From: Oligoflexia bacterium
Lineage (GTDB): Bacteria; Bdellovibrionota; UBA1018
Direction of reading: 5' to 3'
DNA: 64,000 nt
Assembly: GCA_963758495.1 (NCBI GenBank)
Contig: CAVWVI010000004.1
Coordinates: 1,043,184 to 1,107,183, forward strand
The position numbers were made by a program, and so were the translations under genes. Of the stretch, positions 1 to 64,000 are shown one piece after another; position 1 is the first letter of the stretch, and the number at the start of each line of letters is the position of its first letter. The notes under the pieces are model-generated. The model did not search any database. It had not been told where the DNA came from and worked only from the letters and a program-made list of their open reading frames with translations.

Positions 1-462
1 TGCTTCCTGCCAGCCTTTTGAATCAGATACGCCCGCAAGTACACGTCGTGCCTGACTTGTTATCTGCATCAGCCCGTGAGCAGTGCTTTTTTTCGATTTT
101 GTGTGAATCTCCGGTTCAAAACGCGACTCAACCGCAATCAATGCCTTTATAATAAGGGGGTCAATATTTGGAAATGAAAGATCCTGATTTTTCCAATACT
201 CTAACCAAAATTGAATTGCCGTATCGAAATCTACACCTTTGTCTTTGAAGCCTGCGATTGATTTGAGTGGTGGATACTTTTTCTTTGACTGCCAGTAGAG
301 ATACAATAAATTTTCTTTTAAGAGCCCTGCTCCAAATCTTATCCTCCGACGACGATGAGCCTCTACCCACGTTCGTGCGCCAGAATGGCAAACTCGCTCA
401 TGGCCCTTAACGGCATAGTATCCTGGAGGACATATTTCCGACGAATTCGGTTTATTTAACAT
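1..462 (-). CDS. Lytic transglycosylase (SLT domain) protein, 3' part runs off window
   Basis: Not in ORF track. Manual translation from ATG at 462 gives MLNKPNSSEICPPGYY...IDPLIIKALIAVESRFEP...STAHGLMQIT, with the SLT catalytic ES and GLMQ motifs; open to position 1. Confidence 0.8.
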   Translation of the reverse strand, partial: MLNKPNSSEICPPGYYAVKGHERVCHSGARTWVEAHRRRRIRFGAGLLKENLLYLYWQSKKKYPPLKSIAGFKDKGVDFDTAIQFWLEYWKNQDLSFPNIDPLIIKALIAVESRFEPEIHTKSKKSTAHGLMQITSQARRVLAGVSDSKGWQEA

Positions 463-492
463 GTACAATCACTCATAGCGGATGCAATCAGG

Positions 493-588
493 CTACTGTA
501 GCTTCTGTAGCTTCTGTAGCTTCTGTAGCTTCTGTAGCTTCTGAAGTTCTTTCCCTGCTTGTTTGCTGATAATGACCTTGAGGATCAT
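493..588 (-). pseudogene. RelE/HigB-like toxin N-terminal remnant that degenerates into a tandem repeat
   Basis: Translates MILKVIISKQAGKELQKLQKLQKLQKLQKLQ*; the start resembles RelE-family N-termini (V.ISK.A.KEL.KL). Confidence 0.45.
496..543. repeat. 9-bp tandem repeat (CTGTAGCTT)x5 plus partial copy
   Basis: Read directly. Confidence 0.95.
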
Positions 589-850
589 TCCTATTTGTAA
601 AGCTATTAAAAGTACAGGTCAAGAAATGCTTGCGCTACTCTGTGTTCCGGCATTTTTTCAAAATGACCATTAAGCTTGAGTATCATTTCCTCTGCGTAGG
701 CTGCCACGATCCGAACCCCATACTTCAGGGGCTTATATCATAGGGGAATTGCTGGCCATCACCAGAAATGGTTGAATTTCTTTGTGATTTTGTAAGTTCG
801 TGTCTGAATCACAGCATTAGAAATCAAGGACTTTACAAGAAATGCCGATT

Positions 851-888
851 ATTGTACAATTAGTACATAAAGTACGGAACGTACAATT
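851..888. promoter_or_regulatory. Putative Phd/YefM operator: four GTAC boxes at 9-bp spacing, including palindrome ATTGTACAAT
   Basis: GTAC at 854, 863, 872, 881 just upstream of the antitoxin ATG; TGTACA-type operators are known for YefM/Axe antitoxins. Confidence 0.65.
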
Positions 889-897
889 GAGGTCAAT

Positions 898-1152
898 ATG
901 AATAATCTATCTGCTGCCAAAATGAGAAGTGACTTTGCCGAAGTAGTTAACCGAGTGGCTTTTGGAAAAGAGAGAGTTATCATTACTCGTCGAGGAAAGA
1001 ATCTAGCTGCTGTAGTTCCTGTAGAAGACCTGGAATTGTTACAGGAGATTGAAAATAAAATGGACCTCTCTGAAGCACGCGAAGCCCTTAAAGAGACAAA
1101 AACAAAGGGAACCAAGGCTTGGACGAAACTTAAAAATGAAATGGGCCTATAA
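898..1152 (+). CDS. Phd/YefM family antitoxin
   Basis: R.DFAEVVNRV..GKERVIITRRGK..AAVVP signature. Confidence 0.9.
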   Translation: MNNLSAAKMRSDFAEVVNRVAFGKERVIITRRGKNLAAVVPVEDLELLQEIENKMDLSEAREALKETKTKGTKAWTKLKNEMGL

Positions 1153-1160
1153 GCACTCCC

Positions 1161-1421
1161 ATGGCTTATACTATTGTATTTGCACCTAGAGCAGAAAAAG
1201 ATTTTAAAAAATTAGATAAGCCTATTCAAAAGCAATTACGTCCAAAAATTGATGCTCTTGCCAAAAACCCTAGACATCATGGAGCTGAAAAGCTCGCAGG
1301 AGAAGATGACCTGTATCGAATTAGATCCGGTGATTATCGCATTGTCTATCAAATCCAAGATAAGCAACTGGTAGTACTCTTAGTCAAAATAGGACATAGG
1401 CGAGAAATTTACCAAAGGTAA
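1161..1421 (+). CDS. RelE/ParE family toxin
   Basis: YTIVF..RA.KD.KKL...YRIRSGDYRIVY...KIGHRREIY. Confidence 0.92.
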   Translation: MAYTIVFAPRAEKDFKKLDKPIQKQLRPKIDALAKNPRHHGAEKLAGEDDLYRIRSGDYRIVYQIQDKQLVVLLVKIGHRREIYQR

Positions 1422-1437
1422 TCCAGCCTGAAGAATA

Positions 1438-1644
1438 ATGAAAAGATCTATAGAACTTAATGAAGATAAAGTGAAATTAGCAAAGAAGCTTTCTGGTGCT
1501 TCTACTTTAAAAGATCTCTTGGATAAGGCCTTAGATGCTTATATTGCAAGAGCTAGGAGACTCTCTATGGCGAACATGCTGGGAAGTGGTTTTTTTAAAG
1601 GCGATCTTAATAAAATGAGGAAATCGCGTGGCCATTCTCGATGA
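1438..1644 (+). CDS. VapB family antitoxin (orphan, partner truncated)
   Basis: KRSIELNE..V..A...G..T.KD....AL and C-terminal GDL..MR; similar to the VapB at 7869. Confidence 0.75.
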   Translation: MKRSIELNEDKVKLAKKLSGASTLKDLLDKALDAYIARARRLSMANMLGSGFFKGDLNKMRKSRGHSR

Positions 1645-1657
1645 AATATTCAACTAG
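1628..1657 (+). pseudogene. vapC 5' remnant
   Basis: GTG overlapping the vapB end reads VAILDEIFN*, like VapC starts (MAILVD), and ends at the IS boundary. Confidence 0.45.
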
Positions 1658-2430
1658 TGGGTCAGATGGCTCGGGGATGGCCATTGAAGCAGGCAACCCT
1701 TCGAGCGGCTTCTACTGATCGGCAATTTCGAAGTGGCACCAGAACCTGATAAAGCATGACGGCGTTCTCGGGATCGTTGTCTTCGGATTGCTCTTTTTCC
1801 GCCCCAAACAAATGGAGTAGGATTGTGGTTCCAGGCATGCGCCACTTGTTCAAAGTAATCGATCAAATCCTGAGGACTTTTTGGAATTGCTCCAGCTAAA
1901 GCACGGGCTTTCAGTATATTCTGAATTGATTCAGCCATATTCAGCCAGGACCCACTAATCGGCGTGTAGATGGGCATGACTCCATGGTAGACCCACCAGA
2001 GAACCATTTCCGGTGTTTTGTGGCCTGAGAGATTATCCAGAATCAGTAATATCCGAAGAGGCGGTAGTTTCTCAGGTAGAGTAAACTTGATTTGAAGTCC
2101 GTCTTGCCAGCGCTCCCAGATCGCATTGCGCTGGATTTGGGACATGTGTTGTTGCTTTTTTTGTTCAGGAGTAACAGGAGAGTGCTTAAGAATTGCCGTG
2201 AATTGCGTCTTCATCCAGGGATGCATTACTGCATTGGTGCAGCTTTCCACTCCCTTAATTCTTATTTTCCCATCTTGAGGATGAAACAAAGTCAACACCT
2301 TTGCCGTTCCACCTCGGATATATTCATGAGGAATTCTGGCTGGATGGGACTCCAATTGCCAGCTGCGGCCAGGTTGTGGGATCGCTTGAAAAGGGCCAGC
2401 CTCATCTTCACACCACAAATCTAAGCCCAA
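1654..2430 (-). CDS. IS630 transposase DDE part (OrfB), probably fused to OrfA by -1 frameshift
   Basis: EDEAG, LILDNLSGHK and GSWLNMAES motifs of DDE_3. Confidence 0.88.
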   Translation of the reverse strand: MGLDLWCEDEAGPFQAIPQPGRSWQLESHPARIPHEYIRGGTAKVLTLFHPQDGKIRIKGVESCTNAVMHPWMKTQFTAILKHSPVTPEQKKQQHMSQIQRNAIWERWQDGLQIKFTLPEKLPPLRILLILDNLSGHKTPEMVLWWVYHGVMPIYTPISGSWLNMAESIQNILKARALAGAIPKSPQDLIDYFEQVAHAWNHNPTPFVWGGKRAIRRQRSRERRHALSGSGATSKLPISRSRSKGCLLQWPSPSHLTH

Positions 2431-3011
2431 CTTACTGGCTTCCGAGTACGCCGTCTCGATAATTTTTTTTTAGCAACTCGATCAATATCTTTAACTTCAA
2501 CAGGGCCGTCTTTGTGCATCCGCATTGTTTTACCAGTATCTACCCAAGTTCTATTATGCTGCCAAGAATATCCATTCTCGTGAAGAGTTTTCCAAATAAT
2601 GGAAGTACTCACAACTAATTGATCTCTTCTTTTGAGTGCCACTTGAAGAGTATTTAAGGACCAGGTCGCAGTCCCATCTTGCTCTCTATCTGGAGGAGTT
2701 TTAAATCGCTTCAAAATCTTTTCTTGTTCAGACGCTCCATACTGAATAGGATTCCCACCTCCATGGCGGAGATTGAGCGCCGTCATTCCCATTCGATTAA
2801 AGCGAAAGACCAGGTAAGAGACGGCGTCATTCGATCTCCTTCCTGCTGCTTGTGCAGCCTCGGAGTAAGAAAGTCCCGCCTCCACTGCCAAGAGTTCTTT
2901 AGCCCACGCAACTCGATAAGCGGGTTCTGCCGAAGAGTGGGTCAAATGCTCTAGAGCTTGATGTTCTTTTTGTGTTAGGGTTCGAAGTGCTTCTTTTCTA
3001 GCAGCAGCCAT
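2421..3011 (-). CDS. IS630 transposase N-terminal HTH part (OrfA)
   Basis: HTH and winged-HTH-like segments (WSL..L...L...V....IW..L...GYSW); ends at an A9 run. Confidence 0.85.
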   Translation of the reverse strand: MAAARKEALRTLTQKEHQALEHLTHSSAEPAYRVAWAKELLAVEAGLSYSEAAQAAGRRSNDAVSYLVFRFNRMGMTALNLRHGGGNPIQYGASEQEKILKRFKTPPDREQDGTATWSLNTLQVALKRRDQLVVSTSIIWKTLHENGYSWQHNRTWVDTGKTMRMHKDGPVEVKDIDRVAKKKLSRRRTRKPVSWA

Positions 3012-3120
3012 GATTGAATTCCCTCCATGACTGACTAGGATTGCCTTTTCAGTGCCAATCCTTTCTGCTCGCTTTTAGAATCAGACAACAAAATTGGCCA
3101 TCCCCGAGCCATCTGACCCA

Positions 3121-4260
3121 CTAGCTCTCCAACGACTCAAGCCACTTACTCGCCTGAAGAATTTGAATGTTCTTTCGACTCTGCTCTCGATGTAAATTAC
3201 GCACGAGCTGAATGCTATGGAGAGGTTGAATTCGGTCAGTGAAATATTGCAAATGCGGAGATATTTCTCCGTCAGAAAGCTTAGTTTCAATAAGATATTC
3301 AACGGTTTTATTTCGAATCGTTAGAAAATCGACTTCTTTTTTTTCTTTATCTTTTAGATAATGAAGGTGAAGCGTCTCGCCTTTGCAATCCTCTAAATAA
3401 TGCTGACGTTTTAACAATGAACAGGCGACTAAGTTTTCAAACCGTGCCCCTGGATCAGGCTTAACTCTTCCGGTATCAAAAAAATAGATCTTGGGTTCCT
3501 TTAATATCGACCTCGCAATATTCTTAGAATAGGGGGTCACTACAAAAATGACGAAAAGATTTTCCAGAACCTGAACCCACTTTTTTATAGTATGAGGAGA
3601 GACTTCAATGTCTTTTGCAAGTGAAGCATAAGAAACCGTACTGCCCACTCTTTCGCTCAAAAGATCAACCAAGATTTCTAGCTGTTTTAATTCTCGCACT
3701 TTTTCAAGATCCAAAAGATCTTCCCGCAAAATCCGATCTAGATGACTTTTTCTCCATCGATTTGCCTCAATTTCTGATTGGCTTAAAAAAGGCTCCGGAA
3801 ATCCTCCACGTTGAAGCAAAAGAGAAAGAACTTCTTCAGACGGTAAGTGACCCTTCATCTCAGCAACACTCAAAGGGTGAAGCCTATAGAGATGATGACG
3901 ACCCGCAAGAGAATCACCCCCCCTTCGAAATATATCTAAACGCGCAGATCCAGTGGCTAGCAACCGGGGTGGGATTTTTTCTGTGTCATAGATTCCTTTG
4001 ATCCATCTTTTCCAAACCTTCATCTTGTGAATTTCATCAAAGATGACCAAGTCTCGATTGCGACTCCACCCTTCTGCCAAGATAATGGAGCGGTCTTGTT
4101 TACGATCAAAATTAAGATATTCGAAATTTTCAGGAAACAGCCTCTGAGATAGATAAGTTTTGCCTACCTGCCTAGGACCTGAAAGCAGGACAATCTTCTT
4201 GCTCAAGTCCAACTTAAGCTGGCCTGTAATAGTTCTTTCTATTGTTTCCAAATGAACCAT
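3121..4260 (-). CDS. AAA_14 ATPase with DUF4143 C-terminal domain
   Basis: GPRQVGKT Walker A, IFDEIH Walker B, TGSA, GGFPE, KEVDF; probable start MVHLE at 4260 (ORF track extends to 4308). Confidence 0.88.
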   Translation of the reverse strand: MVHLETIERTITGQLKLDLSKKIVLLSGPRQVGKTYLSQRLFPENFEYLNFDRKQDRSIILAEGWSRNRDLVIFDEIHKMKVWKRWIKGIYDTEKIPPRLLATGSARLDIFRRGGDSLAGRHHLYRLHPLSVAEMKGHLPSEEVLSLLLQRGGFPEPFLSQSEIEANRWRKSHLDRILREDLLDLEKVRELKQLEILVDLLSERVGSTVSYASLAKDIEVSPHTIKKWVQVLENLFVIFVVTPYSKNIARSILKEPKIYFFDTGRVKPDPGARFENLVACSLLKRQHYLEDCKGETLHLHYLKDKEKKEVDFLTIRNKTVEYLIETKLSDGEISPHLQYFTDRIQPLHSIQLVRNLHREQSRKNIQILQASKWLESLES

Positions 4261-4263
4261 ATT

Positions 4264-4325
4264 GACTAAAATGCACTCAATTGCAAAAAAGTCACGACTA
4301 AAATGCATTAGGCTGCATTTTGGTC
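4264..4325. promoter_or_regulatory. Three 12-bp boxes (GACTAAAATGCA x2 direct, one inverted copy with 1 mismatch) upstream of the ATPase
   Basis: 4264-4275, 4296-4307, inverted TGCATTTTGGTC at 4314-4325. Confidence 0.55.
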
Positions 4326-4343
4326 AAACGGCCCAAACTCTTC

Positions 4344-5288
4344 TTATGGAATAGTTTGTACAAACTGCTTTCGCGCGATCAAAATATCTTTGGCAATTTG
4401 CTCTTTCAGTTCTTCTACGCCAGAAAACTTCTTCTCATCGCGCAATCGAGACAGGAACTCCACTTCCATTGTGGTTCCGTACAAATCGATTGTGGTATCT
4501 AATAAATGAGTTTCAACTAATGCTGGGAGCTCATGCCCTTCTAACTGAAAGGTGGGGCGCACACCCACATTGGTCACACTTGGGTAGTGCTTACCTGCTA
4601 GGACTGCGAAACTTGCATAAACTCCATAAGGAAGAGTGAGCTTATTCTCAATTTTCAAATTAGCCGTAGGAAATCCAATCTTTCTACCTCTACCCTCGCC
4701 TTTTATGACGACGCCTCGGTAGAAAAATCTGCGCCCTAATAACAGATGCGCTTCGTGCAGCTTGCCTGCAAGTAAATGCTGTCGAATCTTCGAACTAGAA
4801 ACGACTTCACCCTGAACTCTTTGAGGCTCAACCACAATGAGTTCAACACGTGCATTTTTACAAAAGGTTGCCATCGCCTCTAAATGCCCATGGCGCTCTT
4901 TTCCAAATCCAAAATCATAACCGACTACAATCACTTCCGCACTCAACTGCCTCATGAGTACATCATTGAAAAACTGCTCAGGCTCAATGGTCGAGAATTC
5001 GCGACTAAAGGGTTCTTCTACAGTAATATCCACGCCTAGTCGTTCCAGAATATCTAATTTTTCATCATAAGTAGAGAGCAGCTGAAGCGAATTGGCCGGT
5101 CTAAGGGCCGCTTGAGGATGAGGTCGAAAGGTATAAGCCACACACTGACCTTGCCGCATTCGGGCTTTCTCTATGGCTAGCTGAATGATTTTCTGATGCC
5201 CTAAATGGACTCCATCGAAATTACCAATAGTTACAACAGGGTTAGAAACAGAATGAGATAAAGATTGAATGCCTCTCACTCGCTCCAT
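4344..5288 (-). CDS. ribF: Bifunctional riboflavin kinase/FAD synthetase
   Basis: IGNFDGVHLGHQ, VSSS.IR, GRKIGFPTAN, NVG.RPT. Confidence 0.97.
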   Translation of the reverse strand: MERVRGIQSLSHSVSNPVVTIGNFDGVHLGHQKIIQLAIEKARMRQGQCVAYTFRPHPQAALRPANSLQLLSTYDEKLDILERLGVDITVEEPFSREFSTIEPEQFFNDVLMRQLSAEVIVVGYDFGFGKERHGHLEAMATFCKNARVELIVVEPQRVQGEVVSSSKIRQHLLAGKLHEAHLLLGRRFFYRGVVIKGEGRGRKIGFPTANLKIENKLTLPYGVYASFAVLAGKHYPSVTNVGVRPTFQLEGHELPALVETHLLDTTIDLYGTTMEVEFLSRLRDEKKFSGVEELKEQIAKDILIARKQFVQTIP

Positions 5289-5293
5289 AGAGA

Positions 5294-5683
5294 TTAACCT
5301 TGAAGTTGTTTGACCGGAGGTACAGCCGGTTTTGGAGCAGGTTTAAAAGTATACCCGCACGTATCAATTTCTGCATCCTGTGCATCAAAAGGGTAGTTAC
5401 GACAATTAGCGGGCCGCAGATCACCATACACACGGCAATAAGGTAAATTCTGATTATCACGCCCTAAAAAGGGGCACTTATAAATCAACTCACAGCACAA
5501 ACCACAACGATGACATTCCCCTTCGCGGGTTTCCTCAATCGCCTTTTTGATATATTCGGGCTTGAAAGTGCCTAAATAAAATCTCCTCATCTTGCGCAAA
5601 ACCTGCCCCAAAAGGGATCTTTCAATGATCTTTCGCTGGTACCATGTCTGAACTGCTTGGCTTAAACTCATTTGAGTACACAT
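5294..5683 (-). CDS. Cys-rich CxxCxxCC (YkgJ-like) Fe-S/Zn protein
   Basis: CHRCGLCC...CPFL...CRVY..RP..CRNYPF. Confidence 0.75.
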   Translation of the reverse strand: MCTQMSLSQAVQTWYQRKIIERSLLGQVLRKMRRFYLGTFKPEYIKKAIEETREGECHRCGLCCELIYKCPFLGRDNQNLPYCRVYGDLRPANCRNYPFDAQDAEIDTCGYTFKPAPKPAVPPVKQLQG

Positions 5684-5856
5684 TAGCCATAACTAGGTCA
5701 CTCCCGTCAAGAAGGGAGAGCGTATGGCCATCCTAAACTTTCTAATGGCTTCTATGCCGAATATTTTTAAAAATTTAACTAAATTAGCTAAGTTTTTATC
5801 CTGGGCTTACGACGAGCACTGGCGCGATAGCCTATTTATTAAGGAAAATGCTCAAT

Positions 5857-5893
5857 TTGACTCCTCAAGTATAGTGTAATACACTATACTTGA
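5857..5893 (+). promoter_or_regulatory. Sigma70 promoter (TTGACT-17-TACACT) overlapped by a perfect 14-bp inverted repeat operator
   Basis: TCAAGTATAGTGTA-A-TACACTATACTTGA at 5865-5893, a few nt before the ATG at 5899. Confidence 0.75.
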
Positions 5894-5898
5894 TACTT

Positions 5899-6246
5899 AT
5901 GGCTCAATTTGAATTCATAGAATGGCTCTTGCTCTGGTTACTTGAAACGTCCTTTTTTGAATTTGATTGGGATGCTGGGAATTCAACTAAAAACGCAAAC
6001 AAACACTGCGTCACCATTCTTGAAATCGAACAGGCATTTCGTCTTCGAAAAGCAGTTCCTCTTGGAATTCAGATCAAGCCAAAGAAAAATGAAGAAACTT
6101 ATGGGATTGTGGCGATAACCGACAATGATAGGTTACTGATGATTGCATTCACTTTACGCAATCAAAAGGTGAGAGCTATTAGCGCTCGCCCAGCTAGCCA
6201 GAAGGAGAGGATTTATTATGAAGCGTACTTACGTGAAATCTCTTAA
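5899..6246 (+). CDS. BrnT family toxin
   Basis: FEFDWD..N..KN..KH.V...E...F...FTLR..KVRAISAR.A..KER..Y. Confidence 0.88.
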   Translation: MAQFEFIEWLLLWLLETSFFEFDWDAGNSTKNANKHCVTILEIEQAFRLRKAVPLGIQIKPKKNEETYGIVAITDNDRLLMIAFTLRNQKVRAISARPASQKERIYYEAYLREIS

Positions 6247-6457
6247 GGAGTATGAAGGTGATTCTCAATTTAATGAAAAAAAACTTCTTGATGCAGCAAA
6301 GCGGCTAAAAAACAGTAGAAAACTCCCAACAAGTATCGCTCTTGAAAAGGAGACCGTCCGTGAACTCAAGAGCCTGGCTGATGAACGCGGAGTTCCCTAT
6401 CAAGTCCTGATGAGGATGTTCATTATTGATGGGTTGAAAAAATTTCATTCCCGATAG
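6218..6457 (+). CDS. BrnA/CopG-type antitoxin
   Basis: TSIAL......LK.LA.ERGVPYQ.LMR RHH motif; overlaps brnT. Confidence 0.85.
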   Translation: MKRTYVKSLKEYEGDSQFNEKKLLDAAKRLKNSRKLPTSIALEKETVRELKSLADERGVPYQVLMRMFIIDGLKKFHSR

Positions 6458-6602
6458 TCTTATTGAGAAATCTACATCAAAATATGCGTCAAACTCTGGC
6501 GCTGATTTTACGAAGGGTTCCTAGGTCTCTTTTTAACGAAGGAAAAGGCCAGTTTTTATCCTATTGACATTTTGGGTAGCTTCGCTAAGTTTCTGAAGCG
6601 AG

Positions 6603-7511
6603 GTGAACGTGGAAAAAAGCAAAAAAACTCATCATAGGTCATCTCAAACCTCACCGCAGTCACAAGTACACTTGCCATCCCATTTGCAGCCATCTTTACA
6701 AAAAGACGCGAAAATCATCACGATTGCCAACCAAAAAGGTGGCGTAGGCAAAACTACTACAACAATGAATCTGGGCGTGGCCCTCGCAAAAGCAGGAAAA
6801 CGTGTACTGCTCGTAGATGGAGACCCTCAGGCTAATCTCACCAGCTATTTAGGCGTCTCGCCTGGCGAACCGCCCTACGAAAGCCTCCACACTCTAGATG
6901 AAATCTACCTTGCAAAACGCCCGTTGGACAAAAATGGACGTCATCTTTTCATTACAAAAACGACCTCGGGAGTCGATTTAATTGCCTCTGACAAAGCTTT
7001 AGCCGGAGTAGAATATTACCTTTTTACTCGGCCTGATCGCGAAGTCGTCTTGGCTCGTTTTCTGAATACGATTCGCCATGATTACGATTTTATTGTAATT
7101 GATACTCCTCCCAGCTTAAATTTACTCACTCTCAATGCACTCTGCGCAAGCGATCACGTCTTGATTCCAGTTCAACCCGAATTCTTTAGTCTGGAAGGAA
7201 TCGTTAAAATCCGTGAAGCGATTCACGATATTCGAGACCGCTGGAACCCGAAGATTTCTATTATTGGTGTCCTACCTACCCAAGTCTCTCACCGCCGCAA
7301 GCTCACTCAAGAAGTGATTCTAGCGTTAAAGGAAGAACTCGGTGAGACACTTTTTGATGGAGCGATCCATGACAACGCAGCAGTCGCCGAAAGCTCAGGC
7401 CACGCAAAATCTGTTTTAGAATATGATCGTTCATCGCGCGGTGCTCTCGATTACTTGGCTGCTGCCAAGGAACTCTTAAACCGCTGTTCCCAAGCTCAAC
7501 CGGAGGTCTAA
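6603..7511 (+). CDS. ParA/Soj family ATPase (no adjacent parB)
   Basis: NQKGGVGKTT deviant Walker A, D.DPQ.N, IDTPPS. Confidence 0.92.
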   Translation: MNVEKSKKTHHRSSQTSPQSQVHLPSHLQPSLQKDAKIITIANQKGGVGKTTTTMNLGVALAKAGKRVLLVDGDPQANLTSYLGVSPGEPPYESLHTLDEIYLAKRPLDKNGRHLFITKTTSGVDLIASDKALAGVEYYLFTRPDREVVLARFLNTIRHDYDFIVIDTPPSLNLLTLNALCASDHVLIPVQPEFFSLEGIVKIREAIHDIRDRWNPKISIIGVLPTQVSHRRKLTQEVILALKEELGETLFDGAIHDNAAVAESSGHAKSVLEYDRSSRGALDYLAAAKELLNRCSQAQPEV

Positions 7512-7518
7512 AATAGTC

Positions 7519-7755
7519 ATGGCAAAGGCAAAACACCTTGGAAGAAATCCTTTTACCCAAAAGCAGGCGGCTTTTCAAAAGTCTTCAAAATCTCCAAAAA
7601 GCGAACCAACCGCAGCTAATAGTGCGCGAAGTACTCAATGTCCGATGAAAAATCCCTTTCATTTTCTTTTCGTCGCTCTACCGGTAGGTTCCGTTGTTCT
7701 TGCATTGAAGACTGTACTTAAGTTTAAGGATAGGGTCGTCGGCTCTTCGAGGTGA
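7519..7755 (+). CDS. Small basic protein, putative ParA partner
   Basis: 7 bp after parA; N-terminal KAKHLGRNPF; hydrophobic C-terminal segment. Confidence 0.55.
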   Translation: MAKAKHLGRNPFTQKQAAFQKSSKSPKSEPTAANSARSTQCPMKNPFHFLFVALPVGSVVLALKTVLKFKDRVVGSSR

Positions 7756-7854
7756 GAGGCCATGATAAGACTCATTTACGACCTATCGTAAATGGGTATT
7801 GACTCAAGAAAAAAGAAAATAACTCTGATTCCGTTGATTAATAAAGATTAAGCA

Positions 7855-7867
7855 TGCATACTATGCA
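7855..7867. promoter_or_regulatory. Palindrome TGCATA-C-TATGCA, putative vapBC operator
   Basis: Immediately before the probable start at 7869. Confidence 0.5.
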
Positions 7868-7868
7868 C

Positions 7869-8090
7869 ATGAAACGTACAAATCTTGTGTTAGATGAACA
7901 ACTTCTTGAAAAAGCCACTCAAGTTTTAGGGCAAAAGACTTATTCGGCAACTGTGAATAAAGCACTTGAAGAGGCTATCCGAATGGTCAAGATCAGACAA
8001 CTTTCTCAGTTTATGGGTAAATCAGTTTGGGAAGGGAATCTTTCTGAAATGAGAGAGGATAAGCTTATCAGTACTAAAAAGAAAAAATAA
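7869..8090 (+). CDS. VapB family antitoxin
   Basis: MKRTNLVLDEQLL...G.KT....VN.AL...WEGNL..MR. Confidence 0.88.
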   Translation: MKRTNLVLDEQLLEKATQVLGQKTYSATVNKALEEAIRMVKIRQLSQFMGKSVWEGNLSEMREDKLISTKKKK

Positions 8091-8115
8091 TTTATGCCTT
8101 TTAGAAAGCGAAAAT

Positions 8116-8505
8116 ATGATTTTAGTTGATACCTCCGTTTGGATAGATTTATTAGGAAAAAATAAAAATTTTCGAATTAATTCTGAACAGTTATTTTCAA
8201 TTGTAACTTGCCCACCTATTCTACAGGAAATTTTCCAAGGAATACGGAACGATTTAGCCTATCATACTATCCAAGACAGTCTTCTGGCTCTCTCTCGAGT
8301 TTCTGATCCTGTTCCCTTAGATGTTTATTTATTTGCGGCAGATATTTATAGATCGGGTAGAAAAAAAGGATTTACGATTCGTTCATCATTCGATTGCCTT
8401 ATTGCTGCTATTGCAATTCGAGAAAAATTACCAGTATGGCATTTAGATCGTGATTTTAATCTAATAGCAAAATATACCGACCTAAAGACTCAAAATTCGT
8501 TATGA
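8116..8505 (+). CDS. VapC PIN-domain toxin
   Basis: ILVDTSVWID, E, DCLIAA.A, DRDF. Confidence 0.93.
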   Translation: MILVDTSVWIDLLGKNKNFRINSEQLFSIVTCPPILQEIFQGIRNDLAYHTIQDSLLALSRVSDPVPLDVYLFAADIYRSGRKKGFTIRSSFDCLIAAIAIREKLPVWHLDRDFNLIAKYTDLKTQNSL

Positions 8506-8554
8506 TATAATTTGTCTTTAAAACACTATTTATCTTATTGAATTATAAAGCCCC

Positions 8555-8595
8555 TATCATGCTGGAAGTTTTCAAAGAAAATCTCCAGCATGATA
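8555..8595. terminator. Hairpin between convergent vapC and glnA
   Basis: TATCATGCTGGA ... TCCAGCATGATA 12-bp stem. Confidence 0.6.
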
Positions 8596-8629
8596 AAGAA
8601 CACCCAAAACAGCTAATAACAGCACATTC

Positions 8630-10858
8630 TTACGATAAAAATAGCATTTCCCGATATTTCGGAAGTGGCCAATAATCATCAGAAATGACTGATTCTAATT
8701 GATCACAAAGCTCCCGAATTTCAGTCATGACATTTGAAATATCGAGCGAAAACATCTTCGCCTTTGCTTCTTCACTCGCTAAAGATTCTGCCTTACTCAT
8801 TGCAGTCTCCAAGCTAGATCTCTTCGTACTTAACGAATGGATCAATTCAGAAATTTTATTCAACATATCCGTCTGAGGAGCCATGACGCCAGCCATCTTA
8901 GCGGTAGCCACTGTCTGAACCAAAGTTCCGTGATAAGCAAACGCCGCAGGGAGAATTTGAGTATCTACCATTGCACGTAAGGTATCGACTTCAATCATCA
9001 TATTTTTTAGATAACGCTCTAATCGAACATGAAATCTAGAAACTAATTCAGATTCAGCAAAAATTTCCAATCGAGATAACATTTCTTTCGATTTTGGAGT
9101 GACTAACTCTAAAAGTGCTTCTGGTGTTTTGCGAAGGTTTGGCAATTTTCTTTGCGCTGCTTCTTTAACCCATTCTTGTGAGTAATTATTTCCCTCAAAT
9201 CGAATCGAACGAGTTTCCTTGATCCCTTCTCGAATCACTTCAAGGATGACTGCTTCCATTGTCTTGGCAGTTTTTCCCTTCTTCTTCAAAGAATCAATCA
9301 GTTCAGAAAATCCATCTGCAACAGCCGCATTCAAGAGGGTTACCGGAAAGGCAGTAGACGCAGAAGAACCGACTGCACGAAATTCAAATTTATTTCCTGT
9401 AAAAGCAAAGGGTGACGTTCTATTCCGATCGGTGTTATCTTTCATCACTTGGGGTAATTTATTTATACCCAATTGAATCACTGCAGCTTCAGCGCTCATG
9501 CCTGATACCGCCCCCTCCTCCAATTCATTCAAAATACGATTTAATAGATCCCCTAAAAAGACAGAAATAATTGCAGGAGGTGCTTCGTTTGCTCCCAGTC
9601 TGTGATCGTTCCCAGAAGAGGCAATTCCGGCTCTTAAAAGACCCGAATGTTTATAAACACCCTTGAGTATCCCCGTTAATACGAGTAAGAATCTTAAATT
9701 CTGCTGAGGAGTCTTTCCTGGGTCCAGTAAATTCTCGCCATTCAACTCCGCACTACTGGCCGTGACCATCATCGACCAGTTATTATGTTTACCGCTTCCA
9801 TTGATTCCAGCAAATGGCTTTTCATGAAGCAAGACACTAAAGCCGTGTCGCATAGATACCTTTTTCAAGATCTCCATGGTTAATTGATTATGATCAGTTG
9901 CAATATTAGCTTCTTCAAAAATGGGAGCACTTTCAAATTGATTCGGCGCTACTTCGTTATGTCGTGTTTTGACAGGGACACCGAGTTTGTAAAGCTCATA
10001 TTCCATTTCAGACATGAAGGCTTGTACTCTGGCAGGAATACTTCCAAAATAATGATCTTCCAGTTGTTGGCCCTTAGGTGGCTGTCCCCCTATCAAAGTT
10101 CGACCTGACATGACCAAATCGGCTCGTAAATTATAAAAAGCTCGATCAATCAAAAAATATTCCTGTTCAACACCCAATGTAGGAACCACTCTCTTGATGC
10201 CAGTACCTCCAAAAATTTCGAGAAGTTCACAGGCCTTATGGGATAATACTTCCATACTTCGCAGAAGGCCCGTCTTCTCATCTAAAGCATGGCCATGATA
10301 ACTAATAAATACAGAAGGAATGCAAAGCGTCTTTCCATTCACATGTTCCATGATAAATACAGGACTGGATGGATCCCATGCCGTATAACCACGAGCTTCG
10401 AATGTCGTACGCATCCCTCCTGATGGAAAGCTCGAGGCATCTGGCTCACTCTGGATCAATTGAGCGGCACTAAATTTTTCAAGGGTTCTGCCATTATCAT
10501 CAAAACTGATAAATGCATCGTGTTTTTCCGCTGTAGAACCCGTCTGTGGTTGAAACCAGTGACAGAAATGCGTGACTCCGCGAGCAAGAGCCCATTCCTT
10601 AATTGCATTCGCTACCACATTAGCAATCTCTCGATCTAATGTCTTACCCGTATCAATAGTTGAAACTAATTTTGTGTAAATATCTTTTGGAAGCTTTTCT
10701 CTCATCTTATGGATATCAAAAGTATTCACACCATAAAACTCAGAAACCCTTTGCCGTTTACCGTTTTCATCCCTCGGTGGATCAAACTTTCGAGGTACGC
10801 GTGTACTTAAATCCCTGATTGCATTAAACCGAGCTTTCGCTCCTGTACCCATACTCAT
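8630..10858 (-). CDS. glnA: Glutamine synthetase type III
   Basis: HWFQP..TAEKHDAF, EPDASSFPSGG, RHNEVAP, NGSGKHNNWS, DRNRTSPFAFTGNKFEFR. Confidence 0.95.
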   Translation of the reverse strand: MSMGTGAKARFNAIRDLSTRVPRKFDPPRDENGKRQRVSEFYGVNTFDIHKMREKLPKDIYTKLVSTIDTGKTLDREIANVVANAIKEWALARGVTHFCHWFQPQTGSTAEKHDAFISFDDNGRTLEKFSAAQLIQSEPDASSFPSGGMRTTFEARGYTAWDPSSPVFIMEHVNGKTLCIPSVFISYHGHALDEKTGLLRSMEVLSHKACELLEIFGGTGIKRVVPTLGVEQEYFLIDRAFYNLRADLVMSGRTLIGGQPPKGQQLEDHYFGSIPARVQAFMSEMEYELYKLGVPVKTRHNEVAPNQFESAPIFEEANIATDHNQLTMEILKKVSMRHGFSVLLHEKPFAGINGSGKHNNWSMMVTASSAELNGENLLDPGKTPQQNLRFLLVLTGILKGVYKHSGLLRAGIASSGNDHRLGANEAPPAIISVFLGDLLNRILNELEEGAVSGMSAEAAVIQLGINKLPQVMKDNTDRNRTSPFAFTGNKFEFRAVGSSASTAFPVTLLNAAVADGFSELIDSLKKKGKTAKTMEAVILEVIREGIKETRSIRFEGNNYSQEWVKEAAQRKLPNLRKTPEALLELVTPKSKEMLSRLEIFAESELVSRFHVRLERYLKNMMIEVDTLRAMVDTQILPAAFAYHGTLVQTVATAKMAGVMAPQTDMLNKISELIHSLSTKRSSLETAMSKAESLASEEAKAKMFSLDISNVMTEIRELCDQLESVISDDYWPLPKYREMLFLS

Positions 10859-10930
10859 GAGTGTGTCTCCTTAGCTTCCGATTATCAATTGAGGGACGGA
10901 CACCATGCCAATCCCTACGAATAAACATAG

Positions 10931-13075
10931 CTAATGACTATCAAAAGATCTACAGGCTTTTAGGCTCTTCGCCACGAGTTCGGCCTCACTGACCCACTTG
11001 ATCAGATCACTTCGAGCACTTGACTCCGTGCTATTTCCGAGCGAGCTAGCAAATCGGACCGTTTCAGCATATTCCAATAGTGCTACGATTTGACTCCAAA
11101 GAGGTGCTGGAAGACCTTTTTCTTGAACCAGAAGATCTCCTAATTGGGCCCGAGAAAACCCCCTCGCGCCAACCTGAAAAACTTTATCTATTTCATCAAA
11201 TACAGCCTCAGTCAGTAACTCATAGAGTTCACTGATCTCTTGCCATGACGCTCCAGATGACGCTCCAAGGGAAGCATTCTTTGCTCGACTTTGGAGATCA
11301 CTCCACTGCTGGAGATCATCTCCTATTTTTGCACGCCGTAGACGTCTGATTTTTGTTGCTCCCCGCTTAAATAGATCAACTCCTACAAACCCTATAAACG
11401 CCCCCAATGCTACTACCCAGCCCCAATAAAGGAGATGCCAAGTTAACTCCAATCCACTTTTTTGATTGACAATTTCAGTGGGTGATTTCAAATCTCTTAA
11501 ATTCTCTACTTTCGCTCCAGGATTTGATGAATGAGAATTCTCGTTTATTTTATTTTTTCCGATGGGTACCAATGCGCTCCCCGGCGCAGGTTCAAGTACA
11601 TGGAGCTGAATCGCTTCAGTCGATTGAGTGTAATATTGATTTTTGTTAGGATCAAAAAATCCAAACTGAAGAGGAGGTAATTCTAATTTTCCAGGTACCC
11701 GAGGTATCAGTAAAAATTCAAAAACTTTTTCACCCACTCCTTGAGATCCAGCTTGCGATCGACCTTTTGAATCATATAATTCGATAGTTTCAGGCCATTT
11801 ATTCTTGGGCTCCTCCAAAGTCGCATAATTTCCACGCCCCTCCACCTTCACAGTTAAAGTAACCGCCTCATTAGCACGGACCTCATACTTATCCACTGCT
11901 GAAGTCACTTGAAAATCCCCTACACCCCCCACAAAATTTTCAGGCCGTCCCTGTGAGGGCAAAGATTTTACATCAATATTTTGCTTTTCACTCTGTGCAC
12001 TTCCAACCCGAGGTGAAAGTTGCTGAAAAAATCCAAAAAAGGGATCTTCTTCGCCAAACGGGCTATTACGAAGATTAGAATAATAATTAAACTTTACCGC
12101 CATCGAATCAATAGTCAGCTTCCCTTCTTGTATGGGATAGGCAGCATATCGTGCCAAGAGCCATCTTTCGTATGGAACTCCATTCAGGGTGACACGCTCA
12201 GGCTCCATTCGCTGAGTAATAATGGGCATGTCTAAATCTTCTCGAAGGAATCCACTTAATATAGGAAATTTTTCAACTTGGAGATTAAATACCTTACCTT
12301 GGTGATAAAAATAATAACTGACAATGAGCTGCTCTCCTTTATAAGCGGTATTTTTAGCCACTTCTGCGCGTAGCATTGCATTTTGTGCACTGCGTGCATT
12401 GGGAGCATTGGGCGTATTACGCCCAATAGCGCTATTGGGTCTCGACATTCTATAACTAGGAGAACTATAACCCGGCGAAGAAGGTGGTGGAGCACTTCCC
12501 TGACCTCCGCCTTGGCCTCCTCCTGGAATGATCTGTAACTCAATGGGGTTCGCCTTATATAGTTTGCCATCCACTTCAACTTGGATTCCTGAAATTTCAT
12601 ACTTTCCAGGCTTTAAAGTCTCTGAGGGCTGCAAGACTTTGGTAATTTGCTGAACATTTTCCATTGATATCTGACCCAAACTAGAATCATATTGAGTACT
12701 CACTGAAACTGATTTGGAATTGCTCACTTCCTCAAAACCCCGTGCAATAATTTGGGGTTCACTGACCTTCGCATTACCGTGCGTTCTTATCAAAAGATTG
12801 AGGGTGACAGTGTCGCTGAGAGTCAGTTGAGATCGATCTACTTCAGCAGAGAATTCAACCTCACTCGCATATGCCAAACTACACTGCCCTAAACGAGTGG
12901 ATGTTAAGTCTAAGCCTAAGTCTAAGCTTAGACTTAGAGTGAGGACCAGAGCTAGACCCAAACCTAGTCGTGTACAAAAACCTAGGGCATTTGATCTCCA
13001 GCTATTCTGCTTACCAATCTTTCGGGTTATTTTGTGATTTAGCATGTTGAGTTTGTAGTTTCTCCTGAAGTGCAC
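10931..13075 (-). CDS. batD: BatD-like protein
   Basis: Repeated BatD domains (F.G.VG.F, V.G.GN, FFDP...Y), C-terminal TM; position in bat operon; start uncertain. Confidence 0.82.
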   Translation of the reverse strand: MHFRRNYKLNMLNHKITRKIGKQNSWRSNALGFCTRLGLGLALVLTLSLSLDLGLDLTSTRLGQCSLAYASEVEFSAEVDRSQLTLSDTVTLNLLIRTHGNAKVSEPQIIARGFEEVSNSKSVSVSTQYDSSLGQISMENVQQITKVLQPSETLKPGKYEISGIQVEVDGKLYKANPIELQIIPGGGQGGGQGSAPPPSSPGYSSPSYRMSRPNSAIGRNTPNAPNARSAQNAMLRAEVAKNTAYKGEQLIVSYYFYHQGKVFNLQVEKFPILSGFLREDLDMPIITQRMEPERVTLNGVPYERWLLARYAAYPIQEGKLTIDSMAVKFNYYSNLRNSPFGEEDPFFGFFQQLSPRVGSAQSEKQNIDVKSLPSQGRPENFVGGVGDFQVTSAVDKYEVRANEAVTLTVKVEGRGNYATLEEPKNKWPETIELYDSKGRSQAGSQGVGEKVFEFLLIPRVPGKLELPPLQFGFFDPNKNQYYTQSTEAIQLHVLEPAPGSALVPIGKNKINENSHSSNPGAKVENLRDLKSPTEIVNQKSGLELTWHLLYWGWVVALGAFIGFVGVDLFKRGATKIRRLRRAKIGDDLQQWSDLQSRAKNASLGASSGASWQEISELYELLTEAVFDEIDKVFQVGARGFSRAQLGDLLVQEKGLPAPLWSQIVALLEYAETVRFASSLGNSTESSARSDLIKWVSEAELVAKSLKACRSFDSH

Positions 13076-14912
13076 GCTCGCGCGTGGTGAGCTCAGACAT
13101 TACTCGATCGGCGTCTTCGGGTTTCATCTTTTTAGATTCAAATTTTTGATTTCGAGAATTTTTTAAACTCTCTTTATATGGACGAGACTCGTCTTTTCCT
13201 TGCTCTTGATCTTGTTCATGTTCTGGGCTTTGACTTTGACCTTGTTTGTTTTTTTCATCTTTTGACTTTTGATCTTGAGCCCCTTTGCTCTCTTTTTTTT
13301 CATCTTTTGAATTTGAAGAGGAGTCTTTCTTATCATTTTCTTTATTTTTACTCTTTTCCTGCCCCTTGTTCTCTTCCTGTTCTTTTTGCTGTTTTTGTTG
13401 TTGCTGTTCCTGCTGCTGTTGTTCTTTGGGGGGATCAATCAGCAATTGTAGATTTTTTCGGGCTTCATTTTCTAGTACGGGATTTTTACTTTCAATTGCA
13501 GAACGAATTGCTTCCACATAGGAACGGACAGCATTTTTCACATCTCCTTTTTTTGTATAAGCATTGCCTAAATTATAAAATGATTTTCCTAATAATGTCT
13601 TATCTTGCTTGCCCATGGCCGATCGGGCGGAGCCTTGAAAAGCTTCGATTGCCTGATCAGTTGCACCTTGCTGCAATTGAACTACTCCCTGATTGAATTC
13701 AAGCTCAGGACGCGTAGGATCTCTTGCCTGAGCTGCGCCAAAATTCTTCTGCGCTTCCTCAATCTTCCCTTCCTGATAAGCTCGAATCCCTTTTTGATTC
13801 TCTAAATAAGTATCAAGTCCAGCTGCTCTAGCCAGTGGACTTATGAAAAACAGCAAGCAAATAGCTAACTTTCTAGAAGGAATTGAAAGTTCTAATAAAA
13901 AAAGAATGACTGCAATAAAAAGTGGTATCTGATATCGATCTTCATATACAAGATAATGACGTTCCGCATAATCCGTGCGAACCATCGCGCCCATATCGTT
14001 CAATATCTCTTCAACTTCACTTTCACCTATCGTTGCACTCCAATACTTTCCTCCGGCTGCATCACTTAATTCCTTAAGGAACTCGGGTCGAAAAGTGCTC
14101 ACAATAGGGTCGCCAGAACGATTTCTTTTATATCCGACTACATTATCTTTATCATCTTTGACAGGAACGGGCCCACCCTTTGCTGTGCCCACACCCAGAA
14201 TATAAAGCTTTGTGCCAGTCTCTTTAAATTTTGCTGCTATTTTCATCGCTTGATTTTCGTGATCCTCACCATCAGAAATGAGAATAACGATACGAGAGGG
14301 AAGCACTCCGGACTGGGTCGGAGCATTGACCTCTTGTGCGCCTCTTTCCAGGGATTTAAAGGCCGTCTCTAAACCCATTCCAACGTCAGTCCCCTGACTT
14401 TGAATCATTTTTGGGCCAAGGATCTGGACCGTGTCCCATAAATAAGAAAGATCCGATGTCAGAGGACATGCAACATAAGAACTCGCGGCAAATGCAACGG
14501 CTCCCACACGATCTCCCTGTAATCGAGTCACTATGGATCGAGCCAAGTGCTTGGCTTTTTGGAGTCGACTGGGAACCACATCTGCAACATCCATACTATT
14601 AGAAACATCCAAAGCTAACATGATATCCAGTCCCGAAACTTGAACTGTTTCCTCATGAGAGCCGTATTGAGGTCGCGCTAATGCCAAAAATGAAAACCCC
14701 AATGCTAAGAGCCAAAGTCTACCTTTACGAACTCGATGGGTCATATCCATCTCAGGTGAGATAGATGACCAAAGCTTTTTACCTGCAAAACGCGAGAATT
14801 GCGCTTGCCTGCGCTTTTCATCCATTAAAAGCACAGCATAAAAAATAGGTAAAACTAAAATCCCCCAGAGCCAAACGGGTGAAACAAACTTCAAGGTAGA
14901 ATCCTCCACCAT
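13011..14912 (-). CDS. BatB-BatC-like fusion (VWA + TPR + Gln/Lys-rich tail)
   Basis: DVSNSM MIDAS, ISDGED, YNLGNA TPR, terminal KDW. Confidence 0.85.
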   Translation of the reverse strand: MVEDSTLKFVSPVWLWGILVLPIFYAVLLMDEKRRQAQFSRFAGKKLWSSISPEMDMTHRVRKGRLWLLALGFSFLALARPQYGSHEETVQVSGLDIMLALDVSNSMDVADVVPSRLQKAKHLARSIVTRLQGDRVGAVAFAASSYVACPLTSDLSYLWDTVQILGPKMIQSQGTDVGMGLETAFKSLERGAQEVNAPTQSGVLPSRIVILISDGEDHENQAMKIAAKFKETGTKLYILGVGTAKGGPVPVKDDKDNVVGYKRNRSGDPIVSTFRPEFLKELSDAAGGKYWSATIGESEVEEILNDMGAMVRTDYAERHYLVYEDRYQIPLFIAVILFLLELSIPSRKLAICLLFFISPLARAAGLDTYLENQKGIRAYQEGKIEEAQKNFGAAQARDPTRPELEFNQGVVQLQQGATDQAIEAFQGSARSAMGKQDKTLLGKSFYNLGNAYTKKGDVKNAVRSYVEAIRSAIESKNPVLENEARKNLQLLIDPPKEQQQQEQQQQKQQKEQEENKGQEKSKNKENDKKDSSSNSKDEKKESKGAQDQKSKDEKNKQGQSQSPEHEQDQEQGKDESRPYKESLKNSRNQKFESKKMKPEDADRVMSELTTRERALQEKLQTQHAKSQNNPKDW

Positions 14913-15874
14913 CCCCGAGCTAAGAGCTGTTCAATCATGAGGATTAAGATTCCTAATTTGAGAGGCCATTGAAAACCTTCCTCATATCTAACTTTTTCCT
15001 TCGCTTTAACATCACTTTTTTCAAGCTGATTGATTTCATTGAATACTGACCCCAAAGCGCTTTCATCCGTTACTCGGTAAAATTTTCCATTGGTTATTTT
15101 AGCAATGAGTTGAAGCAGTTCAGGATTCAGAGCATTTTCAAACCATTGATAAGTGGTCACATTATTACCAAATACACCCTTATGATGAATCGGCATTTTA
15201 ACTCGCCCTTCTCTCCCAATTGCTATAGTGTAAACACGAATTCCGTAACCTGCTGCAAGTTCTCCAGCCGTTGCAGGATCAACTTGACCTAAATTATTAT
15301 CCCCATCCGTCAGTAGGATCACGACTCGGCTTTTCGCTTTGGAAGACCTGAGATGCCCTACCGCAAGGGCAAGTCCATCTCCAATAGCCGTCCCATCTTT
15401 TAGCACTCCAATGCTTGCCTGATGAAGAGAGCGCACCAGCAAGCCGTAATCCAGCGTGGGGGGAACCATGGTGAGTGGTTCTCCACTGAACATCACAAAT
15501 CCTATACGATCATTCTGTCGACCCTTAATAAAATTTTCCATCGTATCTTTAGCCACATCAATACGAGATCGGTCAGCTAGATCCTCAATATTCATACTCG
15601 CCGAAACATCAAGGAGCATGACAATATCAACCCCACTGGAGGTTCTTTCCATTTGACGAAAACTATCTTGCGGTCGGGCTAAAGCGAAAATGAGAAGTGC
15701 CAAACCCAAATATTTTAAACCTAACAAAATCTTAAGAGGATTCTTTGTCGCAACAGATCTCGGTATGGGGAGAGAAAATCGAACGCGAGCTGGCTTATTG
15801 CGAATCAACCACCATCGATGAAGAAGAGGGATCAAAACCAATAAAATTAAAAAAAAGCCATTACCGAGCCGCAC
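14891..15874 (-). CDS. batA: BatA-like VWA protein
   Basis: LARP, DVSASM, GTAIGDG, LLTDGDNN. Confidence 0.88.
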   Translation of the reverse strand: MRLGNGFFLILLVLIPLLHRWWLIRNKPARVRFSLPIPRSVATKNPLKILLGLKYLGLALLIFALARPQDSFRQMERTSSGVDIVMLLDVSASMNIEDLADRSRIDVAKDTMENFIKGRQNDRIGFVMFSGEPLTMVPPTLDYGLLVRSLHQASIGVLKDGTAIGDGLALAVGHLRSSKAKSRVVILLTDGDNNLGQVDPATAGELAAGYGIRVYTIAIGREGRVKMPIHHKGVFGNNVTTYQWFENALNPELLQLIAKITNGKFYRVTDESALGSVFNEINQLEKSDVKAKEKVRYEEGFQWPLKLGILILMIEQLLARGWWRILP

Positions 15875-16973
15875 TTCTATCCCCTCCTACTACAGGATTT
15901 GAGAGAGTTGCCGGTCGACAAGTCTTCAAAATAAATTCCTTAGTAATCCCGATCAATTGTTTAGCCTCGTCCATATCTGGAACATGGTCCGTAAATTTAA
16001 CCCGATCTAATTTTTCAAAAAGAGTTTGAAGTGTCTCAATAACAACAAATTCTAACGACGACTCTTGATCTTTTAAAATCGTAATCATTTCTCTCGTCGT
16101 TGATTCAGGAGCATCAAATCGATACCGACTTCCAATATAAATTTTTAATATTTCAGAAATTTTGAAATAATGAGCTTTGAATTTTCCTTGTTTTATAAAC
16201 TCCTGTCGATCCAACGCAGTGAGACTTTCCAAAGCAATTTCATCTTCTGAACGATAGATTTCTATCTGCTTCACCTGGAATGGTTTTTTCGCTTTTCTCC
16301 AACGATAAATCCCATAAATGGCAAATCCAATAACGATCACGCCCAGGATGGCAAGAGTAATCATCACCCACCATGGAAACTGTAAAGAGAGAGGAGGCTC
16401 CAAAGCCTCTGGTTCTTTAGGACGAGGATCATCTGCCTGAATAGCAGATGAGACTTCCAGATTAAAAGGGTTTGTCCTCGCCAAGATTTTTCCTGATGCA
16501 TCTTTCAATACAACTGAAGGAATCGTTAATTGTCCCGGTTTAAGAGGGGTAGCTGAAATGAAATACTCAGAACCCGCAGTATTGAGTTCAAGACTCCATC
16601 CCTGCTCTTGTAAGTCTACGGCTGAAGATAAATCTAAACTCCCGTTCAATGACAAGCCACTGGGTATGCCACTGATTTTTAATTTGATCTTGTCACCTAC
16701 CTTGGCTGGTACCTTTTTTTCTAGAGGATCAAGTACTCGTTCCAAATCATAGGCCAAATCATGGGTCGAAGCAGATAATGACGAAATACCCACAGGGCTT
16801 TTAGGTTCGCTTTCTACCGACCACCCTAAAGAAGACTGAAAAGTCCCGAAGGTAATGACTCCTAAAATAGAGAGTACAGCTCCGTAATATTCTCTGTAAT
16901 ATTCTCTGTAATATTGATGATGATCATTTTCGGCGCGATCGCGCTCGAAAAAAGCGTACCACGGCTTCGCCAT
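15861..16973 (-). CDS. bat-operon membrane protein (DUF4381-like)
   Basis: Ig-like region, TM, A.ESTT.E and D.VKF motifs; true start uncertain. Confidence 0.7.
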   Translation of the reverse strand: MAKPWYAFFERDRAENDHHQYYREYYREYYGAVLSILGVITFGTFQSSLGWSVESEPKSPVGISSLSASTHDLAYDLERVLDPLEKKVPAKVGDKIKLKISGIPSGLSLNGSLDLSSAVDLQEQGWSLELNTAGSEYFISATPLKPGQLTIPSVVLKDASGKILARTNPFNLEVSSAIQADDPRPKEPEALEPPLSLQFPWWVMITLAILGVIVIGFAIYGIYRWRKAKKPFQVKQIEIYRSEDEIALESLTALDRQEFIKQGKFKAHYFKISEILKIYIGSRYRFDAPESTTREMITILKDQESSLEFVVIETLQTLFEKLDRVKFTDHVPDMDEAKQLIGITKEFILKTCRPATLSNPVVGGDRSAAR

Positions 16974-17799
16974 AATCTTCCTTCGTTAGAATTTTCAACA
17001 TTTCTACGCGATTTTCTCGCAAAACAGTTTGAGTCTTTGCTTCAAACTCTGCTCGATACTCTTCAAACCATTTCTTAAACTGATAAGATGAAGTATCTAC
17101 TAGCTGCTCCTGACCCGTTTCGGCATCAAATAGCAAAATATGTCCCACATCCGGGATCACAGCCTCTCGCTCATCTGCAATTGAAACCGCTACAACATCA
17201 TGTTTTCTAGAAAGTCGTTTTAAAGCAACCTCATAATCATGAGCAATAAAGTCACTTATAACAAAAATGATTCCACTATGCTTCATAATCCGCCCAGTAG
17301 CCTCTAATGCTGCTTTCAAATGAGTTCCTTGACTCTTTGCCTTATGAGCTAAAAGATCATGAATCACTCTTTGGATATGTTGGCGACCTTTCTTTGGCGG
17401 AATAATATGCTCAACTTCTCCTGCAAAAATCAACACCCCAACTCGATCTCCTGCGTGGCTAGCGGCATAGGCAAGTATGCCTCCGATCTCCGCTACAATT
17501 TCTGATTTCAATTTGGCTGAAGAACCAAAATTTTCAGATCCTGAAACATCAACCACCAAAAATACTGAAAGCTCACGCTCCTCTTCGTAGATTTTTACTA
17601 AAGGATCTCTTGTTCTTGCGCTGACATTCCAATTAATATGACGAACATCATCACCGGGAACATAAAGTCGATGTTCAGAAAATTGAACACCATGTCCTTT
17701 GAAATGACTGCGATACTGCCCAGTAAGCACATCAGCCACGACTCTACGCGTAGTAATCTCAATCAAACGAACTTTATGTAATAATTCATCTGACAACAT
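16924..17799 (-). CDS. DUF58 family protein
   Basis: KG.G..FSEHRLY.PGDDVRHINW, YEEERE, DVSGS. Confidence 0.92.
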   Translation of the reverse strand: MLSDELLHKVRLIEITTRRVVADVLTGQYRSHFKGHGVQFSEHRLYVPGDDVRHINWNVSARTRDPLVKIYEEERELSVFLVVDVSGSENFGSSAKLKSEIVAEIGGILAYAASHAGDRVGVLIFAGEVEHIIPPKKGRQHIQRVIHDLLAHKAKSQGTHLKAALEATGRIMKHSGIIFVISDFIAHDYEVALKRLSRKHDVVAVSIADEREAVIPDVGHILLFDAETGQEQLVDTSSYQFKKWFEEYRAEFEAKTQTVLRENRVEMLKILTKEDYGEAVVRFFRARSRRK

Positions 17800-17803
17800 G
17801 GTT

Positions 17804-18796
17804 TTAAGGAACTTCTACGCGCTCTAAAATTTTTTTAATAATTTGCTCACTATCCACGCCATCCGCTTCTGCCTCAAAGGACACGAGCACTCGATGCCTC
17901 AGCACGTCATAAGCAATAGATTTGACATCTTCCGGAGAAACAAACCCTCGATGTTGAATAAATGCATGAGCACGACTCGCTTTTGCTAATGCCAAAGTCG
18001 CTCGGGGAGATGCGCCCACTTGAATCTGAGATTTAAGTTCAGGTATGCCTAGCTTTTCGGGAAACCGAGTTGCAAACACGATCCCCAAAATATAATCCTT
18101 CAACTTCTCATCCATATAGATTTGAGCGCACACTTTTCTTGCATCTAAAAGAGTCTCTGGATGACAAATTTTATTGGTTTGAGGTGGTAAAACCCCCGAC
18201 ATTCGATTTAATATCCCCTTTTCTTCTGCTTGGGTCGGATAACCTACTTTTACTTTAAATAAAAATCGATCTAATTGCGCTTCAGGGAGTGGATAGGTCC
18301 CTTCCTGTTCGATTGGATTTTGAGTTGCCAGCACAGTAAAAAGTTGCTGCATGGGGTAGGTAGTTTCACCAATCGTCACCTGATGTTCACCCATCGCTTC
18401 TAGCAAAGCACTCTGTACCTTTGCCGGTGCACGATTGATTTCATCTGCCAAAACAAGGTTGGTAAAGATCGGTCCCTTCCTAGGGGTAAAATCACCTGTT
18501 TTCTGATTAAAAATCATCGTCCCCACTAAATCTGCCGGCAGCAAATCGGGGGTAAATTGAATTCTTTGAAAATCAGCATGGATCACATTGGCCAATGTCT
18601 TAATCGTGAGCGTCTTCGCAAGCCCTGGCAGCCCCTCTAGTAAGACGTGGCCTTCGCATAACAATGCTAATAGAAGCCGCTCTATCAGGACCTTTTGACC
18701 AACAACCACTTTTGATGTTTCGCTAAGAATCGCATCAATAAAAAGGCTTTTCTGTTTAATCTCTTCAGTAAGTGAATGTACGTCGAGTGTAGACAT
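17804..18796 (-). CDS. moxR: MoxR family AAA+ ATPase
   Basis: HVLLEGLPGLAKT, RIQFTPDLLPAD, DEINRAPAKVQSALLE, LPEAQLDRF. Confidence 0.96.
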   Translation of the reverse strand: MSTLDVHSLTEEIKQKSLFIDAILSETSKVVVGQKVLIERLLLALLCEGHVLLEGLPGLAKTLTIKTLANVIHADFQRIQFTPDLLPADLVGTMIFNQKTGDFTPRKGPIFTNLVLADEINRAPAKVQSALLEAMGEHQVTIGETTYPMQQLFTVLATQNPIEQEGTYPLPEAQLDRFLFKVKVGYPTQAEEKGILNRMSGVLPPQTNKICHPETLLDARKVCAQIYMDEKLKDYILGIVFATRFPEKLGIPELKSQIQVGASPRATLALAKASRAHAFIQHRGFVSPEDVKSIAYDVLRHRVLVSFEAEADGVDSEQIIKKILERVEVP

Positions 18797-18805
18797 ACAA
18801 TTACC

Positions 18806-21800
18806 TTACCTCGAATGAGGCCGCTCAGAAAGACTTGGTTGCACAATAATTTTTAAAAATTCTTTGATTTCACCTTGATTCCCTCGACCGATCATCTGAC
18901 TCAAGGTTTGTAATACTTGATAAAATCTTTCAGAATTAGAAAGGTCACTCGGAGAACTCCGTTTTTGATCTCCAGCTAATAGCAAAAACCGACTTAGATC
19001 GTTGGATTTTAAAAGTGAGGCAACACGAGTTCGGAGCCGACTGGCTAATTCTTTCTCTTCCACGGTACGAGGTGTGCCATTCAGCTGAGTGGGTCTTTCC
19101 TCGAAAAACCGCAAAAGAGGTAGAACAACCTTCTTTACATCCAAGTTTTGATACTCTTTAGAAGCTTGCAAGCCATTGAATCTTTCCTCAAAGGTTGTCC
19201 AATGGGCTCGAAGAATCTCGTCTTCAAAAACCGGCTTTAAAATTTCCATCAGATGATTTGCACGACTGATATTAGGAGTTCCATCCTGCTCAGAAAGGAT
19301 GTACTTGATCTCATCTAGCAATCCTTTCTTTTTCTCTTCATCCGTATCTTCATAGATTGCACGTAATAAGTTGGATCCGAGCTTTGACTTAAACACCGTA
19401 TTAAAAAAATCACTTTGGGCAATCAAGAATGGCTCATGATTTTTCAAGATTGCACTTGTATTTGCAAGGATCAAATCCAAGGCATCTGGTTTAGGTTTGG
19501 CATTAAAAGACGGTTGCCATTCTTCCATTCGATTGAGGGTTGCAAAACCATATAAACCCAACTGCTTCATTCGAGCTCTATCTTCATCAGTTCCCTGATC
19601 AATAGTCTTAAATACCTGCTCAAAAACTTTCCAAATTAATTGATGCTGAGGATCAGAGGAAAAGAGGGTGACGAGGACCTCTTTCGTCTCGGGAGAAGTC
19701 GCTGAGTGAATCATCGTTGCGAAAAAATCATTTAAAACACGCCATTCATTATAATGGGGATCATTGGGATCATACACGTCATTAAACTTTTTAGGTTTTT
19801 TAAATTTCTGAAGTTGACGACCTATTTGACGCAAGAAACCAGCCCTTACCTGTTTTAAAATCATGTTGAGATGATTAGGATCCCCTGGAGTGACGGTTGC
19901 ATGTCTCGACTTCTCTGGAGTTGCATAATACAATTGAAAGAACATATCTCGAAGTATCGCGAGACCCTCTTTAAAGCCTCCATCATTCACTCCCTTAATT
20001 TTATTTTTTTGAGAGATCAAATTTTCCTTCAGGACTGAATTTACTTGCCAAAGATTATATAAATGTCTTTGAAAATCTTTAATTTCTTCCGCATTAAATC
20101 CCACTGGCAAAAGATGCTTCAACCACGGATTTGCTTGCTCGTCTATTTTCAAGTCAGGGCGATTATTTAAATTACAACTTGGTAAAGAAGGTAACCCAAC
20201 GTACATGTACGTAAGAGCGTACAAATTCTCGAATCCAATGCTGCGTCCTAAAGTTTTTCTATCGGTGATATCATCTACCGCCTCTTCAAGTGTTTGTATC
20301 TCCTGCTTCTTGGCCAGATCCTTAATCTCTTTAGGCCATAGTGCTGGATCAACATCCTTCCAAGCATTTGCAAGTACGGCCAAAAAATCTAGTGCCATAT
20401 TTTTGAAAGGTGGAATTTTTTGAGGAAAATCTACATTAACCAACACCAACTCAAGCATATCCAAGGTATTAACAAGACGTACCCTTGGCCTATCTTCTCC
20501 CGGGTAAAAATACGTAATCAATCTATAATCAATGGAGCGATCATAAAGCCACTCTAAGAAATGACTTGGCGAATAATGCCGTTCAACAGTCTCTTTTGCA
20601 TCTTTAGGTAAAGTAAAATATTTTAGCATATTAAACTGTGACTCTAAAACTCGCTTGCCAGAATCATCTTGAGTCCACGTGCCCTTTGGATCTTGATGCC
20701 AACCTCCAAGTCGCTTGAAAACAGGCTCAACCACGGCCTTGAGATCGGGAATTTCCCAACTCTGACGGGGTCCCTTCAAGGTATCTGTTGACTCAGTTAA
20801 TTTTACCAAATCCCAGTTTGTGACATTATTTTTTGCTTCATGAATAATCTCAAGAACTCTTGCGTCAATCAGCCCATTTCTATTCGGAATAGTGTTAGGG
20901 TAGAATTCACATTCCTTGACCTCTACCCATTGTCTAATCTGTGCTTTTAGTTGAGCCGTAAAGAGAGGGTCCAAAGCGGGGTCGTCTTGAATATCATTGA
21001 CTCTATTCGGCAGGTGGGGATCAACCTCTCGATGAAGTAAATCATCCACATAACCCAAAAGCTCGGAAAACTTTTTCTTCTCTAAGATATTTCCGGCAAA
21101 AGCTTCCAGCTCTCGAATGCTGCCTGTAGCTCTCTGCATTAAAGCACCCGCAATATCGTAAAGGGGCTTAAGTGCCGAATGGGACGCATCTAATGGACTT
21201 GCAGGAGGAGTCGGTCCCTCTACCCATAATGGAACAATATTTAATAAACCAAATAAAGACTTCATGGAGCCATGACCCGCAGGAGGAACACAAGCATCCA
21301 CAAGATATTTGAGATCATCTGATGTGAGGCTACTACTCACCCTACTCAAATTTTTAATCGCAAGATCTAGATAAGAAGTACTCTGATCTGTTTGCTGAGC
21401 CTTCAAGAAAAGGACGGAATCCTTTATTAAGGGTGGAATACCTTTTTTGTCCGTTTGACCACTTTTTCCACAATTCAAAAAATACTGAAGTTGCTTATCA
21501 TAATTATCAGCCGATGTAGAATCTGCAATATTAAATAATACACTCAAATTTTTACAATCCTCTGTATACCAAAACGAAGAAGAATCACTGGGTACCGCTA
21601 CGATAGGTTTGAGTGAAAGCCCTAATACCTGATTATCAGATCCCCACTGACTAGATGAACTGAGATTATGCTGACGAAAGGCACTGAGTGCAGGTATAGC
21701 TGGATAAGTAATTTGAGAAGATGCAACTCCTGTTGTAATAAACCGATGGGCAAGTTTAAAAAGAGTATCGATCAAATCTTTCAATCGCCCATCATTTAAT

Positions 21801-23650
21801 TCCGCCATATTAGAAATAGATTCAATCGCGCCAATAAATTCACTCTCAGTTCCACCCGCCCCGCTTTTTGTCATCTCAAATAAAGCATTATAAAGCTCTA
21901 CGTCGTGGGTCGCGTGCGTAAAAAAGACTTGGAATAAATCCAAAAATGGATGAGCACTATTTGAATAGTAGACGTTTCTTAAAGTTTTAAAAACGGGTTC
22001 CAAGAGCAGATCTGAGTCTTGAACAAGCTCGGTCAAACCAGAAACCCACTTAAACAATTGCGCACTGTCAGCTCGAGATATCGCCTTTGTGAAAACATCC
22101 ATGATACTTTGACCACGAAGTTTTTCTTGGGGTTTGATTAAGGCTTTAAAAAGACCTTGAACCCGCTCTTGATCTTGCTGACTAGGCAAAGACATGACCA
22201 AAAAAAGATCGATCCATATATTGCGAGCATTCATTTCGCTCAGCGCTGGCATAAGATGCCCGAATTTTTGATCTCCTAAAAAATTTACAAAAAGTTGCGC
22301 TAAAAGCGGGTATTCATTTCCCGGTTCACTTTTGCCATCGCAGCCCTTCCAATGAAGTCCTGGTTCTTGATACAGAACATTCAAAACTTCAGCCATGTTT
22401 TTCATGACACCTGTTTCAGCTGTTTTTACTAATGTGTTGTAATGCGTTTGAAGGTTTTTTGGCAAATCACAAACGGGAGCAAGTGCAACGAGATTTAATT
22501 TACTATCACGCAAAATATAGCGATCGGCATCCAATTCCTTTTGATCACTCATCTCTCGAAGTAAATGCATGGCTGCATTTGGAATTACTTTTGAATCCTT
22601 CAAGCACTTCACTTCACCATTCAGATCGTTCAATGCAATTCCTAGATCTTTTAATAGGGAAGAATTCGGCTCTAGAGTTTGATTTTTTAAAGTGGCCTGT
22701 AATATCGAAGCTAATTTCGGAACCTGTATTTTGAGATGACTAGAAAGGTCTATCCCTGGAGGAGGCGTATTACCGATTACCTTATTGAGAGCATTAAAAA
22801 ATGGATTGCCTTGATTCTTTGAGGTGTCTTCACCTAGTACGGCCTGAATAAACTGGGGCTTAATATCAACGGAGTGACCTTCACATGGATAAGTATGAGG
22901 TTCCGTTAAGTAAAGATAAAGGGAATCTACGATGCTTTGCAGAGATTGTCCAGAACCGCTATCCTCTTTAAAATGTTCAGCCAACGAATGAACGGCAGGA
23001 GCACCCGTAAGAGCAATTCCAGAATCAATATTTTGACCCCAAGACTCATAAGTCATTTCATCAAGACCCAGGAGATCTATTGCAGTTAATAGATCTGGAT
23101 CAAGAATCCACTTTCCATCCTCAGCTTGAGTCGTCACTCCACCTGCTTTTATTAAAGCTATTGTACTTGTAATAAATTTAGGATGTTTCAGAATTTTTGC
23201 AATTTGCTGAAACCCCTCTGTAAGCACTCCGCTCTTCGAAAGATCGCGATGAGTCTGTTCGAGTTCATAAAACGTGTTTCTTCCTTCGCCTTCCAAAAGA
23301 TGATGGTTGATTGCGTCGACAAGTGGCTGAAGAGCATGATCGGGTAATTTTTTAACTAAAATTGCAATTTTATTGAGTGCCTGATTTTCATTAAAACAAT
23401 CAATGATTGCTCTCATCGCCGGAACATCTAGGGTCGAACTCTTCAAGTTCATTACTGCACAAGCAGTGTTTATTTTTCTATAAGCGGAAGCACTCGTTAC
23501 TGTTTTATCCTGCCCACTACCGAACATCCCGGGACTACAGCCTGTGCTTAATGAAATAATACCTAAGCCCAAAGCATAAATTTTTGAAATTCGCATGAAT
23601 TGCTTTATTGATGTTAAGCTTGATGATAATAATATAGATGCATTTTTCAT
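18806..23650 (-). CDS. Giant (~1600 aa) hypothetical lipoprotein
   Basis: Long ORF; lipobox-like LSTGC after a hydrophobic stretch; 9 bp upstream of moxR. Confidence 0.75.
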   Translation of the reverse strand: MKNASILLSSSLTSIKQFMRISKIYALGLGIISLSTGCSPGMFGSGQDKTVTSASAYRKINTACAVMNLKSSTLDVPAMRAIIDCFNENQALNKIAILVKKLPDHALQPLVDAINHHLLEGEGRNTFYELEQTHRDLSKSGVLTEGFQQIAKILKHPKFITSTIALIKAGGVTTQAEDGKWILDPDLLTAIDLLGLDEMTYESWGQNIDSGIALTGAPAVHSLAEHFKEDSGSGQSLQSIVDSLYLYLTEPHTYPCEGHSVDIKPQFIQAVLGEDTSKNQGNPFFNALNKVIGNTPPPGIDLSSHLKIQVPKLASILQATLKNQTLEPNSSLLKDLGIALNDLNGEVKCLKDSKVIPNAAMHLLREMSDQKELDADRYILRDSKLNLVALAPVCDLPKNLQTHYNTLVKTAETGVMKNMAEVLNVLYQEPGLHWKGCDGKSEPGNEYPLLAQLFVNFLGDQKFGHLMPALSEMNARNIWIDLFLVMSLPSQQDQERVQGLFKALIKPQEKLRGQSIMDVFTKAISRADSAQLFKWVSGLTELVQDSDLLLEPVFKTLRNVYYSNSAHPFLDLFQVFFTHATHDVELYNALFEMTKSGAGGTESEFIGAIESISNMAELNDGRLKDLIDTLFKLAHRFITTGVASSQITYPAIPALSAFRQHNLSSSSQWGSDNQVLGLSLKPIVAVPSDSSSFWYTEDCKNLSVLFNIADSTSADNYDKQLQYFLNCGKSGQTDKKGIPPLIKDSVLFLKAQQTDQSTSYLDLAIKNLSRVSSSLTSDDLKYLVDACVPPAGHGSMKSLFGLLNIVPLWVEGPTPPASPLDASHSALKPLYDIAGALMQRATGSIRELEAFAGNILEKKKFSELLGYVDDLLHREVDPHLPNRVNDIQDDPALDPLFTAQLKAQIRQWVEVKECEFYPNTIPNRNGLIDARVLEIIHEAKNNVTNWDLVKLTESTDTLKGPRQSWEIPDLKAVVEPVFKRLGGWHQDPKGTWTQDDSGKRVLESQFNMLKYFTLPKDAKETVERHYSPSHFLEWLYDRSIDYRLITYFYPGEDRPRVRLVNTLDMLELVLVNVDFPQKIPPFKNMALDFLAVLANAWKDVDPALWPKEIKDLAKKQEIQTLEEAVDDITDRKTLGRSIGFENLYALTYMYVGLPSLPSCNLNNRPDLKIDEQANPWLKHLLPVGFNAEEIKDFQRHLYNLWQVNSVLKENLISQKNKIKGVNDGGFKEGLAILRDMFFQLYYATPEKSRHATVTPGDPNHLNMILKQVRAGFLRQIGRQLQKFKKPKKFNDVYDPNDPHYNEWRVLNDFFATMIHSATSPETKEVLVTLFSSDPQHQLIWKVFEQVFKTIDQGTDEDRARMKQLGLYGFATLNRMEEWQPSFNAKPKPDALDLILANTSAILKNHEPFLIAQSDFFNTVFKSKLGSNLLRAIYEDTDEEKKKGLLDEIKYILSEQDGTPNISRANHLMEILKPVFEDEILRAHWTTFEERFNGLQASKEYQNLDVKKVVLPLLRFFEERPTQLNGTPRTVEEKELASRLRTRVASLLKSNDLSRFLLLAGDQKRSSPSDLSNSERFYQVLQTLSQMIGRGNQGEIKEFLKIIVQPSLSERPHSR

Positions 23651-23912
23651 TCGAAAAACTTCCCTCTCATACCCTTAATTGACCGAAGTTAGAGGTATCA
23701 GATTAGACCCCTTGAGTCAAATTTTCGCCAATAAAAAAACATTATGATTTCAAACGGTTAAATAAATAAAAACCCATATTACGCCTTGGCACTAGTTTAT
23801 AAAACTAAATAAGTATAATAATTTAAAAATTCATTTAAAATACTATTACATTACTTCACTTTACAAAAATAAATCATCCCTTAAAATCAATATCCCTCTC
23901 CAAATAAATGCT

Positions 23913-25664
23913 ATGATTTATTTAATGATCTCACCTTGGAAAGTACTCACTCGAACTGCTCTCATTTGCACGCTCCTTGGAGTTGTCATTTTTGGGCTTT
24001 CTATGTGCAGAATCGAGCCTCTCCCCCTCAATCAAAGTCCACTTCAGTTTAACGCGACGCATAGTCATGAATACATGCGCAAGCTAGCAAAAGGATTTCC
24101 AAATCGAGTCACCTGGGGAGAAAATCGCATCAAGGCTGGGTCATGGCTCAAGAATGAATTTAAAAAGATGGGTTATCAACCCAAAAGTTTATTTTTTTCA
24201 GAGGTCATTGCGGGTAAGCAATATACCCATCTGGAAAATATTTATGCAGAAAAAAAGGGAACTACACATCCTAACGAAATCATCGTGATCATGGCTCACT
24301 ATGATATTGTGGATACAACGACTGAAGGCGCAATGGATGATGCTTCGGGCGTCGGTGTTGCCCTTGAGTTGGCACAAACTTTTTTCCATGAAAATACGGA
24401 TAGAACCCTACTCTTCCTTCTAACGGATAGTGAGGAGTATGGCGCTTTCTGGGGCGCTACTTCTTTTGCCCAGTCTTATGAACATGCTGATCAAATTGTT
24501 GCTGCAATCAATTTTGATTTTTTAGCTCCAGGTAAACAGACAGGAATTCTGACACTTTGCGATGGTCTGAAAACTGGTTACACTCCCTTGTGGTTGCGTG
24601 AAATTGCCCTGAACTCTTTGCGATCTCTGGGCAATATCAATGTAATAGATATGAGCGGAGCCTTAGAATTTATTGAGCGAGCCATGGAAATCCCTCCAGC
24701 GGATCATGGCCCCTTTCTGGCTGCCGGAATCCCAGCCTTTAATTGGGTAGGACAAACAGAAAATTTTGCTTATGTAATGGCGCATTTTCATCATACTCGT
24801 CATGATGTTGCCGAAATTATGTTGCCTGAATCATTTGATAGTTTTGGGAAGGGTGCTGAGCGAGCGATCCGGACTATCGACCATTTATCGCGCATTCCCA
24901 ATAACTTTCGGGATCATTCTTATTGGAAAATTTCATCTCACTATTACTTACCTGGCTGGGCAGTCACCCTCCTTCATATTTTAGCTTTCATTCCCTTTCT
25001 TGCTTATAGCATTACAAAGTTTAGTCGAACCTTTCGCACGAGTTCCAGTGCTAAGATAAAGCAAGTCATCCGAAACGAATTAAAGAAAATGAGCATCCTC
25101 CTTGGCTCACTCCTCATTGGCTATGTAGTGATGTTAATGCTGCCAGCACTCCGAATCATCACTCAATATGAGACTTTTCCAGCGACTCAAAAATCTCTCT
25201 TTCTTTACAATCCTAATTTTATCGCGATTTTATTAGTACTTGTTTCTATTATTTTTATTTATTGTATTTTTAAAAAGGTCTTTTCCGAACCTGAAGATTT
25301 AAAACCTTTTGTTGAACTTCGTCATGCGACTCATTTAATCTTTTTAGCTTTTATCATTTTTTTAGCTTTCCTAAAAAACAGCTACCTAGCGGTGCTACTA
25401 CTTTTACCGCCCGCCTATTTCTGGGCTGCACTCAAAACTCGACGCCGCATTGAAGATCGCCTTCTCAATGCACTCTTTATTTTAGGCGGAGCCATTACTC
25501 TCATTGTGACTACAGTGATATTAACTACTATTTTTCATGTCGGAGTTTTTTACTGGTATCTGTTTTTAGCTGCGATTTACGGCTTATTTTCTACTTATTC
25601 AGTAGTGCTTTTTTTCATGGCGCTTACCGTGATGATTCGGTTGTTTCGATCTTTTGTGATTTGA
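23913..25664 (+). CDS. M28 family metallopeptidase with C-terminal multi-TM region
   Basis: AHYD, GAMDDASG, DSEE, DH, HT..D motifs. Confidence 0.88.
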   Translation: MIYLMISPWKVLTRTALICTLLGVVIFGLSMCRIEPLPLNQSPLQFNATHSHEYMRKLAKGFPNRVTWGENRIKAGSWLKNEFKKMGYQPKSLFFSEVIAGKQYTHLENIYAEKKGTTHPNEIIVIMAHYDIVDTTTEGAMDDASGVGVALELAQTFFHENTDRTLLFLLTDSEEYGAFWGATSFAQSYEHADQIVAAINFDFLAPGKQTGILTLCDGLKTGYTPLWLREIALNSLRSLGNINVIDMSGALEFIERAMEIPPADHGPFLAAGIPAFNWVGQTENFAYVMAHFHHTRHDVAEIMLPESFDSFGKGAERAIRTIDHLSRIPNNFRDHSYWKISSHYYLPGWAVTLLHILAFIPFLAYSITKFSRTFRTSSSAKIKQVIRNELKKMSILLGSLLIGYVVMLMLPALRIITQYETFPATQKSLFLYNPNFIAILLVLVSIIFIYCIFKKVFSEPEDLKPFVELRHATHLIFLAFIIFLAFLKNSYLAVLLLLPPAYFWAALKTRRRIEDRLLNALFILGGAITLIVTTVILTTIFHVGVFYWYLFLAAIYGLFSTYSVVLFFMALTVMIRLFRSFVI

Positions 25665-25705
25665 TTCATTCTCATACAGATCATGAGAGAGAAAGTATGA
25701 AATCC

Positions 25706-26500
25706 CTAGAGTTTTGTTAGCGTTAATTTTGCTTTGGCACTTTCTAATTCATCGTTGAAAAATAGAAAGAGATTACTTCCTTCTCTTCTTTTCGTTGATC
25801 TAAATAGGATTCCATGCACATTGAGAGAGTTCGAAAAATTTCTAAGCCAACTTCCAATGACCTGGCTGACTTTTGGGGATTTCTGGTATTTCCATGCAGC
25901 ATTATAAGGAATTTCTGAAACAACAGAGAGAAGCGGAAATTCATGAAATTCTTGACTTGCAGTTTCAATGATTTTATCAAAATCAAAAAGTCGAATAGAT
26001 GGGCCATTGAAACTGAGTTTATAGATGTCGCTTGAAATCGAGGGTAATCCAGCACTATCATACTCTTCCTTGGCAGTTTCGAGTTCTAGCGAACCATAAA
26101 GACCAAACTGAGGATTCAAGCGCCCCTCAAATTCCTTTATCAACTGAGGTGTGCCTATGTTAACTCTCCCACCACAAGAAAAACTTCCAAGGCAAGATAT
26201 AGGGTTACGATTGAATTCGACGATCCTAAAAAATGAGGAAGTGTCAATTAGCTTTACCCAATCTTCCGATGGCGTCTTTGAGAGTAAAAAACTGTCTATA
26301 CTTCTAACTTGCGCCAAATCATTCTGTTGAACCGCCTGCTCTTTGAGAAGCAAACCATAAGTGTGAAAGCTAAGGGCCGTTTCGTCAAAAATATGAGCAT
26401 ATTTTAGACTCACCTTTTTAGGCTGCTTTATTTGAATCGGAACTTTTTTCTTAGCGACTTTTCTTTCAGCTTTCCTCTTAGCGATTTTTTTCTTCGCCAC
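25706..26500 (-). CDS. RES-domain toxin
   Basis: FRI, GGR.N, LYGS....A..E, SQ.IG.W, GILFRS, NL.LF. Confidence 0.78.
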   Translation of the reverse strand: MAKKKIAKRKAERKVAKKKVPIQIKQPKKVSLKYAHIFDETALSFHTYGLLLKEQAVQQNDLAQVRSIDSFLLSKTPSEDWVKLIDTSSFFRIVEFNRNPISCLGSFSCGGRVNIGTPQLIKEFEGRLNPQFGLYGSLELETAKEEYDSAGLPSISSDIYKLSFNGPSIRLFDFDKIIETASQEFHEFPLLSVVSEIPYNAAWKYQKSPKVSQVIGSWLRNFSNSLNVHGILFRSTKRREGSNLFLFFNDELESAKAKLTLTKL

Positions 26501-26912
26501 TCAGTTCCCCTAATCTCGATTGAAGAAGTTCTAAAACAGCTTTTCCATCTCCAAGAAGGCTTACCTCAAAAGGAGATTTACCAAAGAAATATGAATTTGG
26601 GGTGAGAACCCATAATCTACCTTTTTCCATATCTCCTAAAAGTTCAGCAGCCATTTCCGCCGATAAAGCAATTGGAATGAGTTTCTCTTTGATAAACTTA
26701 TGAGATACTTTGATTCTCTTTTCATAAAGTGTCGTTCTCCCAATGCCTAAAGATTTCGATAAATCTGCTGGTTTAAACCGATCCTCACCCAAGAATTTCT
26801 TAAATCCTTTAGATTCAATTGCCTGGAAGTCTGAAGTCAAAATACCAAAGGAATTTTTAAGCTGATGACCTATTGATCTTTCGGGTTTTTCAATACGACG
26901 AACGGGTAGCAT
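26478..26912 (-). CDS. Xre/MbcA/ParS-type antitoxin
   Basis: HTH (DLSKSLGIGRTTL) plus W...PN..F.G.SP......G...V...L. Confidence 0.8.
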   Translation of the reverse strand: MLPVRRIEKPERSIGHQLKNSFGILTSDFQAIESKGFKKFLGEDRFKPADLSKSLGIGRTTLYEKRIKVSHKFIKEKLIPIALSAEMAAELLGDMEKGRLWVLTPNSYFFGKSPFEVSLLGDGKAVLELLQSRLGELSGEEKNR

Positions 26913-26949
26913 AAGATTCTTTCCTTTTACTTATTTTATCCTAGTTTCG

Positions 26950-26992
26950 ACATATTTCCGACTTTATTTTAGTTAATACTGTCGGAACATGT
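26950..26992. promoter_or_regulatory. Inverted repeat TTCCGAC...GTCGGAA upstream of xre, putative operator
   Basis: ACATATTTCCGAC / GTCGGAACATGT. Confidence 0.5.
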
Positions 26993-27139
26993 AAACTACA
27001 ATAAAAACATACAATTGACGCACGTATCTAAATCAACCCAAATAAAGAGGCTTTAAATAGACATTCTAGTGCCCCTAGTATACACAGAGCCGGTCCCTAG
27101 CGTGTGTACTAGGAACGTAACAAGGGGTAATTAAAACAA

Positions 27140-27550
27140 ATGAAAAAATTAATTCTTATTTCCATGGCGGCACTGTCCTCTAACGTGGCGATGGCTGCTC
27201 CGCTGGAGTTCAATAAATTTTTCGCGGTGAAGACAATGACTTGTAAATCCGACCAGACACCCACACCTGAGCTAACAATGGACGTCTACAGCGGCGGCGA
27301 CGGCCTCTTGTTCCAGGAGAGAATGAGTTTTGGAGAACCTGCGTATCTACTGATTTTTTCAGGAAAGGAAGTCCCCTCTACTGCCATGGCAGCGAGAGAG
27401 GAAAAGACTGGCGATAAATCAAAGATGATTTTGGTTACGCTGGACGGAAGAAAGTTCGAAATCACTGATCCTATGAGTAACAAACCTTCGAGTAGGGTTA
27501 CCTTAGAATCAGGAATTGAATTACACTGCTCCTTGGTACTGGGGCATTGA
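27140..27550 (+). CDS. Secreted hypothetical protein
   Basis: Signal peptide ending AMA-A; RBS. Confidence 0.7.
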   Translation: MKKLILISMAALSSNVAMAAPLEFNKFFAVKTMTCKSDQTPTPELTMDVYSGGDGLLFQERMSFGEPAYLLIFSGKEVPSTAMAAREEKTGDKSKMILVTLDGRKFEITDPMSNKPSSRVTLESGIELHCSLVLGH

Positions 27551-27840
27551 AAACGCGACTGCTCTCGTTAGTATAATTAGTTTTTTGTCACGAATTCAAA
27601 CCTCCTCAGTCTTGCGCTACCAAATACGTGAAGCTCACAGGCTACCTCATTGCAAGGTAACTTCTCTATTTCTTGATTTTGGATGGACCCAACTTCCAAT
27701 ACTATAATTTTATATATTTAGTATTAAAAAACTTAGATAGAATTACGCCTCTTTTGTCTACAAACCTCTTTGGGAGATCAACGCTTAGAGCAAATTGAGC
27801 AGCAACGTAGGCAAGAATTAAGTCAAATCTAAATTAGATA

Positions 27841-29244
27841 GTGGTAGCCCAGATGAAAACCGTCAAATTTATATTATTGAGTCTTACTCTAATCACTTTA
27901 TTTACAAGATCCGTCCTTGCTGGAAATGATCCACCACTACCTACAGGACAAGTGACAACGACAATTGGAGGCACCCCTCCCAACTGCCCAGCACTTCCTA
28001 ATAGTCATATCTTTAATTCAGTAACTTCGGACATTGGCAAACTTTTTGGTGGGGGCGGCTCAAATGCTGTCATTCGAGCCTCAAATCAGAGACAAGAATA
28101 CATTTTCACCATGGCAAACCATAATGCTCGGGTACAAGAATGGATTACTCAGGAGAGGCAGCGCGTTGATGCTCTAAGAGGTTGCAACCCCACGCCCGAA
28201 CTCTCACAACAAACTCGGGATCTTGAAAATAAACCAGTAGCGCAATTGGTACAAGGAAAGGCTAAACCCAAGGGAACGATCGATGTAAGCCAAATTCCAA
28301 ATCCGGATGAGTCCTCTCTTCCTTATCAATTCCAATCTCCTGTAGGATCATTTAGGGATGAAGTGGTCCAACTTTATAAAGATCTCTATAAAGTCCAACC
28401 ACAATTTGGAAAACAACAAAAAGCTAGGGAATTTGGACTTATTGTTACAGAAGAAGCAGATCGGTCTTATTCATTAGGGAACGCTAATGACGCTAACTTC
28501 TACAAAGAACTTGGAAAAGAATTTTTGGATATTACAGTGGGGCTCGATCCAGTTACTGGGTTCGGAAGATCTGCTTATGAGCTTTTTTATGGAAGAAACT
28601 TAATCACTGGAATGAAACTCAATTCAGTGGAACGAAGCTTTGCATTCTTAGGTGTAGCAACAGCAGGTGGAAGCAGATTTATCGCTCAAACAGGCCGTGG
28701 CATGTGGCGAATCTATCAACGCGCTTCACATCTACTTCAAAAAAAGCAATCGATTGAAACTGCGATTCGAGAAGGGGAAATTCTTGCTGTAAAAGCTGGA
28801 AACCTACTGAATGGATGGAGAAAAAATCATATTATCTCAGAAATAAAGTCTGCTGCCGACGCCAACGAACACTATATCACTCGACTCGGATGGGATCCTC
28901 CTTATCAGGAGGGCTCCTTTGTTGTCTTTTTTAATACAATTCGAGAAAGTAATTGGGTGCGAGTCCATTGGGAAACTAATGAAGTAGGTGGATAGCTGTT
29001 AAAGAAAATTGAAATACGTGGCTTAACACCGCTCCAAATTAAAGAAAAATTTGCTTTAAAAAACACGCCTACTCATATCTCTGATGTCTCATTGTCAGGT
29101 GGTACCAAAGTGGCCAGAGGAAATATTCAAGGTCATGCTTTAGGAAGTTCAGGAGCTGTGCAATATCATATAGAGCAAAATATTCCAAATCTTGCACAAA
29201 GAACTACTAACAAAAGACCATTGCCAGAGATATTTTATGAATAA
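27841..29244 (+). pseudogene. Secreted PT-TG polymorphic toxin interrupted by an in-frame TAG at 28993-28995
   Basis: Signal peptide; PT-TG-like motif (G.DP.TG.GRSAYE..YGRNLITG.KL...ER); the same frame continues 82 codons after the TAG to TAA 29244. Confidence 0.75.
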
Positions 29245-29530
29245 AAAGCTAAATCCAAGACATACAAAGATTATTCAAGAGATTGATACAGGAGACGGAA
29301 TTATCATTCGGGAAGATCCAAACTATTTTCCAGAAGATGTTCCAACTATTTATAAAGTAGATTACACAGGGAAGATCATATGGGAGGCTGAACGGCCTCT
29401 TAAGAATGATCAATATGTAAACCCAATATTATTTGAAGGTGGAAAACTTCAATGCGCAACCTGGCAGGGTTTTACATGTACTCTTGATCCATCAACTGGG
29501 CAGCTCTTAGATACCCTATTTACAAAGTAA
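29237..29530 (+). CDS. Putative immunity protein
   Basis: ATG overlaps the extended toxin stop; small protein (G.IIWE, TW.G....LD..TG). Confidence 0.6.
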   Translation: MNKKLNPRHTKIIQEIDTGDGIIIREDPNYFPEDVPTIYKVDYTGKIIWEAERPLKNDQYVNPILFEGGKLQCATWQGFTCTLDPSTGQLLDTLFTK

Positions 29531-29551
29531 TGACTTACTGAATTAATTAAT

Positions 29552-30109
29552 ATGAACAAAGCTGGCGTTAGTCTTTTATTTTTTTTAGTTCTGTTTTTTT
29601 CAGTCCCTGCATATTCTATTGATTATAACAAATACTTTAAATCAGGATTTGCTCTTTCAGCGGGTGCAAACGTTATCGCTTCAGAACCCGGCTATCTCCT
29701 AAGACTTACCAGTCCACATTTTATAGGAAAGGAAGTTGCTCTTCAGTTCCAATTTGGGCAGCAGCTATTTTCAGGATTTAAATCAAGTTCAGGTTCTTAT
29801 GAGGATCAGACGTATTTTCTATTAGAGCCTGCTTCTGTCATGAGATATCCGTTGCTCACTTATTTGAGGCCCTATATTTTATTGGGACTTCCCATTTACA
29901 CTGGAAAAGACGTCTCAAATGAAGGCGGCATGGGAAGTCATCTTGCCCTAGGTGCAGAATTTTTGAAAAGTCCTGATAGCAGTTTCTTATTATTTGGTGA
30001 AATGGGTTATTATCTTTTGTTTGTTGGTAAAGCGGATCAATATACTGGCAGTCCACACTTTGGACAAGGTGTTGTATTTACAATCGGAATCAAGGCATAT
30101 CTTTATTAA
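29552..30109 (+). CDS. Outer membrane beta-barrel protein
   Basis: Signal peptide, amphipathic strands, RPY..G, terminal aromatic residue. Confidence 0.7.
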   Translation: MNKAGVSLLFFLVLFFSVPAYSIDYNKYFKSGFALSAGANVIASEPGYLLRLTSPHFIGKEVALQFQFGQQLFSGFKSSSGSYEDQTYFLLEPASVMRYPLLTYLRPYILLGLPIYTGKDVSNEGGMGSHLALGAEFLKSPDSSFLLFGEMGYYLLFVGKADQYTGSPHFGQGVVFTIGIKAYLY

Positions 30110-30172
30110 GATTTAGGTCCTTAAACTAATGAGTATTGCCGTATTTTTTCTAAAAAATTAAACAAGCATAAA

Positions 30173-31633
30173 TTAAGGAAGTCCGTGGTCACCGCGATCA
30201 GGACGTCCACCCATGATAGGAGTCCCTGCTCCATCCTTAGCCAAATTTGCAAATAAAGTGTACTCAGGTAACCAAGCAAGACGAATGGTATCCGTTTCAC
30301 CGGCACGATGTTTTGCTACAATTAGCTCGGCAATTCCACGATCTTCGCTTTCTTTGTTATACACTTCGTCACGATAAATAAAACAGACCATGTCTGCATC
30401 CTGCTCAATGGCGCCCGATTCTCTCAAATCCGAAAGCATAGGTCGTTTATTAGGACGACTCTCTACACCTCGATTGAGCTGTGAAAGTGCAATGATAGGC
30501 ACTTTAAGTTCCTTCGCAAGGCTTTTTAGATTTCGACTGATTTCCGAAATTTCTCGTTCACGACTCCCATCGCCTTTTTGCGAATTTCGAGAGCCTTTCA
30601 TGAGCTGTAAATAGTCGACAACAATCATATCAAGCCGCTTTTCCACCGACTGAAGTCGTCGACAACGGGCGCGAATATCCATGACTGTTAAATCACCTGA
30701 ATCATCTATAAAAATTTTAGATTTTGAGAGTTGATCTGCAGACTGAGCAAGGCGAGGCCAATCACGGTCCGCTAATCGCCCTATTTTTAATTTTTTCGCA
30801 TCGATACGGGTCATTCCAGAGAGGAAACGAAAACCCAATTCCTCTTTTGACATTTCGAGTGAAAAGATAGCTACAACTGCTTTTTCAGTATGAGCAATGT
30901 TTTGAGCCATTGATAAAAACAAACTGGTCTTCCCCATCGCGGGTCTGGCTGCAATAATAATTAATTGACCTGCGCGCAAACCACTCGTGAGGCGATCAAA
31001 ATCATGAAAGCCTGTCGACAGGCCTATCACATCAGCTCGCTTTTGAGAGAGCTCCTCAATCGTATGCATGTTCTGAACTAGAATCTGCTGCATACTTGAA
31101 AAAGATTTTGTTAATTTTGCATCTGAAACTGCAAAGACTCTGCTCTCTGCTTCATCTAGATAGGACTCAGTATCTTCGACACCTTCGTAAGCTTCTGAAG
31201 CAATTTCAGCAGTAATTTGAATCATTCTTCTGAGAAGCGCCTTATCCCGAATAATTCGAGCATAGTACGTGACGTTTCCAACTGCGAATGTATCATCAAA
31301 AAGACTTGTGAGAGTAGAGGTGCCCCCTACTTGCTCAAATGAGCCTCGATCTCGTAAGGCTGCCGTCAAAGTCACAAGATCAACAGGTTCACCCCGTTCT
31401 GAAAGACTTAAGGCTATTTCAAAGATTTTTTGATGTGAAGCTTTATAGAAATCTCGGGCCTCTAATCCAATCTCTAGAACCCTATGGACCGATTCATTAT
31501 TAAGAAGAATGGCTCCTAAAACAGATCGTTCCGCCTCTGTGTTGTGCGGAGGAACCCTTCCTGTGGCTCCTCGATCTGTAGAGGTAGAGGACTTTTCCTT
31601 AGGCTCTTCCTTGAAGCCATTTTCTCCAAACAT
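30173..31633 (-). CDS. dnaB: Replicative DNA helicase
   Basis: AARPAMGKT, FSLEM, VDYLQL, LSQLNR, SDLRESGAIEQDAD. Confidence 0.98.
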   Translation of the reverse strand: MFGENGFKEEPKEKSSTSTDRGATGRVPPHNTEAERSVLGAILLNNESVHRVLEIGLEARDFYKASHQKIFEIALSLSERGEPVDLVTLTAALRDRGSFEQVGGTSTLTSLFDDTFAVGNVTYYARIIRDKALLRRMIQITAEIASEAYEGVEDTESYLDEAESRVFAVSDAKLTKSFSSMQQILVQNMHTIEELSQKRADVIGLSTGFHDFDRLTSGLRAGQLIIIAARPAMGKTSLFLSMAQNIAHTEKAVVAIFSLEMSKEELGFRFLSGMTRIDAKKLKIGRLADRDWPRLAQSADQLSKSKIFIDDSGDLTVMDIRARCRRLQSVEKRLDMIVVDYLQLMKGSRNSQKGDGSREREISEISRNLKSLAKELKVPIIALSQLNRGVESRPNKRPMLSDLRESGAIEQDADMVCFIYRDEVYNKESEDRGIAELIVAKHRAGETDTIRLAWLPEYTLFANLAKDGAGTPIMGGRPDRGDHGLP

Positions 31634-31641
31634 TGACCTCT

Positions 31642-32088
31642 CTATGCCTCTTTAGCAACCCATACTTTCAAGGTCGCTGTGACATCGGACTCTAACTTTA
31701 AAGTCACGGAATGCACACCTAGAGACTTAATAGGGACATTTAATAAAATAGAGCGCTTATCGATTTTGAAACCAGCTGCTTTTAAAGCGTCTGCAATATC
31801 GCCTGAAGTGACAGAACCGAAAAGTCTATCTTGTTCACCCACTTTACGACTTAAAGTGCATGAGAATTGCTCAAGTTTATTAGCTAATTCTTGTGCAGTT
31901 GCTCTCTGAGCAAGTCTCTTCTTTTCAAGTAATTTTTTATGATGCTCAATTGTTGCAATGTTATTTTCATCTGCTGCAACCACTAAGTTTCTAGGAAGCA
32001 AGAAATTTCTTGCATATCCATCAGACACTTTGACTACATCTCCCGTAGTACCTAAATTCTCTACATTTTCACGTAAAATGACCAACAT
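31642..32088 (-). CDS. rplI: 50S ribosomal protein L9
   Basis: LG..GDVVKV.DGYARNFLLP, LFGSVT. Confidence 0.98.
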   Translation of the reverse strand: MLVILRENVENLGTTGDVVKVSDGYARNFLLPRNLVVAADENNIATIEHHKKLLEKKRLAQRATAQELANKLEQFSCTLSRKVGEQDRLFGSVTSGDIADALKAAGFKIDKRSILLNVPIKSLGVHSVTLKLESDVTATLKVWVAKEA

Positions 32089-32121
32089 GGTTCACTCCTT
32101 CAATATATAAAACAGAAAATA

Positions 32122-33168
32122 TTACGATTGCCTTAACTTGCTTCGAAAGTCAAACCAGAGGTCAAAGAACCCCAAACTCAAAACAAGAGGCATCATTAAA
32201 ATCAAAACCACAGAAAATCCGATCAAACGAAAAAGTCCTCGAATATTCCATACTTCAAAAAAGAAACTCAAGATACTCAAACCTTGAATTGCATAAATAG
32301 CCATTAAAAACTTAAACACATTCAATGCAACATGAGACACAATTCCCAAATCAACTACAAGGAAAAAACCCGTAATAATGGTTGGCCAAACAAGATAAAA
32401 TGGTGTTTTCCATTTTCTAAAGTACCCAGCATCCAGGCCTAAACTTTCCCGAACACCCTTTGGGTTTATCTTTAATAGAAGAACCAGATTTGACCAAACC
32501 AATATCAGTGAAAAATTAGCCAAAGCAGAAGGAAATTCCAAAAAAAGACTTCGCTTCCACTCATCTATATCACTCGGGTTAATCAAAGCAGATGAACTTG
32601 TCGAGGTAGAAACCGACTGAACAAGGTAATCTACAAAACTTGCTACTTGAGTCCGAAGCTCATGAATTGGATTCAAATGATGAAGTCCAAAATAAGCCGC
32701 TACAATAGTACTGGCGAGGATACCCATAACCAGTAAAGTGAACATGACCTGCTTTTCCAAAGACTTCTTAAATCGAATCAGCTCTGAAAGAGTCAGTGCA
32801 AGAGTCACAATAAAAATGAGATAATAGGCTAAAAGACTAAAACTACCACCGACAAGACCTACAATAAGTCCGTTAGTAGCAGCAGCAAACCAAGCCCATA
32901 TTCTCCCTTTGCGAATATGAATAAATAACAATGGCAGCGGCGCAAAAAGAACAAAAATAACACTCAGGAAAAAAAATGCGCTAAGAAAAAATGGCCCTAC
33001 ACCGCTCCACCAAGGAGTACGCGCAGGAACATTTGGCTTCTGAATAGGATCTTTTAGCCTGGGTTCAGTAGTTATGGAACCAGGATTCAGCCCTTCGGCT
33101 GAATCCGATTTCACTTCTTGCTCCTGAGGTTGAACCAAGTCTTTAGAACTAGGTACCCATTGAGACAT
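32122..33168 (-). CDS. DUF2232/YybS membrane protein
   Basis: Multi-[17 protein letters not shown]; conserved position between rpsR and rplI. Confidence 0.85.
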
Positions 33169-33490
33169 AGCCTACCAAGGCCAAATTTCTGGCCCGTTTT
33201 ACTGCTGTAGTAAGATGACGTTGATGAAGAGCACAATTGCCTGATATACGACGAGGCACGATTTTTCCGTGCTCAGTAACAAACGATTGCATCATACGTA
33301 CATCTTTATAATCTAATATAAAGTCTTGATCTGAACAAAAGCGACAAACTTTTTTCCGATGGAATCCACCACCACGACGTCCACGATCATCACCGTCTTT
33401 TTCCATACGATCATCCCGATTCGAGCGATCATCGCGATTGGAACGATCATTTCTATCACGCATATCTGATTTTAAATTTGTTATGGCCAT
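33149..33490 (-). CDS. rpsR: 30S ribosomal protein S18 (Zn-binding type, N-terminal extension)
   Basis: [26 protein letters not shown]. Confidence 0.97.
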
Positions 33491-33516
33491 GATTTTCTCC
33501 TTAATATCCCTAAAGA

Positions 33517-34029
33517 CTATTCTTCTTCGCCTTCAATGACACCAGCTGAAACGTCTTCAATGTCTTCAACATCATGACGTCGATAATCTCCACGATCATC
33601 GCCATAGCCGCGACGTTCTGCATTCCGTTCTTCTCTACGCGCTTCACGCTCTTCTTCTCTTCGTTTAGCTGCAGCATGAATATCAGACCGTTGCTTCTTA
33701 AAAGCCGTACCATCAAATTCTTTTTCTAAATTTACGGTTAAAAAGCGAAGAACATGTTCATGGAGACGAAGATTACGCTCCATCTCATGAACCACATCTC
33801 CGGTACCTGTATAAACGACATAAGTGTAATGTCCACGGGACTCTTTTTGGATTGGATAAGCCATTTTTCGCTTACCCCAATCTTCAGTTAAAACTACTTC
33901 GCCTTTAAAAGACGCTACTACTTGCACTAAACGCTCTTGAAGTGTTTTCAGTCCTTCGTCAGAAAGTTCTGAACGAGTAATAAATGTTGTTTCATAACCT
34001 GAACGAATCTCAGAAGCTCGCTTTGTCAT
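33517..34029 (-). CDS. rpsF: 30S ribosomal protein S6
   Basis: [23 protein letters not shown]; probable start 34029 after GGAGG. Confidence 0.96.
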
Positions 34030-34160
34030 ATCAATTCCTCCTTGTGAATAATGGACAGAGTCCAAAAGCCCGAGTTGTTTATTTTTTTGGGTCGTCTCGA
34101 GCAAGGTTTCGAGTCTATTAGCATAGCCACGACCAATAACCAATGGAATTATCCATACCC

Positions 34161-34937
34161 TTACGGCCGTGAGCGCCCTTCCAGAGGATGACTCGGTGGC
34201 TTTGTGTCCTGATCATTTTGCTGAGCAGCCTTACGCTTTGATCCAATCATATGAACTACCCAGATCGCTCCTTCATACATTAAAATGAGAGGAGCTCCTA
34301 AAATTAACATGGACATAGCGTCGGGTGGTGCAAAGAGTGCCGCAAGAACCGTAATCCCTAAAATCGCCGTCCGACGATGCTCACGCAAAAATGTCGCATC
34401 TATAACACCCAGAAACCCTAGCGAGCAAATGACTACAGGAAGCTCAAAAGCTAAACCAAACAACAATAAGAGCTTAAGACAAGTACTATAGTAAGAGTCG
34501 ATAGTAAGAAGTGGAATATCTGTGGGGGCACCATAAGTTACAAAATATTTAAATCCTACCGGGAACAAAATGAAATAAGCGAAACTTGCACCACCCAAAA
34601 AGAAAACGGTAGTCGCTATCACAAATGGCAGAACCAATTTCCTTTCCTTAGGGTACAAACCTGGAGCTATAAATGCCCATAATTGGTAAAAATAATAAGG
34701 AGATAGAAAGAAAAGAGCTGCATATCCACCCACTTTAAGATGGGTCATGAAATTCTCAAAAAGACTCGTAAAATAGAGCTTCCTATTTTCAGGAGGCATG
34801 GCATTGAATAAAGGTTTTCGTAGCACCTCTAAGATAGGGTCAGCAAAAAAGTAAAATACGACGAATCCAACGAAGAAAACAGCCAAACACTTCATCAAGC
34901 GCGAGCGCAATTCTTCAAGATGATCGTAGAAGCTCAT
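34161..34937 (-). CDS. tatC: Twin-arginine translocase subunit TatC
   Basis: MSF.DHLEELR.RL, FIAPGLYPKE, AFELP, PPD. Confidence 0.95.
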   Translation of the reverse strand: MSFYDHLEELRSRLMKCLAVFFVGFVVFYFFADPILEVLRKPLFNAMPPENRKLYFTSLFENFMTHLKVGGYAALFFLSPYYFYQLWAFIAPGLYPKERKLVLPFVIATTVFFLGGASFAYFILFPVGFKYFVTYGAPTDIPLLTIDSYYSTCLKLLLLFGLAFELPVVICSLGFLGVIDATFLREHRRTAILGITVLAALFAPPDAMSMLILGAPLILMYEGAIWVVHMIGSKRKAAQQNDQDTKPPSHPLEGRSRP

Positions 34938-35010
34938 ATTTCGTATCGATTTTTGTTGTAGCATGATGTGTTGAGGGTAATATTTGCTCACTCGAAGGAG
35001 ATGTCAACCT

Positions 35011-35700
35011 ATGCGTTCATGGCTTCTCGTTATTTTTGGCGCTATTTTGTCGATTTTAATTATTTCTGCCTTTATTTACAGTCAAATGGTTTATGTACAC
35101 CCCCTAAAAGAGAATATGAACCCGCCTCTGGCTTTAGAAACCCTCTCTACAGCCCTTCCAAGCCCCGCGACTCTTCCTTCAAACACGACCTCTGAACTTT
35201 TACCTGATTTGTCACCTGATTTGTCACCTGATTTGTCACCTGACCTGTCAATCGACCCAAGAAACGGGCTTTCAAAGACAACCGTCGTAATTACCACCGA
35301 TGTGGGAGTTATAAAGTTTAAGTTTTTCACCCTTGAGGCTCCTAAAACATCTCATAAAATCGCTGAATTAATTAACAGAGGATTTTATAATGGACTCACT
35401 TTCCACCGTGTAGTACCGGGCTTTGTCATTCAAGGCGGAGACCCGAGCGGAAATGGCAGTGGAGGAAGTGGGCAAAAGATAGATGCTGAATTCAATCAGC
35501 ATAGGCATGTTGAAGGCACCGTTGCCATGGCTCGGGCGGCAGACGATTTAAATTCGGCCGATTCTCAATTCTATATCACTTTAGGAACTTTCCCAGCCTT
35601 GGACCACAAATACACAGTTTTCGGACAAGTCATAGAAGGCATGGATGTCGCAAAAAAGATTAAAGCAGGCGACAAAATGGTCACTCTAAAAATGGAATAA
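35011..35700 (+). CDS. Membrane-anchored cyclophilin-type peptidyl-prolyl isomerase
   Basis: FYNGLTFHRVVPGFVIQGGDP, VAMAR, SQFYI, YTVFGQV. Confidence 0.93.
   Translation: MRSWLLVIFGAILSILIISAFIYSQMVYVHPLKENMNPPLALETLSTALPSPATLPSNTTSELLPDLSPDLSPDLSPDLSIDPRNGLSKTTVVITTDVGVIKFKFFTLEAPKTSHKIAELINRGFYNGLTFHRVVPGFVIQGGDPSGNGSGGSGQKIDAEFNQHRHVEGTVAMARAADDLNSADSQFYITLGTFPALDHKYTVFGQVIEGMDVAKKIKAGDKMVTLKME
35203..35250. repeat. 12-bp in-frame tandem repeat (CCTGATTTGTCA)x3 plus one variant, encoding PDLS
   Basis: Read directly. Confidence 0.9.
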
Positions 35701-35803
35701 AAGTAGTTCCTTTAAGCCTGTTAACAAGCACAGCGAGGAGTCCTGTTCGCCGTAAAGATTTGAATTCCCGGCGGCGCAACAGGACTCCTCCTTGCTGTGC
35801 TTA
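35701..35803. repeat. Intergenic hairpin repeat (REP/MITE-like), copy 1
   Basis: AAGCACAGCGAGGAGTCCTGTT...AACAGGACTCCTCCTTGCTGTGCTT; homologous to the copies at 39564 and 48551. Confidence 0.88.
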
Positions 35804-35806
35804 CAG

Positions 35807-36418
35807 TTAATGCCAATCTTTCTTAAATTGCTTGTTGGGTAGAATTCCTACTTCCTGGAGGGCTTTAGCCGCACGTTCACTCCGAGTCCTAATCCAGACC
35901 TCATACATCCGTAAAATATCTTTTTCACTCCGTTGAGCTGTTTTGTCGCTGACTTCAGCTAAAACCTCAACTAGAGCTCCAAATTTTTCGGAGAGCTCAC
36001 AGTACAACATTTTCATCATTTCTAACTCAGCCCTTGCCGCTACCTGACGATAGGCCGTACCACCCATATCGATGTAGTAATCGACATCGACTAATTTTCG
36101 ATTCAAACTATCCTGAAAGTACCCAGCCATATAAAGAGAGACATCTCCAATGTGTCGAAACATGACGCTTTGGGTATGAGTTTGGGGCTGCTCGAGAGCC
36201 TCCTTCACCAAAATTGCTAAAGGCTCATCCCGAGCCTCTCCTTGAGGATTTCTTGTATAGAGACGATCAGTCGTCATAAACTGATTCAATAGATTAACTA
36301 AATAGAACTCCGTTTCTGGCTGTGTAGAAACCTTTTGCTTCCCTAGAGCTTCTGTCACTAGCTCCCTGAAATAGTCTTGTGGTTGTGAAACGAGAGTTAA
36401 GTTCGACTTGTCTGTCAT
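35807..36418 (-). CDS. Conserved hypothetical protein
   Basis: R.IGDVSL...GYF..S..RKLVD.DYYIDMGG.AY pattern; RBS GGAGG. Confidence 0.75.
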   Translation of the reverse strand: MTDKSNLTLVSQPQDYFRELVTEALGKQKVSTQPETEFYLVNLLNQFMTTDRLYTRNPQGEARDEPLAILVKEALEQPQTHTQSVMFRHIGDVSLYMAGYFQDSLNRKLVDVDYYIDMGGTAYRQVAARAELEMMKMLYCELSEKFGALVEVLAEVSDKTAQRSEKDILRMYEVWIRTRSERAAKALQEVGILPNKQFKKDWH

Positions 36419-36514
36419 GTAACTTTAAACCTCCTCAAATATGCTTCATACAAAATCTTTGCCTAAAAAAGGATACAGTTTTAATCACCTATTATACAAG
36501 CACTACTCTTATCT

Positions 36515-36542
36515 ATTCTAACCCTATCTTTTCTAGTGTCAA
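36515..36542 (-). promoter_or_regulatory. Sigma70-like promoter TTGACA-16-TAGAAT
   Basis: Near-consensus hexamers ~100 bp upstream of the 36418 start. Confidence 0.55.
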
Positions 36543-36599
36543 ATAAGGGGATGTCGTGGACGACACGGAAGAATATGAGTAGACTCAGACTGCTTAACT

Positions 36600-37241
36600 A
36601 TGAACTCATTTAAAGCCGCCTGCCAAATTCACCTTCTTTTAACTGTATTGATTTGCATGAGTGCATCTTCGTGGGCCCGAAATGCACTACCGGCAAAAGC
36701 CGCAACAGAAACTGAAATTCACGTTACACTTCTGGATCGTCCTTGCTTGCTAAAAGGCCCCTTCGATGAAATTACACTCAAAGCTATTCATGCCATTGGT
36801 CCCGATCAAATTCCGAATATTTTCTATCCAGTTCCACAACATTCTAAAGAGCAAATTAAAAATGCTCTGGAGAAGATTCGTAGTAGTAAGAATTTATCTT
36901 CACTCTTAGATCATGACTCAATTCTAGATCGATACCGAGACAAGCAAAGAAAAAGACTCGAGGCAGAGATTGCATTATTAGAGGGCCTTGAAACTCAGCA
37001 AAAGACTCATACATCAGCTTTGTTATTAGCTGCAGGAAACCAATTTCTAAGTGGACCAGAACACCAAAACTTCATAAATGCTGTAAAAAAATTAGATGGC
37101 AACAAAAAATCTGCCCAAAATCAAAAACTTGTTGAACAGATTTTTAACATTTACGACGATGGGATCGAGCGCGACCCAGAAGAAGAATTTCATCGCGCTA
37201 TTAAAAAAATGAAAGTTGAATATACCTGCTCATTTGAATAA
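36600..37241 (+). CDS. Secreted hypothetical protein
   Basis: Signal peptide, helical content. Confidence 0.65.
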   Translation: MNSFKAACQIHLLLTVLICMSASSWARNALPAKAATETEIHVTLLDRPCLLKGPFDEITLKAIHAIGPDQIPNIFYPVPQHSKEQIKNALEKIRSSKNLSSLLDHDSILDRYRDKQRKRLEAEIALLEGLETQQKTHTSALLLAAGNQFLSGPEHQNFINAVKKLDGNKKSAQNQKLVEQIFNIYDDGIERDPEEEFHRAIKKMKVEYTCSFE

Positions 37242-37246
37242 AACTT

Positions 37247-38218
37247 TTAACCTCTCACCATCTCCAGTATGGCATTTCGAATTCCATTCGCACTGATTCC
37301 ATAGTGCTCATAAAGATCCTCAGGATAACCTACTATTGCCCATTGATCTTGAATTCCTAATCTACGAAATGGCGTTTTTAATCCTTCCTCAGCCAAAACC
37401 TCTGCAACTGCTGACCCTAAACCACCGATAATTGAATGCTCTTCCACTGTAATAATTCCACCCGTCTCTTTTGCCGCCGCGATAATGACGTTTCTATCTA
37501 AGGGTTTAATGGTGTGCATATCCACTAACCGCACTCCGATTTTTTCATCTAATTGCAAAAATTCCGCAGCTTCTTTACCCCCTTCAACACCCACCCCACA
37601 AGCGATGACGGTCACGTCTTTTCCTTCATGAAGGATATTTGCTTTCCCTATTTTAAATTCAAACTGGTCATTCTCATAAGCCGGAAACTCAAATCCTCTT
37701 CCCAAGCGAATATAAGCGGGGCCTTTAAAGTCAACGAGTGCTCTCACCACTTGTGCTGTCTCAAAACTATCTGCCGGCACAAGGACAGTCATGTTTGGAA
37801 AAGTTCGCATAATAGCGATATCCTCTAAACAATGATGTGTTGTCCCTGCTTGACCAAAAGAAAGTCCCGAATGAGTTGCCATGATCTTCACGTTAGTTTC
37901 CTGATAACAAATATCGGTTCGAACTTGCTCACAAGCTCTCATTGCAGCAAAAGCACCAAAAGTAGCAACAAAGGGATGCTTACCCCCCAATGACATTCCA
38001 GCCGCAACTGTCATGAGTGTTTGTTCCATGATACCAAAATTAAAATAACGATCAGGATAAGTCTGAACAAATTCTTTCATTTTAGTGGATTTCACAAGAT
38101 CAGCAGTCAAAAAAACAATCTCAGGTCTTGTTTGAGCAAGTTGAGTCAGCACTTTGCCATAAATCTCAGCTTGAGTCAGTTCATCCAGGGTATCCACATT
38201 CCAAGTGAGTCCTTCCAT
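37247..38218 (-). CDS. Transketolase C-terminal subunit (split type)
   Basis: ADL..S, GI.EQ, RACEQVR, THH..ED, YIRL.R, TVEEH...GGLGSAVAE. Confidence 0.92.
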   Translation of the reverse strand: MEGLTWNVDTLDELTQAEIYGKVLTQLAQTRPEIVFLTADLVKSTKMKEFVQTYPDRYFNFGIMEQTLMTVAAGMSLGGKHPFVATFGAFAAMRACEQVRTDICYQETNVKIMATHSGLSFGQAGTTHHCLEDIAIMRTFPNMTVLVPADSFETAQVVRALVDFKGPAYIRLGRGFEFPAYENDQFEFKIGKANILHEGKDVTVIACGVGVEGGKEAAEFLQLDEKIGVRLVDMHTIKPLDRNVIIAAAKETGGIITVEEHSIIGGLGSAVAEVLAEEGLKTPFRRLGIQDQWAIVGYPEDLYEHYGISANGIRNAILEMVRG

Positions 38219-38220
38219 AC

Positions 38221-39114
38221 TTAACTCCTCTTTAGCTTCCCTAACTGTTGATAAGCTCGGATTGTACTTTCATAATTCTGATCAAGATCAGCGAGGGCCT
38301 TTTTTTCTAACTCTGTATCCAAACCCCCATAATGCCAAGTCACAGAGTTCTCCATCCAAGGAATTCCCTTTCCTTTGATGGTATTCATCAAAATAGCTGT
38401 GGGCTTACCTGCCTGAGGGTCTGGCAGTGTATAGAGACTTTCTAATATCTCAGTCATCTGATGCCCATCTATTTCCGTGACCTTCCAACCAAAAGCTTCC
38501 AATTTTGCTCGTAAAGGTGAAAGCTCCATAATCTCCGAAATGGGGCCGTCCTGACTCATCTTATTATAATCAATAAGAGCTACTAAATTTCCAACTTTGT
38601 GATGACTAGCCGCTAAAAAAGCTTCCCAGTTACTTCCTTCACATAGTTCTCCATCACTCATGAGAGTAAAAACTCTCTCCATACGTAGATCCATTTTTTT
38701 CGCCAGTGCGATACCCAAGGAGAGACCTAAACCATGCCCTAAGGAGCCGGTACTGGCTTCAACACCAACGATTTTTTTATGATCTGGATGAATTCCAAAT
38801 GGGGACCCTGTTTGGTTGAAGGTTTCCATTTCTTCGATGGGAAAGAACCCTCGATCGCCCAGTACTAAACAATATCCAACTCCCGCATGTCCCTTAGAAA
38901 GAATAAAGACATCCCTGTCTGGTTTTTTAGGATTTTTCGGGTCAATATTTAAATAATGATAATAAAGCGCCACTACCATTTCCATCATGGAGAAACTACC
39001 ACCTATATGAGCGCCTCCAATTTTCCCGGTCAGTTGAATTAACTTCCGCCTGAGTTCGTAAGACTTATATTCGAGCCGAGTAATAAGGTCCGGAGTAACA
39101 GATTTTTTGTTCAT
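38221..39114 (-). CDS. Transketolase N-terminal ThDP-binding subunit
   Basis: HIGG, LSKGH, STGSLGHG, SDGE..EG..WEA...D.N, TIKGKG, WH. Confidence 0.92.
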   Translation of the reverse strand: MNKKSVTPDLITRLEYKSYELRRKLIQLTGKIGGAHIGGSFSMMEMVVALYYHYLNIDPKNPKKPDRDVFILSKGHAGVGYCLVLGDRGFFPIEEMETFNQTGSPFGIHPDHKKIVGVEASTGSLGHGLGLSLGIALAKKMDLRMERVFTLMSDGELCEGSNWEAFLAASHHKVGNLVALIDYNKMSQDGPISEIMELSPLRAKLEAFGWKVTEIDGHQMTEILESLYTLPDPQAGKPTAILMNTIKGKGIPWMENSVTWHYGGLDTELEKKALADLDQNYESTIRAYQQLGKLKRS

Positions 39115-39542
39115 CGAATGACCAGATGCCCCATTCCTAATCTTTCTAAAATGACAGGATAAATCCGAAAGGAGGGACGAATAATAGGAATTAACTGCAA
39201 AGCCTTAGTAATGCTTCCTTTGGCTGAAACTTGCCTCTTAGCGAGGGCAGCAATCACATTTTCTTTTCCTTGCCAAAAGCGATTAGAAAAATCCGCTGAT
39301 TGTTTAAAGGTAACATCTGGAACTAATAGAGTCTCACCCCACGTGATCTTGGCCGAAACATCTGCATCACTTATTGAATTTTTTAGGTCGATAGTAATTT
39401 GAGCATCTGGGTCAGTATATTGAAATTGAACGATCATCTTGGCACGATCCAATTTTGGGCCAATGATTGGATGACTCAATACTTCTTTGATGAATGAATT
39501 AAATACGCTTTCGAGCTCTTTTGAATCTTTAAATAACCCCAT
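39111..39542 (-). CDS. SCP2 sterol/lipid-binding domain protein
   Basis: PDVT...SAD....FWQGK.N...AL....V.AKG.I..AL.L; probable start 39542 (the ORF-track extension lies in the repeat). Confidence 0.78.
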   Translation of the reverse strand: MGLFKDSKELESVFNSFIKEVLSHPIIGPKLDRAKMIVQFQYTDPDAQITIDLKNSISDADVSAKITWGETLLVPDVTFKQSADFSNRFWQGKENVIAALAKRQVSAKGSITKALQLIPIIRPSFRIYPVILERLGMGHLVIR

Positions 39543-39563
39543 GTTTGATGTCCTTTTTATTGT

Positions 39564-39661
39564 AAGTAGTTCCTTTAGGGCTGTTGACAAGCACTGCAAG
39601 GAGTCCTGTTGCGCCGTAAAGATTTGGATTCCCGGCGCAACAGGACTCCTTACAGTGCTTA
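39564..39661. repeat. Intergenic hairpin repeat (REP/MITE-like), copy 2
   Basis: 28-bp stem with one mismatch, 16-nt loop TAAAGATTTGGATTCC. Confidence 0.9.
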
Positions 39662-39665
39662 TGAT

Positions 39666-40022
39666 TTATTCGGGCCAAATGACTGCAGAAATCGCATCCA
39701 AGCGCATAATATCTTCCTGACTTCCCTTAACTTGCAGCTCGCCCGATAAATATTTTTGAGTTGGATTTAAATCGCCCCAAAACATGTCGCAGAAAATTTC
39801 ACTCGTAGAAGAAATAATAATATCAGCTACTTCAGCTTTTCCAATATGAGCTTCGATAATTTCACCTTCCACGACCCTCATTATAAAATCCTGTTGAGTA
39901 TCATTTGCATGAAACTGTACTACCTTGGACCAATCTCGATTCATTTTTCGCAATCGCATATTTCCATTAGAAAGTTTCGTATATTCATTCAATGCTTCCA
40001 TTACTTCATTTTGATCAGCCAT
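39666..40022 (-). CDS. SCP2 sterol/lipid-binding domain protein
   Basis: ADI.I.....F..MF.G.LNP...YLSGELQVKG...D.MRL. Confidence 0.85.
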   Translation of the reverse strand: MADQNEVMEALNEYTKLSNGNMRLRKMNRDWSKVVQFHANDTQQDFIMRVVEGEIIEAHIGKAEVADIIISSTSEIFCDMFWGDLNPTQKYLSGELQVKGSQEDIMRLDAISAVIWPE

Positions 40023-41283
40023 GGGTAATACCTTTCTCAATTGTACTCATGCTCATTTCCAGAGCGTTCAAAATAAACTCTACATCAAGCGGTTGAATGA
40101 CTAACGTTGGCATAATTCTCATCACACTAGAATCATTTCCAGAAAAAACTGCGATCACTCCATTTTTAGAAAGCTCAAAACTCATCCTAGGTCCAAGACT
40201 CTCGTTTGAATATTGAAGCCCCATCATCAGTCCCTTTCGACGATATTCTTTTAGAATCTGAGGGAATTTCATTCTCAACTTTTGAAATCCACTTTCAAAA
40301 AGGGTCCCCATTTGAACAGCATGTTCCCAGAGACGATGGTCTTCAATATACCGAATGACTTCTAACGCTACCGCGCAACCTAAATCTGCTCCTCCAAAAG
40401 TTGAAAAATGAATAAATGGATTTGTAAAAATGAAATCTTGATATTCTTCCTTATAAACTGCTGCTGTAATGGGATAAATTCCTCCTCCAAGACTCTTACC
40501 GACTGTCATGATATCTGGAATCACTCCATAGTTTTCCATAGCGAACATTTTTCCTGTTCGTCCCCAGCCAGTTTGAATTTCATCGGCAATGAGCAACACA
40601 TTTTTTTGATCACAAAGCTTCCGAACCCCTGGAAAATAAGCGTCGGGTGGAATAATAATGCCCCCTTCCCCAAGGATGGGTTCTAAAATAACACAAGCAG
40701 TGTGATCATCGATAGCTTGCGCCATTGCATCCAGATCACCAAACGGCACTCTTTGAAATTCTGGCATTAAGGGTCGAAATGGTTTTTGATAAGCATCTCG
40801 TCCAATACCCGAGAGAGCAAACCCTGTATGCCCATGGTAGCCTTTTTCAGCCGATATTACCTTGGTTTTCATAGTGTAGCCACGAGCAAGTTTAATTGCA
40901 AAATCATTCACCTCTCCCCCACCACACCCAAAAGTCACACAGCTTAATTGTTTTCCGGGTGAAATAGAGGCGAGTTTTTTTGCTAACTCCACTTTTAATT
41001 CTGAAAAGAATAAAAATCCACCTACATCATAGTGCTCTAGCGCATTCTTTAATGCTTGTATCACCTGTGGATTGCGTCGCCCAACATTAAAGCTCCCTGC
41101 GCCCGTCATGCAATCCAAATATTTTTTTCCAGAAATATCCCAAACGTAAGCACCTTCACGACGATCTTCAATTAAATCAAGACCGGCCGATTTTAAAATA
41201 CGAACTCGGGAGGGATTAATATGCTTTGCGAATTCTTTAAGAACACGTTCTCTATTTTCAGAAGATGAATTTTTAGTCGTCAC
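40015..41283 (-). CDS. Class III PLP aminotransferase (ArgD/PatA-like)
   Basis: G..YLD, GYHG.T, EPI.GEGG, DEIQTGWGRTG, D..T.GKSLGGG, STFGG. Confidence 0.93.
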   Translation of the reverse strand: MTTKNSSSENRERVLKEFAKHINPSRVRILKSAGLDLIEDRREGAYVWDISGKKYLDCMTGAGSFNVGRRNPQVIQALKNALEHYDVGGFLFFSELKVELAKKLASISPGKQLSCVTFGCGGGEVNDFAIKLARGYTMKTKVISAEKGYHGHTGFALSGIGRDAYQKPFRPLMPEFQRVPFGDLDAMAQAIDDHTACVILEPILGEGGIIIPPDAYFPGVRKLCDQKNVLLIADEIQTGWGRTGKMFAMENYGVIPDIMTVGKSLGGGIYPITAAVYKEEYQDFIFTNPFIHFSTFGGADLGCAVALEVIRYIEDHRLWEHAVQMGTLFESGFQKLRMKFPQILKEYRRKGLMMGLQYSNESLGPRMSFELSKNGVIAVFSGNDSSVMRIMPTLVIQPLDVEFILNALEMSMSTIEKGITHG

Positions 41284-41349
41284 TCAATCATTTTATAAGA
41301 ATATTTCCTCGAAGAACAAGTTTAAAACCCTGACGCATCATTACTCACA

Positions 41350-41943
41350 TTAAGATAGCCTAAATGCCGCAACTGCTCCAAACACACCGCTTCGAATCAT
41401 GGAGACTGCAATTGCAGCAAGGAGAAGCGCGGCAATTTTAGAAACAATGACAGTTCCATCTTTTCCAATAAGTCGAGTGACTTTTTCAGAATTTTTAAAA
41501 ACTATCCATGCGAGAAAATAATTTAAAAGCAATGCTGCGATTGTTACCCAATATCCGAAGCTATTAACTTGAAAAACTAGAGTTGTTATCACCGCCGGTC
41601 CCGTAATGAGAGGAACTGCAAGTGGCACAATCCCTGTAGAACCTGATGGCCGATTCATAGCTTCTGGGCCGCCCACGAGATCAGCAAGTGAAACTAAAAG
41701 CAAAACAAGCCCACCAGCAATTTTAAAATCAAAAAGAGTAATACTTAAATAATGAAAGAGTCCTTCTCCCACAAAAAGAAAAACTAGCGCTACTCCTAGC
41801 GCAACTAACATTGAAGTGTTTACCGTTGAAGCCTTCTTCGATCGACTCAAACCATGGGTCATGTTGATATACAGTGGCAAATTACCAATGATATCCAAGG
41901 CAACAAAAATCCCAATAAACGATAAACCGAAATTTTGCAGCAT
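41350..41943 (-). CDS. MarC family membrane protein
   Basis: IGN.P, F.IAGG, VPLAVPL.TGP, LL.AIAV.M. Confidence 0.9.
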   Translation of the reverse strand: MLQNFGLSFIGIFVALDIIGNLPLYINMTHGLSRSKKASTVNTSMLVALGVALVFLFVGEGLFHYLSITLFDFKIAGGLVLLLVSLADLVGGPEAMNRPSGSTGIVPLAVPLITGPAVITTLVFQVNSFGYWVTIAALLLNYFLAWIVFKNSEKVTRLIGKDGTVIVSKIAALLLAAIAVSMIRSGVFGAVAAFRLS

Positions 41944-42072
41944 TTACCCTATTGTACCCTGATTGTACCCTAGAAGCACACGACTTGTGCATGGCACCGT
42001 TTTTTTAAGTGACGCGACACATTATTTTTGATAACTCTCCAAAATAATTAGTCTTCTAGTATCCACGGTTTT

Positions 42073-42636
42073 TTGGAGGATCTGATGCAAAAAAAAATGA
42101 CTACCTGGCTATCCATCAATTTATTGATTCTATCTATGTTCACTCTTGGTTGTGGAAAAAATAAAACTGAAGAGGTGGCTCAACCCAATCACATCACTGG
42201 TAACTGGAAGTTTGCAAACCTCTCTACCCAACTCCCGAACAACTCCCTCGAACTCCTCCCCCTGCTTATTAATAATCCGACATATGAATTAACATGGATA
42301 GTTACGCCATTAGATCTAAAGACCTCAAAAGCAATTCTGCAATTCTCCCACCTTCCATCAAACGGTAGCGCTAGCTGCACCCTGAGCATTGAATACAATA
42401 ATAGATATTGCTGTCCTGAAATGAGAGTCATCTATCTAGATAAAAATCCAGTACTGCGCGAAGAAGCCCCTTCGGGATGTATTCATTCACTATTTAATAA
42501 AAGCATCTCAGATTTTGCAGCACAACTCATCAAAGAAATGGGTGAAGATTTTCATTTTACCCACCATAAAGACTTCATAAAATTAGAAGGTCCCTACATT
42601 GATTCAATGACCACTATTGAGTTAAGGCCCATTTGA
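42073..42636 (+). CDS. Hypothetical lipoprotein
   Basis: Lipobox TLGC. Confidence 0.65.
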   Translation: MEDLMQKKMTTWLSINLLILSMFTLGCGKNKTEEVAQPNHITGNWKFANLSTQLPNNSLELLPLLINNPTYELTWIVTPLDLKTSKAILQFSHLPSNGSASCTLSIEYNNRYCCPEMRVIYLDKNPVLREEAPSGCIHSLFNKSISDFAAQLIKEMGEDFHFTHHKDFIKLEGPYIDSMTTIELRPI

Positions 42637-43692
42637 ATGCTTCAATTTCTTACAGAAGCCAAAAATAATTTGACCAAAACCGATCTGAAAAAACAGAAAC
42701 ATCCTTTCACAACAAATTTTGATGGTTTGGGTGCTTGGCTGAGTTCAATCGAAGACTCTGGGGAATTTATTGGAATTCGATTTGGTCGAATCAAATCAAC
42801 ACAAAATGAACCGGAATGGTTTTTCTTACCTCATAGCCATTTTGATGGAATTGGAGGATTTGCTCATCTCCTAAGAAATCGCGGTTATCCCCATTTGCTC
42901 CAGTTACCTCAAATTAAATTTAAAAAAAGACCTTCCTCCTGTGACCTCATTCAGCATAGCTTGCACTACTGCATATCTCAGTTCAAACGCACTGCCACCG
43001 CTCGCTTAAAAAAGGAAACTCCAATCCATCCCCAAAAAAGTCTATCCTCTCTTCCTGCTCAATCGGTTGCGTGGAAAACTTACAATCGCGCCACTACTCA
43101 ATCACTTCTTTCAAAAGCTCGCGCGAATGGAGTCACTCTAAACTCCTGGCTTCTTACCGCACTGGATCGTGGCATTCGTCATAGTTTGGACCATCCACAC
43201 GGACCTGTTTCCTGGTTAATTCCAGTAAATATGCGGGGAGGGATTCAATTGCCAATGGATACTGACAACCATGCTTCACTTGTAGATATCATAATTTCTC
43301 CCTTTGAACCTGCAGCTGGAATCCACCGACAAATTCACCATAAACTGCATGACTCCAAACATTGGCTATTTTGGCATTTTATTCAAAAAACTGCAGCACT
43401 CGGCGAACGAACCCGACAAGCTATTCTTCGAAAAGCACAGTCTCACTCCAAAAGAGAATGGCTAGGTTCATTTTCAAACTTGGGTGCTTGGAATTTACTA
43501 CCTATAGACGGGGGAGCCCAAACAAATGAGGATTGGTTATTCTGCCCTCCCGTTGCTAAAAACCTTCCACTAGGAGCAGGCTGTGTCAGCTTCAACGGAA
43601 AACTTTCTCTCACCCTTCAAATCCACCCTGATTACGCTTCGAATCCGAAAACTGCGGAGTCCTTACTCAATCATTGGATGAATGAGTTATAA
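42637..43692 (+). CDS. CoA-dependent acyltransferase (HxxxDG; condensation/PapA5-like fold)
   Basis: HSHFDGIG, GVTLN..L, PVNMR, FSNLG. Confidence 0.72.
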   Translation: MLQFLTEAKNNLTKTDLKKQKHPFTTNFDGLGAWLSSIEDSGEFIGIRFGRIKSTQNEPEWFFLPHSHFDGIGGFAHLLRNRGYPHLLQLPQIKFKKRPSSCDLIQHSLHYCISQFKRTATARLKKETPIHPQKSLSSLPAQSVAWKTYNRATTQSLLSKARANGVTLNSWLLTALDRGIRHSLDHPHGPVSWLIPVNMRGGIQLPMDTDNHASLVDIIISPFEPAAGIHRQIHHKLHDSKHWLFWHFIQKTAALGERTRQAILRKAQSHSKREWLGSFSNLGAWNLLPIDGGAQTNEDWLFCPPVAKNLPLGAGCVSFNGKLSLTLQIHPDYASNPKTAESLLNHWMNEL

Positions 43693-43719
43693 AAATAAAT
43701 TATAAAGAGTGAAACTTTC

Positions 43720-44970
43720 TCAATGAGCTTCCATATCTGGAGTTTGGCTTTTACGTACTTTATCTAGCACATTTTGATACTCTAAATTAAGTACCTGGAA
43801 CGCTTGTTCGCGTTCTTCATCTGTTCCTCTAGGAGCTTCAGCATACTGAGTAGCGTCGTTATTGTCTTGAGAATCCCAAACTCCTTCCCAATGCCGACCG
43901 AGCATGAATATTTTACCGAGATGACCGCTCCTCGTTATATTATTGAATGTAAATTTATACTTTCCCCCATCCGTAAAAGCTGAAAAATGAACTGGTTCCG
44001 TAAAGTGGGCCAGATCCTGATCACTCAGCGCCACTCCAAAGGATAAAAAAAACTCTCTCGCTTGGTTTCTAAAAATATCTAGATCCATTTTAGAATCGAA
44101 GCTAAAACCTTCACTCGCCCAAGCATATGCGCCCACTGATGTTGCGAAGACTTCTACTGTTCCACCTTGAGGGAGGCTTTTCAGAAGCCGTCGCTGACCT
44201 TGATTAATCAATTCGCCGATCTTAATATTCTGCGACTTTGCTCTTCCATTTATGGAGAGCCAAGAGTTATCAATCCGAGGTCGGCCGTTATGAATTTTCC
44301 AGACTCTCTGAAAATCCCGCGTAATTAATTTATTATTTCTATCATAAATAGCAAGACATAGAGTTATCCTTCCATCTGCGAGTGCTAATGTGCGGATTTT
44401 AGTGATCAAACCATGCTCTTCAAAATGATAAGGCCAGTCTTGCTTTTTTAAAGATTTTCCAAAAATTTTTCGAATTTGTTTATCTACGTCCTTTGCCCAT
44501 ACTTTTATGTACTTCTGTGGATCCTCATTTGAATCCCCATCAAAATGAGATATTGGATTTACTTCGACCAAATTTACCATAGAGTAGGCCATTGAATCAG
44601 TCAGATCATCCGTTTCACTTTGCTCACTTGCTTTCGAATGACCCAAACGAGTTGTGCTAAAGCTTCTTTGAAGTGCGGGAGTGTCGAATCCTGTATTGTA
44701 GGGCAATAATGATGGCTTAGAGTATTGCATCAACCCTATGCGATTTGGCGCTAGCGAGAACGTTGGCACACTCAACGAGTTCTTAAAAAATGATTTTTTA
44801 AGAATTGACAACGTAGTTGAAGCCATACTGGAAGAAATTGAAGACAGAACACTAGGAGATGTAGATATAGAACAAGTAGCCCCCCCTGCGTATGTATGCG
44901 TCTGCAATGCAACCGGAATAAACATCAAAATAAAGTAAATCAATTTTATATGCTTAATTAAATATTTCAT
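43720..44970 (-). CDS. Secreted hypothetical protein, possible C-terminal GNAT-like domain
   Basis: Signal peptide, Ser-rich linker, IG..I...Q, A..VGAYAWA..GF.F. Confidence 0.55.
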   Translation of the reverse strand: MKYLIKHIKLIYFILMFIPVALQTHTYAGGATCSISTSPSVLSSISSSMASTTLSILKKSFFKNSLSVPTFSLAPNRIGLMQYSKPSLLPYNTGFDTPALQRSFSTTRLGHSKASEQSETDDLTDSMAYSMVNLVEVNPISHFDGDSNEDPQKYIKVWAKDVDKQIRKIFGKSLKKQDWPYHFEEHGLITKIRTLALADGRITLCLAIYDRNNKLITRDFQRVWKIHNGRPRIDNSWLSINGRAKSQNIKIGELINQGQRRLLKSLPQGGTVEVFATSVGAYAWASEGFSFDSKMDLDIFRNQAREFFLSFGVALSDQDLAHFTEPVHFSAFTDGGKYKFTFNNITRSGHLGKIFMLGRHWEGVWDSQDNNDATQYAEAPRGTDEEREQAFQVLNLEYQNVLDKVRKSQTPDMEAH

Positions 44971-45185
44971 AATGATTAATTACTAAGCAATAATTAAGCC
45001 CATTTTTAATTAATATAAAAATTAACAGCGGTTCCCGTCGAATTAGTTAATAAATACATATGTTTAGTATATTTACAGAGTGTATTTTTTTGAGACGAGA
45101 GTGTCTAAGGAGTAAGCATCTGGCAAGACCGAACCCATAAACTATACAGCTTTATAAGTAGATTTATATTTCAATTACTGTTTCG

Positions 45186-47858
45186 TTACCCTACGACACT
45201 AGTCACCATATAAGGATCGACCAAATACTTTCGGCAAACCGCCTGAACTTCTTTTGCAGTAATTGATTTCATCTTCTGAGTGAGTAATTGCTCTGTGAGA
45301 TGCGGGACCTTATACAATGTCTCAAGACCATAATGAGCAGCTAAAGACGAGTCACTTTGAAGATCCATTGCTCTTCTTCCAATAAAGAACTCTTTAGCTC
45401 GATTCATTTCTTGTTGAGTAGGCCCTTGTTTAACCAGTTTTTGCAAAACATGAGCGATTCCAGCAATCGCTTCTTCACGCTTCTGAGGTGCACAAGCAAT
45501 ATAAGTTCCTACGTATCCTCGCTCAATTCCTTCAAAGCTCACTGGAGAAACGGTATAGGCTAGACTCTTTTTCTCTCTGAGTTCTATAAATAACCGTCCA
45601 CTTTGACCGCCTAAAAGGGTCTGGAGCAATCGGAGAGCATGCCGATCATCAGCATCAATTTCAGTTCCCAAACCACCTACTAAAATATGACATTGCTCTC
45701 TTCCTAAGGGGCGTTCCACCCACCTTGGAGCTTTTAGAGTCGGCTCGACACTGAGCTGATCTGTCAAATTGAATGGAGCTTTCCCAATAATGTGAGATTG
45801 AGCTTCTTTTTCAAGCCTTTGAACCCACGACTCCATCTCTGCACGTCTAATAGCGCCACATACCGAAATGACAAGTCTTTCAGGTCTGATCCAACCTTTA
45901 TGAAATAATCGTAACTTTTCTGAATGAATTGCCTGCAAACTTGAAAGAGATCCTTGAGGAATACGTCCATAAGGATGAGTTTCAAATAGGGTTTCCAAAA
46001 AAAGCTTGGAACAGAGCTGTGAAGAATGATCCTCTAAACTTCGCACAGAGTCTTCTGCCACTCTTTTAGCGTGATCCACTTCATCTTTAGGAAAAGTAGG
46101 ATTCAGTAGTACCTTTGTAAACAAGTTTGAAAGTTCGGGCCAATTTCGGGCCAATCCCAACATCTGAAGACCTACTGTATTTCGGCCCGAAAAACCTTCA
46201 AGACTAGCTGCACGGCCTTCTACAATTCCAGAAATCTGTTGTGCATTGAGCTCTGCAGCTCCTTTAGGCCAGGTTAACGCCATCATATAGCTAGCGCCCC
46301 AATCCGTATTTGGACTTTCAATGGGATGGGAAACCTCTAACCGCACTCCAGCTAACACGGCTGCATGAACACTAAAAGCATGAGACGAAGGCCTCGGGTA
46401 AAAGCAAACTTGCATACCAGAAGGCAGCTTAACAATCTCGGCAGGACTCTCCGTCTTCTTTCCTTTAATGACTAATTTCGGAATGGATGGCACTAATTGT
46501 TCACGTTGAACTTCAGCACTCAATATTCGAGTTGCTAAACTTTCAATTTCAACAGAATCAAATTTAGCTTCTGATTTTGGAACAAGAATAACACCACTCA
46601 TCCTACGATAATCGAGATATTTTTTAGCAACTTCCTGAATTTTTGAAGAAGTAACCATACGGAGTTCATCTAAGTATTCTTGATCAAACGTAAGATTACC
46701 CATGATAAATTTTAAAAATCCGAGTCGGCCGGCCATTCCATCTACTGTTTGAGTAGAATATAACCGTTCACTTTCAGCATTAATTAAGACTCGAGCTAAC
46801 TCCTCAGAAGTAGGGCCTTCTTCTCCAAGTCTGCGAAGTTCCTTGAACATCTCTTCTGCGGTTTGCTTCAATTTTTCAGTAGAATCGACTTCCGCCTGAA
46901 AATAAAGCATCCCCGGATCCTTAGGAACATAAAGCCCTGCTGATACATCTGTTACCAAGGAAGTTTGATAAAAAAGACGTTGATAAAGCCGAGATAACTC
47001 ACCCGCGCCCAATACATTTGAAAGTAAATCTAATGCAGGTAAATCTTCGTGCGCTAATTCAGGGACACGAAAAGAAAAACTCAACGTCGGAGTTTTCACA
47101 TCAAATGGTTTTACATTCCACTGCGCGCCATCGCGAATTTCACGCTCATGAAGCCGTACTCTTTCACTTGCATCTGTCTTGCGTAGAACTTTTGAACCGT
47201 AATGCTTTTCTAGATATCTTAAAATGGCTTTTTTTCGAGCGCCCGTCTTATCTAAGATCGGACCTACAAGAACTAATCCCATATTTCCAGAAATATAATT
47301 TCGTTTATAAAAGCTCTCAAGCTGGGGTGCCTTAGCGGCATTTAAAGTCTTCACATAGCCAATTACAGGTCGACCATAAGGGTGTTTGGAAAATGTGGAT
47401 GAAAATAAACTTTGAAATAACTGCCTTCCAGGAGAATCCTCATTCTTACGAAGCTCCTCTAAGATCACTTCTCTTTCTCTTTCAAAATCCTGAACCAAAA
47501 ATTTTTGTGGTTTCGCCATGGTTCCAAAAGCATCCAGGACTTTCTCCCAATGCTGAGCAGCACAAGTCACATGATAGACAGTCTGATCAAATGATGTGTA
47601 TGCATTTATCTCCCCGCCTAAAGACTCAATGACACGTGCCATTTGTCCCGTTGATGCACGTCCACTTTCTTTTGCTGCAGCGTCTTTGAAAAGCATATGC
47701 TCTAAGAAATGAGCAAATCCCGCTTCCTTAGCTGCCTCGTCAGCACTGCCGGTTTTTACCCACCAGTAAGTCGCGGCAACTGGGCTCTCATAATGCTGAA
47801 GAATAACTGGAATACCATTCGATAGCTGCACCTGCTCAGGTTGAAATAATTTTGCCAT
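45186..47858 (-). CDS. M16B family zinc peptidase (tandem, two halves)
   Basis: HFLEH, NAYTS.D.T.Y, SGRLF.ELREK..LAY. Confidence 0.93.
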   Translation of the reverse strand: MAKLFQPEQVQLSNGIPVILQHYESPVAATYWWVKTGSADEAAKEAGFAHFLEHMLFKDAAAKESGRASTGQMARVIESLGGEINAYTSFDQTVYHVTCAAQHWEKVLDAFGTMAKPQKFLVQDFEREREVILEELRKNEDSPGRQLFQSLFSSTFSKHPYGRPVIGYVKTLNAAKAPQLESFYKRNYISGNMGLVLVGPILDKTGARKKAILRYLEKHYGSKVLRKTDASERVRLHEREIRDGAQWNVKPFDVKTPTLSFSFRVPELAHEDLPALDLLSNVLGAGELSRLYQRLFYQTSLVTDVSAGLYVPKDPGMLYFQAEVDSTEKLKQTAEEMFKELRRLGEEGPTSEELARVLINAESERLYSTQTVDGMAGRLGFLKFIMGNLTFDQEYLDELRMVTSSKIQEVAKKYLDYRRMSGVILVPKSEAKFDSVEIESLATRILSAEVQREQLVPSIPKLVIKGKKTESPAEIVKLPSGMQVCFYPRPSSHAFSVHAAVLAGVRLEVSHPIESPNTDWGASYMMALTWPKGAAELNAQQISGIVEGRAASLEGFSGRNTVGLQMLGLARNWPELSNLFTKVLLNPTFPKDEVDHAKRVAEDSVRSLEDHSSQLCSKLFLETLFETHPYGRIPQGSLSSLQAIHSEKLRLFHKGWIRPERLVISVCGAIRRAEMESWVQRLEKEAQSHIIGKAPFNLTDQLSVEPTLKAPRWVERPLGREQCHILVGGLGTEIDADDRHALRLLQTLLGGQSGRLFIELREKKSLAYTVSPVSFEGIERGYVGTYIACAPQKREEAIAGIAHVLQKLVKQGPTQQEMNRAKEFFIGRRAMDLQSDSSLAAHYGLETLYKVPHLTEQLLTQKMKSITAKEVQAVCRKYLVDPYMVTSVVG

Positions 47859-48111
47859 AAGTGTTTGGCACAGTAGTAGTCTCTGTAAACTAAATCCACT
47901 CTGAAATTTAATAAAAATTTCCTTTTAAATTCAAATAGATACTGACTCAAATCGGCTAGACAATAAAGGATCAATTAGGTTATTATTAAAATGGTTATGT
48001 TTTGCTAGCTCGCCTCGGCTTCCTAGATCAGTTTTTGTCCTTGCTTTCCGGACGTGCTCCCAAAACTATGTAATGAGAAATCATACGACTGAAAGGAGTC
48101 GTTTTTTCGAT

Positions 48112-48540
48112 ATGAATAAGAAGCTCTATGTAGGTAATTTACCCTTTACTGCTGAGGAAAACCAACTTCAAGCCCTCTTTGGAAGTGATGGGCGTCAAGT
48201 TGCATCTGTTCGAATTCTGAATGACAAAGCAACTGGCCGCTCACGTGGTTTTGGTTTTGTTGAAATGGCCACTCCAGAAGATGCTCAAAAAGCAATTGAA
48301 GCTCTTCATGGCCACGACTTCATGGGACGCCCACTGACTGTAAATGAAGCCCGCGAACAAGCGCCACGCACAGGTGGAGGATTCGGGGGTGGCGGTGGAT
48401 TTGGCGGAGGCCGTGGTGATGGGGGTGGTGGCGGATTTGGTGGAGGTGGTGGTCGCGGTGGTCGCGGAGGCCGTGGTGGAGGTGGCAGAGGTGGATTTGA
48501 CCGTGATCGAGGCGGAGGAGAGCGCGGCGGACGTTATTAA
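48112..48540 (+). CDS. RRM RNA-binding protein with Gly/Arg-rich tail
   Basis: KLYVGNL (RNP2), RGFGFVEM (RNP1). Confidence 0.95.
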   Translation: MNKKLYVGNLPFTAEENQLQALFGSDGRQVASVRILNDKATGRSRGFGFVEMATPEDAQKAIEALHGHDFMGRPLTVNEAREQAPRTGGGFGGGGGFGGGRGDGGGGGFGGGGGRGGRGGRGGGGRGGFDRDRGGGERGGRY

Positions 48541-48550
48541 GTAAGCAATC

Positions 48551-48634
48551 AGGCTGTTGACAAGCACTGCAAGGAGTCCTGTTACGCCGTAAAGATTTGA
48601 GTTTCCGGCGTAACAGGACTCCTTGCAGTGCTTA
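48551..48634. repeat. Intergenic hairpin repeat (REP/MITE-like), copy 3
   Basis: Perfect 28-bp stem 48562-48589/48606-48633, 16-nt loop. Confidence 0.92.
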
Positions 48635-48656
48635 CTTGAATGATTTATAAAGACAC

Positions 48657-49817
48657 ATGCACACAGCCAGCAGAGCTTCACTACCGAGCGCTCCAAACGC
48701 TCATAATTTAATAGAATCACTTTATGTTCACTTTCCCTTTTGTGAATCTAAATGCCACTACTGCGATTTTTACTCCCTTGGAAAAGAACGCACAAAAGAA
48801 GGCGACGCAGATCGCTTCGAAAAAGCGCTTAATTTAGAAATTATACAATCTTCTCACCTACTTGCGCCTGAGCTTTCGACCCTATTTTTTGGAGGCGGCA
48901 CTCCCAGCATGACATCCTATGATTCTATGGTTCGTGCTCTTGAACCTCTCTGGAAGACGACACAGATCACACCTCAAACAGAATGGACCATGGAGGCAAA
49001 TCCTTCCTCTATTACCTTGGAAGCCTTTAAAGCTTTTCGTGCATACGGCGTGAATCGAATCAGCATGGGAGTACAAGCTTTAAAGCCTGACTTACTGACC
49101 TCACTCGGAAGGGTTCATTCTAGAGAAGCTGCTCTTCAGGCTCTGGATACTGTATTTTCGGCGGGATTTGATAATGTATCAGTTGACCTTCTTTGTGGAG
49201 TTCCGGGCCAATCCGAAGCCGACTTAAAAGAAGCACTTCAAATCTTAGTTGAATTTCCTATTACCCATTTAAGCTGCTATTTACTGACACTGGCACCTCA
49301 TCACAAAATGTATAAAGACCTTCCGAATGAAGAGACTCAGTTGTCTCATTTACTTTTAATAGATGATTGGATGGTAAACGCAGGATTTGAGCATTATGAA
49401 ATTTCAAATTTTGCAAAGCATGGAAAGAAAGCACAGCATAACTTAAGATATTGGAAGGGACACTCTTACCTGGGTCTTGGACCCTCTGCACATTCTTTTA
49501 AATCATGGGCTTCACAACGCTGGAAAAATGTCTCATCTCTTCATAAATATGCAAATTTATTGAATACAGGAAAAAGCGTTGTTGAATCTTTAGAGACCTT
49601 AACAGACAACCAAATCAATCTAGAAAAATGGATGTTGGCATTAAGACTCAATGACGGTTTTCCAAGAGAATGGCTAACAACTTCAAATCAATCCAGTAGA
49701 GCTAAAATTTTTGAAAATGAAGGACTTTTAGAGCCTCACCCCCAAAATCATCAATGGCTGAGGTTGACTAGCAGAGGATTTGCCCTTTCAGATCAGGTGA
49801 TTCGTTCACTAGTCTAA
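48657..49817 (+). CDS. hemW: Radical SAM heme chaperone HemW
   Basis: LYVHFPFC..KC.YCDF, GGGTPS, YEISNFA, HN..YW. Confidence 0.9.
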   Translation: MHTASRASLPSAPNAHNLIESLYVHFPFCESKCHYCDFYSLGKERTKEGDADRFEKALNLEIIQSSHLLAPELSTLFFGGGTPSMTSYDSMVRALEPLWKTTQITPQTEWTMEANPSSITLEAFKAFRAYGVNRISMGVQALKPDLLTSLGRVHSREAALQALDTVFSAGFDNVSVDLLCGVPGQSEADLKEALQILVEFPITHLSCYLLTLAPHHKMYKDLPNEETQLSHLLLIDDWMVNAGFEHYEISNFAKHGKKAQHNLRYWKGHSYLGLGPSAHSFKSWASQRWKNVSSLHKYANLLNTGKSVVESLETLTDNQINLEKWMLALRLNDGFPREWLTTSNQSSRAKIFENEGLLEPHPQNHQWLRLTSRGFALSDQVIRSLV

Positions 49818-49880
49818 GATTCTTATTTGACTTCAATACTTTCGTGCACATAGTAAATTTTAATATTGGAGGATTGTTGA

Positions 49881-50453
49881 GTGATTGAATCCAGTGAGTT
49901 CCAGATTGATGAGCATTCTAATAACGAAGGTGAGCCTTCTCAAGTCTCCCAGAATGAGGAAATATCAGATTCCACAGGAGAATTGAAAAAGCGGATCCAA
50001 GATTTGGAGGCTCAACTCAAGGAAAAAGACGCAAGATACGTATATTTATACGCTGAGTTTGAAAACTTTAAAAAACGGGCGATTAAAGAACGCTCCGATG
50101 TACAAAAGTTTGGCTGGGAGTCTCTCGCTCGAGAGCTTTTACAAACTATAGATAATCTTGAGCGCGCACTCAGTCATATCCCTCTTGATACAGATCAGAC
50201 GTTGGCAGAAGGCATTAAGATGGTGTTAAACCATTTTAAAGGAGCTTTACAGAAACAGGGCGTACAGCAAATTGAAAGTTTAGATAAAAATTTTGATCCA
50301 AATCTTCATGAAGCAGTAGCGCAAGAAAACTCTGAACATCCTGCGGGAGTTATCCTTAAAGAACATTCAAAAGGATACACCCTCCACGGACGATTATTGC
50401 GGCCTGCACAAGTTATAGTCAGTGATGGCCAAGGATCGGCGAAATCAAGTTGA
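49881..50453 (+). CDS. grpE: Nucleotide exchange factor GrpE
   Basis: AEFENFKKR, FDPNLHEAV, GY.L.GRLLRPA.V.V. Confidence 0.97.
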   Translation: MIESSEFQIDEHSNNEGEPSQVSQNEEISDSTGELKKRIQDLEAQLKEKDARYVYLYAEFENFKKRAIKERSDVQKFGWESLARELLQTIDNLERALSHIPLDTDQTLAEGIKMVLNHFKGALQKQGVQQIESLDKNFDPNLHEAVAQENSEHPAGVILKEHSKGYTLHGRLLRPAQVIVSDGQGSAKSS

Positions 50454-50553
50454 CGAAACTCAATTCAGTCTCATTTTAATTAAAAGAGGCTGAAAAGTTT
50501 TTGTTAAAAATTTTATAGAGAACTAGCAAGAGAACTAGAAAGACGAGGAATTT

Positions 50554-52500
50554 ATGGGTAAAATTATTGGTATTGACTTAGGAACAACAAATTCATGTGT
50601 TGCAGTTTTAGATGGCGGAGAGCCAAAGGTAATTCCAAATGCAGAGGGCGCAAATACCACTCCTTCAATTGCCGCTTTTGTAAGCTCAGGTGAAAAACTA
50701 GTGGGCCAAGCCGCTAAGCGCCAAGCCATCACCAATCATGACAAAACTATTTTTGAAGCAAAGCGACTCATTGGCCGCAAATTTAATTCAAAAGAAGTAC
50801 AGGAATTTATAAAAGTAGCACCCTTTAAAATCTTTGAAGCAAAAAATGGCGATGCATGGATTAAGGTAGGAGACCGAGAATATTCACCTCAAGAAATTTC
50901 TGCCCTCGTTTTGCAAAAAATGAAAAAGACTGCTGAAGATTACTTAGGCGAAACTGTGACAGAAGCTGTGGTTACAGTTCCTGCTTATTTCAATGACGCT
51001 CAACGCCAAGCAACTAAAGACGCCGGACGAATTGCCGGCTTAGACGTAAAGAGAATCATTAACGAACCCACCTCTGCGGCACTTGCTTATGGCTTAGATA
51101 AGCAAGGAAAAGACCACACTGTAGCAGTGTTTGACTTGGGTGGTGGTACTTTTGATATTTCTATTTTAGAATTAGGTGATGGGGTTTTTGAAGTTAAAGC
51201 TACTAATGGAGATACCTTCTTAGGCGGAGGTAATTTCGACCAAAAAATTATCGATTGGCTCGCGGATGAATTTAAGAAAGAAAATACCGTCGACCTTCGC
51301 AAAGACAAGATGGCATTACAACGTTTAAAGGAAGCTGCTGAAAAAGCCAAACACGAGCTTTCGAGTGCAACAGAAACTGATATTAATTTACCCTTCATCA
51401 CAGCAGATGCTTCAGGGCCAAAACATTTAAATATCAAACTTTCTCGAGCAAAAATGGAAGCTCTTGTGGCCGAGTTAATTGAAAAGCTAGTAATCCCTTG
51501 CGAAACCTGCATTAAAGATTCTGGCTTACAAAAAAGTAAGATTGATGAGGTCATCCTAGTCGGCGGCATGACTCGTATGCCTCGTGTTCAACAAAAGGTA
51601 AAAGAAATTTTCGGCAAAGAGCCTCATAAGGGCGTTAACCCCGATGAAGTTGTCGCTGTAGGAGCAGCCATCCAAGGTGGAGTGCTCAAAGGTGATGTAA
51701 AAGACGTTCTTCTTCTTGATGTCACACCGCTGTCTTTAGGAATTGAAACCTTAGGTGGAGTTTTCACTAAACTCATTGAGAAAAACACCACAATTCCAAC
51801 CAAAAAATCACAAGTTTTTTCTACGGCAGCAGATAGCCAGTCAGCAGTGACTATTCATTGTCTGCAGGGAGAACGGGAATTTGCAGAACACAATAAATCA
51901 CTGGGTCGATTTGACTTAGTGGGGCTTCCACCTGCTCCGCGTGGTGTTCCTCAGATTGAAGTCACATTTGATATTGATGCAAATGGTATTGTTCACGTGG
52001 GCGCTAAAGATCTTGGCACTGGCAAAGAACAATCGATTCGCATCACAGCATCGAGTGGTTTATCTGAAGAAGAGATCAAGAAGATGCAAAAAGAAGCAGA
52101 ATCTCACCGCGCAGAAGACGAGCAACGTAAAGAACTCGTTAATGCACGTAACACTTTAGACGGCCTGATCTACACAATAGAAAAGACCCTCAAAGAACAT
52201 GGTGAAAAGATTGCTGGAGATACCAAGAAACAGGTAGAAGATGCTCTTGTTGAAGCAAGAAAGCATTTAGATGGTAAAGAACTCGCTGAGCTCCAAAAAG
52301 CAACGGAGAACTTAACCGCTGCTTCTAATAAAATGGCAGAGCAGATGTATAAGACAACAGGAGGCAACGGCGCTGCTCCTGGTACTGAGGGACCATCCCA
52401 TGCAGGAGCTGAATCTGCTCATCATAATCAAGCTGGAGCAAGTCCAAATGATGGGAAAAAAAGTGATGATGTGATTGATGTAGACTATAAAGAAGTCTAA
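50554..52500 (+). CDS. dnaK: Chaperone DnaK
   Basis: [31 protein letters not shown]. Confidence 0.99.
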
Positions 52501-52518
52501 ATTAGAATAATAAATAGG

Positions 52519-52653
52519 CGCTACCGCGAAATAGGTATTTTAGCTTCAGGCGAGGAAGTTTTTGTGAGAAAATCCTCATTTACATATGGTAAATGAGGAT
52601 TTTCGAGTAAAAACTCACGAAGTATCAAGCCAAAAGACCATTTCGCGGCAGCG
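52519..52653. repeat. Nested palindromic element (MITE/RPE-like) between dnaK and dnaJ
   Basis: Imperfect terminal IRs CGCT(A/G)CCGCGAAAT; inner perfect 16-bp stem GAAAATCCTCATTTAC/GTAAATGAGGATTTTC at 52568-52604. Confidence 0.75.
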
Positions 52654-52690
52654 ACTCAATAATGGACAGCTAACTGAGTAACTGGAATTT

Positions 52691-53845
52691 ATGGCAACTA
52701 AACGTGATTATTATGAGGTTCTCGGTGTTACACAGAGTACTTCTGCTGAAGATGTAAAAAAAGCTTATCGAAAGTTGGCTGTCCAATTTCATCCAGATAA
52801 GAATCCAGGAGACAAGAAAGCCGAAGAGAAATTCAAAGAATTATCTGAAGCTTACGAAGTCCTTTCTGATCCTCAAAAACGCCAGATGTATGACCAGTTT
52901 GGTCATGCCGCTACTTCCGGCGGTGGAGCTGGGGGGTTTGACTTCCAACAGGGATTCGGAGGTTCTTCCATAAATGATATTTTTGGAGATATCTTCGGTG
53001 ACCTTTTTGGCGCCTCCGCTGGTGGCGCTCGAGGAGGTCGCGCTGGCGCGGCGAGACGAAGAACAGGAGGACGCCCAGGAGACGACCTTCGGACGTCTAT
53101 CGACATCACCTTTGAAGAAGCTGCATTTGGCGCCGAGAAAGTAATTACTGTTCCTAAAACAGTGCACTGTGACGTATGCGCAGGAAGCGGTGCAAAACCT
53201 GGGACTCATGCTGAAACTTGTACTCAATGTGGCGGTAAAGGTGACGTCAGCTTTCAACAAGGCTTCTTTGCAATCACTCGTCCATGCCCGAAATGTAATG
53301 GGACAGGCCAAATCATTCCAACGCCCTGCACAAATTGTAGTGGTACCGGACAATCCAAAAAACGATCTCAAATTGCAGTAAAAATCCCAGCAGGAGTAGA
53401 TACCGGCCAGCGATTGAAGCTTACAGGCGAAGGTGAAGCAGGTGAACGCGGGGGACCCTCGGGTGATCTCTACGTGTCGATCAATATTCTTCCCCATGAC
53501 TTTTTTACTCGGGATGAATTTGATGTCATTTGTGAAGTCCCTGTCACTTTTATACATGCAGCACTCGGAGCCGAAATTGAGGTCCCTACCCTTGAAGGGA
53601 AAGTGAAATTAAAGATTCCACCCGGTACGCAATCCCATAAGATATTAAGACTGAAGAGCAAAGGACTCGCACGTCTAGGATCTTATGGTCGCGGAGATCA
53701 ATTGATACGAATTATTGTGGAAGTTCCTTCAAAATTGACTTCAGAACAAAAAGATCTCTTAAAAAGGTTTGCAGAATGTGATGGTGAATTGTCACATCCC
53801 ATGCATCATAACTTTTTTGAGAAAGTGAAAGGTTTTTTTGGATAA
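52691..53845 (+). CDS. dnaJ: Chaperone DnaJ
   Basis: HPD J-domain, G/F region, four CxxCxGxG repeats. Confidence 0.98.
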
Positions 53846-55550
53846 AATATTTGCTGATATTTGCTTAACCTCCATTTGTCTGACTTCGCTATTACTTGGA
53901 GGGTGTGCGGCTCCCACGACTTACTATAAAGTTACGCCCATCAGAAATACGAAAGCAAATTCAGTAGCCCCAACTACCCCCTCTAGCATAAGGGCAGGGG
54001 CTCAAACCAACGAAACAAAAGAGTTTCACGAGATTGAAGCTTTATATAAGCAAAATCTAACGGCTGACGCGCAAATAAAAATAGTAGAATTTATCAAAAA
54101 TTTTCCACATAGCACTACTCTACCCGCTGTGGAGAACTTTTTTGGTTTGCTACTTTTGAAAGATAAAAAGCCTTCTGAAGCTTCCCTCCACTTCCAAAAA
54201 GCAATTGAATTAAATCCGAATAACAAGACATTCAATCAATATATTTTTTTCAATTTAGCCTCGGCACAATTTGATTCAAATGAAATTAACCTTGCACAAC
54301 AAACTGTCAGCAAAATTGATACGAATTTATTAGATAATGATAATCGTTTAAAGCTTTCTTATTTAACAGCTCGTATTCTTGAAAAAACTACTCCCCCAGT
54401 AGATAGCCACGCTGTAGGGATATTGCTTCCCATGAAAGGCAAGTTTGCAAAGTATGGCGTAAAAAGCTTACAGGGCATTCAGTTGGCTTTTGGGATATTT
54501 AATTCAGAAGACACTGATTCAAACGTGAAGCTTATTGTAGAGGACAGTGGTGAAGAACCCGAACAAGCCATTAAAGCTCTCAATCGCCTAGCCATTAAAC
54601 ATCATGTCGTGGCAGTCATTGGGCCTATGTTAGCCAAAGGTGCTGCTCAAATATCACAACGTGCTCAAGAACTGGGAGTGCCACTCATTTCACTCTCTAG
54701 ACGCACGGGCCCAGTCCAAGATTATGTCTTTCAAGGTGGCATGACTCAGCAATTACAAGCATTCGAAATTGCCCGATACGCAATTCAAAATTTAAAATTG
54801 AACCGTTTCGCGATGATCTACCCTAATGATAAAATGAGCACCGAAATGAGCGAAAACTTTTGGGACGCTGTGGAATCATTAGGTGGAAAAATAGTAGGAG
54901 TTGAGTCTTATAATACGGGCGAAACTGACTTTCGTGTGCTCATAGATAAGCTTTCTGGGCTTTATTATACTGAAGCTCGACAACAGGAATTAGATCTACT
55001 TGAAAAAGCTCGTATGGAAAACCATATTACTAAGAAAACAAGAAAAACTGAAAAATACTATAATTTAAAACCTATTGTAGATTACGATGCAGTCTTTATT
55101 CCAGACGAGCCTAAAATCGCAGGACAAATTTTACCCACATTTGCCTATCGAGATGTTGAAAATATCAAATTTCTAGGAACTTCTTCTTGGAACTCACCGG
55201 ATTTTTTATCACGAGTTCAATCGTATGGCGAAAAAGCCGCATTTGTGGATGCATTCTTTCCTGAGAGTGATTCAACTTTAGTTCAAAATTTTTCCAAAAA
55301 GTATAAGAGTACTTACTCCCAAGACCCAGACTCACTTGAGGCTCTCGCTTATGATGTGGGTAGTATTTTAAATACCATTTTAACTTCAACTTCACATAAC
55401 CTGTCACGGGCAGATATCCGAGATAGACTGAAAGCCGTTCATGACTTTCATGGTGTAACTGGCAATATTACTTATAAAGACGGGCAATTTTCTCGTAATC
55501 TGACTGTAATCACTGTAAAAAATGGACATTTCACTACCGATCCTCTGTAA
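53838..55550 (+). CDS. LppC/LpoA-like lipoprotein (TPR + periplasmic binding fold)
   Basis: Lipobox [30 protein letters not shown]. Confidence 0.75.
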
Positions 55551-55557
55551 GCAACCC

Positions 55558-55584
55558 TAAAGGAAATCTACTTACAGCCGGTAA
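55558..55584 (+). promoter_or_regulatory. Sigma28 (FliA)-type promoter for fliD
   Basis: TAAA-N15-GCCGGTAA versus consensus TAAA-N15-GCCGATAA. Confidence 0.7.
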
Positions 55585-55652
55585 TTTCTGCCGATTCCAA
55601 TTTATATAATCCCTGTCATAATGAATGTAAGCGTATCAGTCAGGAGGACGAA

Positions 55653-57053
55653 GTGGGCTTACGTGCTGACCCTATAGGTGGGGGACAATTTAAACAGGCT
55701 GTACAGCAAATCATTGAAGCAGAAAGCCAACCTATAAAATCATTACAAGCTCGTAAAGCTAAAGATGACGCACGTCTAAAACTCTTTCAAGAATTTAAAA
55801 CAAAATTCAGCGGTCTAGATAAGGTTCTAAGTGATTTTTCAACATTTAGAAAATTTCGTGAACTTAAAGCTGACTTAGGAGACGGCGCAAATATTATTAG
55901 CCTGACCCTAGATAAAGAGAAGGCCGAACCTGGACAATATACAATGCAAGTTGATGAACTTGCAGCGAGAACTTCAACCATTTCAAATGGATTTACAGAT
56001 GCTAACGATCCAGGACTTGGAATGGGTTTTATCACAATGAATCTCCAAAATGGGGATAGCACAGAGATCTATGTCGATGATAAAAACTCAAGTCTCTACG
56101 GAATTGCTTCCCTGATTAACCGAGAACCCAATTCTCCTGTGCAGGCCTCCGTTATCAAAGATGACTCCACTCCGGATACTCCTTGGAAGCTCATGTTTAC
56201 AGGAAAAAAAGACGGTGCCACTAACCAGATTGACTTCCCGGATTTTTATTTTCTTGATGGAGCTGAGGAATTTTACATAGATGACGATCGGGAAGCCAAA
56301 AATGCTCAAATCACTCTCGATGGATTTCCTATCGAACTTCAAAGTAATGACACCACTGATTTCTTACCCGGCGTGAACATTCATCTCAAACAAGCAAAAC
56401 CAGATCAACCCTTTACAATCACTATTACAGAAGACTTTCAAAAGATCTCAGGAAAAGTCAAAGGACTGGTCGACCAAATAAATCAAATTTTGCAATTTAT
56501 TACTAAACAAAATAGCATAGATGAACATACCGATACGTCAAGTAGCTTTGCCGGCGATACAAGCCTTCAATCGATTGAATATCAAATTCGAAATGTCCTC
56601 CAAAAGGGCTTTCCTACAAACGCAGAAGGCTCCGATCGTACTGCCATACTGCATTTAAGTGATCTTGGGGTGGAATTCGAGAAAACTGGCCAACTGACAT
56701 TTAAAGAAGATAAATTCAATCACACCTTAGAAAAAAACTTTGATGCTATTTCTCAATCGATCATCGGCCCAAATGGATTTGTCAGTCAACTTCGTGTTCT
56801 ATTTGATAACTATATGAGAGGTGGAACAGGAACCCTCAGCGTGAAAGAGCAAGCCCTCCGAGCTAGAATTAAAACCGTGGATGACCAAATTGATCAGAAA
56901 ACAAGAAATCTTGAAAAAAAGAAGCAAGATGTTGTTGCTCAATTTGCTCGATTGGAAGGAACGCTGGGGAATCTACAAAGACAACAACAATACCTGAGCG
57001 CATCCTTACCTAGTGGGGGAGGCGGGAATTTAGTTTCACAACTCTTAGGTTAA
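55653..57053 (+). CDS. fliD: Flagellar filament cap protein
   Basis: II.AE..PI..L, A.NA..TLDG, LPGV...LK, C-terminal QF..LE coiled coil. Confidence 0.9.
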   Translation: MGLRADPIGGGQFKQAVQQIIEAESQPIKSLQARKAKDDARLKLFQEFKTKFSGLDKVLSDFSTFRKFRELKADLGDGANIISLTLDKEKAEPGQYTMQVDELAARTSTISNGFTDANDPGLGMGFITMNLQNGDSTEIYVDDKNSSLYGIASLINREPNSPVQASVIKDDSTPDTPWKLMFTGKKDGATNQIDFPDFYFLDGAEEFYIDDDREAKNAQITLDGFPIELQSNDTTDFLPGVNIHLKQAKPDQPFTITITEDFQKISGKVKGLVDQINQILQFITKQNSIDEHTDTSSSFAGDTSLQSIEYQIRNVLQKGFPTNAEGSDRTAILHLSDLGVEFEKTGQLTFKEDKFNHTLEKNFDAISQSIIGPNGFVSQLRVLFDNYMRGGTGTLSVKEQALRARIKTVDDQIDQKTRNLEKKKQDVVAQFARLEGTLGNLQRQQQYLSASLPSGGGGNLVSQLLG

Positions 57054-57072
57054 TTTACAGGAGGGACTCATT

Positions 57073-57465
57073 ATGTCTGGTAACAAAGGAGCTCAATTAT
57101 ACAAACAAACTTCAATAAAAACAGCCAGTAGAGGACAAATTCTTCTTATGCTGTATGAGGCTGCCATCCAAAACGTCAAAAAAGCGACGATCGCAATTGA
57201 TAATAAAAACCTTTCTGCAAAGGGCGTGGCAATTGGGAAGGCTCATGACATTATTAATGAGCTCATGAATACTTTAGATTTTGAAATAGGAGGTAACATT
57301 GCTCGCGACTTAGAACGGTTGTACACTTTTATGATAGAGCAGCTCGTGATGGCAAATATCAATAACTTAAAAGAGCCCCTCTTGGCTGTACAAAAACTAC
57401 TGGAGAATTTGCTAACTACATGGAAGGAAGCCGTTGACCAAGTCAATAAAGGAACTGCGAAATAG
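57073..57465 (+). CDS. fliS: Flagellar export chaperone
   Basis: TAS...LLMLYE.AI, II.EL...LD...GG.IA..L..LY. Confidence 0.95.
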   Translation: MSGNKGAQLYKQTSIKTASRGQILLMLYEAAIQNVKKATIAIDNKNLSAKGVAIGKAHDIINELMNTLDFEIGGNIARDLERLYTFMIEQLVMANINNLKEPLLAVQKLLENLLTTWKEAVDQVNKGTAK

Positions 57466-57485
57466 GGAGAACATTCGAAATTAAA

Positions 57486-57914
57486 ATGAACGTGCTCAAA
57501 TTGCTTCACAGTAAAAATCGATGTCTTGAGAAGTTCCTTGGTTGTTCTCAAGAATTCATTTTCTTGGCGGAGCAAGGAGATTTTTCCCATTTAGACAAAT
57601 TTCACAATCGACGCGAAGTACTCATGAAAGCCTTCGTTCTCTATGATCAAAAAATATCAAAAACGATCCAAACATTATTACCGATCGAGAAAACGACTGA
57701 ACTGATTCAGTCGGCAAGACAAGCAGAGGAAATTAAGTGCAACTTAATTCAAGCTATATCTAAAGTAGATCAAAAAATAATGCTGGCCATCCAAAAAGAA
57801 CAACGTCGTTTACAAAAAGAATTACTTGCTTCAGAAAAAGAAAGCCAAATTGTTAAAAAGTTTAAAAGCAGCTGGGTCTCAGAATCGGGAGAGACGTTGG
57901 ACGGGAAGCTATGA
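57486..57914 (+). CDS. FliT/FlgN-like helical chaperone
   Basis: Position after fliS, size and coiled-coil character. Confidence 0.5.
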   Translation: MNVLKLLHSKNRCLEKFLGCSQEFIFLAEQGDFSHLDKFHNRREVLMKAFVLYDQKISKTIQTLLPIEKTTELIQSARQAEEIKCNLIQAISKVDQKIMLAIQKEQRRLQKELLASEKESQIVKKFKSSWVSESGETLDGKL

Positions 57915-59083
57915 GTGACTCACTACAAAACCTTCAAGAGATCATTCAAAGCCAATTTCAACAAAAAGATTTTGATATCGTTGGAATAGTGCCCATCCCT
58001 GCACATAGTGATCGTATGGTTCGTCTGAGGACTCTTCAAGAAATCATTGAAGATTTTGAAGAATCTAACCACTCAGGTGCAATTGAATATCTTCTTCAAG
58101 TCAAACCCAAACAGCAACAACCTGTAGTAGAACAAAGAAGTAACCTTCCATTATCTGATGACTCTCCAGAAAATATTTACCTCAGCAATGGGCAATTAAA
58201 TATTCAATACCTACTTAAAAATGCAGAACTTCTGTACAATGCGAAAGAATACTTACTTGCAATAGCCATTTATAAGACCATTTTAACTTCTGGAGAATGC
58301 ACCAATGTAGTACACAACCGTTTGGGAAAATGCTTTGAAGCAGAAGGAAAAACTGAAGAGGCCCTCATTCACTATGAAGAGTCCATCGCTTATCATCCTT
58401 GCTTAGATTCATATAAAAGCCTAAGTCGCTTACTCATTCGCTTAAAGAAGGATTTACTTGCAGCGGAAGTACTCAGTCGTGCTTTGAATTTAAAAGATCT
58501 TTCACCTAAAATTCGATTTGAGTTATATAAGGCGAGCGGAAATTGCTGGGTTCGTGCTCAAAAACATGAACAAGCTGAGAAGAGTTTTAAAAAAGCTTTA
58601 GAAATTAATCCCTCTGCTGACGAAATCAGATCTAATTTAGGAGCACTTTATTTACAAAGTAACAAAATTCAGGAGTCTAAACGGCACTTTCAAGATGCCA
58701 TTGCTTCCAATCCTCGTAACCATCACGCACTTTCTGGACTAGGTTATTGCTGTGTAGCAGAAGCAGACCCTAAGTCTGGATATAATTATCTTGTTCAGGC
58801 CCTTGGGATCGAACTCAACAATCCGACCGCAATCCTTCTTTTAGTTCAGTGTGCTTATAGCATCAAGAGCTATGCTACAACTGCAAAATTCCTTCAGGAA
58901 TACGTCCAAATTGCACCTGTTCATTCGAAACTTCTCTTTAGTTTAGCAGGCCTTCAATATCATCTAGGAAGAATCACAGACGCCAAGGCTACTACTTTAA
59001 AAATTTTAGATTTGCAATCAGAGCATTCGGAAGCAAAGGAATTATTAACCTTGATAGAACGTTACACCGGTCCTTCAACTTGA
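57911..59083 (+). CDS. TPR repeat protein
   Basis: Multiple TPRs (NLGALY, A..F..AL..NP). Confidence 0.85.
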   Translation: MSDSLQNLQEIIQSQFQQKDFDIVGIVPIPAHSDRMVRLRTLQEIIEDFEESNHSGAIEYLLQVKPKQQQPVVEQRSNLPLSDDSPENIYLSNGQLNIQYLLKNAELLYNAKEYLLAIAIYKTILTSGECTNVVHNRLGKCFEAEGKTEEALIHYEESIAYHPCLDSYKSLSRLLIRLKKDLLAAEVLSRALNLKDLSPKIRFELYKASGNCWVRAQKHEQAEKSFKKALEINPSADEIRSNLGALYLQSNKIQESKRHFQDAIASNPRNHHALSGLGYCCVAEADPKSGYNYLVQALGIELNNPTAILLLVQCAYSIKSYATTAKFLQEYVQIAPVHSKLLFSLAGLQYHLGRITDAKATTLKILDLQSEHSEAKELLTLIERYTGPST

Positions 59084-59113
59084 AGAATCGGTCCACTCTG
59101 TCATGGAGGACAG

Positions 59114-59272
59114 ATGGCTAAAGAAATAAATTTACTCATGGGCGAAGTGACAGAAAAACCAGAACAAGAAGAGCGAGATGTTGAGTTTTTGCTCATCAAC
59201 TTTCTTCGTGCTCTCGTTAATGAACAACAACTTCATTATCCTCCTTCAAAACCAAAGGAAGAAAAAACATGA
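59114..59272 (+). CDS. Small hypothetical protein (52 aa)
   Basis: Not in ORF track; GGAGG RBS; MAKEINLLMGEVTEKPEQEERDVEFLLINFLRALVNEQQLHYPPSKPKEEKT; ATGA overlap with the next gene. Confidence 0.6.
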   Translation: MAKEINLLMGEVTEKPEQEERDVEFLLINFLRALVNEQQLHYPPSKPKEEKT

Positions 59273-61086
59273 CTCCAGCGGAAGAAGTCACTCGTAATTC
59301 CAAGCCTACACTCCGATGTTTGATTATTCAAATTGCCCGTTTCGGAGATACCTTGCAAAGCTTGATGGCTCTTCGTGCTGCTAAAGAACTTTATCCACAG
59401 CTTGAAATCCATTTCGTAGCGAGAGAAAAATTCTCTCATGCGGCTCGCCGAGTTCCTTGGATCAAAAGTGTCATTGAATTGCCTACTGAGACCCTTCTAG
59501 GGCCGATTTTAAGGGGAGAAAAGCAAGTGGAGCAATCCTTTGATGACATTGCACGCTGGGTTGCGCCTCTGACTCAAACGCCGTGGGACATGATTGTCAA
59601 TTGGTCCTTTTCAGAATCAAGTAGTTATCTGACTGGCCTTTTACCGGCTAAAATTAAATTGGGCTACACCCGTCGTCGGGATTCAAGCTTTTCGGGAGCA
59701 GACGCTTGGAGTCATTATATTCAAGCAATTATTCAAGAAAAGATTGAACAGAATATTCATTTAACTGATATTTTAACAACCCAAATACTCACCGCATTAC
59801 AAATTCATGCAGGTGATCCACTTTCTGATGGCAATTCCGCTGCAACTTCAAAAAGTTTTTTTGCTCTTTCCCTCAGCATGGGTGAAATCGGTCAACTCCT
59901 TGAAGACCCAAAGAAAAAGTGGATCGGCATTCAACTTGGAATTCGAAAAAACAATCCCGCTTGGAATCCAAAAAATTGGTCAAAACTAATTCAATATATT
60001 ACCAAAAGACATCCTGACTATTGCATTTTCTTATTAGGCGAAGAATCAGATTCCGAGAGTGCACGAATGATCGTGGAAGAAACTGAGTCCTTCATTAAAA
60101 AATCCAACACATTGGTTTCATTAGTAGGAAAGACGAGTTTCGATCAATGGGCTTCTGTCATAGGTCGCTGCCAGTGGCTATTTACAGAAAGTACAACGGT
60201 CATTCATCTGGCAAGTGTCTTAGGCACCCGAATTTTGAATCTATTAAACGGGCTCCATCAATCTTCTAATAAAACTGGACCCTATGGCAATGGTCACTAC
60301 TTAGTCAGTTCTGAAACTCAAGTAACAGTAGAAACAGCGTATGCAGCCTGGACTTATGCTGCCAGCGAATGGAGCCATCGACGACAGATCCCCATAGAAA
60401 CGCATTTTTCACAACTCGGTTGGAGTGAGCATCTCGCTGAGGTACAAATACATCGATCCCGAATTAGATCTACGAATGATGGCGGGGGCGTCGTCTTTGA
60501 TCCTTTGATTAAGAGAGCCTTAAAGATAGAAGACTGGACCGCGTTAGTCTTAGGACAGATTGCTCGATCTTGGTACTGTGGCTGGATTCCACCCACAGGG
60601 CAGGAACTTTCAAGAGAGTCTCTGAATCCACCTTTGATTCAAAAACTTCGCGCACTTCAAGACTCCTCAGAGGTCCTTTCTAAAATATTTGAGAAGGCAT
60701 CACGAACTGCCATGAGCCTTAGCCGAAAAAGCGCTACTTTGCGATCCGATAAAATCATGGGCGTTCAAGATCGAGAAGAAATCCGCCAACTTGCCCAAAC
60801 CTTGTCGGAACTGGAAGAACTCATCGACAGACTCGCTCGTACTCACCCCCCACTCAGTGCATTTTCAAAAATGTCTAAAGTACTCATGCATCACCTTCAA
60901 GGGACTCATCTTAGTGATTTAGGATCAGAAACCGCAAATTGCTATAAACAACTCAATGAAGGCATCACGATTTTAAAACAGTGGATCGCTTTCTCGTTGA
61001 ACTTGATTAAGCCCGTAGCCATTCAATCAGCACCTATTTCTTTGTTCAATAAATCTGGAAAACCGCCTGAAAATGAGCTTTTATAA
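59269..61086 (+). CDS. Glycosyltransferase family 9-like protein with C-terminal extension
   Basis: IQIARFGDTLQ, W....W..L, L.GKTS, HLAS.LG, TGPYG. Confidence 0.8.
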   Translation: MTPAEEVTRNSKPTLRCLIIQIARFGDTLQSLMALRAAKELYPQLEIHFVAREKFSHAARRVPWIKSVIELPTETLLGPILRGEKQVEQSFDDIARWVAPLTQTPWDMIVNWSFSESSSYLTGLLPAKIKLGYTRRRDSSFSGADAWSHYIQAIIQEKIEQNIHLTDILTTQILTALQIHAGDPLSDGNSAATSKSFFALSLSMGEIGQLLEDPKKKWIGIQLGIRKNNPAWNPKNWSKLIQYITKRHPDYCIFLLGEESDSESARMIVEETESFIKKSNTLVSLVGKTSFDQWASVIGRCQWLFTESTTVIHLASVLGTRILNLLNGLHQSSNKTGPYGNGHYLVSSETQVTVETAYAAWTYAASEWSHRRQIPIETHFSQLGWSEHLAEVQIHRSRIRSTNDGGGVVFDPLIKRALKIEDWTALVLGQIARSWYCGWIPPTGQELSRESLNPPLIQKLRALQDSSEVLSKIFEKASRTAMSLSRKSATLRSDKIMGVQDREEIRQLAQTLSELEELIDRLARTHPPLSAFSKMSKVLMHHLQGTHLSDLGSETANCYKQLNEGITILKQWIAFSLNLIKPVAIQSAPISLFNKSGKPPENELL

Positions 61087-61930
61087 GCTTTTACAAATAT
61101 TTTATTTTATTATTTTTTTTGTTGATACTTCAACTGCATTTTCACTTGATCTTGATTTAGCAATTCATTTTACGGAATCACAGCAAATCCATAACCAAGC
61201 TTTAGGATGGAATGCACTCACATCTGTCTTAAAAGGAAATCAGAAAGTCGAACTCATTTCAAATAATGATCGATTTTCTAAACTTAAAAATCGCGCAATA
61301 GAACAAGTCACGCCAGAATCAATCGCCTTTATAAGAGAGGTGCTTCAAGCACAACCTGAATGGTCAAATCAAATCTATCAAGCAGGAGTGCAGGCTCTGC
61401 TTCATGGAACTGATATCACTACTGCATCTGCCCTAGCCATTTTACTCAAGCCCAAAAATACCTGGCAATCAACTGATGAACACTCACTTAATTCCATTTC
61501 GGTCACAGAAAAAAATCAACTACGCACACTTCTATCCAGTTCAAGCATCAAATTAAGTGAAAATTTAGCTCGTATTTTAGTCAGTCAATCTAACGCAATA
61601 AAGAATGAGCTACAAAGTTCTGATTTTGACGCGAATGCAATATTGACTCAAGGAATTCACGAATGTGCTGGACTCACAAGTATAACAACAATTGATGGTC
61701 TTACTAAAAAATATTGTGCAAAGTTACTTCAAACCCTTAATGCTAATTCAAAGTACAATCTTCAATCCTTAATCGATTTAAGTATATCTTCAAACCTCAC
61801 GGAGGACCGATTTCCAAGTGCTGAAGTTAACCCTTTTGAAACTCAATTTGACGTATCAAAAGTGAAAGTATCATTTAGAGACAATTATTTTCAAATACAC
61901 CTATTACGGCAGAGGCAAAAAGGTGGTTAA
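61073..61930 (+). CDS. Secreted hypothetical protein
   Basis: Signal peptide-like N-terminus. Confidence 0.55.
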   Translation: MSFYKLLQIFYFIIFFVDTSTAFSLDLDLAIHFTESQQIHNQALGWNALTSVLKGNQKVELISNNDRFSKLKNRAIEQVTPESIAFIREVLQAQPEWSNQIYQAGVQALLHGTDITTASALAILLKPKNTWQSTDEHSLNSISVTEKNQLRTLLSSSSIKLSENLARILVSQSNAIKNELQSSDFDANAILTQGIHECAGLTSITTIDGLTKKYCAKLLQTLNANSKYNLQSLIDLSISSNLTEDRFPSAEVNPFETQFDVSKVKVSFRDNYFQIHLLRQRQKGG

Positions 61931-61971
61931 TTGACAAGGGAATTAAATTTATGGAAATCCTGGAGTAACAA

Positions 61972-62454
61972 ATGAGCAGTTCTTCATTCATTGATATTAA
62001 TCTTTCTAAAGACATTAAAATAGATGCTGTATCAGTAATTAAAGCTCTCTCTGACTACGGCTGGGAACTAACTGATGGCGAATGCATTGGCTATTTGCCA
62101 CTGGGAGACAAAGATAATTTTGACTGGAAATTTGTACCGCTCGAAATGAAAAATACAGTCTTAGATGAGTTAAGAAAAAAACAGGATGCTAGTGAAGTTA
62201 TTGGAGTTATGGTGAAGTATAAAAGTACTAAGTTTGGTGCAAATCTTTTATATTTACCCAAAGAAAACCAAATCTCCTTTTCGCTTACTGAAAGTACAGA
62301 ATTAGAAAATGGCATCAATGATTTCAAATTTTATGAAAAAAAGCTATTGCAGTGGATACGAGGGGAAAAAATCAAGTTTGACAGTATTCATTTCACCCAA
62401 ACTGACTCTGGCGGACAAGTTGAATTTGAAAAAAAAATCTTAGGTGATACTTAG
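61972..62454 (+). CDS. Hypothetical protein, possible orphan immunity protein
   Basis: GW......YLPLGDKD.FDW motif recalled from proteins beside polymorphic toxins; RBS GGAG. Confidence 0.5.
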   Translation: MSSSSFIDINLSKDIKIDAVSVIKALSDYGWELTDGECIGYLPLGDKDNFDWKFVPLEMKNTVLDELRKKQDASEVIGVMVKYKSTKFGANLLYLPKENQISFSLTESTELENGINDFKFYEKKLLQWIRGEKIKFDSIHFTQTDSGGQVEFEKKILGDT

Positions 62455-62599
62455 CTCGACTTTTGCCCTTTTTAAGCAGCCATAAGCGAGAAGCTATTTA
62501 GTTGAAGTTTAAATAAATCAATCAAAAATAGAAGGACCTCCCTTTTGCATTGAATGGAAATGTGTCTAACGCATTTCAGTTCAGCATAGAGGAGGTCCC

Positions 62600-64000
62600 A
62601 TGTTAGCACCAAAATTGTTTCAAGATTTGATCCAATCCTTTGCTCCGGCATTTACACGCCCGTCTTTTTTACGGATGAGCTGGCTCACTCTCACTGCCAT
62701 CCTCACTCGAGGATCTCGCACGGTGAGTAATATGATTCGAACTTTGGAATATTTTTCTTTTGGCCACGCCTCGAGCTTCCACCGATTTCTTTCGAAGCAT
62801 CAGTGGAAAAATTGGAGTCTCGGAAAGACTCTAACGACTCTCATTCTGAGCCTTATTCCGGAAGATCAACCTATTTATTTAGCGGGTGACGACACTGTAG
62901 ATGGGCACCCTGGTAGGCATGTTTATGGAAAAGGATGCCACCGAGATGCAGTGAGATCTTCTCACAAACATTTGGTATTTCGCTGGGGGCATAAATGGGT
63001 GGTTCTCTCTGTGCTCATTCAATTCCCATGGGCAAAAAGACGCTGGGCACTTCCATGTTTGATCGCCCTCTATCGAACTCCTAAGACAGACAAAAAACAG
63101 CGGCGTCGGCATAAAACGGGAACCGAACTCATGGAAGGGCTTCTCGCTCAAATAATTCGATGGTTTCCCTCGAGAAAATTCATATTTTGTGGAGATCAGG
63201 AGTTTGGGACTCAGGAGTTCGCGTTCTTTGCGAATCGCTTTAAAAAGCATCTTTGCTTGGTCAGTCGCATTGTCCCCAATGCTTGCCTTTACACGGCTTC
63301 TCCATTGAGAAGGCCGGGCACAAATGGGCGACCCAGAATCAGAGGCGAGAAATTACTATCACCTGCTCAAACGGTTGAACTTGTGCCGATTCAATTTCGT
63401 CAGAAATTAGCAGTACAATGGTATGGCGGTGGGCAACGTCTGGTCAGAATTGTATCGGCAACAGGCTATTGGTACAGAAGCAACAATCATCGGCGGAGAA
63501 TTCTACCTATCCCTATTCGCTGGGTGTATGTTGAAGACCTAACAGGGACTCATCGTGATGAATACTTCTTCACTACGGATGTCCAGATGACACCGCAGGA
63601 AATAATAGAAAAGTATGTAGGACGTTGGAATTTGGAAACGACATTTCAAGAAATGCGTTCCTATATTGGCCTGGAAACGACTCACGGTTGGTCACCCAAA
63701 ACTGTGTTGCGAATGGCGCCCTGTTTATTCGGACTTTACTCACTCATCATTCTTCTGTACTGCCTATTGCCTCAATCGCTTCAGAATAAGCGGCGCATCA
63801 CCTGGACGGGAAAAACTTCGATTACATTCTCTGATGTCATAACTTCTGTCATACGTTGGCTTTGGTTGGAGGGGGTTTTTGCTACACCCACATTTCGTGA
63901 GGCTATCTCAAAACTAACTCAAAAGGAGCAAAACACCTTATTTTATGCGCGGCTCCTCCCTGTCTTAAAAGACAAGGTTTCCGCCGCGAAAAACATAGGA
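62600..64000 (+). CDS. IS701-family DDE transposase, no stop seen within window
   Basis: Not in ORF track. Manual translation MLAPKLFQ..FAPAFTRPSF..LAGDDT..HRD..WGHKWV..CGD..YVGRWNLETTFQE. Confidence 0.88.
   Translation, partial: MLAPKLFQDLIQSFAPAFTRPSFLRMSWLTLTAILTRGSRTVSNMIRTLEYFSFGHASSFHRFLSKHQWKNWSLGKTLTTLILSLIPEDQPIYLAGDDTVDGHPGRHVYGKGCHRDAVRSSHKHLVFRWGHKWVVLSVLIQFPWAKRRWALPCLIALYRTPKTDKKQRRRHKTGTELMEGLLAQIIRWFPSRKFIFCGDQEFGTQEFAFFANRFKKHLCLVSRIVPNACLYTASPLRRPGTNGRPRIRGEKLLSPAQTVELVPIQFRQKLAVQWYGGGQRLVRIVSATGYWYRSNNHRRRILPIPIRWVYVEDLTGTHRDEYFFTTDVQMTPQEIIEKYVGRWNLETTFQEMRSYIGLETTHGWSPKTVLRMAPCLFGLYSLIILLYCLLPQSLQNKRRITWTGKTSITFSDVITSVIRWLWLEGVFATPTFREAISKLTQKEQNTLFYARLLPVLKDKVSAAKNIG
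63948..63988. repeat. IS200/IS605-type terminal hairpin
   Basis: Minus strand CGCGGCGGAAACCTTGTCTTTTAAGACAGGGAGGAGCCGCG resembles the GGAAACCCCGxCCTTxAGGxCGGGGAGGA end motif. Confidence 0.5.

Follow-up and report, generated by a model that had tools for sequence, protein, structure and literature searches.

A conserved aminotransferase, SCP2 and Asp-less split transketolase operon as a candidate route for the breakdown of long-chain 2-amino-1,3-diols

Five co-oriented genes form a row on the minus strand of a Bdellovibrionota genome, within the window studied here (the whole stretch of DNA analysed, 64,000 nucleotides). In order, they encode a class III aminotransferase (AT1), two stand-alone SCP2 proteins (SCP2a and SCP2b), and the N and C subunits of a split transketolase (TKN and TKC) (Table 1). 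AT1 and SCP2a overlap by 8 bp, SCP2a and SCP2b are 123 bp apart, SCP2b and TKN overlap by 4 bp, and 2 bp separate TKN from TKC. An earlier note on this DNA had described such a row, with three tight junctions, a hairpin between the SCP2 genes and no sugar kinase, isomerase or transporter. Open reading frame and Pfam calls bear out this layout, and none of the three gene types was found inside the five-gene row. GC and GC3 of the row are those of the flanking housekeeping genes. Viral contigs gave a single weak match.

Table 1. Positions of the five genes, the intervening repeat and the upstream neighbour in the window.
Feature	Position	Strand	Details
MarC/NAAT membrane protein	41350..41943	-	PF01914; 66 bp upstream of AT1
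AT1, class III PLP aminotransferase	40015..41283	-	422 aa; PF00202 E 1e-88
SCP2a, stand-alone SCP2	39666..40022	-	118 aa counted from ATG; PF02036 E 2e-7
REP-like palindromic repeat	39589..39660	.	between SCP2a and SCP2b
SCP2b, stand-alone SCP2	39111..39542	-	143 aa counted from ATG; PF02036 E 2e-5
TKN, split transketolase N subunit	38221..39114	-	297 aa; PF00456; PDB 6yak E 7e-69
TKC, split transketolase C subunit	37247..38218	-	323 aa; Transket_pyr/Transketolase_C

The MarC/NAAT protein probably lies outside the conserved unit, as no MarC match adjoins the operon in L014 or L068. Similarly, a condensation-like gene (42637-43692) was rejected as a member, having no match adjoining orthologous operons. 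The inverted repeat between the SCP2 genes has 28-nt arms (-60 kcal/mol, z -11.8) and is a dispersed REP-like element found in 63 places in the genome. It has no Rfam match and is missing at the same junction in two relatives, which together with its dispersal rules it out as an operon-specific regulator.

AT1 scores 298 bits against a PF00202 cut-off of 30.5, and K263 (the PLP lysine), D234 and Q237 (the cofactor Asp and Gln residues), E206 and R389 are invariant across 52 orthologues. The protein resembles putrescine aminotransferases and PigE, whose model is among its NCBIfam matches, yet it falls under every curated cut-off, including those for PatA (NF008570 and TIGR03372, 358 vs 612 and 311 vs 659 bits) and for ArgD and RocD (TIGR00707 and TIGR01885, 309 vs 410 and 240 vs 378 bits). 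Its best PDB match, and the closest solved structure by sequence, is PatA/YgjG (4uox, E 4e-87). The cofactor and 2-oxoacid residues of that enzyme are retained, whereas Ala62 replaces a pocket Phe and His152 replaces the Lys after the YHG motif. AT1 is also distinct from the FumI type of the GSA-aminomutase-like branch, to which it is ~25% identical and whose structure (6hbs) is absent among the 60 PDB matches listed.

TKN and TKC are adjacent genes with the ThDP motif and catalytic histidines of split transketolases. For both, the best PDB match is the split transketolase of Carboxydothermus hydrogenoformans (6yak/6yaj), which, as outlined in its source, shares this build, motif and histidines (PMC7661550). 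The pair described here differs from it in its SCP2 flanks, in altered loops beside H100 and H261, and in the loss of two residues: in an alignment to 6yaj and human transketolase, TKC has Ala124 at the equivalent of Asp469 and Ala17 at that of Arg358. It therefore lacks the housekeeping signature of Asp469 in a GEDG motif plus Arg358. TKN retains the equivalents of E. coli H26, H66, H100 and H261, and TKC those of S385, H461, H473 and R520; with S385, H461 and R520 kept, part of the phosphate site remains. The loss of Asp469 and Arg358 should weaken binding of aldose-phosphate acceptors.

These losses are shared by related sequences. The Asp469 equivalent is missing in 18/18 QAG-type and 13/13 NGG-type sequences, and the Arg358 equivalent in 18/18 and 10/13, respectively. 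Tyr at position 469, which reverses selectivity in E. coli, occurs only in a sister Asp-less group; the residue here is Ala. According to reports on the E. coli enzyme, its activity on propanal relative to glycolaldehyde goes up from 0.04 to 0.20 with D469A (PMC3657141), and aromatic aldehydes are better converted when R358 and D469 are altered (PMC7661550). The split transketolase pQR2809, also without the Asp, works best on pentanal and is still S-selective (PMC13663882). A branch with SH-aLRT 99 separates Asp-less from canonical transketolases in a quick tree that took in 20 of the 60 canonical rows. In one transketolase-seeded scan (20 Asp-less and 60 Asp-keeping enzymes), an SCP2 or class III aminotransferase gene was found within 5 kb of 11/20 Asp-less vs 0/60 Asp-keeping transketolases. 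A Chloroflexota sample gave one transketolase match (1 of 301), which fell among the canonical enzymes in the tree.

Both SCP2 proteins exceed the PF02036 cut-off. SCP2a, which follows AT1, is unusually conserved (44 invariant columns and 52-78% identity among 17 sequences from two phyla), and protein-atlas clusters matching it carry the name SCP2. The SCP2b model (pLDDT 91) has an SCP2 fold, with a Foldseek match to 1ikt, the SCP-2L domain of human MFE-2 (E 2e-6). SCP2b occurs either directly upstream of an Asp-less split transketolase or within a glycyl-radical-enzyme cluster. This cluster was considered as a substitute for the transketolase and rejected: the two co-occur (9/14 carriers) and show no alternation. 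A 258-aa protein owes its SCP2-like label to a Pfam E of 6e-4, an hhalign probability of 26% and its atlas neighbours.

The identical five-gene order recurs in G019 and in a metagenome contig (L068), and G010 carries the first three genes up to a contig end. In eight Desulfobacterota loci, the order is AT1-SCP2a-AT2-permease-TKN-TKC-(SCP2-like)-permease, with alanine dehydrogenase downstream in seven and TetR upstream in six. This recurrence, with orthologues clustered in another phylum, indicates grouping beyond chance. The association of SCP2 with aminotransferase and transketolase, on which the earlier note had made its proposal depend, thus holds across phyla. In a 301-genome sample, which includes non-independent kin, 13 of the 14 transketolase-bearing genomes also have an AT1-type aminotransferase, found in 26/301 overall. 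An AT1 orthologue above ~40% is absent from 5/9 non-Bdellovibrionota genomes with SCP2b-TK, themselves incomplete, and a transketolase match is absent from 7/18 genomes with the closest AT1 matches. Within its own phylum the unit is rare (0/250 other genomes sampled).

The surroundings offer further clues. A permease orthologue occurs in exactly 3/41 genomes, the same three that carry AT1. Alanine dehydrogenase is encoded in the host genome, and several loci have ALDH or Fe-ADH neighbours. At one locus (L257), the order is alanine dehydrogenase, SCP2-like, FumI-like aminotransferase, TKN, TKC and SCP2-like; here a gene whose closest solved relative is FumI (6hbs, E 4e-98; 25% identity to AT1) takes the place of AT1. 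Six loci of the sister Asp-less group also adjoin FumI-like genes. FumI of Sphingopyxis sp. MTA144, like AT1 a class III PLP enzyme, deaminates a sphinganine-like chain at C2, with pyruvate as the amine acceptor (PMC3136697). However, AT1 belongs to another subfamily, the FumI substrate carries a C1 methyl, and the publication makes no mention of a transketolase.

Gene content, conservation, intact catalytic residues, the loss of Asp469 and Arg358, and permease co-occurrence lead us to propose that the unit breaks down long-chain 2-amino-1,3-diols taken up from outside. These would most probably be the sphingoid bases of prey or dead biomass; we judge this reading about as apt to be right as wrong. 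An APC permease, encoded away from the operon in the host genome, would import the amine, and SCP2a would hold it while AT1 transfers the C2 amino group to pyruvate; alanine dehydrogenase would recycle the alanine, freeing ammonia. SCP2b would hand the resulting 1,3-dihydroxy-2-ketone to the transketolase, which would cut the C2-C3 bond and release a fatty aldehyde without an alpha-hydroxyl. Aldehyde dehydrogenase and beta-oxidation would use up the aldehyde, and the ThDP-bound C2 unit would pass to an aldose phosphate or exit as glycolaldehyde.

Such a route would dispense with the kinase and sphingosine-1-phosphate lyase. The lyase, as summarised in a review, also cuts the C2-C3 bond and yields a fatty aldehyde, but it works as a PLP-dependent retro-aldolase on substrates that must be phosphorylated at C1, with phosphoethanolamine as the other product (PMC6148460), whereas the proposed route combines deamination with ThDP chemistry. 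The single PF00282 protein of the host genome matched decarboxylase models only. Degradation had been the second option of the earlier note, and this direction is favoured by the permeases, alanine dehydrogenase, TetR and aldehyde-oxidising neighbours. Against the proposed route, the closest characterised relatives of AT1 (4uox) act on terminal amines, and its identity to the FumI type is no more than ~25%. The expected weaker hold on aldose-phosphate acceptors, the genomes in which AT1 or the transketolase was matched without the other, the failure to find a neutral ceramidase in the host genome, and the use of APC permeases, which are not known to carry lipids, also count against it.

The underlying idea of lipid amino-diol chemistry has fared unevenly: the loss of Asp469 and Arg358 and the FumI-like replacement speak for it, and stereochemistry speaks against it. 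Natural sphingoid bases are described as 2S,3R (PMC6148460), and by CIP reasoning the 3R configuration survives deamination, whereas wild-type and split transketolases are reported to yield 3S products (PMC3657141, PMC13663882). Inverted selectivity or an epimerase would thus be required, and no epimerase is encoded. The earlier note had overlooked this difficulty.

It is possible, if less probable, that the same chemistry runs in the same direction on another lipophilic amino-alcohol (a shorter-chain, aromatic or 3S 2-amino-1,3-diol), or that AT1, together with SCP2a, removes the amino group of terminal fatty amines and the transketolase takes a separate ketol. The 3S preference of transketolases would suit such substrates. 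APC permeases, for which we know of no lipid transport, and the V4R-domain neighbours at Desulfobacterota loci suggest smaller ligands. Six loci (L151, L206, L213, L214, L215 and L217) have AT1-SCP2a-permease without a nearby transketolase, Zn-alcohol dehydrogenases occupy the aminotransferase slot upstream of related Asp-less transketolases, and neutral ceramidase was not found in the host genome. Weak PF04734 matches in G175 and G323 were rejected as ceramidases, as their rows resemble amino-sugar operons by eye. However, an SCP2-type gene adjoins the transketolase in 13/13 Desulfobacterota carriers examined, pointing to a substrate with a long hydrophobic tail. The FumI-like replacement suggests sphinganine-like backbones, and aromatic aminodiols are rare in nature.

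Synthesis without serine palmitoyltransferase (SPT), the first option of the earlier note, appears unlikely. With xylulose-5-phosphate as donor, the transketolase would extend a fatty aldehyde by a C2 unit, an aminotransferase fed by alanine dehydrogenase would aminate the ketol, and a ceramide synthase would acylate the sphinganine-type base. Every reaction is in principle reversible. In addition, an SPT/AOS-family match (E 1e-30) is absent in 13/14 Desulfobacterota carriers, yet 10/14 (vs 92/301 in the background) have homologues (32-42%) of the GNAT acyltransferase encoded beside the host SPT-like gene, presumably a ceramide synthase, and in five carriers the homologue adjoins a PAP2_3 gene. 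However, an SPT-like gene is present in 34/41 genomes of this Bdellovibrionota group, including the host and both related carriers (3/3), so the operon replaces nothing here and the claim is not supported for this genome. In Bdellovibrionota, the presence of spt thus counts against replacement, and its apparent absence from most Desulfobacterota carriers would be compatible with it. Furthermore, the GNAT gene never lies within the operon and is common without it, permeases and TetR match inducible uptake, salvage of imported bases accounts for the same pattern, and a canonical transketolase would yield the unnatural 3S series.

The side chain of a steroid or hopanoid is a very improbable substrate; on that reading, a DesAB-like split transketolase would cut a side chain of the ketol type, and an aminotransferase akin to HpnO would strip a terminal amine. 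SCP2 folds bind sterols, and AT1 lies within the PatA/PigE neighbourhood, to which HpnO presumably also belongs. By its description, DesAB is a split transketolase that cuts steroid side chains, removing a C2 ketol from a lipid (PMC12876203). The operon here instead pairs its transketolase with an aminotransferase and SCP2, and no NCBIfam desmolase model was matched. DesAB has hydroxysteroid dehydrogenases as partners; none is encoded among the five genes here or in the gene order shared by the Desulfobacterota loci. Cleavage of a hopanoid polyol would need an isomerase and give an alpha-hydroxy aldehyde, in which case Asp469 would be expected to be kept, and APC permeases are unsuited. Least credible is a chance pairing of an ordinary putrescine or ornithine aminotransferase with a housekeeping sugar-phosphate transketolase, as the top named matches (putrescine aminotransferase and transketolase) would have it: conservation, with linkage that spans phyla, largely refutes this, all scores lie under curated cut-offs, the host has two further transketolases, the SH-aLRT 99 branch sets the Asp-less sequences off, and AT1 has His152 at what we take to be the ornithine-carboxylate arginine site.

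Pairs of this kind are known from biosynthesis. PigD and PigE of prodigiosin are a ThDP carboligase and an aminotransferase, and AT1 has affinity to the latter. AniP of anisomycin is likewise described as a ThDP C-C step beside transamination, acting on a non-sugar aldehyde or ketone (PMC11387542). These biosynthetic systems use 2-oxoacid donors, whereas the unit here comes with SCP2 carriers, permeases and alanine dehydrogenase but lacks tailoring genes. The gene set was not described in the literature searched (titles and abstract starts).

If the degradative reading is true, the operon would hold a natural long-chain transketolase-transaminase pair with substitutions that engineers have made by hand; if 3R-selective, its enzymes would provide natural D-erythro aminodiols. 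An Asp-less split transketolase together with SCP2 provides a signature for surveys. A wider prospect is unlikely: that sphingoid bases and central metabolism are joined in bacteria by a second route, open in both directions, made up of an aminotransferase helped by SCP2 and a lipid transketolase with natural 3R selectivity. Predators would use it to break down the sphingolipids of their prey, and some anaerobes that lack SPT would use it in the other direction to make sphingoid bases. Breakdown of sphingoid bases is held, according to a review, to require long-chain-base phosphate lyase (PMC6148460). Deamination followed by ThDP cleavage would, if true, be a second exit for these bases and would account for the recycling of sphingolipid carbon and nitrogen by predators and by anaerobes that scavenge lipids.

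Five genes on one strand encode a class III PLP aminotransferase (AT1), two stand-alone SCP2 proteins (SCP2a and SCP2b) and the N and C subunits of a split transketolase (TKN and TKC). This gene content and its compact junctions (along the row, adjacent genes overlap by 8 bp, lie 123 bp apart, overlap by 4 bp and lie 2 bp apart) agree with the earlier note. The host genome (G000) is 3.66 Mb, the window representing its contig C4, with Bdellovibrionota as nearest named relatives, and the row shares the base composition of its flanks. The 123-bp gap contains a 72-bp palindrome that occurs at 63 places genome-wide and is absent from the matching junction in two relatives; its REP-like family has no Rfam match. 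A 351-aa protein encoded in the window, without Pfam or NCBIfam matches, carries an HxHFDG motif, which we take to resemble that of condensation-type acyltransferases.

Coordinates of the gene row and of other features (window positions unless prefixed by a locus or contig)
Feature	Position	Strand	Remark
AT1, SCP2a, SCP2b, TKN, TKC	41283-37247	minus	
REP-like 72-bp palindromic repeats	39589-39660; about 35774; 48571-48624		
351-aa protein	42637-43692	plus	HxHFDG motif
SPT-like gene and adjoining GNAT gene	L160:3177-5590 (G000:C3 about 1160176-1162589)		host genome
PAP2_3 and GNAT genes	L283:6027-8735		also L285, L287, L288, L293
Tandem aminotransferase paralogues	L150:2180-3400; L230:7457-8707		about 37% identity to AT1
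Second Asp-less split transketolase	L260:2324-9969		also L262
DnaB	L012:15402-18146		relative G019
APC permease gene	G000:C3:1510559-1511926		host genome, unlinked

Among 40 relatives, AT1 occurs at about 70% identity only in G019 and G010, the remainder having only paralogues at 40% identity or less. All five genes are present in G019 and in a metagenome contig (L068); G010 has three before its contig ends. Transketolase C was looked for in 250 further genomes of the host phylum and found in none. Separately, DnaB of G019 has 914 aa versus 486 aa in the host, the insertion resembling an intein.

Beyond these relatives, a scan with the SCP2b alignment returned 38 loci, 10 of which (including three near-identical organisms) hold SCP2b-TKN-TKC, in Bdellovibrionota, Acetothermia, Fraserbacteria and unnamed lineages. 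Within 301 Desulfobacterota genomes, the phylum of a Desulfomonilia genome (G052), 26 have AT1-like genes, 14 the transketolase and 13 both, kin not being independent. Eight loci there share a row of AT1, SCP2a, a second aminotransferase, an APC permease, TKN, TKC, a 258-aa SCP2-like protein and a second permease, with AT1 55-61% and SCP2a 55-59% identical to the host proteins, alanine dehydrogenase downstream in 7/8 and TetR upstream in 6/8. Since the AT1-SCP2a-transketolase row recurs in this way, the association of SCP2 with the two enzymes, on which the earlier note depended, extends to other genomes. Contig genes of G050, titled Bacteriovoracaceae (L017, L151, L152), closely resemble the Desulfomonilia loci, and this genome is possibly mis-binned or mis-titled.

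SCP2b also belongs to a second conserved cluster, which accounts for 24 of the 38 loci (L018-L044) as well as L150 and L265-L267, in Chloroflexota and Desulfobacterota. It comprises PadR, an extended SDR, an SDR, a PFL2-type glycyl radical enzyme (GCVE motif), a two-subunit CoA transferase, MmgE/PrpD, acyl-CoA dehydrogenase, SCP2b, ALDH or AFOR, and FadD. The cluster occurs in 23/301 genomes, 14 of them with AT1-like genes, and in L150 lies directly upstream of two aminotransferases.

In E. coli transketolase, D469 binds the acceptor 2-hydroxyl and R358 the phosphate. Aligned against 6yaj and human transketolase, the host protein has Ala124 for the GEDG aspartate (D469) and Ala17 for R358, and retains the equivalents of S385, H461, H473 and R520 and the N-subunit histidines. 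With D469A, activity on propanal relative to glycolaldehyde rises from 0.04 to 0.20, and D469Y reverses the S-selectivity of the wild type to R (PMC3657141). Aromatic-aldehyde activity is improved by changes at R358 and D469 (PMC7661550; PMC5073344), and a natural split transketolase with Leu at the D469 position gave the best pentanal yield, still S-selective (PMC13663882).

In a transketolase-seeded metagenome scan (80 loci), an SCP2 or class III aminotransferase gene lies within 5 kb of 11/20 transketolases lacking this aspartate (Asp-less) versus 0/60 keeping it (canonical); two of the 11 loci duplicate each other, there are several short contigs, and the search for SCP2 used our own queries only. 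Across all long loci the contrast is 26/32 versus 0/29, the first set being partly fetched via SCP2b or AT1. In a quick tree, built on 68 rows with 20 of the 60 canonical ones sampled, the Asp-less rows, two excepted, stand apart from the canonical (SH-aLRT 99). Membership tests separate host TKN/TKC from housekeeping transketolase. The host also encodes a full-length transketolase above cut-off and a second split one keeping the aspartate, so the Asp-less enzyme is dispensable for housekeeping. Elsewhere, a second Asp-less split transketolase follows Zn-alcohol dehydrogenases and a distinct glycyl radical enzyme of 997 aa.

AT1 scores below all curated cut-offs shown and, by membership tests, is not PatA, ArgD or FumI; its family is large (1546 matches at E 1e-90 among 7999 scored). 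PatA is its closest solved structure. Cofactor and 2-oxoacid residues are invariant across 52 orthologues, Ala62 replaces the PatA pocket phenylalanine, and His152 occupies the position of the arginine that binds the ornithine carboxylate. The tandem paralogues in L150 and L230, with Gln or Glu in the aligned PLP-lysine column, are possible non-catalytic partner subunits. Eight loci (L152, L207, L209, L210, L212, L228, L229, L232) pair another paralogue (35-44%) with a DUF6206 protein.

The most specific clue on chemistry is a replacement in L257 (genome G093), where alanine dehydrogenase, an SCP2-like protein, an aminotransferase, TKN and TKC of the same motif type and an SCP2-like protein form the row. 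This aminotransferase matches FumI (6hbs) at E 4e-98 and is 25% identical to AT1. FumI passes the amino group at C2 of hydrolysed fumonisin, whose chain is sphinganine-like, to pyruvate (PMC3136697). FumI-like genes also adjoin a sister Asp-less group with Tyr at position 469 in six loci (L090, L100, L101, L108, L112, L136), several with peptide-type ABC transporters; these are candidates for continuing fumonisin-type or sphingoid catabolism. Other related loci have a Zn-alcohol dehydrogenase instead, upstream of the transketolase. Our inference is that several entry enzymes lead to a common 2-ketone, which the Asp-less transketolase then cleaves.

The best reading, which we hold at about even odds, is catabolism of sphingoid-type bases: the aminotransferase would deaminate the base to a 2-ketone, which the transketolase would then cleave to an aldehyde, the same product as that of S1P lyase. 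The route would operate in the manner of FumI with a lipid transketolase like DesAB after it (PMC12876203). None of the titles and abstract openings covered in the literature described this gene set. Natural sphingoid bases are 2S,3R (PMC6148460). The deaminated 2-ketone remains 3R by CIP rules, whereas transketolases prefer 3S, so the model requires inverted selectivity or epimerisation; the residues that differ at 469, next to H100 and following H261 might perhaps invert it. Loss of Asp469 and Arg358 makes an acceptor of the C2 unit harder to assign, and neutral ceramidase was not found in the host genome. Another lipophilic amino-alcohol as substrate is possible but rather unlikely.

Direction was the other claim of the earlier note, which offered SPT-independent synthesis of long-chain 2-amino-1,3-diols or, in reverse, their degradation. 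Degradation gains from the host's alanine dehydrogenase (above cut-off) and an APC permease encoded away from the row, with 42-44% identity to the two operon permeases, whose orthologue occurs in exactly the three of 41 genomes with AT1 (G000, G010, G019); uptake, nitrogen release and a TetR repressor fit catabolism. Synthesis is improbable and would be redundant in the host, where an SPT-like gene adjoins a GNAT acyltransferase gene. The SPT-like gene is not formally assigned because its best model (NF047600) gives 488 bits, under the cut-off of 640. It occurs in 34/41 genomes of the Bdellovibrionota group, all three carriers included, which suggests that sphingolipid synthesis is widespread there. 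On the other side, 13/14 Desulfobacterota carriers lack an SPT-family match and 10/14 have the GNAT homologue (92/301 overall); this could come about either because imported bases are salvaged or through forward synthesis.

Bacterial ceramide synthase bCerS belongs to the GNATs, and synthases of the Aur1 type to the PAP2_3 proteins. In five of these carriers, without SPT-family matches, a GNAT like the SPT-adjoining one adjoins a PAP2_3 membrane protein gene, with TetR upstream in most; sphingolipid salvage, or synthesis without SPT, is possible. That bCerS is the acyltransferase is confirmed, and no more than that, by PMC11087976.

A steroid or hopanoid substrate is very improbable. Against a fixed unit, 7/18 genomes with the closest AT1 matches lack a transketolase match and 5/9 other SCP2b-transketolase genomes lack an AT1 orthologue; chance neighbourhood, set beside the recurrence in Desulfobacterota, is scarcely credible. 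In summary, the row is a genuine module that spans phyla and is uncharacterised, with lipophilic amino-alcohols as its putative substrates.
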